Origin: Desulfomonile tiedjei
GTDB taxonomy: Bacteria; Desulfobacterota; Desulfomonilia; Desulfomonilales; Desulfomonilaceae
DNA length: 64,000 nucleotides
NCBI GenBank assembly: GCA_016212925.1
Contig: JACRDF010000043.1
Coordinates: forward strand, 13,726-77,725
Reading direction: 5' to 3'
Part shown: positions 1-64,000 of the stretch, piece after piece
Layout of the letters: every line of letters begins with the position of its first letter
Position numbering within the stretch: the stretch's first letter is position 1
Notes under the pieces: model-generated
The model's database searches: none
What the model was told of the DNA's origin: nothing
What the model saw: only the letters and a program-made list of their open reading frames with translations
Translations under genes and position numbers: made by a program

Positions 1-740
1 ATCGGTAAAGGCACATCCCAGTACGAGGATGCCCCGAACTGACACAGCCGTTGAACGACTCTGGAAGGCCCCGCGTTGTACGCCGCGGCTGTGAGAAGCC
101 AATCCTTGAAGCCCTCCCGTTCGACCTTGTCGCTGAGGCTGACCTTCTTGACTCCGTTCATCCAGGCCAGATACTTGGCTGCCGAATGAGTGGAGTTCAC
201 CAAATCGGCCCGCTCATCCTTCCAATGGTTAATATTCATTTTCCAGTTGTACTGCTCGCAGCCGTGTGGGCCACACTGCGCGGTGGCCTTGATGAATTGC
301 CAGTAGCCGTACGCGCCCGCTGAAGATAAAGCCCTGCTGTCATAGCTGGATTCAATTGCCGCGAGGTATAGGAACTCCGGCGGCACATCGTATTTTTTTA
401 GAATCGGCAAGATTACAGGTCTCAAGGTGTCCGCCCGAGCCAGCCACAACAACACTCTCGAACGCCGATCCAGAAGCAGGTAGTTAATTTCCTTGACTAT
501 TCTCTCTTGAACGTCCCGGCGAGAGATAGGAACCGTCGTCCCGGTAAACACCAGTCCTGACTTTTCGACATGTGGAGGTAGTCCAAACCGAGACGAGTCA
601 GGCGTGGCTTCCAGGTGCGGAGCGGAACAGATCTCCGCACTTACGCTGTTTGGGGCGTCAAGCCCTCCTATAGCCAGGATGACAAGTGCGGTTATTATAG
701 TTGCGGATTTCAAACGCTTCTTCCTGAAGAGGGTTGTCAA
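1..740 (-). CDS. Lytic transglycosylase (SLT-domain) protein, partial; its C-terminus lies beyond the window start
   Basis: Manual minus-strand translation from a TTG at 740 is open to position 1. It gives an N-terminal signal-like segment (LKSATIITALVILAIGG), an SLT catalytic ES motif (AAIESSYDSRALSSAGAYGYWQF) and AAAYNAGPSRV. The ORF track misses it because the reading frame has no stop inside the window (it runs off the window edge) and no ATG start. Confidence 0.55.
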   Translation of the reverse strand, partial: MTTLFRKKRLKSATIITALVILAIGGLDAPNSVSAEICSAPHLEATPDSSRFGLPPHVEKSGLVFTGTTVPISRRDVQERIVKEINYLLLDRRSRVLLWLARADTLRPVILPILKKYDVPPEFLYLAAIESSYDSRALSSAGAYGYWQFIKATAQCGPHGCEQYNWKMNINHWKDERADLVNSTHSAAKYLAWMNGVKKVSLSDKVEREGFKDWLLTAAAYNAGPSRVVQRLCQFGASSYWDVPLP

Positions 741-846
741 TGCAGGTGAAAGCTCCTATGCCCGCTCAAGGCCAAGCATTGCTCTAATGGTGAAGCCAAC
801 TCGGGAGTCCGCCACATGGCGGTCCCTGTGGCTCACCTCCAAGCCC

Positions 847-1893
847 CTATAACACGATGGCCATGACTCTCTCAAGCAGCATCAATTCCCGCTTGGCCAG
901 GACGATGTTTTTGTACATAGGGTTCATGGATTTGAGAAGTAGGCTTTCGCCCACAAATTCCACTTTCTTCACGAAAGCTCGACCGTCGGAGCGATTCTTG
1001 AAAATTACCAGGTCCCCGTCTTTAACTTCTTCCCAGGATTCGGGCTTGATGAACAGAAGTGTCCCGTCACCGAAGAATTCCTGCAAGGAATCACCTCTGA
1101 CTCTTACACAATAGAGTCGTTGAGCAAAGGACGGGTCCACTCCAGGAGGTATTTCGACCTGCTCGAAGCCCTCGCCTGCTGCGAACCCTCCGTCGGTAAA
1201 CTCAAATCCCATTCCTGCGCTGACATGGCCTACCATTGGGATTGTTCGAGCATATGTGAATCCCGGCGTGTCAGACAGGATTTTGGCCAACGTCTCCATT
1301 GCTTCACGAATTGTGCTCGCTTCGGCAAAGACCCGGACATCGTCGACCTCCGAGTCCCAAGCCCATGAGAAAGGTTTGTCCTGAAGGAATCGGACCAGTT
1401 CTTCATCGATGAACTCTCGATTGGACCTCGCGCGGTTACAGAATTCTTTGAACCTCGTCGGAGAGTACGCACGTCCTTCGTCCGGCTCTTCTTGCAGGAT
1501 CATGTAGATCTGCACCATGGCTTGTATGACTCGGTTTTCCGCAGGGTGCAGCTCCATGGAGCGCACTTCGTCCATGAGGCCTTTATCGCGAGCATTCAGG
1601 CGCTTCAGGAGCAACTCCCGTATCTTCGGGAATTTTGCGCTGGGACGAGGCGGAACTCTGTGGAGTTCGAAGCGCACAAGATCCAGGATTTCATCCTCCG
1701 AGGCTGCCAGGAACTCGGCCCAGGTTCTCAACTGCGCCCGATTTCGCGGCCTTCCCAGGTCAGGAGGGTTCTTTTTTCCCGTAAATATCTGAGAAACGTA
1801 GGCAGGAGAAACCCCAAGCTGTTCAGCCAGGGTTTTCTGGTTTCTTCCCAGCCGCCTGCTTCTCTCTTTGGCGAAAGATCCGAATGTTTTCAT
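847..1893 (-). CDS. XRE-family HTH transcriptional regulator fused to an S24 LexA/CI-like self-cleaving peptidase domain
   Basis: N-terminal HTH (LAEQLGVSPAYVSQIFTGKKNP). The C-terminus is S24-like (VRVRGDSLQEFFGDGTLLFIKP...GDLVIFKNRSDGRAFVKKV). At 348 aa it carries a roughly 150 aa insert between the two domains. Confidence 0.7.
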   Translation of the reverse strand: MKTFGSFAKERSRRLGRNQKTLAEQLGVSPAYVSQIFTGKKNPPDLGRPRNRAQLRTWAEFLAASEDEILDLVRFELHRVPPRPSAKFPKIRELLLKRLNARDKGLMDEVRSMELHPAENRVIQAMVQIYMILQEEPDEGRAYSPTRFKEFCNRARSNREFIDEELVRFLQDKPFSWAWDSEVDDVRVFAEASTIREAMETLAKILSDTPGFTYARTIPMVGHVSAGMGFEFTDGGFAAGEGFEQVEIPPGVDPSFAQRLYCVRVRGDSLQEFFGDGTLLFIKPESWEEVKDGDLVIFKNRSDGRAFVKKVEFVGESLLLKSMNPMYKNIVLAKRELMLLERVMAIVL

Positions 1894-2130
1894 ATCTCGT
1901 GGACACCAGGTATTATCGCTTTTGTTGGATGCGCGGCGAATCAGTGGATAAGTTTACCATAATATTTAACAAAAATTCTAGACTATTGAAATTAACTGTC
2001 AAGGGAAATTTTCCAGCCGCAGCTTGCCTCGAATGCCCCGGCGCTGGCTGGCTAGGTCTGGTTCTCAGGCTCTGCCCGGAAACACATGTCATTTCAACCA
2101 AGCCAGGGAGGCGGAGCCTTGGAGCCGGGA

Positions 2131-2215
2131 AAAAATGTGCCGGCACGGAGGCGGCACCTACCAATTTCTAAGAGGCGCTCTCCGTAATCGGACACTGTTT
2201 TTGACACCTGCTATA
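2131..2215. repeat. ~85 nt dispersed intergenic repeat (family C), copy 1; copy 2 is at 31067-31138
   Basis: The core aaaatgtgccggcacggaggcggcacctaccaatttc...tcggacactgtttttgacacctgctat matches 31067-31138 with a few substitutions. Confidence 0.5.
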
Positions 2216-2291
2216 ACGTAACAATCGGTTCAAAAAAAACACCCGCGGGGACGAACCCCACGGGCGTCTGTGTGAAAGAGATGAGGGAGAC

Positions 2292-3257
2292 CTAAAACTG
2301 AAGAGCGAAATCGAGATAAGGGCCCTCAACTCCTACGTCTGCAAAGAGCCGCCCCCTATTTCCGTCGATTTTCCACTGTTTGTAGCCGATCTTGAATCCC
2401 GCGTCGACGTTCCTGCTCACGGGTGGGGCTACACCTGCTGCCAAGTCCCACGTGGATAGCCCGAGACCGCCAAAATTCATCCAGCTGAAGCGTCCCTCGA
2501 GGTACGGCTTGAACCATGAGAAATAGCCCGTGTTCTGTGGGTCGTACCTCAAATGGGCCCCTATTGCCGGCTGTAGAATGGTTTGAGAGAAATCAGCCGA
2601 CTCTCCGCTGCCTTTAACCACTCGCTGGGTCCATCTTATGATGTGAAGGTCTGCATTCGGTCCGAAGGTAAGTTCCCTGCCGAAGGAGACATCATAGTCC
2701 CCTCCGATCAACAAAGTCGTGATGTTCAGGTCCGACTGAATCGCATCATCCCTTTTCAAGAGCAGGCCGGCGAAATTACCGTCCCCGGGCACGTGGCCAG
2801 GCCCGTCCCAGATCCAGGGCGCATACTCCAACCTGAGCCCGATCCGGTCCCACACCCGCAAATACGAGTAGAACTCCCACAACGTCCTTTCGGGTGGGAG
2901 TCGCAAGTGTCCGACAAGGTTCAGGTAAGTTCCCTCACCTCCCCTGCTGACAACCTTGCTCGACCCGGCTATCGTGCTGAAGAAGGGACGCATCCCAAGG
3001 GCAAAGGCGTATCCTCTCTTGGGACAAAGGACTTCGCGCCGTGCCTGCCCCGCCGCCACTTCCCAATCGGAGGGACCGAAACGTGACGCTCTGCCAACAC
3101 CGCCTGAGGTCACATCGGGTTGATCGGTCCCTGAAACTCTGATCTTAACCGGATACCGGTATTGCTGCTCCCACGCATCCGCCACGCTCGTTGCCATCAA
3201 CATGACGGCGAGGACGAGAAGAGCACAGGGAATTCTGGTCAGGCCCCTTGCCTGCAT
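2292..3257 (-). CDS. Outer-membrane beta-barrel protein (signal peptide, C-terminal aromatic residue)
   Basis: Signal peptide MQARGLTRIPCALLVLAVMLMATSVADA. The sequence ends ...YLDFALQF with a terminal Phe, as expected for an OMP beta-signal. Alternating amphipathic strands. Confidence 0.5.
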   Translation of the reverse strand: MQARGLTRIPCALLVLAVMLMATSVADAWEQQYRYPVKIRVSGTDQPDVTSGGVGRASRFGPSDWEVAAGQARREVLCPKRGYAFALGMRPFFSTIAGSSKVVSRGGEGTYLNLVGHLRLPPERTLWEFYSYLRVWDRIGLRLEYAPWIWDGPGHVPGDGNFAGLLLKRDDAIQSDLNITTLLIGGDYDVSFGRELTFGPNADLHIIRWTQRVVKGSGESADFSQTILQPAIGAHLRYDPQNTGYFSWFKPYLEGRFSWMNFGGLGLSTWDLAAGVAPPVSRNVDAGFKIGYKQWKIDGNRGRLFADVGVEGPYLDFALQF

Positions 3258-3567
3258 TAGCGTACCTCCAAACGGTGTTGAACCGGAGTGTCGAAGATCT
3301 CATTGGAACTGGTTACGGAAATTTCTAGCAATGGATTTGACCTTCCCCGGAGTGTCACCGGATTTTCCCCGCTGGGTAGAGGACCCGCGAGAGCGGGCCT
3401 TCGCATGATGTTTCTGATGCCTATCCCAAACGTGGAAGAATGTCAAGATTTTTCTGATTATTATATGATTTTATTCTAAGGTGTTATGAGCTAATATTAA
3501 AGTAAATCTTTATCTATGGCAATGAATCGGTGCCGGCTCAAAAAAATTATCGAACACTAAAAGCCGG

Positions 3568-4962
3568 CTACTTCCCTACGCAAAAACGTTCGAAGATCCG
3601 GTCGAGGATCCCTTCGTCCACACGCTCACCAGTGATCTCTTCCAGAAAATCGAGCGCTTTTCTGATTTCCAGCGACACGATTTCCGGCTTAACTGTTCCC
3701 GCTCTGTCAAACGCTTCGATCAAATCTTTCATTGGCATCAGGGCCGCGTGCACCAGCAGCAAACCTCGGTCGGTCAAGGACCCGGAAAGGCCTGCCGTGG
3801 CCCGAGAAGTCAGTCTGTGGCCCTGGTCCGCGATGGCCTTTTCAAGAGTGCTGAGGTTTTGTCCCGTCCTTGCACTGATCGCCACCCTGGGCCAGTGGTC
3901 GGGACCGGGGATCTTGTTCTCATCCAGCGCAAGCCCGAGGTCCTGCTTGTTCAGAATTAGGATGGTATTCTTTTCTCGGCAGGCATCGAGGACCATAGCA
4001 TCGGCGTCATCCATCGGCTGGGCCCCATCGAGGACAGCCAGTACAAGGTCCGCGGTCTTGATCCTCTCGTGGGTGCGCCGAATCCCCTCTTCTTCTACCG
4101 GCTCGGGATCATGTCGAATCCCTGCGGTATCGCACAGTAGATAAGCCGTTTCATCCAGGAGGAGGAAGTCGTCCACCAGATCACGGGTAGTGCCCGGATA
4201 GGGCGTCACAATAACGCGGTCACTGCGCAAGAGCGCATTAAACAGAGTGGACTTGCCCACATTCGGCTTGCCCACGATTACCGTGTTTATCCCCTGCCTC
4301 CGAATTTTTCCCGCCTCCGAATTCTCCAGCAGACCCTGCATCTGATCTGCTACACCTCTGATTATCCCCTCCAGGTCCGGCGCAGGTTCTTGATCGTCGT
4401 CATCAAAGTCAATGTGCGCTTCCAGGGTGGCGAGGCCGTCTTTCAGCGCGTCGGAAATCTGGGCCATCTCTTTGGAGACCGAGCTTTCCAGCGTTGCACG
4501 GGCTTCTTCCGCGGCAGCCATACTGCGGGCCTCAATTAGGTCGATAACCGCTTCCGCTTGAATCAGATCGAGCCTGCCGGACAGGAACGCTCGCCGGGTG
4601 AATTCCCCGCGCGTAGCAGGACGAGCGCCCAGATTCGTTATCAGACGCTCCACGGCATCCAGAACAACAGGACTGCCGTGCAAGCTCAACTCCACCATAT
4701 CCTCCCCGGTATAAGAGGCCGGACTGCGCATTACTAGAGCGATCCCGTCATCAAGGGTCCTCCCGTCATGAGGATGAACGACCCTTCCGTAAACCGCGGC
4801 CCGATCCGAGAACTCTCCGCTTTTTCCCCGGGGATGGAAGATTTTCCGCAGTATGCCCAGCGCGTCGGGACCACTGATGCGAATGACTCCGATGCCCGAA
4901 TAGCCGCGGGGTGTGGAAAGAGCTACGATAGTGTCACTGGATATGCTCGGTCTCGTGGTCAT
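3568..4962 (-). CDS. mnmE: tRNA modification GTPase MnmE (TrmE)
   Basis: N-terminal DTIVALSTPRG motif, G-domain GKPNVGKSTLFNAL and C-terminal CVGK. The gene ends the rpmH-rnpA-yidD-yidC-jag-mnmE operon. Confidence 0.9.
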   Translation of the reverse strand: MTTRPSISSDTIVALSTPRGYSGIGVIRISGPDALGILRKIFHPRGKSGEFSDRAAVYGRVVHPHDGRTLDDGIALVMRSPASYTGEDMVELSLHGSPVVLDAVERLITNLGARPATRGEFTRRAFLSGRLDLIQAEAVIDLIEARSMAAAEEARATLESSVSKEMAQISDALKDGLATLEAHIDFDDDDQEPAPDLEGIIRGVADQMQGLLENSEAGKIRRQGINTVIVGKPNVGKSTLFNALLRSDRVIVTPYPGTTRDLVDDFLLLDETAYLLCDTAGIRHDPEPVEEEGIRRTHERIKTADLVLAVLDGAQPMDDADAMVLDACREKNTILILNKQDLGLALDENKIPGPDHWPRVAISARTGQNLSTLEKAIADQGHRLTSRATAGLSGSLTDRGLLLVHAALMPMKDLIEAFDRAGTVKPEIVSLEIRKALDFLEEITGERVDEGILDRIFERFCVGK

Positions 4963-5139
4963 GGCAGGACAATTCTTGCAGGTGCATGCGAAAATAAAAC
5001 TGTGGGGAAGCTCTTTTTTGTTAACACTGGTGAGCGCGGCGCGACGATTAGTCTTCGGGCTCGCCTCGCCTCAGCCCAAACCCGGCTGACTAAAAGGAAG
5101 ACGTAGCCGCCTGCTTTTGCCTCCGGATGCCGCTTGGAA

Positions 5140-5275
5140 CTGTCATTGCGAGGAGTGGAACGAGGAAGCAGTCTCATCTTCGGTGGGACGGGCATCTTGC
5201 CCGTCATTCCAATGGACAGGCGGGACGCCTGTCCCACCATTGGAGATTGCTTCGGGCTGCGCCCTCGAAATGACA
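5140..5275. repeat. Dispersed repeat family E, copy 1: a small MITE-like element with terminal inverted repeats (ctgtcattgcgaggagtg ... ccctcgaaatgacag)
   Basis: The motifs attgcgaggagtg(g/a)aacga(g/c)gaagca(g/a)tctc and gggacgcctgtcccacca are shared with 47610-47690 and 55622-55760. Confidence 0.45.
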
Positions 5276-5364
5276 GGTTCATGGAATCCCGTCACCTCAA
5301 GCGGATCTAAGGTCATAGTCCATTTACAAAAAGTTGCTTCCCGCAATTTCCTGGTTTCAATTTC

Positions 5365-6213
5365 TTATCGTCTTCGGCGTTTGCTCACCGGCCCTCGCCG
5401 GGGGTATACGACGATCCTTCGGAGGGCCCCCTCACCGTAACTCTTTGTATACACCTCGCGATCTTCGGCCAGGAAGAGGTGAATTAAACGTCTTTCGTAC
5501 GGCGGCATCGGGTTTAAGGCAACCGGTTTCAAGGTTTTCTTGGCCTTCTGGCTGGATTTCAAGGCCGTCTCACGAAGACTTTCCCTTTTTCGGAGTCTGT
5601 AGCTCTCGGTGTCCACAACTATTTCGATCTTTTCACCCGGCGCGTTTTCCTTGTTGACGATTTTGTTCACCAAAAACTGGAGCGCGTCCAGGGTCTGACC
5701 CTTTTTCCCGATCAGCAAGCCCGATCCGTCCCCTTTGATATCAAGGTACACGGCTCCTTCCACTATGGAGGCATCGACTTGAGCATCCACAGGGATCCGT
5801 TTGAGGATCTCCTGCAGGACTGTCGAAGCTTCCTGCATGTACGACGACTGTTCGGGGGTAGGCTCGGTAGGTTCGGGCCGTGTGAGCACAGGCACAAAGT
5901 CAGGAGTCGCCTGCAAGTCTTCGGTTGCCGATTCGAAGTACTCCTCCTCGGCTACCTCGCGGGCGGGAGGTGGTTCTATTTCCATGGCGTCTTCTTCCGC
6001 GGCCGCGGCAGGTTCAGCTTGCATCACTTCCTGAAATATGTTGCGTTTGCGAACCCTTATGCGGGCGTCTCTTTGGCCCACGATTCCCAGGAATCCCCGT
6101 GTACTCTCTTCCAACACGTCGATTTCCAGAAGGGCTTCGTCCACATCAAGCTCTTCGCACGCTTTAGCAACGGCCTCTTTGACGGACTTTCCGGTAAATT
6201 CGTAAAACGACAT
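5365..6213 (-). CDS. Jag/KhpB RNA-binding protein (Jag_N, KH and R3H domains)
   Basis: N-terminus MSFYEFTGKSVKEAVAKACEELDVDEALLEIDVLEE (Jag_N). C-terminal KH/R3H region (IGKKGQTLDALQFL...RRLIHL). It sits immediately downstream of yidC. Confidence 0.75.
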   Translation of the reverse strand: MSFYEFTGKSVKEAVAKACEELDVDEALLEIDVLEESTRGFLGIVGQRDARIRVRKRNIFQEVMQAEPAAAAEEDAMEIEPPPAREVAEEEYFESATEDLQATPDFVPVLTRPEPTEPTPEQSSYMQEASTVLQEILKRIPVDAQVDASIVEGAVYLDIKGDGSGLLIGKKGQTLDALQFLVNKIVNKENAPGEKIEIVVDTESYRLRKRESLRETALKSSQKAKKTLKPVALNPMPPYERRLIHLFLAEDREVYTKSYGEGALRRIVVYPRRGPVSKRRRR

Positions 6214-6226
6214 GACTCTATTCCTC

Positions 6227-7945
6227 TTACTTGGCCATTTTGTTGGTGATAACCTGCTGACCTATCGAAAGCACGTTACTTATCAACCAATAAAGAACCA
6301 GGCCCGAAGGAAAACTCAGAAACAGGTAAGTGAAAACCACCGGCATTATCAGCATCATCTTTTTCTGAGTGGGGTCTCCTCCGGAGGGAGTCATCCACTG
6401 TTGCAGCACCATGGTCCCACCCATGAGAACAGGTGTCACGTAATAGGGATCCGGCGCAGAAAGATCGTTGATGCACAGATAGATTGAGGGAAGGCATACA
6501 AACGGCGCATTCCTCAGCTCGATGGCATAGGACAAGGCCTGGTACAGCGCGATGAAAACCGGCATTTGTAGAAACATGGGCCAACATCCGCCGAGAGGGT
6601 TGACCTTTTGCTCTCGAAACAGGTCCATGGTTGCCTTATTAAGGCCGGCCTTGTCGTCCTTGTATTTCTCCTTCAGTTTCGCTAACTGAGGCTGTAGGTC
6701 CTGCATCCGTTTCATGGATTTCATGCTCTTGTGAGTTAGAGGGATGAACAGGATTTTTATCAGTATGGTCAACAGGATGATATCTATCCCGTAGTTATGG
6801 GTCCCTGGAATCCTGATCCCCGCGATCTCGAAACCGGAATTGCAGAACCTCAGAAATTTCATCAAGTATTCGGACGTGATGTCCAATATTTTATAATTGC
6901 TATAGAAAAGGGCCCTGGAAAGATCGTAGCCCGCGGCGGTCAGGGCTTCCCTCTCCTTGGGTCCCAGGTACAGAGACAGATCCGTTGTCACTGCCTGACC
7001 CTGCGGTATGTCTACCCCTCCGTACCTTACCTCGATCTCGGCCACATTTTCTTTGGTGGGTTTGTAAAGCGTGACCTTTCCTGCAGGGTTTTTGCCGAAT
7101 ATCAGCGCCTTGAAAAAGTAGACGTCCCCCAGCCCGGCCCATTCAATCTTACCCGAGGGTTCTTCATTGCCTTTGATATCTTTGAAGTAGTAGTCCTTGA
7201 GTTCACCGTTTAACAGTATCTCCACGCTGTTCCAACTGAACCTATTCGACGACTCATCCTCGAAAGCTTTGCGCCAAGGAAGGGTGATCAAGTAGTTGCG
7301 GTTCTCATTGGAATTGTTGGTAAGAGTAAACGAGAAGCCGACATCGTAATTGTCCGAATTAAAAACGAACGTCTTGGCTATCCCTATTCCGGCCGCGGTG
7401 GCGGCTTTGAAGGTGATCGATTTTTTCGCACCTTTTTCGGTGAGAGAAACCGCCGTCTCCGGGGAATCGTAGTTATACGACAAGGACGCGTCGTTGAAGG
7501 TCTCGTCCCGTCCGGTAAACATGATGGACGGCCCGGAAGAATCCAACTCTTCGGGAGCAAAGAGATTGACAAGCTCTTTACCGGTCAAAGATGTGGCGTA
7601 ATCCTTGAGCTTGAAGGAAATGATACGCGCGCCTTTGGATGAGATTACTGCTTCGTATTTGGGCGTGTCGACCTTAACCAGCATGTCTTTGGCTGCGGGA
7701 GGAGCTGTTCCCTCGGGAGCCGGCCTAACCACTGACGGTGCCGGTTTGGTTTCGGACGGGGCCGCAGGAGTAGACAGAGGAGATGGAGCGGTAGGAGCAG
7801 TCGTCTCGGTAACCGGCGGCACTTTCTTGGCAGGAGGCGGTGGAGGGGAAAAGGCCTGAAAGAAGTATTGGAATACTACGATTATTACAACTGATAAGAC
7901 TATTGCCAGAATAAGGTTGCGGTCCATGCTTTTCTCCCCCAGCAA
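6227..7945 (-). CDS. yidC: Membrane protein insertase YidC
   Basis: N-terminal TM helix, a Pro/Ala/Thr-rich periplasmic linker and the conserved C-terminal 5-TM core (WGIAIILLTILIKILFIPLT..., ...PSGLVLYW). Its position after rnpA-yidD supports the call. Confidence 0.9.
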   Translation of the reverse strand: MLGEKSMDRNLILAIVLSVVIIVVFQYFFQAFSPPPPPAKKVPPVTETTAPTAPSPLSTPAAPSETKPAPSVVRPAPEGTAPPAAKDMLVKVDTPKYEAVISSKGARIISFKLKDYATSLTGKELVNLFAPEELDSSGPSIMFTGRDETFNDASLSYNYDSPETAVSLTEKGAKKSITFKAATAAGIGIAKTFVFNSDNYDVGFSFTLTNNSNENRNYLITLPWRKAFEDESSNRFSWNSVEILLNGELKDYYFKDIKGNEEPSGKIEWAGLGDVYFFKALIFGKNPAGKVTLYKPTKENVAEIEVRYGGVDIPQGQAVTTDLSLYLGPKEREALTAAGYDLSRALFYSNYKILDITSEYLMKFLRFCNSGFEIAGIRIPGTHNYGIDIILLTILIKILFIPLTHKSMKSMKRMQDLQPQLAKLKEKYKDDKAGLNKATMDLFREQKVNPLGGCWPMFLQMPVFIALYQALSYAIELRNAPFVCLPSIYLCINDLSAPDPYYVTPVLMGGTMVLQQWMTPSGGDPTQKKMMLIMPVVFTYLFLSFPSGLVLYWLISNVLSIGQQVITNKMAK

Positions 7946-8013
7946 GGGGTCTCTGTCTTAGGAGATCTAAAAGATCCCTTGAGCGTATTCATCCCCCTGG
8001 CGTGCGCCGTTGT

Positions 8014-8262
8014 TTACGGAACAGGGTCGAACCCTCCCGGTCCAAAGGGCCGGCACTTGATCAAGCGCCTCAGCGCCAACCAGAGGCCTTTGAAGACACC
8101 GTGGGTCAGCACGGCTTCACGGGCATATTCGGAACAGGTGGGATGAAAGCGGCATGCGGAAGGAAAGAGTGGTGAAAGGAAAACCTGGTACAGCCGTATC
8201 ACCGCTCCGAAGACGTATCTGCTCGCGTACAGAATCTCTTTTCGAAAAATCGGTCCAACTCG
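8014..8262 (-). CDS. yidD: Membrane protein insertion efficiency factor YidD; start uncertain (probably non-ATG), the ORF-track version is over-extended into rnpA
   Basis: Contains the [34 protein letters not shown]...GFDPVP motif. The only in-frame ATG at 8397 would overlap rnpA by about 200 nt. Confidence 0.65.
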
Positions 8263-8558
8263 TCCTGGAGTTGATGCATGCTCAAAGTAGCAGCTCCGTC
8301 CTGAGCGACAAATACTATATCCGTCTCGGGTGGCATTTTTTCCCGATTCAGCCTGAAGTATTCTCGGAGCCTCCTCTTGACCCGATTTCGAGCGCAAGCG
8401 TTCCCAGCTTTCCTGCCGACCGCTATTCCCAGCCGAGTTATGCCCACCGGGTTCTTGAGCATTCGGATATGAAAATGGGGCGTGTTAGAGCGGACACCTC
8501 TTCGCATGATTCTCCGATAGTCGGAGGAGTTGCGAATTCTAGCTTCTTTGTCAAGCTT
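8199..8558 (-). CDS. rnpA: RNase P protein component RnpA; start approximate, no canonical start codon directly after the rpmH stop
   Basis: [15 protein letters not shown]...[24 protein letters not shown] matches the RnpA consensus (RLKK..F..V...GxxVxxKxGxAVxRNRxKR). It lies directly downstream of rpmH. Confidence 0.75.
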
Positions 8559-8571
8559 AAAACGCCTCGGT

Positions 8572-8706
8572 TTAGACCGACAGGCGTTTGCGTCCTTTTG
8601 CCCTTCTCCGCTTGAGGACAATTCTTCCACTTTGAGTCCTCATCCGAATGCGGAAACCGTGAGTCCTCTTACGTGAGGTATTGCTCGGTTGAAACGTTCT
8701 TTTCAC
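8572..8706 (-). CDS. rpmH: 50S ribosomal protein L34, 44 aa with GTG start; missing from the ORF track because it is under 60 aa
   Basis: Manual minus-strand translation gives [44 protein letters not shown] followed by a stop. This is a near-canonical L34 sequence. Confidence 0.85.
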
Positions 8707-9157
8707 TTGGCTTCCCTAACCTTCTAGTCGAACCTCTAAACTGTTCATGTAACCAAATACCGCTGAGGAAGTCAAGAGTCTTTTGACAATGTGCGCGTGC
8801 ATTCACTGACGCGGGGATGCCTCAGCCGCCACAGAAGAATTTATTCACCGCCGAGATCGCTGAGCGCACGGCCGTGCGCCCATGCGTCTTCTCTGCGCCC
8901 TCCGCGGTAAAACGATATTGTTCCACTTCCGCGCTTAACTGAATGATTGCCAATCGGCGCAATCATCGAGTTGTGTGAGAAAAATGTCGCTTCTCGGTCA
9001 TTGCAAGGAGTGACATCCCCACGAAAAATAGCTTGAAGGTGCGAAAGAAATAGCCGCCTGGCAACCATTCGGTCAATTATTTCGCAGGCTCGCTCTTTCA
9101 TACCACCGGCCGCGCGGCTCGGTCCATTTCACCGCCCGACCATAAGATCTTGAAAAC

Positions 9158-9200
9158 CGGGGATAAATGCCGGGCAAAAAAAAAGCCCTTGGTTCAGGGC
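9158..9200 (-). terminator. Two consecutive hairpins, each followed by a T-run on the minus strand (agccctgaaccaagggcttttttttt; gcccggcatttatccccggtttt): candidate rho-independent terminator pair
   Basis: The stem-loops and U-tracts are read directly from the sequence. They lie about 270 nt downstream of the PhnD-like gene stop. Confidence 0.4.
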
Positions 9201-9466
9201 TAAAGGGTAATGGCTTTATTTCTTCTTGAGTTACCAGATAAAGGAGCAACTTACGTGCCAAATTATCAACATTTTGGACCGCGGAGGACCTTTTATTTTT
9301 CATGCCGATTCTCAAAAGTAATTTCCGATTGCCCGGAGTGGCCGATGGCCTGCTCAATGCGCCAAAATTAAGCGGTTTCCTCGGACGGGTGCCACTGCCG
9401 GCTTGTCCGGGGCGGATCGCTTCACCTGCTCTGCCACCGAGACGCCAAGCCGCAAGCCTCCGGGCC

Positions 9467-10399
9467 CTATTTCTTGAACGGAGGCACTTTCAAGAACCTG
9501 CACAACTCCTCAATAGGCCCGTAGTCGAGCGCATCCACGAATTTCTCCAGCTTGCGAGCCTGTTCCAGCGCGGGGTGACCCGGTGGAATGTTTAGCAGAG
9601 CTTGCTGCAACTTTCTCGAGGTGTCCTCCGGAGTGTCTTTCAAAGTCGCTACGGGCCAGTCGGGATACAATGGAGTGCTGCAGAGTTCCGGGAAGCCGGG
9701 GTGATTCATCCTATTGATGATAATAAAATCGCCGATGCTTATCTTGCCTTCTCGTTGCATAGTCTCAAGGATATTGTTTCTTACAGTGCCCACATCGGCT
9801 TTTCCGTCTTTCACTGCATAGACGACCTGGTCATGAGATTCTTTCTCTGTTTCCAAGAGGAGTTTGAAATCCCGTTCCGGAGATATCCCATTCCGTACAA
9901 TCTCACCTTTTTGAAAGAGCCATCCCCCTGGTGAGGAGAGTTTCGGAACCATCACCGTTTTGCCCCGCATGTCTTCAATTTTCGCGATTCCGCTGTCCTT
10001 ACGAGCAAATATCACGCCGCCCATAGTCTCACCGGAGCCTTTGTACTTAACGGTAACAAGAGCTTTGGCGCCCTTGAGAACTTTCGCTCTCACATAGAAC
10101 CACGGATTCGTGAAAATAAACCCGGAGCGCTCCACATCGCAGAAGTCCATGAACTCGCTGAACTTGAGAGGCACTATGGTCACTTTGTCGTCGAGCTTTT
10201 CGCTCAAGTAGGCGGCGATGCCCCCCCATTCTTCCAAGGCCTTTTCAGGTCCACGTTGAGCGAGCATGCCGATCTTGATCTCGCTGACCGCTATAGATGG
10301 GCACACAGCCAGCGTAATGAACGCCAAAACTGCAATGAAGCGTGTTTTCATCTTGAAGTTCCTCCCCACAGTTCTCAGGGCTTTAATATTGGATTTCAA
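9467..10399 (-). CDS. PhnD/SsuA-like periplasmic solute-binding protein (phosphonate-ABC-type SBP fold), standalone
   Basis: Signal peptide (MKTRFIAVLAFITLAVCPSIAVS). It has PhnD-like features: IKIGMLAQRGPEKALEEWGGIAAYLSEKL, GETMGGVIFARKDSGI, SSPGGW. No ABC permease or ATPase gene is adjacent. Confidence 0.6.
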   Translation of the reverse strand: MKSNIKALRTVGRNFKMKTRFIAVLAFITLAVCPSIAVSEIKIGMLAQRGPEKALEEWGGIAAYLSEKLDDKVTIVPLKFSEFMDFCDVERSGFIFTNPWFYVRAKVLKGAKALVTVKYKGSGETMGGVIFARKDSGIAKIEDMRGKTVMVPKLSSPGGWLFQKGEIVRNGISPERDFKLLLETEKESHDQVVYAVKDGKADVGTVRNNILETMQREGKISIGDFIIINRMNHPGFPELCSTPLYPDWPVATLKDTPEDTSRKLQQALLNIPPGHPALEQARKLEKFVDALDYGPIEELCRFLKVPPFKK

Positions 10400-10624
10400 A
10401 TCGTTGGATTTGAGCGCAGCAGAAATCCGAAGCCACCGGATTGCGTGCTAAAGTTCATTCTAGTGGATTGGCGCTCCTGTGGCAAGCACCACGTTTGTCT
10501 ATAAAAAAATGAGTTATTACAAAGTTGAACATGTTATATATCAAGTATTATATCTTATAATATTGCAATTCTTCGTAATTAATGATAAACTCGACCAGTT
10601 GCATTCAACAGGAGGACCTCCTTC

Positions 10625-11437
10625 ATGATCGTTCACTTCATCGTCATTTCCATTCAATGCGCAGCCCTGGCCGCATTCCTCATAATCTGGTACTCCTGGG
10701 CCAGGAAAAAAATTGAAATCCCCGTGACCGGCGATGACAATGATAAAATCCTTTTCCCTTTCCGCCATTTTTCCTGGATGCTCATGGGCTTGGTCTTCGT
10801 CACTTGTCTGCTGCAAATTCACTTCATACGGGTCTCCGCCAGTGTTCATGAGAAGCTGGCAGCGATGAGCAATTTTTACACGAATCATGAGCAGAGCATT
10901 CGTTCGCTTGACGAACTCAAGGACATGCTCGAAAAACTGCGCAGAGACATCGATGCCAACTCCAGAAGCTTGCGCGCACACGCAATTGCCAGGGACTCGA
11001 ATTCCAAGCTTTCCGAAAAGGTTGCCGACCTTGCCGTAACGAATGTCGACCAGGTGAAGACCGAGGCCCTGGCCAGTCTCCGGGTATTGCGAGACGTTCA
11101 AACCAACAACGCCTTTGCCAAGGAAGCCAAAGCTTCCTCTCCAACTCCTCAGCCTGTTCATCCCTCTGCGCGTGGGAACGAGACCCCGCGACAAGCGGAT
11201 GCCAAGGCGTACTCGATGCGGCTCAGCCGTCTGGGACGTGTGGCGGAGGACCGTTTGTCCGTCAAGAAGCGGCCGGCAGCGAACTCGCCGGTTGTGGAGC
11301 AGTTGGCCTGGGGGCAAGAGGTGAAGGTAACGGAAAAGCGTCAATCAAATGAAGAGATGTGGTTTAGAATAGTCACCCCTTCAGGTCGCTCCGGGTGGGT
11401 TGATTACCGGCAAGTTAAATTGGACGGGAATTCTTAG
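10625..11437 (+). CDS. Membrane protein with a C-terminal bacterial SH3 domain
   Basis: Two N-terminal TM segments, a coiled-coil middle and a C-terminal SH3b-like region (WFRIVTPSGRSGWVDYRQVKL). A very AT-rich palindromic region lies upstream at 10505-10620. Confidence 0.5.
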   Translation: MIVHFIVISIQCAALAAFLIIWYSWARKKIEIPVTGDDNDKILFPFRHFSWMLMGLVFVTCLLQIHFIRVSASVHEKLAAMSNFYTNHEQSIRSLDELKDMLEKLRRDIDANSRSLRAHAIARDSNSKLSEKVADLAVTNVDQVKTEALASLRVLRDVQTNNAFAKEAKASSPTPQPVHPSARGNETPRQADAKAYSMRLSRLGRVAEDRLSVKKRPAANSPVVEQLAWGQEVKVTEKRQSNEEMWFRIVTPSGRSGWVDYRQVKLDGNS

Positions 11438-11540
11438 ACGGCCGCCATTCGGACCGCTCAGATCATTTTAGCGTCTCGGAAACCCGGCTTGGGTCCTTCC
11501 CGCGCCTTCTTGGGCAGATTCCCCGCTTTCTCGGTATCTG

Positions 11541-11577
11541 TTTTTCATATACTATAACGTTTTCATATATTATAAGT
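11541..11577 (+). promoter_or_regulatory. Tandem direct repeat ttttcatatactataacg / ttttcatatattataag upstream of the response-regulator gene
   Basis: Two adjacent 17-18 bp near-identical units 180 bp upstream of the ATG at 11759, in an AT-rich stretch. Confidence 0.3.
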
Positions 11578-11758
11578 TTCTCCAGACATGCTTAACCTCC
11601 TCATGGCAAGCTGAAGAAGTGGGGGACTCTCAGAGCGTCTTGGCGTGGAGAAGTCGCGTGAGCACGAGAGTTCCAATTTTCCTACGCCGCAAACCCGTGT
11701 CTGAAACCGGAGGCCAATCTCGGGTCAAAGACCACAATGAGGAAGAGGTGCAAAAGCC

Positions 11759-13438
11759 ATGGCCAAAGCACGAATCCTTGTGGTGGAGGATGAAGGCATA
11801 ATCGCCGAAGACCTTCAAATGAGCCTGCGTGACCATGGTTACAACGTTTTCGCTGTGGTCACTACCGGCGAGGAAGCGGTGCGGATCGCTGGGGAGAGCC
11901 GTCCCGATTTGGTGATTATGGATGTGGTGCTACACGGAGAGATGGACGGAATAGAGGCCGCCAACAGGATCCGATCGCGCTTGGGGGTGCCCGTAATATA
12001 TCTGACTGCCTACGCTGACGACAAGATGATTGAACGGGCCAAGATAACGGAACCCTTCGGATATCTTATTAAGCCGTTTCGTGACAGGGAATTGTATTCA
12101 ACCATTGAGTTGGCCCTTTTCAAACACCAACTGGACACAAGGCTAAGAGAGAGCCAGGAGTGGCTTTCGGTGACGCTCAACAGTATCGGTGACGCGTTGA
12201 TAGCGACGGACAGACAGGGCTTAGTCAAATACGCGAACCCTGTGGCGCAAACGCTGACAGGGTGGCGGGAATATGAGGCGAAGGGGCGTCCCCTGAAGGA
12301 GGTCTTTAACAGCACCATCGATCCCGGCCTGCAAGTTCACTGTTCGGCCCGGAATGACGATCCGGCCGTTCAGCCGGAAGACTTCCCTCTGAATAATCAA
12401 ACTGGAATATTGATAAGCAAGGACGGCTCCAAGATGGCCATCGACGCCGGAGCTGCACCCATCTGCGATGCCCGAGGGGCCATCGTGGGTGTCGTCATTG
12501 TTTTCAGGGACATAACAGAGCGCAAACGCGTGGAAGAACGCCTGCGCCTTCTCTCCGAGACCGTGGAGCAAAGTTCCGAAGGCTTGGCCGTCATCTCGCC
12601 CGAGGCGAGAGTAGTGTTTGTCAACAAGGCTTTCGCAGCCATGCATGGTCGAGTTCCGGAGGATTTGATAGGGAAAAACATCTCAGTATTCCACAACCCT
12701 GACCAGATACCGGATGTCCGGGAGGCCAACCGCAAACTGCTTACCGAGGGCTATTTCAGCGGCGAAATGTGGCACGCGCGTGAAGACGGAACAGTGTTCC
12801 CTGGACTGATGCACAACTCTGTTCTGAGAGACAATGGCGGCAAAATGATAGGCCTGATAGCAACGCTGCGGGACATCACGGATCTGAAGGAGACCCAAGA
12901 AGCCCTTCTTAAGAGTCATCAGGAGCTTGAAACCTATTCCTCTTCTTTGGAAGCCAAGGTCGAAGAAAGGACCAAGGACCTTGAGCGCTCACGAATAGAA
13001 CTCAAGAAATACTCCGAAAGTCTGGAGAAAACCAACGAGGCACTTAGAATCATTATTGAAGGGATCGAAGAGCAGAAAAAGGAGGTTGAAAAAAGGATCG
13101 TCCATAATATCAACCTGACCGTCAGACCGATATTGGATCAATTGAAATCGCAGGACATTTCCGAGACGGTGGGATTTCTCCTACAGTCACTGGAATTCAA
13201 CTTGACCAATATCTTCTCGTCTTTCGGGTTCAACATTATGCAGGGGGGGCATTTGTTGACTCCCCGCGAAATCAGGATTTGCGAGATGATCCGTTCCGGG
13301 CTCTCATCGAAACAGATCGCCAAGGTCATGGGCATTTCTCCCCAAACAGTCCTTGTGCATCGCAAGAACGTAAGGAAAAAGCTCGCGTTAGGCAAATCCA
13401 GGCGCAATCTGGCGTCATTCTTGAAAGCGAACCTCTAA
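11759..13438 (+). CDS. Response regulator with CheY-like receiver, two PAS domains, a coiled coil and a C-terminal LuxR-type HTH
   Basis: The receiver domain is ILVVEDEGIIAEDL...DLVIMDVVL...K. PAS signatures (e.g. ATLRDITDLKET) follow. The C-terminal LuxR HTH reads REIRICEMIRSGLSSKQIAKVMGISPQTVLVHRKNVRKKL. Confidence 0.8.
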   Translation: MAKARILVVEDEGIIAEDLQMSLRDHGYNVFAVVTTGEEAVRIAGESRPDLVIMDVVLHGEMDGIEAANRIRSRLGVPVIYLTAYADDKMIERAKITEPFGYLIKPFRDRELYSTIELALFKHQLDTRLRESQEWLSVTLNSIGDALIATDRQGLVKYANPVAQTLTGWREYEAKGRPLKEVFNSTIDPGLQVHCSARNDDPAVQPEDFPLNNQTGILISKDGSKMAIDAGAAPICDARGAIVGVVIVFRDITERKRVEERLRLLSETVEQSSEGLAVISPEARVVFVNKAFAAMHGRVPEDLIGKNISVFHNPDQIPDVREANRKLLTEGYFSGEMWHAREDGTVFPGLMHNSVLRDNGGKMIGLIATLRDITDLKETQEALLKSHQELETYSSSLEAKVEERTKDLERSRIELKKYSESLEKTNEALRIIIEGIEEQKKEVEKRIVHNINLTVRPILDQLKSQDISETVGFLLQSLEFNLTNIFSSFGFNIMQGGHLLTPREIRICEMIRSGLSSKQIAKVMGISPQTVLVHRKNVRKKLALGKSRRNLASFLKANL

Positions 13439-13936
13439 TACCAACTCCCAGTCTGAAAATTGCCACGACGAATAATGAAAATTCTCAACAGATTTGGTGC
13501 CACGGACATGCCTCGCACCCGTGGCCCCATGCAAAAGCCGCCCCTTCTTTTACGGATGGGTTATTCCATAGGAAGCTGTTTCATGCTGAGTCCAAATTAT
13601 TCGTCCGAATGCAATTATTCTGCGTACGGCGCAGGCCCCCGTGCCTGCCCTGGGACCAACGAAACCCTAGGGCAAGGGCGGACGCGGGGGTCCGTGCCGT
13701 ACGAGGCCGAGGCTTCTCTTTGAACCTGAGAAATGTCGTCGCACACGGTTTCGGGAGACAAATCGGACAGTAATTTTGCCAGTTCCTATGAAAACGCCTC
13801 GAAGACAACCGGCAAGATGCCGGCGCCACCGGCGTTTTCATAATTCGTTGTGGCGCTTCCCGCCATGGCAGTTGCTATAGAATTCATTCGGAACTTACCG
13901 GGCCGTGGTTGCCGGCAACCAAAAGATACCCGCGCA

Positions 13937-14314
13937 TCAATATTCGGGATTGTGGGTCCAGTCACAGATGTAGATGTATCCGTTCCAGTCGCACGTTGAA
14001 TTAGAGGTGCCGTAGTATCCCTCGCTATCGTAATAATACGGCAGGAAATCTCTGTGGTAAGGACTCAGCCCGAAGTACCTGCCGTTACCGTTGACGCCAT
14101 CCCGGGAACGACCTACGTATGCGTCCGACCCTCCTCGCCGAACACCGGGGCTGTAACCCTGGGCCGTCAAAAAAACCGCCCGTTCCGCCGTGGCGGACAG
14201 CAGAGTGAACGTGCCGGCGGTAGGTTGCTCCGCATATGCGAGACCGGCCCCCAACAATCCAAGTGCTGCAACGGCAGTTATTGTCAACCCCAACAAAGCT
14301 ATTCCGGCCTTCAT
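13937..14314 (-). CDS. Small secreted hypothetical protein (signal peptide; Gly/Tyr-rich C-terminal half)
   Basis: Signal peptide MKAGIALLGLTITAVAALGLLGAGLAYA with an RBS-like sequence. The mature part is rich in G, Y and R; it has Cys-containing WNGYIYICDW. Confidence 0.4.
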   Translation of the reverse strand: MKAGIALLGLTITAVAALGLLGAGLAYAEQPTAGTFTLLSATAERAVFLTAQGYSPGVRRGGSDAYVGRSRDGVNGNGRYFGLSPYHRDFLPYYYDSEGYYGTSNSTCDWNGYIYICDWTHNPEY

Positions 14315-14539
14315 GTGATTGTCCTCCCTGCTTACTCACCTCGGTGCTATTAATTTGGATGCGCATCGAGATGGTGAAGATTCAGCCGGGGAGGACAATT
14401 TCATGAAGGCGTGAGCCGCCTCATTTCTTTCCTGTTCCGAACAGGTCTTTCAGACGCATAAGGAGCACCTGGTCACCGGAGGTATTGTACTTCCCCTGCA
14501 CGAACGTCCGTTGACCATCATCTTGAACGCAAGCACGCA

Positions 14540-15616
14540 CTAATCCACCACTATTTTTGTTCCTCGGTTTGCTGCCCGCTTAAAATACCAATCCATAAGG
14601 TGATCGGGAGGGGCTTCGTGGGCACTTTCTGGCTTGCGGACCAGGGTTATGGACTCGGTCGCGCACGTGGGGACACATACCCCGCACCCTATGCATCGAT
14701 CCTGCTGGACTTCATATCCCCCGTCTTCTTCGGAAATAGCCTTTACAGGGCACCGTTCATCCGCGCATACGCCGCAGGCCGCGCATGTTTCCTGATTTAT
14801 GGCGGCGTGATAGTTGCTCCTAGCCATAGCATGCGGCGCGTTATAATCCGTCATTGCCTTGATCACTCCACAGCAGCAAGAGCAGCAGTTACAGACAAAC
14901 ATCTGGTCGTTCTGCACATTGTATGTCATATGGACGAGCCCTTCCTGGTCGCACTTCTCCACTACCACCAGGGCTTCCTCTCTAGATATGACCTTTCCCA
15001 GAGGAAACTTGTCGAACGCTCCCTCGTGATTGGAAAATGCCATGCATACCTCCATCGGGTGCTTGCACGGCTCGCCCATCAGTCCCCTCTCCTTCTTGCA
15101 AATACAGTCCATGAGTTGAAACGACTTAGCCTTCTCAAGAGTGCTCCGGAGGTCCTCGTAAGGCCTCACCTGGTGCTGGCCATCGATCTGGATATTAACC
15201 GGGACCACTCTCATTAATGCCGGAGCGTAATGTCCCAAGGTACCCATAAGGGAGGGTTCGTACTCCGCCATCAGCTCGGCTAGTTCCCGGTCCAATCTGG
15301 GTTGCTGAAACTCCCAAATCCCAAATACAAAGGGAAAGAAAAGGTAAAACTGTTGATCATTCACCCTGGCGGACCCGATCTGGCCTTTTTCTACCATGTT
15401 ACGAAGAATGATCTCCATTTCGTCCACGGGTTTTCCCAGGCGCCCACCGATTTGAGTTGCTGTCTCCGGAATGGGCCTTATTTTAAGAGCCAAGTCCGCT
15501 TCTTCCGCGGTGAATATCTTTTGAAGGATTTTGAGTTCCACCCCACTTTCGGTGGAAGGAAAGCCATTCGGCAATTCGTCCAGTTTTTTAGCTAATCTCT
15601 TGTAAACATCCGGCAT
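14540..15616 (-). CDS. Multi-cluster Fe-S protein with two 4Fe-4S ferredoxin motifs plus an extra Cys-rich cluster (CNCCSCCC)
   Basis: CxxCxxCxxxCP motifs are seen twice (CAACGVCADERCP, CIGCGVCVPTCA), plus CNCCSCCCG. The likely start is MPDVYKRL. It is last in the PadR operon. Confidence 0.55.
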   Translation of the reverse strand: MPDVYKRLAKKLDELPNGFPSTESGVELKILQKIFTAEEADLALKIRPIPETATQIGGRLGKPVDEMEIILRNMVEKGQIGSARVNDQQFYLFFPFVFGIWEFQQPRLDRELAELMAEYEPSLMGTLGHYAPALMRVVPVNIQIDGQHQVRPYEDLRSTLEKAKSFQLMDCICKKERGLMGEPCKHPMEVCMAFSNHEGAFDKFPLGKVISREEALVVVEKCDQEGLVHMTYNVQNDQMFVCNCCSCCCGVIKAMTDYNAPHAMARSNYHAAINQETCAACGVCADERCPVKAISEEDGGYEVQQDRCIGCGVCVPTCATESITLVRKPESAHEAPPDHLMDWYFKRAANRGTKIVVD

Positions 15617-15734
15617 GACAGCGCTCCTTTCGCGTAGAAGGCACATGGAAGAGATTTCACAGGATCACCGGGACAGGATCCGTTTCGCATAGGCATTCAG
15701 GCTCGAGTGGGAAACGATTCGTCGGAGCCCCCAC

Positions 15735-17615
15735 TTATTTCTTTGCTTTCCCGAAAAGGTCTTTCAACCGCATAAGGAGCATCAAATCGCCGGAGGTCTT
15801 GTACTTCTGTTGCATGAACATCTGCTGTCCGTCGGCTTTGCCGGTCATGATGTCCATCCAGACATCAAAGGGAGAGTCGATGGTCAAATCCGGTTTCTCT
15901 GCGGGTCCCGCTTTGGCCTCTATCTTCCCGTCCTCGATCTTAAAGTAACAGACCCCGTCAACCGAGCCGGAAAAGTTGAATTGGATGACGGCCCTGGTGT
16001 CGCCCGCGCCTTCAGGATTAAATCCGCTCGGCATAATGACCATGAAGGTCTCTAGAGAATCCGGACGCGGCGTCAAACCTTTCTGATTGAATTCCGCGGG
16101 AGTCAATCCTTCCTGGATACAGGTTTTCCAGAATGCATTCCCCATCTTTGCAAACGAGTCAAAGTCGGTCACGATTGGCTGGGCGATCCGTTCCATTGTC
16201 GCCTGAGAGATCTTCGTGGATGCAACCAGTTCCTTGCCGGCTTGCATCGTAGCTTCGAGGACTTGTCCTGCCGTCTCAGCCACTCCCGGCAAGGTCAGCA
16301 TTTCGGCCGCGGGCCGGTAGATCTCGGCCACGAGCCCTTCACGGAATAGGAAGGTCACGTAAGAAGACAGTTGTGCAAAGACCGACGCTTCCGGAAAACC
16401 AGCCACGGACAGGACGACAGATCGAGGAGGCGTTTGGCGTAGCGGATGGGAGGTCTTGTCGTTGCTTCGCTGAAAAAATGGCTCCACAACGGGCAGGGTT
16501 CGTTCGATGAAAGCCTTCATGGTCGCGTTTACGGTGTAATGATACAAAGGTGTGGCGTAGATGACGAGGTCCGCGGCGAGCCACTTGGGGAACAGCTCAT
16601 TGGCCATATCGTCTTTATGGATGCAAACTCCTGGGGTTTTGGTCCAACACGTGAAGCAACCAATGCAATTTTTGACCTTCTTGTGACGCAGCTGGACGGT
16701 TTCCACCTCCGCGCCCGCGTCGCTCATCCCTTTGACCAGGGCGTCCAGCATAATCCCTGTCTTACTGGTCCCGTCGCCTCTCGGGCTGGAGTTAAGAGCA
16801 ATGACTTTCATAGGAGCCTCCTCTTGACGTTGTGTAAAATTCGACGATTCCTTATCTCTTGATGTGCCGGCAGGCGCTGGTTTAGCCGCGGGGAGTTCAA
16901 CTCCGGCACGTATCGCGTTTGAAACGGCACCTGTGCCCGAAACGATTGCTGCGCCGCCCGAAGAGGACTGGGCAAGTTTTCGCATCCCGGCCAGGCCCGG
17001 CAAACCCATGCGTTTGAGGTAATAGTCCGGGAACCGGATGTTGAACGGCATACCAACGGCGAGAATCACGGTGATGGGAATCAAGGCGCGTGTCACCACG
17101 GACGGATAAAGGCTCAGGACGACGCAAACCGCAAAGATCCCTGCCCAGACAAGGGTCATGATCCGATTAATGTTAGCGAAGATTGGGGTGCCCCAAACCA
17201 TCTGGGGCGCGGTTTTCTTGGCATAATGATATGTGAACGGCTCGAAACCGAGGATGAGAGGGAAGAAAGCCACGGAAAACATGCAGAGGTAGATCCCGGT
17301 TACTGCGTACTCGGTCAGGATAGCTCCGGCTGTTCCGGGCCACAAAGCGAGAGATGCGGTAATCACAAGGAAATACGCGGAAACGGCCCAGTCAAAGTAG
17401 GTCGGCTTGTCCCAGCGACTCGCCAGCACCAAGACGATGACGCAATAGATGAGCATGGCGCCGGCTGCTGCCAATAAGCTGCCCGGATCCCTCCCCACAG
17501 AGGCCCAGATCTTGAAGAACGCCAGAGGCGGAAAAGGGGCGCTGTAAAGAAGGATCTGTTGTGCCTTGGTTGGGTTTGGCAGTGCTCTTTCCTTTGCAAG
17601 AGATTCATTCTTCAT
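15735..17615 (-). CDS. Three-part fusion: N-terminal polytopic membrane domain, iron-sulfur flavoprotein (NADPH-dependent FMN reductase/flavodoxin-like, Isf-type) domain, and a C-terminal SCP2 sterol/lipid-carrier domain
   Basis: About 6 TM helices in the first ~230 aa. The flavoprotein core is MKVIALNSSPRGDGTSKTG...NCIGCFTCWTKTPGVC (the Isf CX2CX2CX7C motif). The C-terminus (GDTRAVIQFNFSGSVDGVCYFKIEDGKI...FMQQKYKTSGDLMLLMRLKDLFG) matches SCP2. Start chosen at MKNESL, which has a GAGGA RBS. Confidence 0.65.
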   Translation of the reverse strand: MKNESLAKERALPNPTKAQQILLYSAPFPPLAFFKIWASVGRDPGSLLAAAGAMLIYCVIVLVLASRWDKPTYFDWAVSAYFLVITASLALWPGTAGAILTEYAVTGIYLCMFSVAFFPLILGFEPFTYHYAKKTAPQMVWGTPIFANINRIMTLVWAGIFAVCVVLSLYPSVVTRALIPITVILAVGMPFNIRFPDYYLKRMGLPGLAGMRKLAQSSSGGAAIVSGTGAVSNAIRAGVELPAAKPAPAGTSRDKESSNFTQRQEEAPMKVIALNSSPRGDGTSKTGIMLDALVKGMSDAGAEVETVQLRHKKVKNCIGCFTCWTKTPGVCIHKDDMANELFPKWLAADLVIYATPLYHYTVNATMKAFIERTLPVVEPFFQRSNDKTSHPLRQTPPRSVVLSVAGFPEASVFAQLSSYVTFLFREGLVAEIYRPAAEMLTLPGVAETAGQVLEATMQAGKELVASTKISQATMERIAQPIVTDFDSFAKMGNAFWKTCIQEGLTPAEFNQKGLTPRPDSLETFMVIMPSGFNPEGAGDTRAVIQFNFSGSVDGVCYFKIEDGKIEAKAGPAEKPDLTIDSPFDVWMDIMTGKADGQQMFMQQKYKTSGDLMLLMRLKDLFGKAKK

Positions 17616-17738
17616 GTTTCCACAATCCTCACACGAGCGCACCGTGGAATCGCACGCCCACAAAAGGGAAGCGATCGTAAGGAGGCCGTCCGCATATTTG
17701 TACGGCGATGACGATCGGCTGCGGGCGGCTCCGTCCCA

Positions 17739-19382
17739 TCACGCCCAGTCCTCCATGAGCATTCCGAAAGCCCTCTTTCCTCCGATAAGCACGCCCGTGT
17801 ACCCTCCTCCGGGATCGCCCCACGCGCTGGAGAGGTAGAGTCCTTTTATGGGCGTTCGATTGAGAATACGCGTCATGAAGGAATTATCCATACTCTGTTC
17901 CAAGCCGTATATCGCGCCGGCCGTGTTCAAGGTGTAACGGACGTTCGTCAGGGGCGTGGCTGATTCCTGCACCGCGATCATGGTTCTAAGGCCGGGAATC
18001 AGTTGCTCTTCAACGCGTCGAATCAGGGTCTCGGTAATTTCCTTCTTTCTCGCGTTGTATTCCGTCTTCTTGCCGGCGAAATAATCCTGCTCGAATCGCT
18101 TCCAGGGCTCGTACCCGGTAATGAAGGTTATGGACAGGGTAGTGGTTCCGGGCGGCGAGAGTTCTTTGGCGATGTTGTTATAAATGCATACCCCGATATT
18201 GCTCTTGTCGGCCCGAGCTTCGAGACAATACTGATGGGCTTTTTCAGGATCTTGTTCGGCCTGCAGGAAGACGTGGGAATCCTTGACCGTGTCGGTAATG
18301 TCTTTATTCAACCCAAGCCACACCTGAAAGGACGAAACGCTTGGTTTGAGCGCACGCAGCCTCTGCAGGTAGTCCGAAGGCACGGGCGCCCCGGGAAGCA
18401 TATCCGAAAAGAGGCTGACGATGCTGCAGTTGGCAGCCACAGCCTTGGCCGTCAGAGACTCGCCTCCGGACGTCTTCACTCCCATTGCCCGGCCGTCCTT
18501 GGTGAGCACCTGCGCGACCCTTGTGCCCAATCGAACCTGGCCGCCCTTGGACTCGATCAGTTCAGTGATCGCGTTGCTGATGGCCTGGGAACCCCCGGCA
18601 GGATAAGAACCGCCGTACCGGAAATAGCCTCCGGTTGCGGTCATGTAAAGGAAGCCTGAAAGTTTGCTCGGAGGAAGGCCGTAGTATCCGCAGAGGACTG
18701 ACATCACGGATTTCAACGACGGGTTGGTTGTATATTCATTCAGGTAATCGGCCAGGGTCTTCTTTCTCGCCGCCCACAATCGCGGGAAGCGTAACGGGAA
18801 CAAGGCCTTCTTGAGCGTGGTCAACTCGCCTTCCTCAAAGAGCTTCTCAGTTTCCTCGCTCACTCCCGTCGCGTCAGCCATGAAACCCTGTATGCCCTTC
18901 TTTTCTTGTGGAAATTTCTCCAAGAGGACCTGCTCAAAAGCCTTCGGATCACCTCCGGGACAGGTGACGTCCACCCCTGTGCCAAGGACCCTAAAAAGTT
19001 CACTCGCTCTGTAGAAGCGAACCTTATCGAGGACCCCCAGGTCGGTCAGGATTGCCTTCCCTGCGCCTCCCAGCGCGGTCTGGTGTAGTGAGACATCGAA
19101 TGTGAAACGGCCCCGATCGCGGGTGAAGGTGGTGGCGTATCCCCCTGGAACGTCATGGTGCTCCAGCACAAGGACCTTGAAACCCTGTTTTGCCATGTAT
19201 CCGGCAAAGGTCAGCCCTCCCAGACCCGCGCCGATGACGATGGCGTCGTATTCGCCTTCCTTGGGACGTTGAGCAGAGGCAGGGGTTACCACAGGCACGT
19301 GAAGCGCCGCAGCGGTGGCCCACAATGCGGAGGCCCGGAGGAAAACCCTCCTGTTGATCATACTGAAGTTAAACAGAGACAT
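17739..19382 (-). CDS. Tat-exported FAD-dependent oxidoreductase of the phytoene desaturase / CrtI-like amine-oxidase superfamily
   Basis: Twin-arginine signal (INRRVFLRASALWATAAALHVPVVTPASA). The dinucleotide-binding motif is DAIVIGAGLGGLTFAGYMAKQGFKVLVLEHHDVPGGYATTF. Length (547 aa) and internal motifs fit the CrtI family. Confidence 0.75.
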   Translation of the reverse strand: MSLFNFSMINRRVFLRASALWATAAALHVPVVTPASAQRPKEGEYDAIVIGAGLGGLTFAGYMAKQGFKVLVLEHHDVPGGYATTFTRDRGRFTFDVSLHQTALGGAGKAILTDLGVLDKVRFYRASELFRVLGTGVDVTCPGGDPKAFEQVLLEKFPQEKKGIQGFMADATGVSEETEKLFEEGELTTLKKALFPLRFPRLWAARKKTLADYLNEYTTNPSLKSVMSVLCGYYGLPPSKLSGFLYMTATGGYFRYGGSYPAGGSQAISNAITELIESKGGQVRLGTRVAQVLTKDGRAMGVKTSGGESLTAKAVAANCSIVSLFSDMLPGAPVPSDYLQRLRALKPSVSSFQVWLGLNKDITDTVKDSHVFLQAEQDPEKAHQYCLEARADKSNIGVCIYNNIAKELSPPGTTTLSITFITGYEPWKRFEQDYFAGKKTEYNARKKEITETLIRRVEEQLIPGLRTMIAVQESATPLTNVRYTLNTAGAIYGLEQSMDNSFMTRILNRTPIKGLYLSSAWGDPGGGYTGVLIGGKRAFGMLMEDWA

Positions 19383-19422
19383 CGCGAACCTCCTTCGTGG
19401 GATTCAGACAATCGTTGTAAAT

Positions 19423-19959
19423 TCATTGCTCATTTTGAGACTCATCGTTCTCCAACGCCTGGACCACCTCGCTTAGGTTGCGGGCCAGGTCCCGGAAAAA
19501 GCGAAGGCCAAACTCAAAGCACAGGTACTGAAAACGGTCGGCTCGCTCTTTGACTTCAGGACCGACCGACTCCAACTGCCGGTGAAATTGTTCGATGGAA
19601 TTCAGGTAGTTACCGGCAATGGTCTTGCGCTCTTCCGGAGAGAGGTGGGCGAAAAAGAACAGCTTCATGAGAAAAATGTTTTTGGGCTGTTCAAAGGCAA
19701 AGGGTGATCGCAAGGATTCCAGTAAGACTTCCTTTCCGTCCTCCGTTATGGAGTAGACCTTGCGGTTTGGCGCGCCGTCCTGGATCTCCATCCGTTTGGA
19801 GATCAACCCGCGGCTTTCCATCTTCTTCAGAGCGGGATAGATGGATCCATAGCTCAGGCCTGAGAAGAACGAGAAGGAGATAGAGAAGGCCTTTTTAAGG
19901 TCATACCCTGTCATGCTTTTTCGCATGAGGAATCCGAGAATTACAGACTGGACATCCAT
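19423..19959 (-). CDS. PadR-family transcriptional regulator
   Basis: Winged HTH ILGFLMRKSMTGYDLKKAF...SYGSIYPALKKMESRGLI is a typical PadR N-terminus. It lies 41 nt upstream of the oxidoreductase gene on the same strand. The ORF-track start at 20025 is probably over-extended. Confidence 0.75.
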   Translation of the reverse strand: MDVQSVILGFLMRKSMTGYDLKKAFSISFSFFSGLSYGSIYPALKKMESRGLISKRMEIQDGAPNRKVYSITEDGKEVLLESLRSPFAFEQPKNIFLMKLFFFAHLSPEERKTIAGNYLNSIEQFHRQLESVGPEVKERADRFQYLCFEFGLRFFRDLARNLSEVVQALENDESQNEQ

Positions 19960-20150
19960 GGCGCCTCCATAGGAGTACATGATATATATCGTGCCGATAT
20001 ATGTCAACAGAATTTTTTGCGGCAATATCCCCTAACGGTAGGTAACAACAAGGGAGTTGATTTATGACCGCCAGACCGGGTAAATTGTGGGTAGATTATC
20101 GGCTTGGCGGACCACCGCGGTATTACCTCTCATCAAGTGAGGAATCTTTT

Positions 20151-21065
20151 ATGAAAATTCCCGAGGAAATCCGGAAATGCGCCGCCTATATTGGTTATTG
20201 GGATGGCCAGAAACATGTGCTTCTTGGTACGTGTTTTTGGGTAGGTGTGCCAGTTTCCGATTTAATGGCACACATCGTTTATGTCGTTACAGCCAAGCAT
20301 CTTATTGAAAAAATTAGGGAGAAAACCGCAGATGATAGTGCGTACTTGCGAGTCAACTTTGTGAAATCGGGAGCGCAGTGGATTAGAAATAATTTACATG
20401 ATTGGCGGTTTCATCCTACAGAAGACAATGTTGATGCTGCTGTTTTATCTATGCAATTAACAAATGAGATGGATCATAGATTTTTTCCGCAAGAGTCTTT
20501 CATTACTGACGAAATTATAGAAACGTACAATGTAGGGATTGGCGATGAAGTTTTTCTTGCGGGTTTATTTGGTAAGCACACTGGAGAAAGCCGCAATATA
20601 CCAATAATACGAGTCGGAAATATTGCAGCAATGCCAGAGGAGCCAGTCAAAACACTAAAGTGGACTTCTGAAATGGAAGCGTATCTAATAGAATCGCGAT
20701 CTCTCGGAGGAATGAGCGGATCTCCGGTTTTTGTCCATTTGGGAATAACCAGGACATTACAAGATAGACCTCATTTTATAAATCAACCCTTCTATCTCTT
20801 GGGTTTGATACATGGACATTGGGATGAAAAAGGTGTCAACGTAGGCATTGCCATCGTTGTGCCGTCAAAAAAAATCCTCGAAGTGATAAACCAACCGGAG
20901 CTCCAGCAAATGCGAGAAGTTACCAAGGCGCTTGCAAGAATTCAGCTCGGCGCTACGCCAGACTCTTCTACAAAAGAGAGCGACGAAAAGCCCTTTACCA
21001 AACAAGATTTCGAGAATGCTCTTCAAAAGGTAAGCCGACCTAAATCTGATGAAGAAACGACTTGA
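20151..21065 (+). CDS. Cytoplasmic trypsin/chymotrypsin-fold serine protease-domain protein (no signal peptide), in a low-GC islet
   Basis: Catalytic-triad-like motifs in order: VVTAKHLI (His), DNVDAAVL (Asp), SLGGMSGSPVFV (Ser; a GDSGGP-like motif). Start at MKIPEE with a GAGGA RBS. The local GC is visibly lower than its surroundings. Confidence 0.55.
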   Translation: MKIPEEIRKCAAYIGYWDGQKHVLLGTCFWVGVPVSDLMAHIVYVVTAKHLIEKIREKTADDSAYLRVNFVKSGAQWIRNNLHDWRFHPTEDNVDAAVLSMQLTNEMDHRFFPQESFITDEIIETYNVGIGDEVFLAGLFGKHTGESRNIPIIRVGNIAAMPEEPVKTLKWTSEMEAYLIESRSLGGMSGSPVFVHLGITRTLQDRPHFINQPFYLLGLIHGHWDEKGVNVGIAIVVPSKKILEVINQPELQQMREVTKALARIQLGATPDSSTKESDEKPFTKQDFENALQKVSRPKSDEETT

Positions 21066-21210
21066 ACCTAGGGGGAGGGGTCACCCTTTGACTCATCTCT
21101 GAGCCACGTTAAATTGGACGAACAGCTCAACACGAGCCAAAGGCAGACCTTGCCCCCACTTTTTTCTCGATGGCATCCTGTATGACATGGCGGCCAAGGG
21201 CCGCCCTACC

Positions 21211-23292
21211 CTACTTTCCCTGGGCTGTGGACCCAATGAACGAGAAGTCTGCAATTTGGGCGAAGAAGTCCGCGATTTGTCGGAGCATTCCCAGTCGATT
21301 GTTGCGCAATTTTTCGTCTTCCACCATTACCATTACTTTGTCGAAGAGGGTGTCGATGGGTGACTTGAGTTCGGCAATTATCTCCAGGGCCTGTGCGTAA
21401 TTACCTTCGAGAATGAGCGGTTCGGACCTTGCGGTTACATCCTGGAATGCCGTGAAAAGCGCTTTCTCTGCTTCTTCTTCGAGCAACTCGGGAGCGAATG
21501 CGGTGGGCTCGGTATCCTTGAGAATGTTCACCACCCGCTTGAATCCGATCATAATCGCGTCGAAGTCCGACCTCTGCTTCCATTCATTGAGCGCGTCCAC
21601 CCTTCGTCGCGCGTCCACGATGTCATCGAACCGGGCCCTCACCGCGGCTTCGACCACATCAAGCGGAAAATCGCGCGAGGTGTGGAAATTGACGAATCGG
21701 GTCCGAATGAACTCGGTCACGTCCGCGACGACCTGGTCTTCGTCGCGGGTCCGCTTCTGGGCGAGCAGCGACACTGCCAATCGTACCAGCCAGCTCAAAT
21801 CAAGCGCCTTATCCAGTTGAATCAGGATCTGGATGACGGCAAGAGCGTGGCGGCGCAGGGCATAGGGGTCCGCGGCGCCCGTTGGTATCAGTCCGACGCT
21901 GAAGCACCCTGCGATGGTGTCCATGCGATCGGCAACAGAAACCAGGGAGCCTAGAATTCCCTGGGGAAGATTGTCCCCTGCGTATGCCGGGAGATAGTGC
22001 TCTCTGATGGCGGTCGAGACTTCCTCCGTTTCACCATCCATCTTGGCGTAATAACTGCCGATTATGCCTTGCAGTTCGGGGAATTCATAGACGATACCGG
22101 TCTCGAGGTCGCATTTGCACAATAGCGCGGCCCTCTCGACATCGGCTGTTTTTTCAGGAGCGAGGCGCTCAGCCAGTTTTTTGGCCAGGTAGGTGAAGCG
22201 TTCCACTTTCTCGTGAGCTGTGCCCAATTTGGAATGAAAAACCACCCCCTCCAGGGCCTGAAGACGATCCATCAACGGGATCTTCCGGTCTTCCCGGAAA
22301 TAAAAGCGGGCATCTTCCAAACGGGCCTTCAGGACCCTTTGATGCCCCTTCACGGACACAGCCGGGTCCTTCACGGGAGTGTTGTTTACCGCGATGAAAC
22401 GGTTGGTAATTCTCCCTGCATCGTCTTGGACGGAGAAATACCGCTGGTGCTTTTTCATGCAAGTTATCAGGATGGACGCGGGGAGTTCGAGAAAGTCCGA
22501 TGAGAATCGGCCCATTATAGGATGAGGGCTCTCAACAATGTGTGTCACTTCATCGAGCAGTTCCGTGTCTTCAAAGACCTGGAGTTTCTCGCCCGCGGCA
22601 AGTTCCTTTGTACGCCGCTCAATTAGCTCGCGACGCTGAACCGGATCGATGGTGACATCACGGGCCTGCAAGGACTCCTGTAGGTCTTTCAGCGATTTAA
22701 CGGGAAACGGCTCTGCATGGGTAAACCGATGACCGCGGCTCCGATCTCCGCTGGCCACACTGCCGAACGTGAAAGGGATCACTTTGCCGTCGAAGAGGGC
22801 CACAATCCAATGAACCGGCCTGGCGAATCTGGCGTCCAGGTCCATCCAGCGCATGGTCTTCGGAAACGGAATCTTTTCCAGCAGTCCGGGAATGATGGCT
22901 GCCAGCGCCTCTCCCGTGGGCTGTCCGGTTTCGGTCTTACGAACCGCGACCTGATCTCCTTTGGCACCCGAAACAACGACCAATTCCGAAACATCAACCC
23001 CTTGGCTGCGAGCAAACCCGATCGCGGCTTTGGTGGGATTACCCTGAGCGTCATAAGCCGCGGTGACAGCAGGACCCGTCTTTTCAATTTCTCTCGTGGC
23101 CTGAACCGAATCAACATCAATGGCGTGCAATATCATTCGCCTGGGTGTGGCGTAAGTTCTTACCTGGCCGTGGCCTACGCGTGCATTTTCCAGCACCGCG
23201 GTGAAAAGATCTGAAAATGCTTGGAGCGCGGGAGGTATAAAGCCTGCCGGGATCTCTTCAGTCCCTATTTCGAGAAGAAACTCGCCTTTCAT
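21211..23292 (-). CDS. glyS: Glycine--tRNA ligase beta subunit
   Basis: N-terminus [20 protein letters not shown]. At 693 aa it is the right length. It overlaps glyQ by 4 nt, the classic glyQS arrangement. Confidence 0.9.
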
Positions 23293-24221
23293 CGCTCGGA
23301 CCTGCTTTCGGAGAATTTATTGAGGAGCGGAAATCCCATAGCTTCGCGCTGGGCCAGGTAAGCGGCAGCCGCTTTCCTCGCCAGATTACGCACTCTGTGT
23401 ATGTATGCGGTCCGTTCCGCGACACTGATGGCCCCGCGAGCGTCCAACATATTGAAAATGTGGGAACATTTCAGGCAATAATCGTATCCCGGAAGGACGA
23501 GGGGTTCATCCGAATCCAGCAGAGCGTCACCTTCAGCCTCGTACATGTCAAAAAGTTTGAACATCATTGCTGCGTCGGACCTGTTGAAATTGTAGATAGA
23601 GCCTTCAACTTCCGAACGATGATGAATGTCTCCGTAGGTGATATCCCCGGTCCACTTCAGATCGTAAACACTCTCCACACCCTGCAAATACATGCAGATT
23701 CTTTCGATGCCGTATGTGAGTTCAACTGAAACCGGCTTCAGATCTATTCCACCGGCCTGCTGGAAGTAGGTGAACTGCGTGATCTCCATGCCGTCGAGCC
23801 AGACTTCCCAACCGACTCCCCAAGCGCCCAGAGTGGGCGATTCCCAGTCGTCCTCGACAAACCGTATGTCATGGGCCAGAGGGTCAATCCCGAATGCAGC
23901 CAGCGATTCGATGTAAATGTCCTGCACTTCCAGAGGAGAAGGCTTGAGAATGACCTGATACTGATAGTAATGCTGAAGCCTGTTGGGATTCTCGCCGTAG
24001 CGCCCGTCCGTGGGCCTTCTGGACGGCTCGACGTAAGCGACGTTCCACGGCTCCGGCCCCAGCACCCTCAAGAACGTAGCAGGGTTCATTGTCCCGGCGC
24101 CTTTTTCCATGTCATAGGGCTGCTGAATCACGCAACCTCTGTCGGCCCAGAATTTCTCAAGAGCGAGTATCAATCCTTGAAAGGTAAGCATGGCAGGCCT
24201 CTTTGCGGTATTCTCCATCAT
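23289..24221 (-). CDS. glyQ: Glycine--tRNA ligase alpha subunit
   Basis: [35 protein letters not shown]...[19 protein letters not shown] is near-identical to the E. coli GlyQ core. Confidence 0.9.
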
Positions 24222-24322
24222 GAGTCGATGGAAACAGATATATAATCGGACTTTTGTAACACCGGGCGAGGCCCGGAGTCAAGGTTAAGCGCTGGAATAA
24301 GGAAAAGCCATGTTCCGGAGTC

Positions 24323-24407
24323 GTGGGGCAGGCCCGCGAGCCGCGGGATTCCAGCCTGCCTACTCCAAAATGGCCATCATGACAGGCTGGAAAGCCTGTC
24401 CCACAAA
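24323..24407. repeat. Dispersed palindromic repeat family D (ggcaggc...cagcctgcc...caggctggaaagcctgtcccacaa), copy 1; copy 2 is at 42199-42290
   Basis: Shared stem-loop-forming sequence in two intergenic regions. Confidence 0.45.
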
Positions 24408-24469
24408 ACTTCCCCCGGCCATTTGTGTTCGCGTTTGATTTTTCCGATCTCCACGACCTATAATGGGGT

Positions 24470-25249
24470 TTGTTTTTTTCGGAGATCGGTCAGGAGGGAG
24501 ATTGGTTGATGTTCCAGTACGCGGCTATAGTCCTATTTTGTTTAAGCTTGATTATGGGGCAGGGAGCCGCGGCTGCCCTCGCCCAAGGGGACGACATACA
24601 GTCGCAGACCGATAGAGCAAAGGCAGCTCTGCAAGGCGGCCGGCTCGACGAAGCCATAGAAATATTTTCAAACCTCATCCGAAAAGAATCTCAAGCCGAT
24701 TGCTATTTTCAAAGGGCCCTCGCATATGACAGGGCACACAAATATGGACCGGCGATCCAAGATCTTGATACAGCCGTCTCTATGGAGCCGAACCAAGCAA
24801 ATTACTATCTGAAAAGAGGAATTCTTCTGCGTCGAACCGGAGAGCATGAGGCAGCTCTCACGGATTTCACGAAGGTCCTGGAGCTTGATCCGACCAATGT
24901 GAGTGCTTTGGGGAATAGGGGCAGGGTTTTGTTCGCCATCGGCGACACGGCCAAAGCCCTCGAAGACGTTCAGCGGGCCATCGGGTACAACTCTGAATCA
25001 GCTGCCTTGTACCTCCTGAGAGGAGACATTTACACTGCCGCGGGGAATTACCAGAATGCGGTGAGGGACTACGATAGAGCGATCCAGCTGAAAGCCGACG
25101 CTTTTGCGGCCTACAACAACCGAGGTATTGCCCTGGCCAATTTGGGAAAGACCAGGGAGGCAGTCGAGGATCTCAACAGAGCCATGGAAATTGCCTCTTC
25201 GTTCTCGTCAATGGGACAGGTACCGGGCATGTCCGGCAACTCCTGGTAA
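24470..25249 (+). CDS. Secreted tetratricopeptide-repeat protein
   Basis: Signal peptide (AAIVLFCLSLIMGQGAAAALAQG). At least 6 TPR units follow (AxxYxxRGxxxxxxGxxxxAxxDxxxAxxL periodicity). Confidence 0.65.
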   Translation: MFFSEIGQEGDWLMFQYAAIVLFCLSLIMGQGAAAALAQGDDIQSQTDRAKAALQGGRLDEAIEIFSNLIRKESQADCYFQRALAYDRAHKYGPAIQDLDTAVSMEPNQANYYLKRGILLRRTGEHEAALTDFTKVLELDPTNVSALGNRGRVLFAIGDTAKALEDVQRAIGYNSESAALYLLRGDIYTAAGNYQNAVRDYDRAIQLKADAFAAYNNRGIALANLGKTREAVEDLNRAMEIASSFSSMGQVPGMSGNSW

Positions 25250-25465
25250 AATAGCCGAAGGTTGCCCAAAATCTTTGATTGATGACGACTTCTAAAGCGG
25301 CCCCGTTAACGCCTGCCAAGTTGTTCTCTCCCGTCATCCGTTTGGAACAAAAAGGTTGATTGCTCTTCGGACGAGGGTTCCGGACCCCAATGAGTGCGAG
25401 GAAAGAACGGGGATTTCATTGGTCCTCGCATAGCACCAATTTTCACATCAAGGATAACTAGAAAT

Positions 25466-25951
25466 ATGACCCCACGCGACTTAAAAACCAAAGAAGAATG
25501 GCAAGAAATCTTGAACCGATTCGCTACAGAAACCAAGATGACGGCCACCCTGACCGACAGTACGGGCAAGCAATTGATTGGCACGAACAGCAGGGGCCCT
25601 TTGTGCGCAGCCGTCAGAGAAAACGAGAAAGCGCTAACATTCATCTGCAGCCAGACCAACACGGCGATGCTGGCTGTCATAAGGAAGATCCTTCGGCCGG
25701 AGTTAGATCTCTGTGAAGCAGGTCTGATCCGTGTCGTTGTCCCCATTGTCAAGGATGGCTCATTGATAGGCCAAGTGACGGCGTGCGGACTGGCTTCCGA
25801 TGAGGAGGAACCTAACTCTTTTCTCGTGAGTAAGGAGCTTGGTATTTCGGAGGAGAAGGCAATTGAACTTTCGCAATCGATCCCGTTAGGTTCTGAGGAG
25901 GAACTCCGGGAAATATGCTCACGTCTATTCAATGAACTAAATACCAAATGA
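25466..25951 (+). CDS. Standalone PocR-type sensory (ligand-binding) domain protein
   Basis: TPRDLKTKEEWQEILNRFATETKMTATLTDSTGKQLIGTNSRGPLCAAVRENEKALTFICSQTNTAML...LCEAGLIRVVVPIVKDGSLIGQVTACG matches the PocR domain. No histidine-kinase or AraC output is fused to it. Confidence 0.55.
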   Translation: MTPRDLKTKEEWQEILNRFATETKMTATLTDSTGKQLIGTNSRGPLCAAVRENEKALTFICSQTNTAMLAVIRKILRPELDLCEAGLIRVVVPIVKDGSLIGQVTACGLASDEEEPNSFLVSKELGISEEKAIELSQSIPLGSEEELREICSRLFNELNTK

Positions 25952-26137
25952 ATTTCTTCGAAGACCGGCAGCCCTAAATAAGGAATGACCATCGGACGAT
26001 GCCGCTGTCATTCCGCTCGCGCCCGCAACTACTTGCGGAATCGATGGAAGGTCAGTAATGATAGGGGCGTCGCTCGCGTCCGCAAGCCGTCGGTCGCACC
26101 TCTCTCCTGAGACGAACACACTTTCGGAGCTTCGACC

Positions 26138-26872
26138 ATGACAGATAAGATCTGGTACGTCGTGATGGTTCCCATGGTGTACCTGGCCTTTGCCTGGTCC
26201 ATCATATGGATTGCGATCAAAATAGTCGGCATTCTGAGAGCCCCCAAACTGCCGGCCACTCTGAGGATTTTCCCCGAAGGCCTAGATTGCGAGGACACTT
26301 CGACCACCGGTTTGTCGGGCGCGATATGGGACGCGTTCACCATGCCTTCAGTCCGCAAGTACAAGCCTCTGTTGTGGGCTTTTCTCGTGATATTTCATGT
26401 AGCTGTCGTTGCCCTCATTCTGGCGCACCTCGATCTCCTCCCGCAGATCAACATTATGCCCGCGCAATCGGAGCACATGCTGGGAAACGGAGCGGTGGGC
26501 GTCATTATCACCGTATCGCTTCTATACCTGCTCTTCCGGAGGTTCCGCAGTCCTGTCCGGGAGGTATCCATCCCCGCGGACTACCTGCTGTTGGTCCTTC
26601 TCTTGGCCATCGCCGTAAGTGGTGACATCATCAGTTGGGGCAACTCGTGGACCGACAGCGGATTCGTGATGACCAAGAAAGACTTCGGCCTGTATTTGGA
26701 AAGCTTGTTCAAATTCGACTTTGCCGATCCGCGTCAATTCCTGAGCGGATCTCACTATTCGGTCATAGGTGCTCACGTGCTGCTGGTGAATCTTCTTCTG
26801 ATTTATCTTCCCTTCAGCAAGATCATGCACGTCTTCTTTGCCGTGCCGCTCAACAAACTGAGGAGAGGATGA
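26138..26872 (+). CDS. NarI-type membrane b-cytochrome subunit (HdrE/DsrM-like)
   Basis: Five predicted TM helices with conserved His residues in helices (HVAVVALILAHLD, HYSVIGAHVLLV). It overlaps the HdrD-like gene by 4 nt (ATGA). Confidence 0.55.
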   Translation: MTDKIWYVVMVPMVYLAFAWSIIWIAIKIVGILRAPKLPATLRIFPEGLDCEDTSTTGLSGAIWDAFTMPSVRKYKPLLWAFLVIFHVAVVALILAHLDLLPQINIMPAQSEHMLGNGAVGVIITVSLLYLLFRRFRSPVREVSIPADYLLLVLLLAIAVSGDIISWGNSWTDSGFVMTKKDFGLYLESLFKFDFADPRQFLSGSHYSVIGAHVLLVNLLLIYLPFSKIMHVFFAVPLNKLRRG

Positions 26873-28125
26873 CCATGGAAGACGCCCAGAAACAAAGCTT
26901 GCTGGCACTCATGGCAGAGAAACTCAATCAATCCGTACAGATGTACCTGGACAACTGCACTCGTTGCGGCACTTGCATTGACGCGTGCCACGCGTACGCG
27001 TCCACGGGTGATATCCGTTATTCAGCAGTGGGCAGGGCCCAGAATATCCGTAGGCTGTTTGAGAATTACCACAAAATTACGGGCAAGATCGCTCCGTGGC
27101 TCAATGAGGCTGTTGAACTTGACGAAAGATGGATGGACAGGGTCTACGAGACTGCGTTCACCTGTACCGGCTGCCGCCGGTGCATGACGTACTGCCCCTT
27201 CGGGATAGATACACAGCAGATCCAGTCCATTGCCAAGGCCCTGCTCATCGGCGCGGACATGGACCCCAAGCCGCTGACCATGAAGGCCAAAGCCGAAATC
27301 GCCAAGGGCGAGAACTTCGAGGCCACCAAGCAGAAATTTCAGAAAGAACTGGACAAAATACGCGGAGAGGTCTCCCAAAGATGGCCGGGTTCAGCCAAAG
27401 GCGACGTCGTTCCCATAGACGTTAAGGGAGCAAATGTGCTCTTCGTATCAATGGCCGAGAAGCCCTCCATAGTCCCTGCTGCGGGAATAATGAACGCGGC
27501 CGGCGAAAAATGGTCGTTGAGCTATTACGAGGCGGTGAACTTCGGCGCGTTTCTCGGAAGCCCCACCATGACCCAGCAGATTTACCAGCGGATAGTTTCC
27601 GAAGCAGAGGAGCTTGGCGTCAAGGAAATGGTCATCTGCGAGTGCGGGACAGCCTATCGCATCATGAAGCACGTGATCGGCAAACGAGACTTCAAGGTCA
27701 TCACCATCCTACAGCTCATAGATCGGTACCTCAAAGAAGGAAGGATAAAGCTGGACAAGTCGGTGATAGAGGGGCGAATAACCTACCATGATCCATGTCA
27801 AATCGCCCGCAACGGCGGGATCTACGAGGAGCCCCGCAATTGTCTGAAGGCCCTCACTGACGACTTTGTTGATATGAGCCCGAACCGACAGGCCAACTGG
27901 TGTTGCGGCGGCGGAGGCGGACTTGTGATAGCGCAGGAGCCGGAATTCCGCATGATGACCTCCAGGGTCAAAGTGGATCAGATAAAGGCCACTGGAGCTG
28001 ATATCGTGACGACCGCATGTGAGATGTGCTTCGCTCAGCTCAAAGATCTCAATGATGACTTCGAATTGGATTTGGAGGTAAAACTGGTTTCCGACCTGGT
28101 AGCAGACGCGCTTGTGGTAGACTAA
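26869..28125 (+). CDS. HdrD/DsrK-like Fe-S oxidoreductase (two 4Fe-4S motifs and two CCG Cys-rich domains)
   Basis: CTRCGTCIDACHAY and CTGCRRCMTYCP form the ferredoxin-like part. C-terminal CCG domains (HDPCQIARNGG..., NWCCGGGGG, TACEMCFAQ) are typical of HdrD/GlpC/DsrK. Start MTMEDAQ is at 26869. Confidence 0.75.
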   Translation: MTMEDAQKQSLLALMAEKLNQSVQMYLDNCTRCGTCIDACHAYASTGDIRYSAVGRAQNIRRLFENYHKITGKIAPWLNEAVELDERWMDRVYETAFTCTGCRRCMTYCPFGIDTQQIQSIAKALLIGADMDPKPLTMKAKAEIAKGENFEATKQKFQKELDKIRGEVSQRWPGSAKGDVVPIDVKGANVLFVSMAEKPSIVPAAGIMNAAGEKWSLSYYEAVNFGAFLGSPTMTQQIYQRIVSEAEELGVKEMVICECGTAYRIMKHVIGKRDFKVITILQLIDRYLKEGRIKLDKSVIEGRITYHDPCQIARNGGIYEEPRNCLKALTDDFVDMSPNRQANWCCGGGGGLVIAQEPEFRMMTSRVKVDQIKATGADIVTTACEMCFAQLKDLNDDFELDLEVKLVSDLVADALVVD

Positions 28126-28168
28126 TATGATGTGACTAATCACTTGCCATAATCACAAAATGAAACAC

Positions 28169-28197
28169 TTGACCTGGGGCCAGTGTCTCAGTATAAA
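28169..28197 (+). promoter_or_regulatory. Sigma70-like promoter TTGACC-N17-TATAAA ahead of the RelE-like module
   Basis: ttgacc at 28169-28174, a 17 nt spacer, tataaa at 28192-28197. The first ORF starts at 28232. Confidence 0.4.
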
Positions 28198-28231
28198 TGA
28201 CTAAGAATGCTCTGACGGAGGAGCAACAGCC

Positions 28232-28423
28232 ATGCCACAAATGAAGCGGATTGATGACGGCACATGGCCGGTCGAGCCAAAACCGACAGAAGAAAAGAAG
28301 ATGCCGGAAGAGGAATCAGAAGACTATCTCGACTACTGTGCTGCGGCTGAAGCAATAGACGAGGCACTGGAAACAGGCGAAATTCGATCGTTCGAGGATT
28401 TCGCCAAAGAAGTCGGCATTTAA
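28232..28423 (+). CDS. Small acidic protein, candidate antitoxin of the downstream RelE/ParE-like toxin
   Basis: 63 aa and highly acidic (EEESEDYLDYCAAAEAIDEALETGEIRSFEDFAKEVGI). It has a GGAG RBS and sits 8 nt upstream of the toxin gene. Confidence 0.4.
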   Translation: MPQMKRIDDGTWPVEPKPTEEKKMPEEESEDYLDYCAAAEAIDEALETGEIRSFEDFAKEVGI

Positions 28424-28431
28424 GTACCTCC

Positions 28432-28986
28432 GTGGATTATTCTCTCTACATCTTAGGCCATGCCGAGCGGGACATTAAGAAACTCAAAAAACAGCATCCA
28501 CAACTGGCCTCCAATCTAGCCGATAGAATTAGAAAATTATCTCAAAATCCTCGGCCTGAGCGCTGCCAGGCGCTGGAGGGCCAGGCAGATCTTTACCGAA
28601 TCCATTTTGGTGATGGTAAGTTTCGAATAATATACAGCATTCTAGATGACCCCCAGGCTATAATAATAGTCGCGATCAGACGGAGAAACGAGAGCACTTA
28701 CAAGAAGATTGACAGAAAAAACCTTTCGGAAAAGATCAAATCCCTTAACCTCGAATTGAAAGAAACGATAAGTATCGTTGCCGATCTGGCACGCAAGATT
28801 GGCATCGAGTGGATAGCCAATCTGGATGATGACCAAGTGAGAATTCTCGCTGGGGGCATCCAAGCGATTACGGGCGGTCGCAGTTCTCTTCCAACAATCG
28901 CAGTGCAGATTCAGGAAGCGGTCAAGGTCAAAGAAGACATCAAAACCATTACAAGGGACATGAAGCGCCTTCTACAAGAAATGTAA
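28432..28986 (+). CDS. RelE/ParE-family toxin domain (~90 aa) fused to an uncharacterised ~95 aa C-terminal extension
   Basis: The N-terminus MDYSLYILGHAERDIKKLKK...ALEGQADLYRIHFGDGKFRIIYSILDDPQAIIIVAIRRRNESTY is a RelE/ParE fold signature. Residues 95-184 are predicted helical, with no homology I recognise. Confidence 0.65.
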   Translation: MDYSLYILGHAERDIKKLKKQHPQLASNLADRIRKLSQNPRPERCQALEGQADLYRIHFGDGKFRIIYSILDDPQAIIIVAIRRRNESTYKKIDRKNLSEKIKSLNLELKETISIVADLARKIGIEWIANLDDDQVRILAGGIQAITGGRSSLPTIAVQIQEAVKVKEDIKTITRDMKRLLQEM

Positions 28987-29189
28987 GCTTTGTCAGATGA
29001 GCAATTCAGGAACCCTTCCGGACGCGGACATTTTCCGCGAAAATTTCATGCTTGAAAACGCATTCGGCGTATACATAGTGTGGCCCTTGATGCCATCCTT
29101 TTCCATTCAACCGACGGGTACCGCCCGCGCATCCTATCCCGGATGGGGACCGCAAGAATTCTCGTCCTATCCATTCCCCTAACAGAATC

Positions 29190-30053
29190 ATGCATACTTC
29201 CGGTGAAATAAGAAAGCTGTTCAAAAAGCACGGTCTTGCGCCGAAAAAATGGATGGGCCAGAACCTTCTGGTCGATGACGGTTTTCTGAAGAAGATCGTG
29301 CAGGCCGCAAGGATTGACCCCGGAGAGACAATTGTCGAGGTCGGCGCGGGTCTGGGAGTCCTCACCGAGGAACTGGCGCGACGAGGTGCGAACGTCGTAG
29401 CGCTGGAACTCGACTCAGGGTTTTTCAGTGTCCTGCAAGAAAGATTCGCGGCCTCGCATCAGGTTGAACTCATCCACGCAGATGCGATGACATTCGATTT
29501 CCAGGCCCTTGCGTCCAGGGTCGGAAAACTTCGGGTGGTAGCTAACCTGCCTTACAATATTTCCAGCCGATTGATCTTCACCTTCCTTGAACATCGAGAC
29601 CTGTTCCGGTCTTTGCACATCCTTCTTCAAAGAGAAGTCGCGGAGCGCTTTATCGCCCCACCCGGGACAAAAGACTATGGAGTTCTAACCGTGCTCTTGG
29701 GAGTAAGCTCGGCTGTGGATCTATTGTTCGACATCCCGGCTAAGGCCTTTTATCCTGTTCCTGAGGTAGTCTCCACCCTCGTCCGGGTTACCTTCCCTGA
29801 CGAGCCGCCGGTGCTGGTCGCGGACGCGCGGTTGCTCGTCGGGCTGGTGAAAGCTTCTTTCGCGGGACGCCGCAAGACCTTGAGGAACACCCTGCGTAAT
29901 TTTGCTTTGCCTGGGCTGACACCGGAATTGCTAAATGAGGCGGCAGAGGATGCGGGGATAGACCTCGGCAGGCGCGGGGAAACGCTCTCCCCGATTGAGT
30001 TTGCACGGTTTGCGGATGCCATTCACGCGAGGGTTCAAGAGCAGTTGCCCTGA
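29190..30053 (+). CDS. rsmA: 16S rRNA (adenine1518/1519-N6)-dimethyltransferase RsmA/KsgA
   Basis: WMGQNLLVDDGFLKKIV...VEVGAGLGVLTEEL...VALELD...ANLPYNISS are KsgA motifs. Confidence 0.85.
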   Translation: MHTSGEIRKLFKKHGLAPKKWMGQNLLVDDGFLKKIVQAARIDPGETIVEVGAGLGVLTEELARRGANVVALELDSGFFSVLQERFAASHQVELIHADAMTFDFQALASRVGKLRVVANLPYNISSRLIFTFLEHRDLFRSLHILLQREVAERFIAPPGTKDYGVLTVLLGVSSAVDLLFDIPAKAFYPVPEVVSTLVRVTFPDEPPVLVADARLLVGLVKASFAGRRKTLRNTLRNFALPGLTPELLNEAAEDAGIDLGRRGETLSPIEFARFADAIHARVQEQLP

Positions 30054-30087
30054 GCTACAGTTCGGGCTGGGAAACACTCCGGGCAGT

Positions 30088-30190
30088 AGGATGTGGTGAC
30101 CGAAGGGAACCGTCCCGCGAGACGGGGGATTCGCTGTGATGTGTCTCGATTGATGCGGTTCGCTGCACTCACCGCATCCTACAGCCCTAA
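30088..30190. repeat. ~95 nt structured repeat family B, copy 1; a direct repeat of 30952-31044. Together they bracket the DUF433/DUF5615 gene pair
   Basis: aggatgtggtgaccgaagggaaccgtcccgcgagacgggggattcgc...ctcgattgatgcggttcgctgcactcaccgcatcct. The ends are complementary (aggatgYggtga / tcaccgcatcct) and there is an internal cccgcgagacgcggg hairpin. Confidence 0.5.
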
Positions 30191-30320
30191 GTTACGGCCC
30201 GTTCTTGGAAGTGCAGAGGATAATAGAGAATCCCCTCGGATTTCGGCTTGACAGGTCGCGGCAGTATCCGTCAGTATGGGGGCCGAATAAGCCTCAAAGG
30301 CTTTAGAAGTGAGGTTGTAA

Positions 30321-30545
30321 ATGCATATAGCGTGGCAGGATTACATAGAAAGCACGCCGGATGTACTACATGGCAAACCGCGAATCAAGAGTACAAGAAT
30401 TCCTGTAAGCCTTTTGCTCGGCTATCTTGCTGAAGGATACAGTCCCGAGCAGATTATCGGCGAGTTTCCGGATCTCAACAAAGAGCAGATTGCCGCCTGC
30501 CTGGACTATGCTCGTGATTTAGCGGAATTTGAAGTGGCAGTCTGA
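30321..30545 (+). CDS. DUF433-family small protein (putative antitoxin-like partner)
   Basis: HGKPRIKSTRIPVSLLLGYLAEGYSPEQIIGEFPDLNKEQIAACLDYA is the DUF433 signature. Its stop overlaps the start of the next gene (TGATG). Confidence 0.7.
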   Translation: MHIAWQDYIESTPDVLHGKPRIKSTRIPVSLLLGYLAEGYSPEQIIGEFPDLNKEQIAACLDYARDLAEFEVAV

Positions 30546-30913
30546 TGGGTCTAAGATTCTTTGCCGACCATTGTGTGCCCAATTCCGTCTTAAGGGCATT
30601 ACGCGATGGAGGCCATGAGGTTTTCATTCTGAAGGAGCATCTTCCACAAGATGCATCAGACTCGACCGTCATTGCCAGAGTTCAGGAATTGAATGCCATC
30701 TTGGTCTCGTTGAATGGGGACTTCGCGGATATAGTAACCTACCCGCCGTCCAATTATAAAGGTATCATTGCGATGCAAGTTAAGAATCATCCGGAGACCA
30801 TTCCGGCATTAATGCAAAGACTTATGAATTACTTCTCCGACCATCCGGAAATGACCCATTACCAGGGCAGACTCTTGGTTGTGGAACCTCATAAGATCAG
30901 GATTCGGAAATGA
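30545..30913 (+). CDS. DUF5615-family (PIN-like / Mut7-C-like nuclease fold) protein, putative toxin partner of DUF433
   Basis: MGLRFFADHCVPNSVLRALRDGGHEVFILKEHL..DASDSTVIARVQELNAILVSLNGDFAD matches DUF5615. It is translationally coupled to the DUF433 gene. Confidence 0.7.
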   Translation: MGLRFFADHCVPNSVLRALRDGGHEVFILKEHLPQDASDSTVIARVQELNAILVSLNGDFADIVTYPPSNYKGIIAMQVKNHPETIPALMQRLMNYFSDHPEMTHYQGRLLVVEPHKIRIRK

Positions 30914-30951
30914 AAAATTGGGCTGTGCCCGGCGGCGCGCCACAGGGCCGC

Positions 30952-31044
30952 AGGATCCGGTGACCGAAGGGAACCTTCCCGCGAGACGCGGGATTCGCGT
31001 TCATGTGGCTCGATTGATGCGGTTCGCTGGGCTCACCGCATCCT
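30952..31044. repeat. Repeat family B, copy 2
   Basis: See 30088-30190. About 85% identity over roughly 93 nt, same orientation. Confidence 0.5.
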
Positions 31045-31066
31045 GCTCCCGAGAGAAAATATGCCG

Positions 31067-31138
31067 GCACGGAGGCCGGCACTACCGATTTCCAGGAGGC
31101 GCTTTTCGCAGTCGGACATTATTTTGACACTTGCTATG
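31067..31138. repeat. Repeat family C, copy 2
   Basis: aaaatatgccggcacggaggccggcactaccgatttccaggaggcgct...tcggacattattttgacacttgctat versus 2131-2215. Confidence 0.5.
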
Positions 31139-31244
31139 GCAGTTCTCGAAAGTAATGACGGATTGACCTATGGGTGCCACTGCTGGCTTGTCCAGCAGTG
31201 CGGTTCCATTCAGAAAGAACTTTCGAGAATCACTATATAAGAGA

Positions 31245-32756
31245 TCATTTCTTATCCACCGGTGTCTGAGGCGGTGCAGTCACGGATGGTGCTTTGCCGT
31301 GAACTCGGCCGAGAAACTCCGGCAATTCCAATCCAACCATTTTAGCAAGTTCGTGCATCGGTGGAATCACCCCCATGAAACGACGCCCAAGGTCGGAAAG
31401 GCCTCCGTCACCACCGCCGCTGTCCCAGACTACGATCTTGTCAATCGGCAGGTTCTTGACCGCTTCGACCTGAAGGCCGGTGAGTTCGGTCAGCTTTTCG
31501 ATCAACAGCAGCACCGCAGTCGCGGAAGGATCTGAAGCGCAGGATTCCACCAGGGCCTTGTAACCCGCGGCCTTGGCGTCCAACTGGGCCTGAGCGCCCT
31601 GGGCCTCGGCTTGCATCTTAACGAGGACCGATTCCGCGTCCCCTTTGGCCACGAGCACCCTCTTCTGGCGCTCGGCCTCAGCGGCCACAATCGCCCTCTC
31701 GCGGTCAGCTTGGGCAGGCACCACTACTTCGGCCTTTAGCCTGGCTTCTTCACGGCGAGCGCGAGCCTCCTCGGCAAGCCGCTGTGCGTCCTCCTGTGCG
31801 ACGCGAATCGTGGCGTCAGCCTGCACCGCGGCTGTCTGGCCCTTGCCCCTGGCTTCTTCTTCCGCTACCTTCTGGCCGGCCTGGAACCCTGCCTTCTTGG
31901 CATTGGCCATAGTTTCGGTCTCTACAGCGTCCGCATCAAGCAATGACACCTTTTGGCGCCTGTCGCGACCGGCTTCGGCCTCGCCGACGGCACCGCCGGC
32001 TTCGGCTGCTGCCACAGCCTTTCTTCTATCGCGGTCGGCTTCGGCCTCGCCGACAGTAGCCAGAGCATTAGCTGCGGCCACCGCTTTACGCTGATCGCGC
32101 TCTCGCTCCGCGACACCTATCTTCCCCAGCTTCTCCTGTTCAGCCACGTCGATCAGGGCCTGGTTGACCGCTTCCGCGGCAGCCTTACGGCCAAGGGCCC
32201 TGATGTACCCGCTGTCATCCTCGATATCTTTGATATTTACATTGATTACCGTAAGGCCTATCTTTTCAAGTTCAACAGAAACCGCGTCGTTCACTTTGGC
32301 CATGAACGCCTGCCGATCGCGATTGATTTCTTCTATCCTCATTGTTGCAATTACGGCTCGCATTTGGCCGAGTATGATGTCCTGCGCCTGTTTTCGGACA
32401 TCTTCGATACCTTGCCCCAGCAACCGCACCGCTGCATTCTGCATGATGCCTTCCTCAGTGCTGATGGCTGCGGTGACCGTGGTGGGAACGGAGACGCGGA
32501 TGTTCTCCTGAGAAAGGGCGTTTGCCAGTTCGATGGGAACGACGAAAGGCTCCAGGTCCAGCCACTCGTACGACTGGAGCACCGGCCACACGAAGGCTGC
32601 GCCGCCATGGACGCACTTGGCCGCCCCTTGGCCGGTCTTCCCGTAAACGACGAGAATTTGGTTGGACGGGCATCTCTTATAACGGCCGATAAATACCCAC
32701 AAAAGCGCACAAATGACCACCGCCAGGATGACCGTCAGACTCAACGCTGTCACCAT
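31245..32756 (-). CDS. Flotillin-like SPFH/band-7 protein (YqiK/FloA type) with a long Ala/Glu-rich coiled coil containing a tandem internal repeat
   Basis: N-terminal TM then an SPFH core (ILVVYGKTGQGAAKCVHGGAAFVWPVLQSYEWLDLEPFVVPIEL...). A tandem ~22 aa repeat is RKAVAAANALATVGEAEADRDR / RKAVAAAEAGGAVGEAEAGRDR. The start is taken at MVTALSL so that it abuts the NfeD stop. Confidence 0.8.
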   Translation of the reverse strand: MVTALSLTVILAVVICALLWVFIGRYKRCPSNQILVVYGKTGQGAAKCVHGGAAFVWPVLQSYEWLDLEPFVVPIELANALSQENIRVSVPTTVTAAISTEEGIMQNAAVRLLGQGIEDVRKQAQDIILGQMRAVIATMRIEEINRDRQAFMAKVNDAVSVELEKIGLTVINVNIKDIEDDSGYIRALGRKAAAEAVNQALIDVAEQEKLGKIGVAERERDQRKAVAAANALATVGEAEADRDRRKAVAAAEAGGAVGEAEAGRDRRQKVSLLDADAVETETMANAKKAGFQAGQKVAEEEARGKGQTAAVQADATIRVAQEDAQRLAEEARARREEARLKAEVVVPAQADRERAIVAAEAERQKRVLVAKGDAESVLVKMQAEAQGAQAQLDAKAAGYKALVESCASDPSATAVLLLIEKLTELTGLQVEAVKNLPIDKIVVWDSGGGDGGLSDLGRRFMGVIPPMHELAKMVGLELPEFLGRVHGKAPSVTAPPQTPVDKK

Positions 32757-32757
32757 C

Positions 32758-33396
32758 TCATCCCTCCTCCGGGTTCCGAATTCCCTCAACTTCTACCGTG
32801 TTGTCGTTCACAACACCGACCACTCTCACTTCGGCGCCGGATGTCAATGGGCCGCCGTCGCGGGAGCGAGCGTTCACAAAACTGATTGCGCCGCTAACCA
32901 TAACTCGTATTTTGCCTGTTCCGCCCTCGGGAATGTCCATGTAAACCGTGCCTTCTTCTCCAATCGCGGTCCACACGGAGGCGTTGCCGCGTTCCTGTTG
33001 GCTCAGCAGCCAATAGAGCACGTAGGACACCGCAAACATGGCAACCAATCCCCAGGCAGCACTGTACAAGATGGCGAGGATTGCCGAGACCCCGGTGGCT
33101 AGATAGAGCGCACCGGCCCAACTGAACAGCGTCCCGAAAGCTATGATTGAGCGAATTGATACAAAGGTGAAAGTGGCTGCCTCACCGCCGTATTCGTGCC
33201 CGCTCTCGCCCCCGGAGTCACCGGCGTGGCCGAAGTCGCCGTGATCGACGCCTTCAGCGCCGATGTGAGCGTGGGCGTCGGTGTCCATGCCCATGATCAT
33301 GATCACAATCTGCCAGAGGAAGAGCACGGTGAAGGCCAGGGCTGATATCACAAAGGCCTTGTTGAGTAAACTCAAACCCAGCCACCAGGATTCCAT
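32758..33396 (-). CDS. NfeD/YqiJ-family membrane protein (C-terminal OB-fold), partner of the flotillin
   Basis: N-terminal TM helices, a His/Gly/Asp-rich loop, further TM helices, then an OB-fold-like tail (GTVYMDIPEGGTGKIRVMVSG...VRVVGVVNDNTVEVE). Classic yqiJ-yqiK order. Confidence 0.7.
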   Translation of the reverse strand: MESWWLGLSLLNKAFVISALAFTVLFLWQIVIMIMGMDTDAHAHIGAEGVDHGDFGHAGDSGGESGHEYGGEAATFTFVSIRSIIAFGTLFSWAGALYLATGVSAILAILYSAAWGLVAMFAVSYVLYWLLSQQERGNASVWTAIGEEGTVYMDIPEGGTGKIRVMVSGAISFVNARSRDGGPLTSGAEVRVVGVVNDNTVEVEGIRNPEEG

Positions 33397-33674
33397 GGGC
33401 CTGCCCCTCTCCTATTTAGTCAAAACCAGAGTCAATGAACGTAAAAGGTAATTGCAGGAGCAGCAGTCACGCTGCGTTTCCTTCATCTCAGGGGCTTTGC
33501 ACCCACTTCGGAGATTAGCTGTTGGCGGTCTGGTGCACCCGGCCTTAGACCATGATCCGTCGCGGTAAACGGCTTTCAAAGGTTTTTCGAGGGTAACTCC
33601 CCATCGTTGCTTCCGTCAAGCACAATCTTGGTGGAGTGATGGTGAGCATTCCGGCTTTCGCAGGGTGGTATTTT

Positions 33675-33694
33675 TTGTGGGGCACCCATTAAAA
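33675..33694. repeat. Exact 20-mer ttgtggggcacccattaaaa, also present at 60367-60386
   Basis: An identical 20 nt string in two unrelated intergenic regions; the flanks diverge immediately. Confidence 0.4.
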
Positions 33695-33703
33695 GGCCCT
33701 CTG

Positions 33704-34489
33704 TCAATATCGCTCGGAAGCCTGTGGTCCCAAGAAAGGCTTATCTTTCCGATATGTCCTGACCAGTCCGACCAAGACCGGATGCAGCAAATGCACTGCC
33801 TTCCCGAAATTCACGAGGAACCTCTTCCATTGAACGAATCGCTTCAGTTCAGCCGGGGCACTTAGCGGGTGTCGGAATATGTTCTTTAGATCGCGGTGAG
33901 TCGGAAGCGGGGGGGAATCCAAATCGTCGGAAATTACCCTAACAGATACAAAAGGAACGCCGAGTTCCTTAGCCTCCTCGCCGATCGCGTGGCTTTCCAT
34001 GTCTACTGCTTGGGCCCCTGTGAAGCAGTGAAGCCTCTCTCTGTCTTCTCGGGCAAAGACCGGGGCATTGACCGTGGCGATACGCCCGATCCTGTGGCTT
34101 ACACCGGCTGAAAGACAGGCCGCGGCAACTGTTTGAACCAGCGGACCGGAAGATGTCAGCAAGTTGCCCGGTTCGTGTCCGAAAAGTGTTTCGCGAGAAA
34201 TGACCAGTTCGCTGAAGTTCACGTCTTTCACGAGACTTCCTGCGGTGCCTGCATTGATGATGACTGAGGGTTTCCTGTCCAGGTTCTTCACAGCCGCAGC
34301 AGCCTTTACCGGCCCGATCCCGCAGCGGACTGTCACGAAAACGTTCCCTTCGAAGAACACCTCCCTGTAAATAGCACCGCCGCTTTTCCACCTGCGAAGC
34401 ACTTCCACACGGCGGAGAAAAGGATAGGCCTCCATGCCCATGGGGAACACAATGCAAAGGTCCGCATTTTCTCTGTTCACAGCCTTCAT
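33704..34489 (-). CDS. PNP/UDP/MTAN-family nucleosidase (MTA/SAH nucleosidase or futalosine hydrolase-like)
   Basis: CIVFPMGMEAYPF...VTVRCGIGPVKAAAAV...IINAGTAGSL...DMESHAI is the nucleoside phosphorylase-I family layout. Confidence 0.55.
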   Translation of the reverse strand: MKAVNRENADLCIVFPMGMEAYPFLRRVEVLRRWKSGGAIYREVFFEGNVFVTVRCGIGPVKAAAAVKNLDRKPSVIINAGTAGSLVKDVNFSELVISRETLFGHEPGNLLTSSGPLVQTVAAACLSAGVSHRIGRIATVNAPVFAREDRERLHCFTGAQAVDMESHAIGEEAKELGVPFVSVRVISDDLDSPPLPTHRDLKNIFRHPLSAPAELKRFVQWKRFLVNFGKAVHLLHPVLVGLVRTYRKDKPFLGPQASERY

Positions 34490-34665
34490 TTGATGTATAT
34501 AGTAAAGGAATTATACGTAGGAAGCCATAGCAATGTGTCTAAGGGTTCACCGGGCTTGAGGCGGCTCTGCGCCCGGTGACCATGGAGGTGGAGACGCATC
34601 TCCCCCTGCATGCCTCCCCCATCGTAACACAAAGGTGTTACCATCCTTCCGGTGGACGGTTGCAA

Positions 34666-35169
34666 ATGTCTCACGTTGAACTGGACCCGTTGGACAAGAA
34701 GATCCTGGTAGCCCTCCAGGGAGATCTTGATGATTCGCCCGAGCCATACGACCAATTGGCAAAAGACCTGAAGGTATCCGAGGATGAGGTGATCCGGCGC
34801 ACAAAGAGCATGCTGGAACAGGGGATCATCCGCCGGATCGGAGCCATGATAAGGCATATTGAAGCCGGCATAGGGTTTAACGGCATGATAGTGTGGAAAG
34901 TTCAACCGGAGAGGATAGAACAGGTCGGAGAGCGTCTCGCATCCTTTGCCGAGGTTACCCACTGCTATGAGAGGCCCCCTTTCGGCAAAAACGGGGGGAC
35001 GCTTTTCACAATGGTTCACGCAGCCTCACAAGAAGAGTGCCTGGACATTGTCCGCCGAATGTCCGAAACAACGGGCCTGGGGGACTACGAAATCCTGTTC
35101 AGCGAGCGCGAGCTAAAAAAGGTGAGTATGACCTATTTTGATGAAGGGGATCTGGAAGGTGGCGATTGA
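34666..35169 (+). CDS. Lrp/AsnC-like siroheme decarboxylase subunit (AhbA/AhbB, NirDL-like) of the alternative heme pathway
   Basis: MSHVELDPLDKKILVALQGDLDDSPEPYDQLAKDLKVSEDEVIRRTKSMLEQGIIRRIGAMI is the AsnC-type HTH typical of AhbA/B. It lies directly upstream of, and overlaps, hemL. Confidence 0.5.
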   Translation: MSHVELDPLDKKILVALQGDLDDSPEPYDQLAKDLKVSEDEVIRRTKSMLEQGIIRRIGAMIRHIEAGIGFNGMIVWKVQPERIEQVGERLASFAEVTHCYERPPFGKNGGTLFTMVHAASQEECLDIVRRMSETTGLGDYEILFSERELKKVSMTYFDEGDLEGGD

Positions 35170-36446
35170 TGAGTGTCAGCAAAGTGTCTGAAGAGCTGTT
35201 TAAGGACGCGGTTCAAGTCATTCCCGGAGGTGTGAACTCTCCTGTGCGGGCCTTCAAATCAGTCGGGTTACTTCCGCGTTTCATACGGTCCGGTAAGGGA
35301 TGCCGGATTATGGACGAGGACGGGAACGAGTACATTGACTACGTCGGATCATGGGGTCCGCTGATTCTTGGCCATGCGCACCCGGAGGTCTTACAGGCGT
35401 TGGAAAGGACAATGAAGGACGGAACGTCTTTCGGCGCCCCTACCAGACGTGAGGTGGAGATGGCGCAAACCATCACCGAAATGGTGCCGTCAATTGACAT
35501 GGTCCGGCTTGTCAGTTCCGGAACTGAGGCGGCCATGAGCGCAATTCGACTGGCGCGAGGGTTCGCGAAAAGAGACACGATAATCAAGTTCTCCGGGTGT
35601 TATCATGGCCACAGCGACGCCCTGCTCGCCCGCGCCGGCTCCGGCGCGGCAACGTTCGCCATTCCCGATTCGATGGGTGTGCCGTCGGGAGTGGTTGAAC
35701 ACACTGTCGTCCTCCCGTTTAACGATCTGGATGCGGTCAAGAACTGGATAGAGCAAAATCCGGGCACACTGGCGGCTGTGGTGGTGGAACCCGTGGCCGG
35801 GAATATGGGGGTTGTCCCTCCCAAACCGGGATTCCTAGCCGGCCTCAGGGCCGTTTGCAGCAGGGAAGGCGCCTTGTTGATCTTCGATGAAGTCATAACC
35901 GGGTTTCGTCTGTCAGCAGGCGGTGCGCAGCAACTTTACGAAGTATTGCCCGATTTGACCTGCCTGGGCAAAATCATCGGTGGCGGATTGCCCGTAGGCG
36001 CGTTCGGGGGCCCAAGGCACATCATGGAACATCTGGCCCCTGTCGGAGGGGTCTATCAAGCCGGCACGCTTTCAGGGAATCCCTTGGCGGTTGCAGCAGG
36101 CCTGACCACCCTCAAGATTCTTCTGAGAGACAACCCCTACGCTGACCTTGAAAGAAAAGCCGCGATACTGGAAAAAGGGATGGCGGAGATTCTCCGCGAG
36201 AAAGGCGTCCCCCACACTATCAACAGAGTCGGATCCATGCTGTCCGTGTTTTTCCATCCCGGCCCGGTGACTTCATACGAAGAGGCCCTGCAGGCAGACA
36301 GAGGGGCATTTGTCCAATTCTTCGGCGGAATGCTCGACAGAGGCATCTATCTGGCACCGTCTCCTTTCGAAGCCTGGTTTGTCAGCGCGGCCCACAGCGA
36401 TGAGGACATTGAAAGGACTCTCACCGCCGCGCGAGAAAGCCTGTGA
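35166..36446 (+). CDS. hemL: Glutamate-1-semialdehyde 2,1-aminomutase
   Basis: SEELFKDAVQVIPGGVNSPVRAFKSVG...YIDYVGSWGPLILGHAHP...FDEVITGFR are HemL motifs, including the PLP lysine region (LGKIIGGGLPVGAFGG). Confidence 0.9.
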   Translation: MMSVSKVSEELFKDAVQVIPGGVNSPVRAFKSVGLLPRFIRSGKGCRIMDEDGNEYIDYVGSWGPLILGHAHPEVLQALERTMKDGTSFGAPTRREVEMAQTITEMVPSIDMVRLVSSGTEAAMSAIRLARGFAKRDTIIKFSGCYHGHSDALLARAGSGAATFAIPDSMGVPSGVVEHTVVLPFNDLDAVKNWIEQNPGTLAAVVVEPVAGNMGVVPPKPGFLAGLRAVCSREGALLIFDEVITGFRLSAGGAQQLYEVLPDLTCLGKIIGGGLPVGAFGGPRHIMEHLAPVGGVYQAGTLSGNPLAVAAGLTTLKILLRDNPYADLERKAAILEKGMAEILREKGVPHTINRVGSMLSVFFHPGPVTSYEEALQADRGAFVQFFGGMLDRGIYLAPSPFEAWFVSAAHSDEDIERTLTAARESL

Positions 36447-36945
36447 GCCTTCCTCGATCGAACAGGATATGCCGCGACAACTTGGCCGGATGCAGATTAA
36501 GGAAATTCTCGAGTCGGTCACCGGTAAAGGTGTTCCGAGGAGTGAAATTTGGGACGGAATGCCTGACTTATGGCTTCCGAGGATAGTGAAGTAGGAACGG
36601 GCGGTTAGCTGACAAAGGTTCCTTGATAATTGCAGCGTTGCGGCATCAGAGGTTCAGTAAAGCGTATAGACCCTCGTGTTACGCTGAAATAAAATGTAGC
36701 ACTGCGGAATCGCTGTATATTCGGCTTGATTTTCACGCTTATGTAAAGTAGTGTAGCGGTCGCTCTACAAGGAATGTTTTTATTGCGTTTCGCTTTTAAA
36801 CGATTTCCAACAGATCAAAATAATACAAACTGTCGTGTTCCCACAGGGAGCCGAAATGCTGTGAGGGGGGTCGGCATTTCGAAGCTTGCTTCCGTGTGAT
36901 ACTGAGTAGAAGGTAGATCCGAGAGTCTATGCAAGGAGGTTAATA

Positions 36946-37884
36946 ATGGACAAGTCTTTTGATGTTCCCGAAAGGTTGGCAGTTAAAGGCGTTACCCGGC
37001 GGGACTTCATGAAGTTCTGCGGGTTCATGGCCACCGTTTTGGGGCTTCCTCTGTCCTTTGCTCCGAGGATAGCAGAAGCCGTGGCCGCCAAACGCCCCAC
37101 CGTGGTGTGGTTGCAGTTTGCCGAGTGCACCGGGTGCGCGGAGTCTTTCATTCGCACCACATATCCGTGGGCGGCAGACATCGTTCTGGACGTTCTCAAC
37201 GTGGCCTATTTCGAGACCATTATGGCCGCGGCCGGCGATCAGGCGGAGCAGGTTCTGGATGACGTGGTGAACAAGGAAAAGGGCAAGTACATAGCGATCA
37301 TGGAAGGAGCGATTCCGACCAAGGACAACGGCGTGTACGGCCAAATCCATGGCAAAACGTTTCTGGAAATAGCTAAGAAAGTCGGCCAAAACGCCGCGGC
37401 GGTGATTTGCGTAGGCAATTGCGCATGTTCCGGAGGCGTACAGGCTGCCGCTCCTAATCCCACCGGCGCCAAGAGCATTGCGGAAGCCACCGGGTTGAAG
37501 ACGGTCAACCTCAATGGATGTCCGCCCAATGCCGACAACATGGTTGCCACAGTTGTGCATTTCCTCTTGCTTGGCAAGCTCCCTGCGCTTGACGACAAAG
37601 GCAGGCCGTTGTTCGCTTACCAGTACCTCATTCACGACAATTGTGAGAGAAGAGGACACTTTGAGAACGAAGAGTTCGTCAAGGAGTTCGGTGACGAAGG
37701 CGCTGCCAAGGGCTGGTGCCTGTACAAGGTGGGTTGCAAGGGTCCCGAGACTCACAACAATTGCCCGATCATCAAGTGGAACCAGGGAACCAACTGGCCC
37801 ATCGGCGCGGGTCACCCCTGCATAGGGTGCAGCGAACCGGGATTCTGGGACAACATGAGCCCCTTCTACGTTCAGAAAAGCTAG
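36946..37884 (+). CDS. Periplasmic [NiFe] hydrogenase small subunit (Tat signal, Fe-S cluster cysteines)
   Basis: The Tat motif is RRDFMKFCGFMATVLGLPLSFAPRIAEAVA. The conserved core is PTVVWLQFAECTGCAESFIRT with the proximal, medial and distal cluster cysteines (CVGNCACSGG, CPPN..., HDNCERRGHF, CLYKVGCKGPETHNNCP, CIGCSEPGFWD). Confidence 0.9.
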   Translation: MDKSFDVPERLAVKGVTRRDFMKFCGFMATVLGLPLSFAPRIAEAVAAKRPTVVWLQFAECTGCAESFIRTTYPWAADIVLDVLNVAYFETIMAAAGDQAEQVLDDVVNKEKGKYIAIMEGAIPTKDNGVYGQIHGKTFLEIAKKVGQNAAAVICVGNCACSGGVQAAAPNPTGAKSIAEATGLKTVNLNGCPPNADNMVATVVHFLLLGKLPALDDKGRPLFAYQYLIHDNCERRGHFENEEFVKEFGDEGAAKGWCLYKVGCKGPETHNNCPIIKWNQGTNWPIGAGHPCIGCSEPGFWDNMSPFYVQKS

Positions 37885-37947
37885 ATCCGGGTTGTCACCA
37901 GTAACTCAACCTACGATTTAAGATGAACATCGAAAAGGAGCGATACT

Positions 37948-39603
37948 ATGGCAAGAGTCGTCGTTGACCCCATCCCGAGAATCGAGGGTCACCTGCGCAT
38001 AGAGGTAGAAATTCAGAATGGCAAGGTGAAAGACGCCTGGAGTAGCGGGACTCTCTTCAGGGGCCTTGAGATCATCCTCCAGGGCAGAGACCCGAGAGAT
38101 GCTCACCTGCTTACGCAGCGTTCATGCGGCGTTTGCACCTTGGTTCACTCACTGGCCGGCGTCAGGGCTGTTGAAGACGCGCTTAAGATTCAAATCCCGC
38201 CCAACGCCAGAATAGTCCGTAACCTCACCCATGCGGCGCAGAACATGCACGACCATCCGGTGCATTTCTATCAGTTGTGTGCGCTTGACTGGGTCGACGT
38301 GGTGTCCGCTCTGAAGGCGGAACCCGGTAAGACCGCGGACCTGTCCAACGCGGTCAGTGGCCGCCCGCAGAGCAAGAAGTATTACGAGGGGCTTAAGGGC
38401 AAACTCAAGGCCTTTGTGGACTCCGGCCAACTGGGTCCCTTTGCCAACGCCTATTGGGGCCACCCGGATTACAAGCTCCCGCCTGAAGCCAACCTCATGG
38501 CGGTGGGACATTATCTGGACAACCTTCGCCAACAGGTCCATGCCGCGCAGATGACTGCCATCTGGGGAGCGAAGAACCCCCACCTCCAGGGCCACCTCCC
38601 GGGCGGCGTCACAGTCATCCAACAGCTCGATGCGGACCGCATCGCGCACTATCTGTACATGCTCAAAGAGCAGATAGCTTTCATCGAGGAAGTCTACATC
38701 CCCGACCTGCTTGCAGTGGCCGGCTTCTACAAGCACTGGGCGAAAATCGGTGGAAACAAGAACTTCCTCGCGTTCGGCGACTTCGCTGAAGGCGACAAAG
38801 AACCCGAGACCTTCTACTTCCCGAGAGGGGCCATCCTCAACGGCGAACTGAAGCTGGCGCCTGTGGATGTGTCGAAGATCACCGAAGACGTGTCACACGC
38901 ATGGTATGAGGGTGACAAGCCTCTGCATCCTTCCGTAGGCGAAACCAAGCCGCTGATGGGTGACGCGCTCAAGGGCGCCAAGCCTGACACAAATGGCAAG
39001 TACACCTGGCTCAAGGCCCCCAGGTACGAGGACAAGGTCATGGAAGTCGGTCCTCTGGCTCAGTGCCTGGTTTCCTATGTCGGTGGAAACAAGGAAATCA
39101 AAGAAAACGTGGACGGGGCCCTCAAGAAGCTGCAAGTCGGTCCCGACGCGCTGTTCTCCACCCTCGGCCGGTTGGCGGCCCGCGGCATTAAGTGCCTGGT
39201 CAATGCCAAGAGAGCCGAAAAGTGGACCATGGATCTAATCGAGAACATCAAGAAGGGTGACACCAAGACCTTTACCTCGTACAAGCTTGACGAGAGCACA
39301 AGCGGTATGGGAGCCGGTCTGGCCGACGTGGCTCGTGGCAGCCTCGGGCATTGGATCAATATCGAGAAGGGCAAAATCAAGAACTACCAGCAAGTTGTTC
39401 CTTCCACCTGGAACCTTGGACCGGCTGATGCCAAAGGCCAGAAAGGTCCTGTGGAAAACGCCCTGATCGGTACGCCTGTGGCAGATCCCAAGAAACCGCT
39501 TGAGATTCTCCGCACGGTCCATTCGTTCGACCCGTGCATCGCGTGCGCGGTCCACGTGATTGATCCGCACACCAACGAAGTTTACAAGTTCCGCGTTTCC
39601 TGA
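37948..39603 (+). CDS. Periplasmic [NiFe] hydrogenase large subunit
   Basis: N-terminal RIEGHLRIEVE...RSCGVCTLVHSLAGVRAVE (the L1 RxCGxC motif). C-terminal DPCIACAVHVIDPHTNEVYKFRVS (the DPCxxC L2 motif, with a cleavable C-terminal extension). Confidence 0.9.
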   Translation: MARVVVDPIPRIEGHLRIEVEIQNGKVKDAWSSGTLFRGLEIILQGRDPRDAHLLTQRSCGVCTLVHSLAGVRAVEDALKIQIPPNARIVRNLTHAAQNMHDHPVHFYQLCALDWVDVVSALKAEPGKTADLSNAVSGRPQSKKYYEGLKGKLKAFVDSGQLGPFANAYWGHPDYKLPPEANLMAVGHYLDNLRQQVHAAQMTAIWGAKNPHLQGHLPGGVTVIQQLDADRIAHYLYMLKEQIAFIEEVYIPDLLAVAGFYKHWAKIGGNKNFLAFGDFAEGDKEPETFYFPRGAILNGELKLAPVDVSKITEDVSHAWYEGDKPLHPSVGETKPLMGDALKGAKPDTNGKYTWLKAPRYEDKVMEVGPLAQCLVSYVGGNKEIKENVDGALKKLQVGPDALFSTLGRLAARGIKCLVNAKRAEKWTMDLIENIKKGDTKTFTSYKLDESTSGMGAGLADVARGSLGHWINIEKGKIKNYQQVVPSTWNLGPADAKGQKGPVENALIGTPVADPKKPLEILRTVHSFDPCIACAVHVIDPHTNEVYKFRVS

Positions 39604-39620
39604 TTTTAGGGGAGTTGTGA

Positions 39621-39652
39621 AGCCCGCGGGCGGCCAAATGGCCGCCCGTTTT
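39621..39652 (+). terminator. Rho-independent terminator after the hydrogenase operon
   Basis: cccgcgggcggccaaatggccgcccg forms a GC-rich stem-loop and is followed by tttttttt. Confidence 0.6.
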
Positions 39653-39774
39653 TTTTGGACCGTCTGGATACTCGCGCGGTTTCGAGTTGCAGCAAATGTC
39701 AAAGACAGTGTTTGATTACGAAAAGCGCCTCTTATACGGGTTCGCTTTCAAACGGTGAGGATGACTTATGGTAG

Positions 39775-39950
39775 TTGTCAAATTTTTGTCCGTTTCGGGG
39801 GAACTCCATTCCGTCATTCCTGCGGAGGCAGGAATCCAGTCCCGCGTCTCGCTGGATTCCCTGGGTTCCCGCCTTCGCGGGAACGACGGGGTGTGCAAAG
39901 CAGAAATGGCAGGAGGGCCGTCGGGGGCCAACGGACATCAATTTTGGCAA
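39775..39950. mobile_element. MITE-like non-autonomous element, copy 1 (short variant), with ~25 bp imperfect terminal inverted repeats (ttgtcaaatttttgtccgtttcgg ... ccaacggacatcaattttggcaa)
   Basis: It shares the TIRs, the actccattccgtcattcctgcggaggcaggaatcc module and the ttcccgccttcgcgggaacgacgg module with 45493-45700 and 61923-62160. No ORF lies inside. Confidence 0.55.
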
Positions 39951-39957
39951 TTACCAT

Positions 39958-39989
39958 GGGTCCAAATCACCACTGACCTGGTGCCCAGG
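39958..39989. repeat. Palindromic hairpin repeat caccactgacctgg(n3)ccaggtcagtggcac, also at 55508-55544
   Basis: A perfect ~14 bp inverted repeat, seen twice in the window in intergenic DNA. Confidence 0.4.
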
Positions 39990-40296
39990 TCAGTGGCACC
40001 CAACAGCCAATCAGGTGCCGGCCCTCGTGCCGGCACCTTTTTAGGATACCAATCAATCACGCCTAGGGCGTGACCTGGCAGGGACCCCGGATCGCGGTCC
40101 GGGGCAGGCTCTGGGCCCTACCGAGTTCTCTGAGCGCCGGCAGTTCCAAAGGTCAGAATTTGTGCCAACTGGCATGATTTAGTTAATAAGTTTTGTAATA
40201 ACAGATAATAATCAATGGAACATAAATTTTGTATGATGGTCTAACTTTAATGACGGATGATTATGATGGTTATTATTTAAGGATCTGGAGACTACC

Positions 40297-40491
40297 ATGC
40301 CATCGGCCTTTCGTGAATTTTGCCATACCTACGAGGAATTCAAGGAAAAATTTCCCCGCCATCCACTCGTGGAAGAACTGCGCGGCCGTATTTGTTGCGG
40401 GAAATACCCCAGTAAAGAATGGCTGAAAGCCAACACAAAGAAAATGAGGGACTTGATGGCGCCCCTCTGGCTAAGAGCCGATCAAGGCTGA
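40297..40491 (+). CDS. Small hypothetical protein (64 aa) behind a strongly AT-rich promoter-like region
   Basis: A GGAG RBS lies 6 nt before the ATG. The sequence is MPSAFREFCHTYEEFKEKFPRHPLVEELRGRICCGKYPSKEW.... It is preceded by ~120 nt of roughly 75% AT. I see no homology, so confidence is low. Confidence 0.3.
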   Translation: MPSAFREFCHTYEEFKEKFPRHPLVEELRGRICCGKYPSKEWLKANTKKMRDLMAPLWLRADQG

Positions 40492-40713
40492 AGAGCTTTC
40501 ACCGCAGAGGCCGCGGAGATCGCGGAATAGGGCCACGGCATGCGGCGCCCCTACATCTGCGTGCCTACTGCGGTGAAACACCATTCCGGAACTTCCCCGT
40601 TTACATGAAGAGCGGCCGGTCATAAGAGGATTTGCTGGACAGGACGCCCGTGCGGGCTATATGGTCTTATCCCACGGCGCGGCACGGAAGCGAGAATGGC
40701 TCGGGTATGATCT

Positions 40714-41700
40714 ATGTCCGGAATTCTTAACAAAGGAGAAACGCAAAACGGGAAGGCTGTCCCAGCCGACCGCGGGGGAAGGGTTGCACGCGCGGTCCTG
40801 GGATATGGGATTGTGGTAGCGTTCATCGGCTTGAGCGCGTACTACGTGTACGCCAACCGCCAGGATTTTGCTTTCGTGGCTTCGATTTCCTTGCCGGAGG
40901 CAGTCGCCGCGGGATTCTTGATTCTGGCATGCTACGTGATAAACGCGTACCAAATGAACGCGTTCTTAAATCATTTTGGGCTTTCGCTGCACTATTTGGA
41001 GTTGATGGCGCTCACCGCGGGGATGCTTCTCGGGAACCTCATAATGCCGATGCGAGGGGGTTCCGGCGGACTCGCTTTGTATCTGAAGAAGGTCCACGGG
41101 TTGGATTTCCAGGCGTTTGCGGCAATCTACGCCGGCACCGCTGTGCTGGTGGCTCTAATAAACAGCGCCCTGGCCATTGTCGCGCTCATAGCCCTGGGTT
41201 GGATTCATGGATTTATTCATCCGGCCCTGACCGTCATTGTGGTGGCGCTTTTCGTTTTTTGCCTGTACCTGAGCTTGTTTCCTCCTCCTGTAAAGCGTGA
41301 GATGACCGGCCTGTTGGGACTGGTCCTCCAAGCGGCGCATTCTTGGCACCTCCTGACAAGAGATCGCCGGCTGCTTTTTTCGCTGGCTTGCTCTTTGCTT
41401 GTCATTGCCTTTGCTCTGGCGGCCGCTTTTTATCTTATCTATAGGGCTCTGGGGATGCCGTTGTCGGCCTCCGCTGTGCTTGTAACGTCGAGCCTCGGCA
41501 ACGTGGCCAATCTGATACCAATTACCCCGGGGTCTTTAGGTATTTTCGACGCGGTGGTCATCCAGGTGCCTCAAATGTTCGGATTGGACCCCGCGCGATC
41601 TTTGGCCGCCACATTGGTGTTTCGCGTTCTATCTTTTTTCTGGGCGTTTGCTTTGGGAATACCGGGCCTGGCATACATCGTGAGACTTGGCCGCAGATGA
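40714..41700 (+). CDS. Polytopic membrane protein of the UPF0104 / lysylphosphatidylglycerol-synthase-TM-like (flippase-like) family
   Basis: Eight or so TM helices, a Gly-rich loop (PMRGGSGGLALYL) and the NVANLIPITPGSLGIFDAVV motif characteristic of this family. Confidence 0.6.
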   Translation: MSGILNKGETQNGKAVPADRGGRVARAVLGYGIVVAFIGLSAYYVYANRQDFAFVASISLPEAVAAGFLILACYVINAYQMNAFLNHFGLSLHYLELMALTAGMLLGNLIMPMRGGSGGLALYLKKVHGLDFQAFAAIYAGTAVLVALINSALAIVALIALGWIHGFIHPALTVIVVALFVFCLYLSLFPPPVKREMTGLLGLVLQAAHSWHLLTRDRRLLFSLACSLLVIAFALAAAFYLIYRALGMPLSASAVLVTSSLGNVANLIPITPGSLGIFDAVVIQVPQMFGLDPARSLAATLVFRVLSFFWAFALGIPGLAYIVRLGRR

Positions 41701-41773
41701 AAGGCAAGGGGCTTCGGATTGTTGGCGGCTGGCGTGGCCAATGACAAGTGTATTGGCCTGGATAGCATCGGTT

Positions 41774-42052
41774 CTAGATAATCAGGATAGGCTTTGGTTC
41801 TTCCTTCACGATTTTGTCGCCCACCGACGTGCCGCAGCGGGCGCACAGATATTCGTACTTTTCGCCTTCGGGAAGTATTAGCAGCAACCGCTCTCTAACA
41901 GGCATGGACCTTTGGCACTTCGGGCAATACAATTCGGTGGCGCGGAAGTTCTCAAATTCTCGTTTCTTTGGTTTACCGGCTCCTCGAGGAATCCCCAATT
42001 GCTGCTTCCGGTAATTTGGCATGGCCCCTCCTCGGGTATCTGGTTCTGGCAA
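41774..42052 (-). CDS. Small zinc-ribbon protein (CPKC...CARC), hypothetical
   Basis: Two CxxC pairs (YCPKCQRS, LCARCGTS) and a basic N-terminus. Confidence 0.35.
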   Translation of the reverse strand: MPEPDTRGGAMPNYRKQQLGIPRGAGKPKKREFENFRATELYCPKCQRSMPVRERLLLILPEGEKYEYLCARCGTSVGDKIVKEEPKPILII

Positions 42053-42198
42053 CTTCCTGTTGTAGGCAGCCTTGATAATACTTTATCTAAGATGCCAACG
42101 ACCAGCCAAAAGGTCAAACTATCATGACGACCAATGCTGACTGCGCCTTGTGATGATTGATTGAGAACATTGGGTCATGTAATGAGTGGACTGTTTTT

Positions 42199-42290
42199 GT
42201 TGGGCAGGCCTTCCAGCCTGCCGTCGGTGAGACTCTAGTTTAGGCAGGCTGGAAAGCCTGCCCCACAACTGCCTGCCATCACGACAATGA
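42199..42290. repeat. Repeat family D, copy 2
   Basis: ttgggcaggccttccagcctgcc...taggcaggctggaaagcctgccccacaa versus 24323-24407. Confidence 0.45.
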
Positions 42291-42349
42291 CGCTCACTTC
42301 CTCCATAACTCGATGGGTAATGAATAATTAATGTTATTCTTGACATTAT

Positions 42350-42379
42350 GCTTACTTTAGTGCTATTATTGTATTAAAT
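42350..42379 (+). promoter_or_regulatory. Sigma70-like promoter TTGACA-N18-TGcTATTAT (extended -10) for the Cys-rich small-protein gene
   Basis: ttgaca at 42350-42355 and tattat at 42374-42379, with TG two nt upstream. It sits in a roughly 100 nt stretch of ~75% AT. Confidence 0.4.
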
Positions 42380-42437
42380 TTATTGAGTTTATCTTACGGA
42401 TGAAACAGGCTGCCGGGTTTCATCCCTGGAGATTGCA

Positions 42438-42743
42438 ATGAAACGATTGATCTGTATCCTGCTCTTTTCAAGTATGGTTGCGCTGGTATGGGCCCCGTTG
42501 GGAAACTGTTTCGCTGTGTTCACCTTCGGATGTCAGCGCGATGCCGAATGCTTTAATCAATTTTATTCAGCGCCTTGCCTTTTTCCGCCAGTGCTCAATC
42601 CATGTGCCGTTCCATGCCGGCCTCCCGCGTTTCAGCCCCAGGCGGTGACTTGCGCCTTTGACACGGCATGCCCGTCGGTGAAGTTGCCTTGCCACGGAGT
42701 CGCATACGGCCGTAACCCATATCCGATTTTCAGGGTTCGCTGA
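42438..42743 (+). CDS. Small secreted cysteine-rich protein (101 aa; signal peptide plus 10 Cys in the mature part)
   Basis: Signal peptide MKRLICILLFSSMVALVWAPLGNCFA. The mature region is CQRDAECFNQFYSAPCLFPPVLNPCAVPCRPPAFQPQAVTCAFDTACPSVKLPCHG. Confidence 0.45.
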   Translation: MKRLICILLFSSMVALVWAPLGNCFAVFTFGCQRDAECFNQFYSAPCLFPPVLNPCAVPCRPPAFQPQAVTCAFDTACPSVKLPCHGVAYGRNPYPIFRVR

Positions 42744-42939
42744 CAGGCCCTTGGCATGATAAAACGGCCTCCACAGGGGGCCGAAAACTACGGGGAGAAC
42801 CTTTGCTGCAAAAAGGTTCTCCCCGTAATTTATTGGTTGCATGTTTTCGGTGCTTGCACGACAGTACGCTTCATGCCGATCCGCAATCTAACGAAAAACC
42901 TAGCGGTAATACCGATGCGCTATCAAAGAGGTGATATCC

Positions 42940-43025
42940 GGATCTGGTCCGTATCAATAAATCCCCCCACCCCCCCTTTCGGAAAGGGGGGTAATGCCCT
43001 GACTTCCCCCCTTTTTTAAAGGGGG
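42940..43025. other. Pair of homopolymer C6-7/G6-7 hairpins (cccccctttcggaaagggggg; cctgacttccccccttttttaaaggggggtcagg); candidate bidirectional terminator / structural element
   Basis: The perfect C-run/G-run stems are read directly from the sequence. They lie between convergent or unrelated genes. Confidence 0.3.
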
Positions 43026-43162
43026 GTCAGGAGGGATTTTGACGGTCGACCATAAATCTACTCCCACCTAGATCACTTCTTTGACCTCGAACTGGTATAG
43101 GGTAGCGCCAAACCGCTTGCGCAGATCAGTGCCGGACAAAATGGGCACCCAAATCCCTTTCT

Positions 43163-44497
43163 TTGAGCGCGAGTCGGTATTGGATGAGGAGACTGGTATT
43201 GAAACGCAAAACCGGGCGGCTCGAAAGCAGGCGCGACTTTCTCAAGAAAGTCGGGCTCGCGGGAACAGCTTTCGCAATGACATCTGCGTTGTCGCCTGGC
43301 CCTGTCGCCAGGGCTTCCAAGAGACGAGACCACATCCTGGTCGGCCTGCCCAACCCATCCACAGGACCTCTCGCTGACTTCGGAGAAGCCTCCCCTTGGG
43401 CCAATGAACGGGCCCTGGCAGCAATCAATGGCCGAGGCGGAATTTATGTCGAAGAGCATGGCAAGAAATTGCCCGTCCGAATGAAGATGGTCGACACCGA
43501 GAGTGATCCGACCAGAGCGGGTGAAGTCGCGGTGAAGCTGATCCTCCAGGATCAAATAGACCTCATGGTTGTCCTGCACACGCCGGATACGGTCAATCCG
43601 GTGGCCGCGATTTGCGAGCGTTATGGGATGCCGTGCATCTCGCTGGACGCACCGGTGGAGGCGTGGATGACAGGAGGTCCTTACAAGTGGTGTTACCATG
43701 CGTTCTGGACAGTTGATGCCCTGACGGACCTCTACATCGGCATGTGGGATTTGTGTGCAGATCGGACCAACAAAGTTGTGGGCGGCTTCTGGCCGAATGA
43801 TGCGGATGGCAAGGAATGGTCGGACCTGTTCAAGAAAAAGCTTCCCCCACGCGGATACAGAGTGATCGATCCGGGGAGATTTCCTCATTTCACGAGAGAT
43901 TACACCGGATTTGTCAACCTGTTCAAAAAGGAAAACGTAGAAATAGTCACGGGAGTCGTCATTCCCCCTGACTGGGCCGCGGCCTGGCGCCAGTGCAGGC
44001 AGTTGGGGTTCGTACCCAAGGTCGCTAGCATCGGCAAAGCAATTCTGTTTCCATCCGCGGTTCAGGCGATAGGCAGCGATCTAGCCGCGGGATTGACGTC
44101 GGAAGTCTGGTGGAGTCCTCATCATCCCTTCAAGTCGTCGCTGACCGGTGAGACTGCTGAGACACTCTGCGAAGCCTGGAGCAAAGAAACCGGCAAGCCC
44201 TGGACCCAGCCTATCGGTTTCAAATACGCGGCCCTTGAAATTGCTTTCGACGCTCTTTCACGCGCCGGCAGCCTGGACCGGGAAAAGATTCGGCAGGCTG
44301 TGGCCGCGACGGATATGGATACAATCGTGGGACACATCAAGTATAATGACAAACATTATGCCGAAACCCCGCTGGTGGGCGGCCAGTGGGTAAAAGGAAA
44401 AAGATGGCCGTGGGAGTTGGAAATTATCTACAATAAGGGACATCGAGAGATCCCGAAGACAGCCGAACTCATGTTCCCAATTCCTGTTAACCCCTGA
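43163..44497 (+). CDS. ABC transporter periplasmic substrate-binding protein (Leu/Ile/Val-binding, type-1 PBP family), Tat-type signal
   Basis: Signal SRRDFLKKVGLAGTAFAMTSALSPGPVARA. A type-1 PBP fold region is followed by matching ATPase and permease genes. Confidence 0.75.
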   Translation: MSASRYWMRRLVLKRKTGRLESRRDFLKKVGLAGTAFAMTSALSPGPVARASKRRDHILVGLPNPSTGPLADFGEASPWANERALAAINGRGGIYVEEHGKKLPVRMKMVDTESDPTRAGEVAVKLILQDQIDLMVVLHTPDTVNPVAAICERYGMPCISLDAPVEAWMTGGPYKWCYHAFWTVDALTDLYIGMWDLCADRTNKVVGGFWPNDADGKEWSDLFKKKLPPRGYRVIDPGRFPHFTRDYTGFVNLFKKENVEIVTGVVIPPDWAAAWRQCRQLGFVPKVASIGKAILFPSAVQAIGSDLAAGLTSEVWWSPHHPFKSSLTGETAETLCEAWSKETGKPWTQPIGFKYAALEIAFDALSRAGSLDREKIRQAVAATDMDTIVGHIKYNDKHYAETPLVGGQWVKGKRWPWELEIIYNKGHREIPKTAELMFPIPVNP

Positions 44498-44570
44498 CAA
44501 ACTGAAGGTAATCAGACCGCGGGCCGTGGCGGTTCCGGCCCGGCGTCCTTCACAATCCCGCCGTGTAAGC

Positions 44571-45293
44571 ATGACGGACATTTTAACGGTAAGCCATCTC
44601 ACCAAGGAATTCGGCCGCGTCAAAGCGGTGAACGACCTCTCTTTCCAGGTGGGGCGAGGGGCCCTGCTGGGCCTGGTCGGACCAAACGGAGCGGGTAAGA
44701 CCACTCTGTTCGACCTTTTGGCAGGGTGCTCGAAACCGGACCGGGGTTCCATTGCGCTGGACCGCGAGGATATTTCCGGCCAATCGCCTTCCGCCAGATC
44801 CAGGCTGGGGATTGGAAGGACATATCAGGTACCACGGCCTTTCCCCCGATTAACAGTGTACGAAAATGTCCTTGTACCCGTTACTCACGGCGGAGGTCTG
44901 AGTCAGCGAGAAGGCCGGTCCAAAGCCGAGGGTCTCCTGGAGCAGACCGGATTGTCCGGCAGAAAAAACGATTTCCCATCAGCCTTGAACTCGCTTGAAC
45001 GGAAGATGCTCGAACTGGCCCGAGCCCTTGGAGCGAGCCCGAGGCTGCTCTTACTGGACGAAATCGCCGGCGGAGTGACGGATGCCGAGTTGCAGCAGGT
45101 CCTGCGAATAGTCCGCCAATTGCATGAAACGGGCATAACGATCATCTGGGTGGAACATATACCGCGAATGATGGTGCACGGCGTGGAACGGCTGCTGGTG
45201 CTGTCAAACGGCAGAATGTTAGCTTCCGGCAACCCTCGTGATGTCATGGCTGCGCGAGAGGTGGTCGACGTGTATTTAGGCCTGGTGCCATAG
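44571..45293 (+). CDS. ABC transporter ATP-binding protein (LivG/LivF-like)
   Basis: Walker A GLVGPNGAGKTTLFDLLAG, signature LS...ERKMLELARAL, Walker B LLLLDE. The start is taken at MTDILTV. Confidence 0.85.
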   Translation: MTDILTVSHLTKEFGRVKAVNDLSFQVGRGALLGLVGPNGAGKTTLFDLLAGCSKPDRGSIALDREDISGQSPSARSRLGIGRTYQVPRPFPRLTVYENVLVPVTHGGGLSQREGRSKAEGLLEQTGLSGRKNDFPSALNSLERKMLELARALGASPRLLLLDEIAGGVTDAELQQVLRIVRQLHETGITIIWVEHIPRMMVHGVERLLVLSNGRMLASGNPRDVMAAREVVDVYLGLVP

Positions 45294-45492
45294 TAGCGGC
45301 TCCAGACGGCTCGATCTCCCTTTGGGAGAGGGCCGGGGTGAGGGCGACAAGAGCCAAACCATTGCTGGTCGTGCCACGAATTGGACTTCCTTCCGAGTCT
45401 TGAGACAGTTTCCATGGCTCATCCCTCCATGGAGCGCTGATCCGGCCCCGGGGAAACGTTACCCATGTCCGATTGTTGGGTCTTTATAGCGG

Positions 45493-45700
45493 TTGCCATA
45501 ATTTTTGTCCGATTGGCAAGCACTCCATTCCGTCATTCCTGCGGAGGCAGGAATCCAGGACCGCGTCTCGCGGGATTTCCTGGGTTCCCCCCTTCGCGGG
45601 AACGACGGGCGATATAACGCTCTTGAAAAGTAGGCTCCGCAGATACGATCTGAAGACCAGATTGATTATCTTCTGGCCAAACGGACATTACTTTTGGCAA
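45493..45700. mobile_element. MITE-like element, copy 2 (208 bp), inserted between the ABC ATPase gene and the permease genes
   Basis: TIRs ttgccataatttttgtccgattggcaa / ttggccaaacggacattacttttggcaa. Its internal modules are shared with copies 1 and 3. Confidence 0.55.
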
Positions 45701-45727
45701 CCGGTATAACTGACTTATCTTCAAGGA

Positions 45728-46606
45728 TTGCCCATGCAAGACCTTTTACAACCAATTTTGAACGGCATTCTGCTCGGCGGGCTATACGCGGCAGTGGCGG
45801 TCGGGTTGTCCATGATCTTCGGGGTTGTAAAGATGGTCAACCTGGCACACGGCGACCTGATGATCGTGGGAAGCTATCTGTGCCTGGTGTGTACGGGGAT
45901 GGCCGGAGTAAACCCACTACTTTCTATTGTCATTGTCGGCCCGGCCATGTTTGTTGTCGGCTTCCTTATGCAAAGATACCTGTTCAATCGAGTGCTGCAT
46001 CAAGGAATGGAGCCGCCTTTGATCGTGACTCTCGGGGTCTCGGTCATTTTACAGAATGCACTCTTGCTGGTCTTTTCCCCGGATGCCCGATCCCTGGCGA
46101 CTGACCTGTCAGTGCGCACAATCCGCGTTTCTGACACTCTGAGAGTGCCGGTTCCGTACCTCATAGGGTTTCTTGTGGGCATCATCACGATCGCTGCGCT
46201 GCACCGGTTTCTCAAGGGCACTAATCTGGGGAGAGCTATTCGGGCCGCTTCGGACGACGAGGGCGCCGCGCAGTTGATGGGTGTCGACACGGGCATCACT
46301 TACGCCTATGCGATGGGCATCGCTGCAATGACCGCGGCAATAGCTGGGATCCTGGTTGGCATGACATTCACTTTCTATCCTCATACCGGCCCGCAGTATC
46401 TCATCATAGCGTTTGGCGTTGTCATCATCGGTGGTGTGGGGAGTATGATTGGAACGCTCTTGGGAGGAATGATCCTGGGGCTGGCCCAGCTCCTCGGCGC
46501 GCATTTTTTAGGGCCGGGGTTTCAACTTTTGTCGGGCTACCTGGTCCTTCTTGTCGTATTGGCCTTGCGACCGCAGGGTATCTTCGGGAAAAGGGCCCAT
46601 AGGTAG
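45728..46606 (+). CDS. Branched-chain amino acid ABC transporter permease (LivH-like)
   Basis: 8-10 TM helices with LivH-like motifs (VVKMVNLAHGDLMIVGSY, IIGGVGSMIGTLLGG). Confidence 0.8.
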   Translation: MPMQDLLQPILNGILLGGLYAAVAVGLSMIFGVVKMVNLAHGDLMIVGSYLCLVCTGMAGVNPLLSIVIVGPAMFVVGFLMQRYLFNRVLHQGMEPPLIVTLGVSVILQNALLLVFSPDARSLATDLSVRTIRVSDTLRVPVPYLIGFLVGIITIAALHRFLKGTNLGRAIRAASDDEGAAQLMGVDTGITYAYAMGIAAMTAAIAGILVGMTFTFYPHTGPQYLIIAFGVVIIGGVGSMIGTLLGGMILGLAQLLGAHFLGPGFQLLSGYLVLLVVLALRPQGIFGKRAHR

Positions 46607-46610
46607 CGTC

Positions 46611-47543
46611 ATGCGTGTGATTCGGTTGTGCATCATCGCACTGTTTGTAGCGGGACTGGCTTCGGTCCCGTTCTGGGGGTCGGAATATATGATGGCCCTT
46701 GCGATGATGTTTCTCATATACGTCGCTTTCAGCCAGATGTGGAACCTTCTCGCGGGTTATTCCGGGTTGATGTCCCTGGGCCAGCAGAGCTTCATCGGCC
46801 TGGGAGGATACACGCTTGCCGCGTTGTCGGTCAATCATGATGCGCCACTCTGGGCAGGCGTCCTTATGGGTGGCGCGGCTTCGTTGCTGTTCGCTCTGGT
46901 CATATCTGTTCCATTGTTTCGGACAAGAGGCGTTTATTTCGCGGTGGGCACCTGGATAGTCGCGGAAGCGCTCGGAATCTGTTTCAGCAACTGGTCGTAC
47001 GTGCGCTACGGGATGGGGCTGTTTGTACAGCCGGCTTACAAGGTACCGCTCTATCAGATCTATTATGCTGCTCTGTTGGTAGGCCTGGGATCGGTCCTTC
47101 TCGTTTATTCTATCCTGAGATCGAAGCTGGGGCTGGGCTTGATGGCAATGCGTGATGACGAGGAGGCCGCCCAAACCGCTGGCGTAGAAGTGTTCCGATG
47201 CAAGCTGTACTGCTTTTTGATCGCCGCGCTTGTTACGGGTCTTGCTGCCGGGGTGTTGTATGTGCACCAGATATTCATCCAGCCGTACAAGGCTTTCAGC
47301 ATTGATTGGACTGTCAGGCTGTTGATAATAGTCATAATCGGAGGAATCGGCACCATTGAGGGGCCAATTATCGGCGCGCTGATCTTTGTGATTCTACAGC
47401 AGCTATTCTCGGAATGGTTCAACGTGGGAATGCTCCTTTTGGGTGTAGTGTGTGTGGCTGTTATGCTCGTTGCCCCGCGAGGCATAGCAGGGGCCATGAT
47501 CGACCGGTTCCGATTTGAGATTTTTCCGCTCCGGAGAGAGTAG
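46611..47543 (+). CDS. Branched-chain amino acid ABC transporter permease (LivM-like)
   Basis: LMSLGQQSFIGLGGYTLA...GVYFAVGTW...IIGGIGTIEGPIIGALIF are LivM-type motifs. Start at MRVIRL, 5 nt after the upstream stop. Confidence 0.8.
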   Translation: MRVIRLCIIALFVAGLASVPFWGSEYMMALAMMFLIYVAFSQMWNLLAGYSGLMSLGQQSFIGLGGYTLAALSVNHDAPLWAGVLMGGAASLLFALVISVPLFRTRGVYFAVGTWIVAEALGICFSNWSYVRYGMGLFVQPAYKVPLYQIYYAALLVGLGSVLLVYSILRSKLGLGLMAMRDDEEAAQTAGVEVFRCKLYCFLIAALVTGLAAGVLYVHQIFIQPYKAFSIDWTVRLLIIVIIGGIGTIEGPIIGALIFVILQQLFSEWFNVGMLLLGVVCVAVMLVAPRGIAGAMIDRFRFEIFPLRRE

Positions 47544-47609
47544 CCGAAGACGAGCGCAGGTAGGGCCGGCGTCTCGCCGGCCGCCGAGGGACCGGCGGAC
47601 TGCCGGTCC

Positions 47610-47690
47610 TACAATTGCGAGGAGTGAAACGACGAAGCAATCTCTGCCTTCAACCGCTGAGATTGCTTCGCTACGCTCGCAATGACAATC
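47610..47690. repeat. Repeat family E, copy 2 (caattgcgaggagtgaaacgacgaagcaatctc ... gagattgcttcgctacgctcgcaatgac)
   Basis: An ~80 bp hairpin-forming element with inverted termini, related to 5140-5275 and 55622-55760. Confidence 0.45.
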
Positions 47691-47828
47691 TTTCCGACCC
47701 GTGAGTGAATGGATACCCTCGCGCCAAAAGATGGCTGGACATGAGGCGCTTCTCTTGCTATGAGATAGGCCTCAAAATAGGGGCCGCAGATTGTTTTAGC
47801 GCTCCCGATCTCGCAGCGAGGCTGCATC

Positions 47829-48350
47829 ATGACTCAAATGCCTTTCATTAAAGGTATAAAGCATGCCTTTATTCGAGGCCTCCCGCTTCTGTTAATGCTG
47901 TCGCTCTTGTCATCAGCCGGTCCGGTGTTCGCTTTATGGCTTCCCTGGGCCACTGAGGAATCCAAAGTGGCGAAGGTTGTCGCGGATGTCTGTCAAGCTA
48001 CGGTTAACAACGATCAGCGATTCCTGGCGGAAAACGTTGTGGGCAATGGGGCGAAGGCATTCATAGACCAAGAAATCGCGGCCGTCCAAAGCCTCGGGGT
48101 GAAGAAGTACCACTGCCGAATCCAGCGGGTGACGATCCTGCCGCCGGACAATAACTGGGCAATTGTTGAATTCGACAAGGTGGCTACTCTTGGCAGCGGA
48201 GAAGAATTCGCCAATAAGGCGTTCTCCATCCTGGGGAAAGCCGACGGCGCATGGAAGATCACGATAGGTGTGGGAGACAAAATGAAGGCGGGGCAGGACA
48301 TGCTCAACCTTATCCGGCAAGGGGCAGGAGTTCCCGGCCAGCGTAAATAG
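47829..48350 (+). CDS. Secreted hypothetical protein
   Basis: Signal peptide (LPLLLMLSLLSSAGPVFALWLPWA). I recognise no motif. Confidence 0.4.
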   Translation: MTQMPFIKGIKHAFIRGLPLLLMLSLLSSAGPVFALWLPWATEESKVAKVVADVCQATVNNDQRFLAENVVGNGAKAFIDQEIAAVQSLGVKKYHCRIQRVTILPPDNNWAIVEFDKVATLGSGEEFANKAFSILGKADGAWKITIGVGDKMKAGQDMLNLIRQGAGVPGQRK

Positions 48351-48466
48351 TGGGCGGTTTCCCCGTGCAGGTTATGCGGATTCGCAGTCAGGCGCGGTCG
48401 GTTTAATTTTTTGAAAGTCCATCAGTATTGCCAATCTGAAATCACCTTTGTATCAGGACGGCACAC

Positions 48467-48814
48467 ATGAGCGATTCTTATTCGGAGTGCATTTTTTGCG
48501 ACATAATTCAGGGCAAGAAGCCCTCGAAGCAAGTTTACGAGGACGAACTGGTTGTAGCATTCTGGGATGCAAATCCTGCCGCGGCGCTGCACATTCTCAT
48601 TGTGCCCCGCGAGCACATACCTACGTTGAACGACATACCGCCGGACAATAAAATCCTTGCGCATTTGGGGCAGGTGGCAAGCCGCATCGCGGCAGATTTC
48701 GGGGTGGCTGAACCGGGCTACAGATTTGTCATTAATGTCAACCCGGGAGGCGGCCAGATGGTCTTTCACCTGCACGCGCATTTAGTGTCGAGGACTTGGC
48801 GGGAGCCGGGTTGA
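48467..48814 (+). CDS. HIT-family (histidine triad) nucleotide hydrolase, paralog 1
   Basis: CIFCDII...VVAFWDANPAAALHILIVPREHIPTLNDI...GYRFVINVNPGGGQMVFHLHAHLV (the HxHxHxx motif). Confidence 0.8.
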   Translation: MSDSYSECIFCDIIQGKKPSKQVYEDELVVAFWDANPAAALHILIVPREHIPTLNDIPPDNKILAHLGQVASRIAADFGVAEPGYRFVINVNPGGGQMVFHLHAHLVSRTWREPG

Positions 48815-48817
48815 TCC

Positions 48818-49246
48818 ATGCAAGATTGCATTTTCTGTAAGATAATTAACGGAGAGCTTCCTGCTCGGAAGATCTACGAGGATGACACAACGGTGGCTTT
48901 TTGGGATGCGCGTCCAGCGTCCCCGATTCACGTGTTGATCGTTCCTCGCAAGCATGTCCCCACGCTGAACGATATCCCCCGCGGGGACCCCCTTGTGGCC
49001 CACATGAGCGATGTGGCGAAGAAGCTTGCCGTGGACCTGGGTGTCGCACAATCAGGGTACCGTTTCTTCATCAATGTAAATCGTGGCGGCGGTCAGGTGA
49101 TATTTCATTTGCACGCGCACCTTGTTGCGGGCAACGATTTCGGTACGCTATTCATTAAGATGGGCATAGCAATCGCAATGTTGTGGCGCAAAATCGTCGG
49201 GCTTGTTCGCCGCGATCACAACCGCTATAACTCCCTTGAGGCATGA
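48818..49246 (+). CDS. HIT-family protein, paralog 2, with a hydrophobic C-terminal tail
   Basis: CIFCKIINGELPARKIYEDDTTVAFWDARPASPIHVLIVPRKHVPTLNDI...HLHAHLVAGN. About 55% identity to the upstream paralog, with about 30 extra C-terminal residues. Confidence 0.8.
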   Translation: MQDCIFCKIINGELPARKIYEDDTTVAFWDARPASPIHVLIVPRKHVPTLNDIPRGDPLVAHMSDVAKKLAVDLGVAQSGYRFFINVNRGGGQVIFHLHAHLVAGNDFGTLFIKMGIAIAMLWRKIVGLVRRDHNRYNSLEA

Positions 49247-49354
49247 TCCCTTGAGGGGTGCACGAGAACCCAAGCTAGAATGTCACGCGGCTGGGGAATG
49301 TCCCGTGTTTGGTTGTGGAACCCGCCCCCGAAGAACAATGTGAGGGCTAGGCGA

Positions 49355-49693
49355 ATGGACACCGCAGATCACGAAGAGATCACTGCAAATATGGTGCGGG
49401 AGATCGTCAAGGCGGTAAATCCCGAGAAGATAGTACTCTTCGGGTCCCGGGCCAGGGGGGATTTTCACGAAGGGTCGGACATTGACCTTCTAATAGTTGA
49501 ATCAGAGCCCTTTGGAGAGAAGCGAAGCCGGCGGAAAGAAATGGCCCGACTCTGGAAAATCCTGGCCGGGTTTCCAATATCCAAAGATCTCCTGGTCTAT
49601 AGCCGAGATGAAGTGGAGTACTGGCGCGATTCCTTGAATAACGTTGTGGCCAAGGCGTTGAGAGAGGGCAAGGTCCTCTATGAGCGACCCTAA
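49355..49693 (+). CDS. Minimal nucleotidyltransferase (MNT, MntA-like antitoxin) of a HEPN/MNT module
   Basis: IVLFGSRARGDFHEGSDIDLLIV is the GSx9-13DxD pol-beta NTase motif. It overlaps the HEPN gene by 14 nt. Confidence 0.75.
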   Translation: MDTADHEEITANMVREIVKAVNPEKIVLFGSRARGDFHEGSDIDLLIVESEPFGEKRSRRKEMARLWKILAGFPISKDLLVYSRDEVEYWRDSLNNVVAKALREGKVLYERP

Positions 49694-50081
49694 GCAAGCA
49701 AGCCTGATGCTCAGTATGGCACAAAAGGATCTCAAGGCCTTAAAGGGGATGATGGACCCAAACGTTTTCGAGGAGGAGATCTTCGGGTTCCATATTCAGC
49801 AGGCAATTGAGAAGGCGTTGAAAGCCTGGCTTGCACTCCTCGGTGTAGAGTACCCATTAACCCATGACTTGAGCGTCCTGCTGAACGCTCTGCAGGATCT
49901 TGGAGCCGATGTGTCGGGTCTGTGGGACCTGGTCGAGTACAACACTTTTGCCGTACGGTTCCGTTATGAATTTGTGGGAGACTGGGATCAGCCTCTGGAC
50001 AGAGACTCCACGGTTCTGAGAGTGGAAGCCCTTGTGAACCAGGTGGAAGGCCACCTCCAGAGCCTACAAATTACCGGTTAG
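49680..50081 (+). CDS. HEPN-domain protein (HepT-like toxin partner)
   Basis: All-alpha HEPN fold. AIEKALKAWLALLGVEYPLTHDLSVLLNAL matches the HEPN Rx4-6H-like region. Paired with the MNT gene. Confidence 0.7.
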   Translation: MSDPKQASLMLSMAQKDLKALKGMMDPNVFEEEIFGFHIQQAIEKALKAWLALLGVEYPLTHDLSVLLNALQDLGADVSGLWDLVEYNTFAVRFRYEFVGDWDQPLDRDSTVLRVEALVNQVEGHLQSLQITG

Positions 50082-50122
50082 TGCCTGCTCGGTCACCGGT
50101 TGTCCAACTCCATCAAACTAAA

Positions 50123-51574
50123 TCAGCCATCGCCCCCCGTAGGAAGTTTCCGTCCCTCCTTAACCGGGTCTCGGCCAAGGCATGCTTCCCAGAGCATGGT
50201 CTTGTTCTTCTCGTCTATGGAGGCCTTTGTCCAGGCCTCCCCGCGAAACCTTTGAATAAGCATGCCGCACATTAGAATGATGGAGATGGTCATGGCCCAC
50301 CACACGCCTACGGCATCCGTTCGCAAAACGTGAATCACAGCCAATATGAATGGTATTCGAAGAAGCCACATCCCTATGAAAATGATCCTCATGGTGGCGT
50401 ATGTGTCCCCTGCGCCCTGCAATGCTCCTGAGAGCGTGACCCCGATGGCCATGAAAGGCATACCGATCATGTTTATTCTGAGATAGCGTGTCATTTCTTC
50501 GAGCACTGCCGGATCGCCGGTCAACAGAGTGGATAGCCACGGAGCAAATATGAAGATCGCCAGGGTAGGTATGAATATGATGGCGAAGCACAATGCTGCG
50601 GTGGCTTTGGCTCCGGATCGGGCCCCTGCGACGTCCCCCGCGCCAATCCGATTGCCGGTCAAGACCGCGGCTGCCATGTTCAGCGCGAATATGGGCAGAA
50701 AGATTATCGCTTCTATCCTGACCCCCGCTGTCATCGCGGCCAGCGCGATGATCTGTCCACCCTCCATCCGGCCCACCAGAAAGTAGATAACGAGGGTCCC
50801 CGCGTTCCACGCGGTTTGCTGAAGCGCGGGTGGAACGCCGAGTTTGGCGAGATTCCTCAAGCAGGGGAACCGCGGACTCATCAGGGCCCTCAAGGTTACA
50901 TGGCCCGGCCCCCAGAAAATGTGGATCAGGTTAAGGGCCATGCCGAGGGTCGTAGCGATAGCAGTGGCCCATGCAATGCCCAAGTAACCCAGGGAAGGAA
51001 AAGGTCCCAAACCCAGCCCGAGACCCAAGGATGCAATGACGTTGACCGCGGATGCGATAAAATTGTTGATCAAGGTGATACGGATGCGGCCTGATGCTCG
51101 CAGGACTCCGCCGGTTATGATCATCATGTAAGTCGGGATAAGAACCAGGGCAAAAATCCTGACAAAAGCCTCTCCGATGGCCTGAATGCCTTCCGGCATT
51201 CCTGCGAGCCGCACCAGTTGGGACGGCCACATCAAAGCAATAAACGTCATCCCCCCTGAGATCGCCAGTCCCATGACCACCGCGTTGGCAGTGATGTTCC
51301 TGACCCCACGGTTCGATTTTGCACCGTAGGCCTGGGAGACCATAGATACTGTTCCGACGGTGATAGCGTTGGCCAGAATCACTAGGGTCCAGTAGAGCTG
51401 CGCCACGTACCCGACCGCGGCCAGAACGTCGGTCCCCAGCTTACCCGCTACATAGACATCGGTAAGGCCAATGGAGAACTGAAAGAACATTATCAGGATC
51501 ATGGGCCAGCCAAGTGCCCACGAATCTTTGAGGAAGGCTCTGATTTCAGTCACTCTGGATTGAAAAGGCATCAT
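50123..51574 (-). CDS. MATE-family multidrug/oligosaccharide efflux transporter
   Basis: Twelve TM helices. MATE signatures: GLTDVYVAGKLGTDVLAAVG, internal duplication, ALQGAGDT. Confidence 0.8.
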   Translation of the reverse strand: MMPFQSRVTEIRAFLKDSWALGWPMILIMFFQFSIGLTDVYVAGKLGTDVLAAVGYVAQLYWTLVILANAITVGTVSMVSQAYGAKSNRGVRNITANAVVMGLAISGGMTFIALMWPSQLVRLAGMPEGIQAIGEAFVRIFALVLIPTYMMIITGGVLRASGRIRITLINNFIASAVNVIASLGLGLGLGPFPSLGYLGIAWATAIATTLGMALNLIHIFWGPGHVTLRALMSPRFPCLRNLAKLGVPPALQQTAWNAGTLVIYFLVGRMEGGQIIALAAMTAGVRIEAIIFLPIFALNMAAAVLTGNRIGAGDVAGARSGAKATAALCFAIIFIPTLAIFIFAPWLSTLLTGDPAVLEEMTRYLRINMIGMPFMAIGVTLSGALQGAGDTYATMRIIFIGMWLLRIPFILAVIHVLRTDAVGVWWAMTISIILMCGMLIQRFRGEAWTKASIDEKNKTMLWEACLGRDPVKEGRKLPTGGDG

Positions 51575-51783
51575 GTCTTTCTATCAAGCCGCGACTCCAG
51601 GGTCAATTGCATGCTCGAATTTTGGTTCTGACTCGAGCTTCGGGGAAAAATGGTGTTCCCCTTGAAATTTTCACACGGCGACCCTATAGTCTCGGGTGAC
51701 TTGGATCTTCGGGATTGCTTGAAGCCAAGGGTCTTCTTGCCGGAATCCCTGAGCCACAAATTATTCTCAGAAAAGCCATAAAA

Positions 51784-54700
51784 ATGCCGAAACGAACAGA
51801 CATCAAGTCCATTCTCCTCATAGGGTCAGGGCCTATTATTATCGGCCAGGCCTGTGAATTCGACTATTCCGGAACTCAGGCTATCAAGGCTCTGAAAGAG
51901 GAAGGTTACCGGGTGATACTGGTCAACTCCAATCCGGCTACCATCATGACAGATCCGGAGTTTGCCGACGCAACATATATTGAGCCTCTAAAACTGGACT
52001 TTCTTAGCACCATCATCGAGAAGGAACGACCGGACGCGCTGCTTCCCACTTTGGGTGGTCAGACGGCCTTGAATAGGGCTGTGGAACTGCACGAAGCAGG
52101 CGTGCTGAAGCAATTCGGCGTCGAACTCATCGGAGCCGGCATAGATGCAATCAACAAGGCAGAAGACAGGGACCTGTTCAAGAAGGCCATGAGCAACATC
52201 GGCCTGGATCTGCCTCGCAGTGGACAAGCCGAATCGTTGGAGCAGGCATGGGCCATTGCTGAAGAAGTAGGTTTTCCTAACGTTATCAGACCTTCCTTTA
52301 CCCTCGGCGGAACCGGTGGGAATATTGCATTTTCACGGGACAAATTCGAGGAGCTGGCAAGGTGGGGCCTGGAGATCTCGCCGGTGGGGCGTATTCTGGT
52401 GGAAGAATCTGTCCTGGGATGGAAGGAATTCGAACTGGAAGTTATGCGCGACGGCGCGGACAACGTAGTTATCATATGCTCCATAGAGAATTTCGATCCC
52501 ATGGGGATCCACACCGGCGATTCCATTACCATAGCTCCGGCCCAGACGCTCACTGACAAGGAATACCAGATTCTGCGCGATCAGGCTGTTGCGATCATAA
52601 GAGAAATCGGCGTGGACACCGGCGGGTCCAACATCCAGTTCGCTGTGCATCCGGAAACCGGCCGCGTTGTGGTCATCGAAATGAACCCCCGGGTCAGCCG
52701 ATCCAGCGCGCTGGCCTCCAAGGCCACAGGCTTTCCCATAGCAAAGATCGCGGCCAAGCTAGCTGTTGGATATACCCTCGACGAGATCGCCAACGACATC
52801 ACACTAAAGACCCCGGCCTCATTTGAGCCCACAATCGACTATGTGGTAACCAAGATCCCGCGCTTCACATTCGAGAAGTTCCCCGGCGCGGACAATACTT
52901 TGACCACGCAGATGAAATCCGTCGGCGAGGCAATGGCCATCGGCCGCACGTTCAAAGAGTCGCTTCAGAAGGCTCTCAGGTCTCTCGAAATAGACGTTTA
53001 CGGGCTGGAGGAGCGTCTGGGAGCAGGACTCGCGCGCGATCAGGTCCTCGCACATGTTGCCAGGCCCACCCCCGACCGCCTTTTGCACATAGCCGACGCG
53101 ATCAGGGCCGGCATAAGCATTGATGAGATCTACGAAGCCAGTAAGGTGGACCAGTGGTTCCTCGGGCAGATTCAGCAGATCGTTGAATTGGAGAATGAAA
53201 TCTCGAATCCCGGATTTTTGCAAGGCGAGGACGCGAAAGACAATCTGAAGCGTGCAAAGTCCTACGGTTTTTCGGATATTCGTCTGGGCCGCTTGACAGG
53301 TAAATCTGAAGACGAAATCCGTGAAACAAGAAAACGCCTCGGCATAAACGCCGTGTTCAAGAGAGTTGATACCTGCGCCGCGGAATTCGAGGCCCACACG
53401 CCGTACCTCTATTCTTCGTACGAGGATGAAGACGAATCGGGAGTAACCGATAAGAAAAAAATAATCATACTCGGTGGCGGTCCCAACCGGATCGGCCAAG
53501 GGATTGAGTTCGACTACTGTTGCGTGCACGGCGCGTTCGCTCTCAAGGAAGACGGATACGAAACCATCATGGTCAACTGCAACCCGGAAACGGTCAGTAC
53601 GGACTATGACACATCGGACAGACTTTATTTTGAGCCCCTCACCCAGGAAGATGTCCTCGCAATAGTCGAGCGCGAAAGGCCGGATGGAGTGATCGTGCAA
53701 TTCGGCGGACAAACCCCGCTGAAATTGGCGGTTCCACTCTGGAATGCCGGCGTTCCCATAATCGGGACGTCGCCGGACGCTATCGATCGCGCGGAGGATC
53801 GGAAGCGATTCAAGGAGATGTTGATCGCTCTGGGCTTGAATCAGCCTCCCAATGACATAGCCCATTCGTACAGTGAAGTTATGGATGTGGCTCGCCGCAT
53901 CGGCTATCCGGTCGTGGTCCGGCCCTCTTACGTCCTCGGAGGCCGGGCGATGGAAATCGTCCACAACGAGGACGACCTGAAGCAATACCTCACAGTCGTG
54001 GTGCAGGCCTCTCCGGAGCATCCTATTCTTGTGGACGGCTATCTCACCGGTGCGGTGGAAATTGATGTGGACGCGATTGCTGACGGCGAAGACGTGGTGA
54101 TTGGCGGGATTATGGAACACATAGAAGAAGCGGGAATACATTCCGGCGACTCTTCATGCTCCTTGCCGCCGTACAGCCTCGGCCGATACCATCTGGACGA
54201 AATCCGCAGAATAACCAGACTGCTTGCAGTCGAGCTGAAGGTCAAAGGCCTGATGAACCTGCAGCTTGCCCTGAAGGATGGCGAAATCTACGTCCTTGAA
54301 GTCAACCCCAGGGCTTCCAGGACCATTCCGTTCGTGTCAAAGGCCATTGGAGTTCCTCTGGCGAAGTTGGGGGCCCGCGTCATGGCAGGGAGAAAACTCC
54401 GTGAACTCGGCTTCACTAAGGAAATTATCCCGAATCACGTGAGCGTCAAGGAGGCGGTCTTCCCGTTTATCAAGTTTCCGGGAGTGGACGTGCTGCTCGG
54501 ACCGGAAATGAAGTCCACCGGTGAGGTGATGGGAATCGACGAGGAATTCGGCCCTGCGTTCCTGAAAGCCCAGTACAGTACCGAGTTCCCCATTCCTAAG
54601 AACGGAAAAGTGTTCCTGAGCGTTGCGGGCCGCGATAAAGGCATGGCGCTTATTGTAGCGCGCAGGCTTCAGGAATGCGGTTTTTCGTTCGTGTGCACGG

Positions 54701-55008
54701 AAGGAACCGCTGCGTCTCTCCGTACCGGCGGCGTTCCATGCGCCCTGATCGGAAAGGTTCACGAGGACAGCGAAGTCGACGTTACTGATCTCATCCGTCA
54801 AAACGAAATCATGCTCGTTATTAATACGGCCGCGGACAAGAAGTCCTTCCATGACTCGTACCACATACGCTTAGCGGCTCTGCACCATAACGTCCCGTAC
54901 TTTACCACTGTTGCAGGCGCTAATGCCCTTTCCTTGGGTCTCCGGGCCATTGCCCGCGGAGGCGGCTTCAGGGTGATGTCCCTCCAGGAATACCACGGAA
55001 TGAAATAG
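51784..55008 (+). CDS. carB: Carbamoyl-phosphate synthase large subunit
   Basis: [33 protein letters not shown]. There is a duplicated ATP-grasp half ([26 protein letters not shown]) and a C-terminal MGS-like domain. The encoded protein is 1075 aa; the ORF-track start at 51715 is over-extended. Confidence 0.95.
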
Positions 55009-55020
55009 GGCAGGGTTGCC

Positions 55021-55371
55021 ATGACCGCAAAAGTAGTCTTTCACATAGACTGGGATCAGGAAGACGGGTTGCTGATGGCGCTAAACAACATCAGAAATCT
55101 GCTCAAGGAAGTTCCCGAAGAGGACGCCTCGATATTCATCGTAGCAAACGGCAGTGCGGTGAACCTGTTCCTGAAAGACAGAGCCGTTCATTACGTCTCC
55201 ACCATAGAAGAATTGCACAAGGCCGGCGCCCGCTTTCTCATGTGCCGAAACTCAATTACCAACCTGGGCCTGACCATGGAAGACCTGATCAAACCCTGCG
55301 AGCGCGTCCCCGCAGGGATCGTGGAACTTATCAGACTCCAACAAGATGGTTATGCCTACGTGAAGCCTTGA
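55021..55371 (+). CDS. DsrE/DsrF/YchN-like family small protein
   Basis: 116 aa. KVVFHIDWDQEDGLLMALNNIRNLL...FIVANGSAVNLF...FLMCRNS has the DsrE-like fold pattern with a conserved Cys. Confidence 0.5.
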   Translation: MTAKVVFHIDWDQEDGLLMALNNIRNLLKEVPEEDASIFIVANGSAVNLFLKDRAVHYVSTIEELHKAGARFLMCRNSITNLGLTMEDLIKPCERVPAGIVELIRLQQDGYAYVKP

Positions 55372-55507
55372 TCCGACGTATAGTAGTTCTCGAAAGTTAA
55401 CTCGGATTAATTTAGGATGTCCCCCCACGCGGGACGGTCTCATTCGGGAAGAGCTTTTGGGAACAACTATAGTAGCCCCTTCTATCAAGCGATGCTTTTT
55501 GTATTGG

Positions 55508-55544
55508 GTGCCACTGACCTGGGAACCAGGTCAGTGCTGGGCAC
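55508..55544. repeat. Palindromic hairpin repeat gtgccactgacctgg-gaa-ccaggtcagtgctgggcac; relative of 39958-39989
   Basis: Read directly from the sequence. Confidence 0.4.
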
Positions 55545-55621
55545 GATGGAGATCCGAGTCACATTTTTAATGGCCAATCGGTATAATTTACGGTGGGGAC
55601 ACAATTTTGTCCTTGCGAGGA

Positions 55622-55760
55622 GTGAAATCCCGCGGAACGCGGGAAAGCAGTCCCCTGCTCGGTGGGACCGGCATCTAGCCGGTCATTCTAATAGACAGGC
55701 GAGACGCCTGTCCCACCATGGGGATTGCCTCGGCGATGTGCCCCGGCAATCACAATAGAT
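55622..55760. repeat. Repeat family E, copy 3 (cttgcgaggagtgaaatcc...gggaccggcatctagccggtcattctaatagacaggcgagacgcctgtcccacca...)
   Basis: It shares the gcgaggagtgaaa and acaggcgRgacgcctgtcccacca modules with 5140-5275. Confidence 0.4.
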
Positions 55761-55772
55761 CCCTCCCGTAGT

Positions 55773-56993
55773 CTACTTCTTTGATGGCGAACCGGTTTGT
55801 ATACACTCGACGGTCTGGATCGCGATCTCCAGCTCTTCGTTTGTCGGGACTACAAGCACTTTTACCCGGGACTCGTCTGACTGGATCTCCGATGCTTGCT
55901 TGTTTCCGGCCTGGTTGCGATGTTCATCCAGCGCGATTCCCAGCGAAGCCAGGCCTTCGCAGCAGCGCCTGCGGACTTCCGGAGAATTCTCTCCTATGCC
56001 GCCCGTGAACACCAGGGCGTCGAGGCGTCCCAGCGCAGCGAAATATGCTCCGATATATTTCCTGATTCGGTAGCAAAACATATCCAGCGCGAGCGATGCG
56101 CGCGGATCGCCCGATTCAGCCGCGCGAAGCACCTCGCGCATGTCGCTGATACCGCAAACCCCTCGCAACCCGCTCTGATTTTCAAATATCGAGCCGATCT
56201 CTTCACAAGTCTTTTCCGTTACCCGAGCAAGATAGCCCTGGATTGCCGGGTCCAGGTCCCCGCACCGGGTACCCATGACAAGACCCTCCAGAGGAGTCAT
56301 TCCCATGGAATGATCTATGCTTTTGCCCCCCCGGATCGCGGTGGCGCTGCTGCCGTTCCCCAGGTGCAAAGTAATCATGTTCAGCGTTTCCAACGGCTTG
56401 CCAAGGATCACTGCCGCCTGTTTGGCAACGTATCGGTGCGAAGTCCCGTGGAATCCGTACCTTCGCACATGGTGATCCGTATAGAAGGTGTAGGGCACAG
56501 CATAGTGATATGCGTGGGGTGGCATGGTCTGGTGATACGCGGTGTCAAACACCGCGACCTGAGCTACCTCGGGAAAATGGTCTCGAGCCCATTCCACGCC
56601 TGTCAAATTGGCCGGGTTGTGAAGCGGCGCAAGCGGAATCATGGATCTGATGGTGGCAATCACCGAATCGTCGATCAGAGTTGGCTCTCGGAAGGCTTCT
56701 CCGCCATGCACGACTCTGTGCCCGATTCCGGACAGATCTCCAAGATTCCATCCCTTGTTCGGATCGGAGAAGACCTCCATAATCACGCGAAAGCCCTCAT
56801 GATGATTGGCTGTTGGCTCGGTATGAATGTGTTCCGTGAAGCCCCCTCTGTTGTTCTTCTTGCGGTGCTTCAGGCGGCTTCCCGTCCCGCCGATTTCTTC
56901 CAGAATGCCTACAACGAGCGCTGACTGGTCATCCATATCGAAAAGCTGATACTTGATCGAAGAACTGCCCGAATTAATGACAAGTACTTTCAT
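55773..56993 (-). CDS. ackA: Acetate kinase
   Basis: MKVLVINSGSSSIKYQLFDM..., HRVVHGGE, LGNGSSA, VFTGGIGENS. Confidence 0.9.
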   Translation of the reverse strand: MKVLVINSGSSSIKYQLFDMDDQSALVVGILEEIGGTGSRLKHRKKNNRGGFTEHIHTEPTANHHEGFRVIMEVFSDPNKGWNLGDLSGIGHRVVHGGEAFREPTLIDDSVIATIRSMIPLAPLHNPANLTGVEWARDHFPEVAQVAVFDTAYHQTMPPHAYHYAVPYTFYTDHHVRRYGFHGTSHRYVAKQAAVILGKPLETLNMITLHLGNGSSATAIRGGKSIDHSMGMTPLEGLVMGTRCGDLDPAIQGYLARVTEKTCEEIGSIFENQSGLRGVCGISDMREVLRAAESGDPRASLALDMFCYRIRKYIGAYFAALGRLDALVFTGGIGENSPEVRRRCCEGLASLGIALDEHRNQAGNKQASEIQSDESRVKVLVVPTNEELEIAIQTVECIQTGSPSKK

Positions 56994-59089
56994 GCCGACT
57001 CCCGGATTGCCTGGGCCTGAATGGCAGTAATTGCGACGGTGTTGACAATGTCCGTCACGGTGCAGCCGCGACTCAGGTCGTTCACCGGCTTATTAAGTCC
57101 CTGTAGCACAGGTCCTACTGCAACCGCGTTGGCCGAGCGCTGGACCGCCTTGTACGTCGTGTTGCCAGTATTCAGGTCCGGAAAAATGAACACGGTCGCG
57201 TGGCCGGCCACTTCGCTTCCCGGCATCTTGGTCCGGGCCACCCCGATGTCGACGGCCGCGTCGTACTGGATCGGCCCTTCGATTTTGATGTCCGGGCGGA
57301 GCCTCGTCGCAAGCATAGTGGCCTTTCTCACCTTGTCTACCTCTTCACCTTTTCCGGATTCTCCAGTGGAATAGGAGAGCATCGCCACATACGGTTCGAT
57401 CCCGAACGTTTTAGCTGTCTCCGCGGAACTCACCGCAATGTCTGCCAGTTGCTCCGCGCTCGGATCGGGATTGACAGCACAATCGCCGAAGACGAGTACC
57501 CGATCCGCGAGGCACATGAAGAAGACACTTGAAACGATGGAGAAATCCGGTTTGGTCCGAATGATCTCGAAAGCCGGCCGAAGCGTTTGGGAGGTTGTGT
57601 GAGTGGCGCCGGAGACCATTCCGGCCGCATGCCCGTGATACACCATCAGCGTTCCGAAATAGCTGCTGTCCGCCACTGTGTCGAATGCCATTTCCCGCGA
57701 CACGCCTTTGTGCTTTCGCAGTTCGTAATAAGTGCGCGCGTAGAGTCCGCGCAACCGAGATTCCAGCGGATCGATGATATTGATGCCTTCCACTTCCATT
57801 CCGAGCGAACTGGCTTTCTTTCTGATTTTTTCCGGATTTCCCAGCAGAGTAATGTGGACCACATCGCGCAGGAGCAGGATTTCAGCGGCCCGCAGAATGC
57901 GCTCGTCGGTTCCTTCCGCCAACACAATGTGCTGGCGTTGCGCCCTGGCACGTTGAATGAGTTCGTATTCAAACATCAGCGGAGTGACGCGTCGGGAACG
58001 CGTTACAGCAAGGCGTCGTTGAAGTTCATCGAATTGCACGCTCGCCTCCACAGCTCCAAGAGCGGCTGCGATCTTTCGACTGTCTTCCGGCACCAGACTG
58101 CCTTTCACTGCACTTACGTTGGTCGCTGTCGTGTAAGTGTCGGTTTCTACCGATAATATGGGAACAGAGGACCCAGCCAGTCCCTGGATCAGGCGCTGGA
58201 CCTGCGGCGCGGGCTTGAAACCGCCAGTCAGGAGCAGCCCGGCAATATGGGGGTACGAGGCGGAGGCGTCCGCGGCCAGACTCCCCAGAATAATGTCCGA
58301 TCGGTCTCCCGGCGTGATGATAAGGTTCCCTTCTTCAATACGCTCCAGGAAATGAGGAAGTTCCATGGCCGCAACCTTGGACTGGGTGACCATGCGATTC
58401 AGGCTTTCAGGCTCGCCCAGAAGGCGCTCGGCCTGTAAGGCTTGAGCGATCTCGGCGACCGTGGGCTTCGCCAGTATTCCATGTTCGGGAATCGCATAGA
58501 ACAGGATGTCTTTGGGAATCGCACGTCGGACTTCCGAAACAATCTCCGTTGCCTGTGCAGGCTGTACGCGGTTGGCAACGATAGCCAAGGCATCGCATCG
58601 CCCGTGTTCAAGCGATTCGAGCACAATCCTCACTGCATCGATGATCTGCCGGGTGGTCTTGTCTCGCCCGCTCACAATGGGGATCATGGGACAACCAAGG
58701 TTGTAAGCCATCTCCACATTGAAACCGAAATCGAACGGTGGGGCCACGCCCGTGAAGTCCGTTCCCAAACTTACGACCACGTCGCAGTGTTGTTCCAGGG
58801 CCTTGTACTTGTCCAGGATCAACGTGAAGACCGTATCGTGACGGTCGCTGCCGCCCAATTCCAAGGCTTCGGCGTACGTGCAACCGTACATCGCGATATA
58901 AGGAAACCTGGAACCGTAACGAGTCACAATCATGTGAATAAACCGGTCCGGTTGTTCATCGGGCCAGATTACGGGCCTGAAAAACCCCACAATGCGCCCT
59001 TGGCTCCAGAGCCATTCCATGAGGCCGAGCAAAAGGACCGATTTGCCGCTCAGCGCTTCTGCACCTGTTATGTAAATGCATTGTGCCAT
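56990..59089 (-). CDS. pta: Phosphate acetyltransferase (long form with N-terminal DRTGG/P-loop domain)
   Basis: 699 aa. N-terminus MAQCIYITGAEALSGKS. The C-terminal Pta core reads VLAEGTDERILRAAEIL...GNTTYKAVQ. A 4 nt overlap with ackA gives the pta-ackA operon. Confidence 0.9.
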   Translation of the reverse strand: MAQCIYITGAEALSGKSVLLLGLMEWLWSQGRIVGFFRPVIWPDEQPDRFIHMIVTRYGSRFPYIAMYGCTYAEALELGGSDRHDTVFTLILDKYKALEQHCDVVVSLGTDFTGVAPPFDFGFNVEMAYNLGCPMIPIVSGRDKTTRQIIDAVRIVLESLEHGRCDALAIVANRVQPAQATEIVSEVRRAIPKDILFYAIPEHGILAKPTVAEIAQALQAERLLGEPESLNRMVTQSKVAAMELPHFLERIEEGNLIITPGDRSDIILGSLAADASASYPHIAGLLLTGGFKPAPQVQRLIQGLAGSSVPILSVETDTYTTATNVSAVKGSLVPEDSRKIAAALGAVEASVQFDELQRRLAVTRSRRVTPLMFEYELIQRARAQRQHIVLAEGTDERILRAAEILLLRDVVHITLLGNPEKIRKKASSLGMEVEGINIIDPLESRLRGLYARTYYELRKHKGVSREMAFDTVADSSYFGTLMVYHGHAAGMVSGATHTTSQTLRPAFEIIRTKPDFSIVSSVFFMCLADRVLVFGDCAVNPDPSAEQLADIAVSSAETAKTFGIEPYVAMLSYSTGESGKGEEVDKVRKATMLATRLRPDIKIEGPIQYDAAVDIGVARTKMPGSEVAGHATVFIFPDLNTGNTTYKAVQRSANAVAVGPVLQGLNKPVNDLSRGCTVTDIVNTVAITAIQAQAIRESA

Positions 59090-59242
59090 TTGTAACCCTC
59101 ACGCCCAGCTTTTTGAGACATGTCTTTCGCAAGTTGATATGCGATATTGGCAAGTTGCAAAGTTCTATGATATAATGAATTAGATTTTACTCATTGTGAT
59201 GCAAAGTTACAAGTTAAAATCATATTAGTTCACTCCGGAACC

Positions 59243-60295
59243 ATGCCTTTGACCATGAATTCCAAAAAGCCTCGGCAGAGTTTACATCATTCTGAATGTA
59301 ATCATCTCTCCCGCCGCGACTTCTTGTCCATGAGCGCGGGGTTGATTGCAAGCCTCCCTTCCATGACCGACGAATTGACCTCGCTGTTGGAGAATTCCGC
59401 GGACCACGTCGCGCCGACCAGGGGTGAAACTCGCGGGCCTGCACGTTCCTTCCGTTTAAAAAGTAAGAGGCCTTCTCAAACCCAGCAGGAAGGAGGGCGT
59501 CTGTTCCTGACTTTTGACGACGGCCCTTTGCCCTGCACCGGCCGCATACTCGACCAGTTGGCGGCAAGTGGACAGACGGCCACATTTTTTGTCCTGGGAA
59601 GGAACCTGTCAAATCCGTCGCTACGCCAATTCGCTGTGAGGGCACTGAAAGAAGGCCACGACATAGGCAATCATTCGTTCAGTCATCCCTATTTTTCCGC
59701 GATCTCAATGAATCGGGCCAAGCAGGAAATTGTTTCGACCTACAGGCTTATTGATGAATTGGTCCTGGAGGCGGAGGTAGATCCGAATCGGCAGAACCGG
59801 TTTTTCCGCTTTCCGTACGGGGTGGCCGGATCGCGGTCCAATTACCTCGCATCTCAAGATGTCCTTGGCGAACTGAACTACAAGATAGCCTGGTGGGACC
59901 TGGACACCAATGATTGGCGCATGGAGTTGCCGTGGTTTCCGACGCGGCCCTCTTCCGTGGTAGCAAGTCTCAATAGGGCCAGGCCCGGAGATGTGGTATT
60001 GCTGCACGACCGGGTGAAGACTTCAGAATGCCTGCCTGCCATCCTGAAGTCCCTTGAATGGTGTAAGCTGGCTTCACTTCCCCTCTCCAGTTATGATTCC
60101 GGCACTGTAGCACCGTCTGAAAAGGCTGTGCCGGACGAGAATATCCTTTCATCGAAATCCACGAACAATCTCGACGCTGACGCCCTGGCCGAAGAGCTTT
60201 CCCAGGCCCTTTTCCCTCAAGGTCACCCTGCCGATATAGTGGTGGATTCCGCTGTCGTGGCCCCACGTGTTTCCCGCGGGTCGAACCTCTGGTAA
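59243..60295 (+). CDS. Tat-exported polysaccharide deacetylase (NodB-homology) family protein
   Basis: Tat motif SRRDFLSMSAGLIASLP. The NodB domain has LTFDDGP...GHDIGNHSFSHP...LLHD. Confidence 0.7.
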   Translation: MPLTMNSKKPRQSLHHSECNHLSRRDFLSMSAGLIASLPSMTDELTSLLENSADHVAPTRGETRGPARSFRLKSKRPSQTQQEGGRLFLTFDDGPLPCTGRILDQLAASGQTATFFVLGRNLSNPSLRQFAVRALKEGHDIGNHSFSHPYFSAISMNRAKQEIVSTYRLIDELVLEAEVDPNRQNRFFRFPYGVAGSRSNYLASQDVLGELNYKIAWWDLDTNDWRMELPWFPTRPSSVVASLNRARPGDVVLLHDRVKTSECLPAILKSLEWCKLASLPLSSYDSGTVAPSEKAVPDENILSSKSTNNLDADALAEELSQALFPQGHPADIVVDSAVVAPRVSRGSNLW

Positions 60296-60366
60296 ATCAA
60301 ACGTAAAACAACAAAGAGATCTTCACACAAATGTCGTTGACTTGAAAGATTGGCCCTAAGCTGCTG

Positions 60367-60386
60367 TTGTGGGGCACCCATTAAAA
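60367..60386. repeat. Second copy of the exact 20-mer ttgtggggcacccattaaaa
   Basis: Identical to 33675-33694. Confidence 0.4.
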
Positions 60387-60479
60387 CATTCTTCCCAGCC
60401 GAAGGCCGGAATGATTACGATTGGCCCATTTTCTTTCTTGACTTAATTTTAGGGGGCGTTTATCATAGCGACGCTAGCC

Positions 60480-61130
60480 TTGCAATCGCCCGGCGGAACG
60501 ACCGTATCCTCCTTGGTTGGAGCCATACCCTTTGTCACATCCGTCGGGCTTCTTTTTTTGGGGAATGCCCTTTCGGAGAAACGGGCAACTCCAAAGGTCC
60601 TCGCGTGGGGCATGTCCATTCTGAACCACATCCAAGCTATTGTTCTCCTACCAATGCTGGCGATCGTGGTTGTCCCGGGGATCATTCTTTTCAGGACACG
60701 GGCGTGGACAAGCGCCTGGCAATCTTCTTTCACATTGAGCTTCATATTGCCTTTCATTGGGCTTGTTTTGATCGGGTTGGGCCTGATCCTTATGGTCAAG
60801 ACTATTACCCTGTTTGCCCAGGTCGGCAAGGGCACACTTGCGCCATGGGCCCCGCCTGACAAACTTGTTGTGCGAGGAATCTATCGGCACGTGCGCAATC
60901 CGATGATAACCGGTGTTTTCTCCGTTCTTATCGGCGAGGCCTTGACAGTCGGTTCAATACCGCTTTTCGGCTGGTTCCTTGTTTTCGTGTTGATCAACGT
61001 GGTTTACATTCCCGTTTTTGAGGAGCCCGGTCTGGAGAGCCGTTTCGGCCGGGACTATGCTCGCTACAAAGAAAACGTCCGTCGTTGGATCCCAAGGCTT
61101 GAGCCGTGGCAAGAGCAAAACGACCGGTAG
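60480..61130 (+). CDS. Membrane methyltransferase of the isoprenylcysteine carboxyl methyltransferase (ICMT)/PEMT-like family
   Basis: Four to five TM helices and the C-terminal motif VVRGIYRHVRNPMITGVF...EEPGLESRFGRDYARY, typical of ICMT/PEMT. Confidence 0.65.
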   Translation: MQSPGGTTVSSLVGAIPFVTSVGLLFLGNALSEKRATPKVLAWGMSILNHIQAIVLLPMLAIVVVPGIILFRTRAWTSAWQSSFTLSFILPFIGLVLIGLGLILMVKTITLFAQVGKGTLAPWAPPDKLVVRGIYRHVRNPMITGVFSVLIGEALTVGSIPLFGWFLVFVLINVVYIPVFEEPGLESRFGRDYARYKENVRRWIPRLEPWQEQNDR

Positions 61131-61237
61131 ATATTCCTTTAGACGGGTGATATGTGGCGGACGCCTGTATCCCGTTGATTCCTGCATCCTTATCTGGTCT
61201 AATGCGTGATCGCACAATGAATTTCATGGAAACGTAA

Positions 61238-61906
61238 ATGAACGACGAGAAAAGCGCCTTTTCCGGCCCGGGAGCAGGCGGCGCGACCGGCTTCCCTCCG
61301 GTGGAACCCGGGAGTGACTTAAGCAGGAAGCTCGTGACCGGTGGCCCCACTCCTCCGGAAGATGGTGGTCGGGCGAGTCTGGTGCTGTTTCTCGGCCTGC
61401 TCTCTCTTTTTATGTGCGGGCCACTCGGGATCATTGCCTGGATCATGGCCAATGCTGATCTCAAGAAGATTAGAGCGGGAGCGCTGTCTCCGCGTCAAGC
61501 GGGGACACTGAAGATCGGACGCGCCCTGGGTATCATAGGGACCATAGTGTTCGTCATCTCCATCTTCGTTTTTGCGCACCTTCTCCAGCGGGGAATAACG
61601 GGCCTTGGGGGCTGGACCGAGACCTCTCCTCTCCTGCCCAACCAGATCGTCTTTGTGGGAGAATGGGTAGGTAAAAAAGGCACCGTTATCAGGATTCGAC
61701 CGGACGGCAAAGGTGATTTCCGATCCAGCCACTCCTCCATGACAGGCGGCCAAGTTCGCATTGATAAGGACGATCTTTCCATAGGGTTAATGGGAATCTC
61801 GAAGAGTTGGCATATAGACGCGCCGCCTCATCTCACAAACGGAAGCTGGGAGATGAGTCTGGATGGGGAAATCTTCATTCGGAAGGGCGAGGACCTGACG
61901 GTGTGA
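61238..61906 (+). CDS. DUF4190-like membrane protein with a C-terminal soluble domain
   Basis: A Pro/Gly-rich N-terminus, then two TM helices (SLVLFLGLLSLFMCGPLGIIAWIMANADL...IIGTIVFVISIFVFA) typical of DUF4190. Confidence 0.5.
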   Translation: MNDEKSAFSGPGAGGATGFPPVEPGSDLSRKLVTGGPTPPEDGGRASLVLFLGLLSLFMCGPLGIIAWIMANADLKKIRAGALSPRQAGTLKIGRALGIIGTIVFVISIFVFAHLLQRGITGLGGWTETSPLLPNQIVFVGEWVGKKGTVIRIRPDGKGDFRSSHSSMTGGQVRIDKDDLSIGLMGISKSWHIDAPPHLTNGSWEMSLDGEIFIRKGEDLTV

Positions 61907-61922
61907 TAAGGCTTATATCGAG

Positions 61923-62160
61923 TGGCAAATTTTTTTCCGATTGGCAACCACTCCATTCCGTCATTCCTGCGGAGGTAGGGATCGTAGGGCCGGCGTCCCT
62001 GCCGGCCAAAATGGGCACCGGCACGGAGGCCGGCCCCTACAAGGTTCCCGCCTTCGCGGGAACGACGGGCGTTATAACGCTCTTGAAAAGTAGGCCCTGT
62101 AGATACGATCTGAAGACCAGATTGATTATCTTCCGGCCAAATGGACATTACTTTTGGCAA
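61923..62160. mobile_element. MITE-like element, copy 3 (238 bp)
   Basis: TIRs tggcaaatttttttccgattggcaa / ccggccaaatggacattacttttggcaa. The ~100 nt 3' module is about 93% identical to copy 2. Confidence 0.55.
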
Positions 62161-62233
62161 CCGCTATAGACTGTGAAGATTGAAATTGTCGAGGGAGACT
62201 TCTTTGAATTGAGAAGCTTCCCCCGCAACTTTG

Positions 62234-63706
62234 CTATTTTTCTATCAACCTCCGGAAATGGTACCCGAAGATCGCGCTGGAGACCGCCTCCCCGAAGGAA
62301 TTGCGATGGAAGAGGAAAGCTTTAATTAGGAGTTTCCAGTAGTAGAACTTGCTCTTACCCTTGTCAAGGATCCCCAAGTACAGAATGGAAGTAACAAAGG
62401 CTCTAAGGTCCATCATTCGTACGCGTCTTCGGCGGGTCGGTTTGTAATCCTTCAGAAATTCCAGTACGCGATCGCAGTATTCTTTCGGCGAATAGATATA
62501 ATTTAGAACTGCGGTATAGCCGTCTTTGAGCTTCTGAGCGTCCATCTTAGGCACAAAGTTGAGCGATCCATCACAGTTATCACCGGTGCAATTGTCCAGC
62601 AGGCGTCCTTCGTCTTTAAGTCTCTGGTACAAGCGCGTCCCGGGGATGGCGTTCAGCAGCCCTATCATAGCCTTCACCACGCCGCTGTTTTGAATAAAAT
62701 TTGCCTGGCGCTCGAAGATGTTCGGCGGGTCATTGTCAAAGCCGATGATAAAGCCGCCCATGACCTCCATGCCGTTTCTCTGTATCGTCTTCACAGCTTC
62801 AACAAGGTCCATGGAGCGGTTCTGGTGTTTCCCGCACTCCACGAGGCATTCCTCTGCCGGGGTTTCCAGCCCCAGAAAGACCGAGTCGAACCCTGCCGAG
62901 GTCATCAAGGTCATCAACTCCTGGTCCTGTGCAAGGTTGACGGAGGCCTCCGTATAAAGGCTGAAAGGAAAACGCTTAGCCTCTTGCCATGGAAGCAGGT
63001 CCCTGAGAAAGGACTTAACCTTTACTCGATTCCCTATAAAGTTGTCGTCAACGATGAAACATCGTCCACGCCACCCTAAGTCGTACAAAAGCTCCAATTC
63101 TTGGAGCATCTGATCGTTGGATTTAACCCGCGGCCGGCGCCCGTTCAGGTTGACGATGTCGCAAAACTCACAGTCATAGGGACATCCTCTCGAATACTGA
63201 ACTGACATGGACGCATAATACTTCATCTTGATCAGGTCCCATCTCGGGAGGGGAGTTTGCGTGATGTCGGGCTTTTCCTCGGTGTTGTACACCCGTTGAG
63301 GATTTCCCGCTGCCAGGTCTTTCAAAAAGGGCTTAAGGGTGATTTCAGCCTCGTTCAGGACAAAATGATCAATCTCTGGAAATGCCTCCCAGGAGCTGGT
63401 GAAGAGGGGGCCGCCGGCAACAATTTTTTTGCCGAGCCCGTGAACTCGCTCCACAACTTCCTGTACCGACTCTTTCTGAACTACCATAGCCCCCATAAAG
63501 ACCATGTCGGCCCATCGGATAGCATCATCGGTGAGAGTTTCGACGTTCATGTCCACGAGTTGCAGGTCCCAGTCTTTCGGCATCATGGCACCGACGGTAA
63601 TCAGCCCGAGCGGAACATGCGCTGCCCGTTTACGGATGAACTTCATTATGTGCTTGAAGCTCCAGAAAGTATCGGGTATCGACGGGTAGACCAGCAGTGC
63701 CTTCAA
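62234..63706 (-). CDS. B12-binding-domain radical SAM protein (class B, DUF4070-type C-terminus)
   Basis: An N-terminal cobalamin-binding Rossmann-like region is followed by the radical SAM CxxxCxxC motif (YSRGCPYDCEFCDI). At 490 aa the length fits. Confidence 0.8.
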   Translation of the reverse strand: MKALLVYPSIPDTFWSFKHIMKFIRKRAAHVPLGLITVGAMMPKDWDLQLVDMNVETLTDDAIRWADMVFMGAMVVQKESVQEVVERVHGLGKKIVAGGPLFTSSWEAFPEIDHFVLNEAEITLKPFLKDLAAGNPQRVYNTEEKPDITQTPLPRWDLIKMKYYASMSVQYSRGCPYDCEFCDIVNLNGRRPRVKSNDQMLQELELLYDLGWRGRCFIVDDNFIGNRVKVKSFLRDLLPWQEAKRFPFSLYTEASVNLAQDQELMTLMTSAGFDSVFLGLETPAEECLVECGKHQNRSMDLVEAVKTIQRNGMEVMGGFIIGFDNDPPNIFERQANFIQNSGVVKAMIGLLNAIPGTRLYQRLKDEGRLLDNCTGDNCDGSLNFVPKMDAQKLKDGYTAVLNYIYSPKEYCDRVLEFLKDYKPTRRRRVRMMDLRAFVTSILYLGILDKGKSKFYYWKLLIKAFLFHRNSFGEAVSSAIFGYHFRRLIEK

Positions 63707-63846
63707 GATGTAACTCCTTATTTTCGTCTCAAGCTCTTTGCATAACTATTCATGGTAGTCAATCCCCGAGTTCCGGTCAAGGGGTTCCGAATTCGCTTGG
63801 TTGTTATTGGGCTCTCAATCCGGCTTTGGTTCCCTTCCGAGGAGAC

Positions 63847-64000
63847 CTATCTTACGGCCGGGCCTGTCGCCGGACCCGACGCCGGCTTGGAACGAGGGTT
63901 CGGCGAATCAAGGTACTTCAACAAATCGGAATCAGGACGCAGCAAGATAGTTGTTTCCGTTCCGAACACCTTCTGATAGATCTCCAGATGGCGTGTGAAA
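63847..64000 (-). CDS. 3' end of a minus-strand gene extending beyond the window end (hypothetical)
   Basis: Manual translation of the minus strand gives ...FTRHLEIYQKVFGTETTILLRPDSDLLKYLDSPNPRSKPASGPATGPAVR followed by a stop (the complement of cta at 63847-63849). It is open to the window edge. Confidence 0.3.
   Translation of the reverse strand, partial: FTRHLEIYQKVFGTETTILLRPDSDLLKYLDSPNPRSKPASGPATGPAVR

What the first reader, a model, noticed from the sequence alone, without database searches (positions are those of the whole stretch)
39775..39950. MITE-like element with 25-28 bp terminal inverted repeats, three copies in 64 kb (39775-39950, 45493-45700, 61923-62160)
All three copies start with ttg(c/t)caa(a/t)tttttgtccg(a/t)ttgg and end with the reverse complement (ccaa(a/c)ggacat(t/c)a(c/a)ttttggcaa). 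They share internal modules (actccattccgtcattcctgcggaggcaggaatcc; ttcccgccttcgcgggaacgacgg) and contain no ORF. Copies 2 and 3 carry an extra ~100 nt module that is about 93% identical between them (tataacgctcttgaaaagtaggc..agatacgatctgaagaccagattgattatcttc.ggccaaa.ggacattacttttggcaa), which may encode a small RNA. Copy 2 sits inside the Liv-type ABC transporter operon, between the ATPase gene (ends 45293) and the permease gene (starts 45728). It may therefore affect operon polarity, or supply a promoter or terminator.
Basis: seen in the sequence. Interest (0 to 1): 0.55.

Follow-up and report, generated by a model that had tools for sequence, protein, structure and literature searches.

The report
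Small non-coding transposon (MITE) family
The three repeats are real copies of a small, gene-less mobile DNA element (a MITE) that litters the spaces between genes of an uncultured Desulfomonile-like bacterium; this is a new family of a well-known kind, not a new kind of system.

Summary
Three copies lie at 39767-39958, 45485-45708 and 61914-62168, 8 nt longer at each end than reported. They share about 34-nt imperfect terminal inverted repeats ending in TATA, where chance predicts none. A fourth copy lies about 1 kb left of the window.

The two "internal modules" are the two arms of one long hairpin, a doublet of a REP-type palindrome (ATTCCTGCGGAGGCAGGAAT). The "100-nt module" is about 66 nt specific to copies 2 and 3 plus the right repeat. 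Nothing indicates a small RNA.

The elements belong to a larger superfamily with end consensus TATAGCAGTTGCCAAAAKTNATGTCCGATT. It has at least 15 ends in the window, all intergenic. Complete relatives of 153-368 nt occur in other MAGs and metagenomes.

The source is a MAG labelled Desulfomonile tiedjei. In relatives the ATPase-permease spacer is 24 nt, so copy 2 sits in a spacer that expanded in this lineage.

The ends align in register with the Tc1 inverted repeat including the flanking TA. This points to an IS630/Tc1-mariner-type transposase acting in trans. No such transposase was found, and the target duplication (TA or a 4-bp YATR) is unresolved.

Verdict: a new MITE family. Interest is low to moderate.

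The parts
39767..39958 (+). Copy 1 (192 nt). Left repeat is about 39767-39800, the REP-doublet hairpin core is 39811-39889, and the right repeat is about 39925-39958. The ends read TATG...CATG instead of TATA.
   Evidence: It lies 164 nt after the NiFe hydrogenase large-subunit stop and after an intrinsic-terminator-like site at 39626-39649.
45485..45708 (+). Copy 2 (224 nt), inside the Liv-type ABC transporter cluster. Left repeat is 45485-45520, the hairpin core is 45530-45608, the subfamily-specific segment is about 45609-45672, and the right repeat is 45673-45708.
   Evidence: The flanking genes are identified. The orthologous spacers measure 24, 153 and 476 nt.
61914..62168 (+). Copy 3 (255 nt), between convergent genes. 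The degraded left repeat is 61914-61948. The hairpin arms are 61958-61984 and 62043-62068. The subfamily segment is 62069-62134 and the right repeat is 62135-62168.
61984..62040 (+). A 57-nt GTAG...CTAC palindrome doublet (REPIN-like) nested in the loop of the copy 3 core hairpin. It replaces 28 nt present in copy 2.
   Evidence: (19-nt arms, 89% complementary). The same motif stands alone at 47560-47612.
45682..45710 (+). Outward-facing promoter-like arrangement at the right end of copy 2: CGGACA (45682-45687), 17 nt, then TATAAC (45705-45710), 24 nt before the permease ATG. The tool also flags TTGGCA, 16 nt, TATCTT at 45694-45721.
   Evidence: Read from the sequence. This is a consensus resemblance only, with no evidence of function.
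31135..31237 (.). A 103-nt MITE of the same end superfamily (TATGGCAGTTCTCGAAAGTAATGACGGATT ... ATTCAGAAAGAACTTTCGAGAATCACTATA). It abuts the end of another element at 31106-31135.
55379..55471 (.). A 93-nt MITE of the same end superfamily.
2186..2215 (-). End of a related element (TATAGCAGGTGTCAAAAACAGTGTCCGATT). Its body, 2125-2201, is 79% identical to 31049-31125.
40147..40176 (-). A weaker end-like site (profile score 16.4). It is the possible right end of a further element, 39955-40176, that abuts copy 1 and shares the tetranucleotide CATG with it.
13761..13790 (-). Solo end-like site (CATAGGAACTGGCAAAATTACTGTCCGATT), intergenic.
9301..9330 (+). Solo end-like site (CATGCCGATTCTCAAAAGTAATTTCCGATT), intergenic.

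Best explanation
The three repeats are copies of a non-autonomous DNA transposon (MITE) family in the chromosome of an uncultured Desulfomonile-like bacterium (Thermodesulfobacteriota).

Anatomy. Each copy has two distinct imperfect terminal inverted repeats of about 34 nt. The left one reads TATAGCGGTTGCCATAATTTTTGTCCGATTGG. The right one reads TATAGCGGTTGCCAAAAGTAATGTCCGTTTGG. Between them lies a long hairpin made of two inverted REP-type palindromes (ATTCCTGCGGAGGCAGGAAT and GTTCCCGCGAAGGCGGGAAC), followed by a variable segment. Nested insertions and replaced segments produce subfamilies: copy 1 on one side, copies 2 and 3 on the other.

Inferred mechanism. A DDE transposase encoded elsewhere binds the two ends and cuts and pastes the element into TA-containing (TATA/YATR) intergenic sites. 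An IS630/Tc1-mariner-type enzyme is the most likely candidate. The elements encode nothing themselves.

Copy 2. It lies in the spacer between the ABC ATPase and permease genes, which is 24 nt in the more distant relatives examined. Any read-through mRNA would carry a hairpin of about -108 kcal/mol. By analogy with Correia elements this could be an RNase III target or a polar block. Outward-facing -35/-10-like hexamers at the right end could drive the permease genes.

What is shown: the repeats, the ends, the hairpin, multiple copies, the intergenic location, relatives in other organisms, and the short spacer in relatives. What is inferred: the transposase family, the target duplication, and any effect on expression.
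For: Repeats are real.
- Three matches each where 0 are expected.
- 89-94% identity between copies.
- Inverted arms of 37 nt at 81% complementarity in copy 2.

The family extends beyond the three copies.
- A profile built from the ends finds 15 end sites in the window. Twenty shuffles gave 0 or 1.
- All 15 sites lie between the genes mapped.
- The window has no transposase and no RAYT.

Multiple copies in the source.
- A fourth left repeat, 29 of 30 nt identical to that of copy 2, lies about 1 kb outside the window.
- Contigs of sample SRR12113407 that are identical to the window stop 28-36 nt inside copies 1, 2 and 3 and at the fourth copy. Repeats typically break assemblies this way.

Relatives in other organisms.
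- Complete elements with the same left-type and right-type ends, 153-368 nt long, most with the same REP-type hairpin, occur in L004, L014, L015, L016, L018 and L021. Ends alone occur in L002, L005 and L022.
- Loci fetched only through the permease protein also carry such ends: L008 4879-4908 and L012 23-52.

Presence and absence.
- The ATPase-permease spacer is 24 nt in L012 and L013, 153 nt in L008 (different repeats), 476 nt in L009 (a different MITE nest) and 440 nt in the window.
- Homology to L008 resumes directly after the right end of the element.

Transposase family.
- The Tc1 inverted repeat, flanking TA included (TACAGTGCTGGCCAAAAAGATATCC, PMC3680223), was aligned to all 127,948 window positions.
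- It places the three right ends 2nd, about 10th and about 12th, exactly in register with the terminal TA.
- No direct repeat longer than the TATA is seen at any of about 10 complete elements.

Structure: folding energies are -104 to -118 kcal/mol, with z-scores of -7.5 to -9.3.
Against: - No autonomous element or transposase with matching ends was found. The window has none. The 273 kb of fetched DNA has no IS630/Tc1 signature motif and no end pairs at insertion-sequence distances. The plasmid collection has none.
- The target duplication is not demonstrated, because the flanking TA or TATA cannot be separated from the end of the repeat. Two cases of abutting elements share exactly 4 nt (TATG at 31133, CATG at 39955). 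They fit a 4-bp YATR duplication at least as well as TA.
- No exact empty site is available. The nearest relatives have about 83% protein identity.
- Copies differ by 6-10%, so recent mobility is not shown.
- The similarity to Tc1 is modest (about 18 of 26 positions), and random window positions reach the same scores.
- Whole-genome copy number could not be counted, because the source contig is not in the searchable collections.
Confidence: 0.8

Rival explanations
1. The elements are a MITE as above, but mobilised by a DDE transposase that makes a 4-bp duplication of a YATR (TATA/CATG) target, for example an IS5-like enzyme, rather than by an IS630/Tc1-type enzyme with a TA duplication. The element proper would then start at position 5 (GCGGTTGCC...).
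For: - Abutting elements share exactly four nucleotides...GACACTTGC-TATG-GCAGTTCTC at 31133 and ...GGCAATTAC-CATG-GGTCC at 39955.
- The putative element 39955-40176 has CATG on both sides.
- Copy 1 carries TATG/CATG where copies 2, 3 and 4 carry TATA. This fits a target-derived tetranucleotide better than an inherited one.
Against: - TATA and CATG are palindromes, so identical 4-mers at both ends are equally expected from inverted-repeat symmetry.
- The 31133 junction also fits a TA duplication into the terminal TA of the neighbour, which leaves the observed TATATA on the right.
- The in-register match to Tc1 includes the TA.
- Positions 5-8 would make an unusually variable transposon tip (one search list).
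Confidence: 0.2
2. The elements are not DDE-type MITEs. They are REPIN/BIME-like clusters spread by a RAYT (HUH, IS200/IS605-like) enzyme that recognises the REP hairpins, and the outer inverted repeats are only extended hairpin arms.
For: - The core is a doublet of inverted REP-type palindromes. The first matches 18 of 21 positions of the Neisseria REPIN master sequence ATTCCCGCGCAGGCGGGAATC (bioRxiv 10.1101/2021.07.10.451892).
- REP loops accept nested insertions: copy 3, and L014 versus L018.
- A second GTAG...CTAC REP family is present in the window.
Against: - In REPINs the REP sequences form the ends. Here they sit in the centre, and conserved sequence runs 45-100 nt beyond them to specific, asymmetric left and right repeats ending in TATA.
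- Superfamily members at 31135-31237 and 55379-55471 have the ends but not this REP.
- The ATTCC...GGAAT REP occurs in the window only inside these elements.
- No RAYT gene lies in the window.
Confidence: 0.08
3. The conserved segment of copies 2 and 3, or the whole hairpin, is a functional RNA: a small RNA gene or a cis-regulatory structure selected by the host.
For: - The predicted folds are very stable (z-scores -7.5 to -9.3).
- Copies 2 and 3 are 94% identical over 126 nt.
- A weak terminator-like hairpin sits in the segment.
Against: - There is no Rfam match at gathering threshold, and only chance-level matches at E of 0.28 or above.
- No promoter-like site precedes the segment.
- The segment has no counterpart in related elements from other organisms apart from the right repeat.
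- The left and right repeats keep conserved non-complementary positions across organisms. That suits protein-binding DNA sites, not an RNA helix.
- The genomic contexts are unrelated: after a terminator, inside an operon, and between convergent genes.
Confidence: 0.04

Closest known systems
MITEs derived from IS630/Tc1-mariner elements (for example MITEPlu5/ERIC, RUP, Nezha)
   Same: - Size of 100-250 nt, imperfect terminal inverted repeats and no coding capacity.
- Very stable hairpin folds, intergenic location and TA at both flanks.
- The end aligns in register with the Tc1 inverted repeat including TA.
- MITEPlu5 and ERIC are described as IS630-related with a TA duplication (PMC6267812).
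   Different: - No parental insertion sequence with matching ends has been identified.
- The TA duplication is not proven.
- There is no sequence similarity to ERIC.
- The core is a REP-type doublet, which is not described for those families.
Correia repeat-enclosed elements (CREE/nemis) of Neisseria
   Same: - The ends begin TATAG(T/C)GG..TT..CAAAA (Correia: tatagtggattaacaaaaatcaggacaa, PMC5039591).
- Correia uses a TA target, occasionally CA (PMC2649163). Copy 1 here likewise ends in CA/TG.
- Both are 100-250 nt and have no known transposase.
- The terminal TATA can form a -10 box with an internal -35-like hexamer.
- The long hairpin could be an RNase III substrate (PMC10969869).
   Different: - The Correia repeat aligned to the whole window does not single out these ends, and shuffle tests give p of 0.12-0.31. 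The resemblance is confined to the tip.
- The core sequence and the phylum are different.
- It is not a member of the Correia family.
Chunjie MITE of Geobacter uraniireducens
   Same: A 178-235 bp MITE in a related bacterial group, also found inserted inside an operon without destroying it. It also folds very stably (PMC3184786, PMC10969869).
   Different: Chunjie has 21-bp inverted repeats, 9-bp direct repeats and is A+T-rich. Here the repeats are about 34 nt, no direct repeat longer than TATA is seen, and the core is G+C-rich.
REPINs (REP doublets mobilised by RAYT transposases), for example the Neisseria ATTCCCGCGCAGGCGGGAATC population
   Same: The central hairpin is a doublet of inverted palindromes of this REP type, matching 18 of 21 positions of the Neisseria master sequence with a compensated stem change.
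   Different: The doublet is enclosed by longer, specific terminal inverted repeats. No RAYT was seen, and this REP does not occur on its own in the window.

Membership tests
MITE (generic) | Short (under about 500 bp) with terminal inverted repeats | tested here: met
   The copies are 192, 224 and 255 nt. The arms in copy 2 are 37 nt at 81% complementarity.
MITE (generic) | No transposase or other credible coding capacity | tested here: met
   Only mechanical ORFs overlap the copies, and they match no Pfam family. A 64-aa translation of copy 1 finds no homologue among 5.8 billion proteins.
MITE (generic) | Multiple dispersed copies in the genome | tested here: met
   Four copies lie within about 65 kb. 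Further related ends are present. Assembly breaks fall inside the repeats. The whole-genome count could not be made.
MITE (generic) | Target-site duplication flanking each copy | tested here: inconclusive
   TA or TATA (YATR) is found at nearly all ends, and no longer direct repeat is seen. This cannot be separated from the tip of the repeat without an exact empty site.
MITE (generic) | Presence/absence polymorphism at orthologous sites | tested here: inconclusive
   The spacer holding copy 2 is 24 nt in L012 and L013 and carries other repeats in L008 and L009. These relatives are distant (76-84% protein identity), so no exact empty site exists.
IS630/Tc1-mariner-derived MITE | TA target duplication | tested here: inconclusive
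   The flanks are compatible with it. A 4-bp YATR duplication fits the two abutting-element junctions equally well.
IS630/Tc1-mariner-derived MITE | Ends matching those of an IS630-family insertion sequence (parent or partner) | tested here: inconclusive
   There is an in-register similarity to the eukaryotic Tc1 repeat, ranked 2nd, about 10th and about 12th of 127,948 positions. No bacterial IS630 member with these ends was found. The source genome is not searchable.
Correia element (CREE) | The 26-bp Correia inverted repeat and conserved core | tested here: not met
   Only the tip and the A-run are shared. The similarity does not exceed background, and the core is different.
Chunjie | 21-bp inverted repeats with 9-bp direct repeats | tested here: not met
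   No 9-bp direct repeats are present and the ends differ.
REPIN | Two inverted REP sequences that form the ends of the mobile unit | tested here: not met
   A REP doublet is present, but it is central. Conserved sequence and specific repeats extend 45-100 nt beyond it.
REPIN | A cognate RAYT gene in the genome, usually flanked by the REP | not testable with these tools
   None lies in the window.
Known RNA family (Rfam) | Match at the gathering threshold | tested here: not met
   No matches in the window. Only chance-level matches appear at E of 0.28 or above.

The most novel reading that the evidence does not exclude
A superfamily of MITEs with Tc1-like ends is conserved across uncultured Thermodesulfobacteriota and other phyla, and its core is a REPIN-type REP doublet. 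Such a chimeric element could be acted on by two unrelated transposition systems, a DDE enzyme at the ends and a RAYT at the core. Its ends would carry outward -35/-10-like hexamers (CGGACA, 17 nt, TATAnn), so that insertion inside operons such as this liv cluster rewires expression, as Correia elements do in Neisseria. It might also lead to the still unknown class of transposase that moves Correia-like TATAG-ended elements.
Probability: 0.1. Interest if true: 0.55.

Novelty: new member of a known kind. Interest (0 to 1): 0.3.

Why it matters
- It documents an uncatalogued MITE superfamily in Desulfomonile-like bacteria, together with its relatives in environmental metagenomes.
- These elements break short-read assemblies and can seed spurious ORFs, so knowing them helps MAG assembly and annotation.
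- Copy 2 gives a natural case of a 224-nt hairpin-forming element inside a transporter operon. With RNA data it could show whether such insertions cause polarity or supply promoters.
- The Tc1-like ends give a concrete lead for finding the mobilising transposase.

None of this changes current understanding of MITEs.

Tried and rejected
1. Genome collection scan with the right-end pattern. It gave 6 hits. L002, L004 and L005 look genuine. The three cyanobacterial hits lie inside coding genes and are chance matches. The source genome is not in the collection, so copies could not be counted.
2. Metagenome scan. It gave 12 loci, of which 5 hold complete elements. L017/L025, L019, L020 and L023 look like chance or solo matches.
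3. Viral contig scan. All 7 hits are chance matches; L026, for example, lies in a coding gene.
4. Pair of ends 1,968 nt apart in L022 as a possible autonomous element. Rejected: the interval holds only a truncated transposase-like N-terminus that I read by eye as IS1380/IS4-like (not tested) plus unrelated ORFs, and the right-hand end belongs to a separate 220-nt MITE.
5. BLAST of three end variants against 72,556 plasmid records. Only chance hits. The best, in Bacillus, lies inside a gene.
6. Search for the IS630/Tc1 signature SPDLNPIE in six-frame translations of all 273 kb held. None found.
7. Protein search with a translation of copy 1, meant to count copies mis-annotated as genes. No hits.
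8. Attempts to fetch the source contig through window proteins. Only short Logan contigs were returned.
9. The idea that the segment of copies 2 and 3 starts with its own end of the same superfamily, making a nested 96-nt MITE. The pairing is 14 of 20, but a shuffle test gives p of about 0.55. It is left as a possibility only.
10. Similarity of the ends to the Correia, Himar1, Mos1 and IS257 repeats. Not above background.
11. Chunjie as the same family. Rejected on repeat length and direct-repeat length.

Full report
**Observation.**
The three sequences exist as described. The 26-nt right-end pattern, allowing up to 3 mismatches, matches three times where 100 shuffles give none. The two internal 26-mers each match exactly three times with none expected. 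Copies 2 and 3 are 94% identical over 126 nt. Copies 1 and 2 are 90% identical over 110 nt. All three share a 56-nt stretch at 89-93%.

The elements are therefore 39767-39958, 45485-45708 and 61914-62168. In copy 2 the arms are 37 nt and 81% complementary. The left repeat of copy 3 is degraded.

**Anatomy.**
The two 'internal modules' are the two arms of one imperfect hairpin, CCGTCATTCCTGCGGAGGCAGGAATCCAGG paired with CCTGGGTTCCCGCCTTCGCGGGAACGACGG. These arms are 31 nt and 81% complementary in copy 2 (folds). Each arm is itself a small palindrome of the ATTCC-N-GGAAT type. The first differs at 3 of 21 positions from the REP master sequence reported for Neisseria REPINs (ATTCCCGCGCAGGCGGGAATC; bioRxiv 10.1101/2021.07.10.451892). 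The core is thus a REP doublet.

In copy 3, 28 nt of the hairpin loop are replaced by a 57-nt GTAGGGCCGGC...GCCGGCCCCTAC doublet (61984-62040). The same motif stands alone at 47560-47612.

The '100-nt module' of copies 2 and 3 is about 66 nt that copy 1 lacks, plus the right repeat. It contains a weak terminator-like hairpin. It has no promoter-like site in front of it, no Rfam match and no counterpart in related elements elsewhere. Its first 20 nt pair 14 of 20 with the right repeat, which hints at a nested mini-element, but a shuffle test does not support this (p about 0.55).

Whole elements fold at -104 to -118 kcal/mol, with z-scores of -7.5 to -9.3.

**Source and setting.**
The permease next to copy 2 is 100% identical to a protein of a MAG labelled Desulfomonile tiedjei, on a 197-kb contig (lineage). 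The window is ordinary core chromosome. It carries:
- mnmE, jag and yidC;
- glyQS and ksgA;
- a NiFe hydrogenase;
- a Liv-type ABC transporter;
- carB and ackA-pta.

No transposase or RAYT is present.

Copy 1 lies after a terminator-like site downstream of the hydrogenase large subunit. Copy 2 lies between the ABC ATPase (ends 45293) and the first permease, whose likely start is ATG 45734. Copy 3 lies between convergent genes.

**A larger family.**
A profile built from the ends finds 15 sites in the window, against 0 or 1 in shuffles. All are intergenic. Some form small complete elements (31135-31237 at 103 nt; 55379-55471 at 93 nt). Others are solo or partial ends (2186-2215, 9301-9330, 13761-13790, 40147-40176). 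The consensus is TATAGCAGTTGCCAAAAKTNATGTCCGATT.

A fourth copy of the finding's own family begins about 1 kb left of the window, 58 nt upstream of an HTH/cupin gene.

Short-read contigs of sample SRR12113407 that are identical to the window end 28-36 nt inside copies 1, 2 and 3 and at the fourth copy. Multi-copy repeats typically break assemblies in this way.

**Relatives elsewhere.**
A scan of one genome per species found the right-end pattern in three MAGs. Two are 'delta proteobacterium' and one is 'Pseudomonadota'. In L004 there is a 205-nt element with both ends. Three further hits, in cyanobacteria, lie in coding genes and are chance matches.

A metagenome scan gave complete elements of 153-368 nt in L014, L015, L016, L018 and L021. 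They show the same left-type (..TTyTTGTCCGATT) and right-type (..TTAATGTCCGTTT) ends, and mostly the same REP-type hairpin.

Loci fetched only because they encode permease homologues also carry such ends (L008, L012), so this is not a selection artefact.

L014 and L018 hold the same insertion at the same site, but L014 has a further 181-nt REP-doublet insertion in the loop of the core REP hairpin.

**Mobility evidence.**
The ATPase-permease spacer varies between relatives:

| Locus | Permease identity to window | Spacer | Content |
|---|---|---|---|
| L012, L013 | 76% | 24 nt | none |
| L008 | 82% | 153 nt | other palindromes |
| L009 | 84% | 476 nt | a different MITE nest |
| window | - | 440 nt | copy 2 plus other repeats |

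The compact operon is therefore probably ancestral, and the spacer has been colonised independently in several lineages. Homology between the window and L008 resumes immediately to the right of the element. The relatives are too distant for an exact empty site.

**Target duplication and transposase.**
Nearly all ends carry TATA, occasionally TATG, CATG or CATA. No longer direct repeats flank any complete element.

The Tc1 inverted repeat with its TA (TACAGTGCTGGCCAAAAAGATATCC; PMC3680223) was aligned to every window position. The three right ends rank 2nd, about 10th and about 12th of 127,948, exactly in register with the terminal TA. The Correia and Himar1 repeats do not single these ends out.

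This favours an IS630/Tc1-mariner-type enzyme and a TA duplication (TA|TAGCGGTTGCCAAAAGT). However, two junctions where elements abut share exactly four nucleotides. These fit a 4-bp YATR duplication equally well.

No autonomous partner was found in the window, in 273 kb of fetched loci or in the plasmid collection. The source genome could not be searched.

**Possible effects on the host (inferred).**
An mRNA reading through copy 2 would carry a hairpin of -108 kcal/mol. In Neisseria, Correia elements of similar design are cleaved by RNase III and can supply promoters (PMC10969869).

Every 30-nt end of this family contains CGGACA 17 nt from the terminal TATA. At the right end of copy 2 this reads CGGACA, 17 nt, TATAAC, 24 nt before the permease ATG. 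The scanner also flags TTGGCA, 16 nt, TATCTT.

These are consensus resemblances, not evidence of function.

**Comparison with known families.**
- IS630/Tc1-related MITEs with TA flanks, such as MITEPlu5/ERIC (PMC6267812), are the closest in kind.
- Correia elements share the TATAGYGG tip, a TA or CA target and an unknown transposase.
- Chunjie differs: it has 21-bp inverted repeats and 9-bp direct repeats.
- REPINs resemble only the core.

The element fails the sequence tests for Correia and Chunjie, and it has the wrong architecture for a REPIN.

**Verdict.**
This is a genuine, previously uncatalogued MITE family, part of a wider superfamily, with a REP-doublet core and Tc1-like ends. The small-RNA suggestion is unsupported. 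The regulatory suggestions are plausible but untested. It is a new member of a known kind, and interest is low to moderate.

Noticed in passing
window 30081-30180 and 30945-31044: Two 100-nt direct repeats, 88% identical, each bounded by GTAGGATG..CATCCTAC. They flank a putative toxin-antitoxin pair at 30323-30913: a small upstream ORF I read by eye as DUF433-like (not tested), plus a DUF5615/PIN-like protein confirmed by Pfam. The arrangement looks like a small cassette bracketed by repeats.
   Followed up: partly
window 47560-47612, 61984-62040, 31063-31087, 2137-2160, 40017-40040: A second repeat family of G+C-rich palindromes, GTAGGGCCGGC...GCCGGCCCCTAC, often as inverted doublets (REP/REPIN-like with GTAG/CTAC feet). 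One is nested inside copy 3.
   Followed up: partly
window 5145-5275, 47614-47690, 55610-55754: A third repeat family, cattgcgaggagtgRaacgaSgaagcaRtctc ... gagattgcttcg...caatgaca. Two copies carry a nested hairpin (ggtgggacNggcatct..cctgtcccacc) and are 77% identical over 115 nt.
   Followed up: no
L033 3109-3138 (about 1 kb left of the window start): A fourth copy of the finding's family. Its left repeat, TATAGCAGTTGCCATAATTTTTGTCCGATT, lies 58 nt upstream of an HTH/cupin regulator gene. The contig ends there.
   Followed up: partly
L007, L033, L034, L035 (Logan contigs of SRR12113407): Contigs identical to the window end 28-36 nt inside the terminal repeats, at window positions 39802, 45681 and 62134. 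These MITEs fragment short-read assemblies.
   Followed up: yes
L009 690-1020 (also L010, L011) and L012 53-70: The same ATPase-permease spacer in a relative holds a different nested MITE, with perfect 17-nt ends CATAGGCGTTAAAATAA and an inner element ending GATAGTAGCCCGGC. This spacer appears to be a recurrent landing site.
   Followed up: partly
L014 1871-2238 versus L018 835-1021: The same MITE sits at the same site in two metagenomes. L014 has an extra 181-nt REP-doublet insertion exactly in the loop of the core REP hairpin (GGCG|AAAG), which suggests ongoing insertion into REP loops.
   Followed up: partly
window 45300-45350 and L008 2775-2870: Another palindromic motif, ctccctttgggagagggccggggtgagggc, occurs in the liv spacer of both the window and a relative.
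   Followed up: no
window 28432-28986 and 49280-50081: Further small defence or addiction-type genes lie among the housekeeping genes: a ParE-like toxin, and a nucleotidyltransferase/HEPN pair next to a HIT-family gene. The same HIT-NTase-HEPN order is seen in L012.
   Followed up: no
window 43163-47543: The Liv-type cluster contains one binding protein, a single ABC ATPase and two permeases. The usual second ATPase gene is not in the cluster, in the window or in relatives L008 and L012.
   Followed up: no
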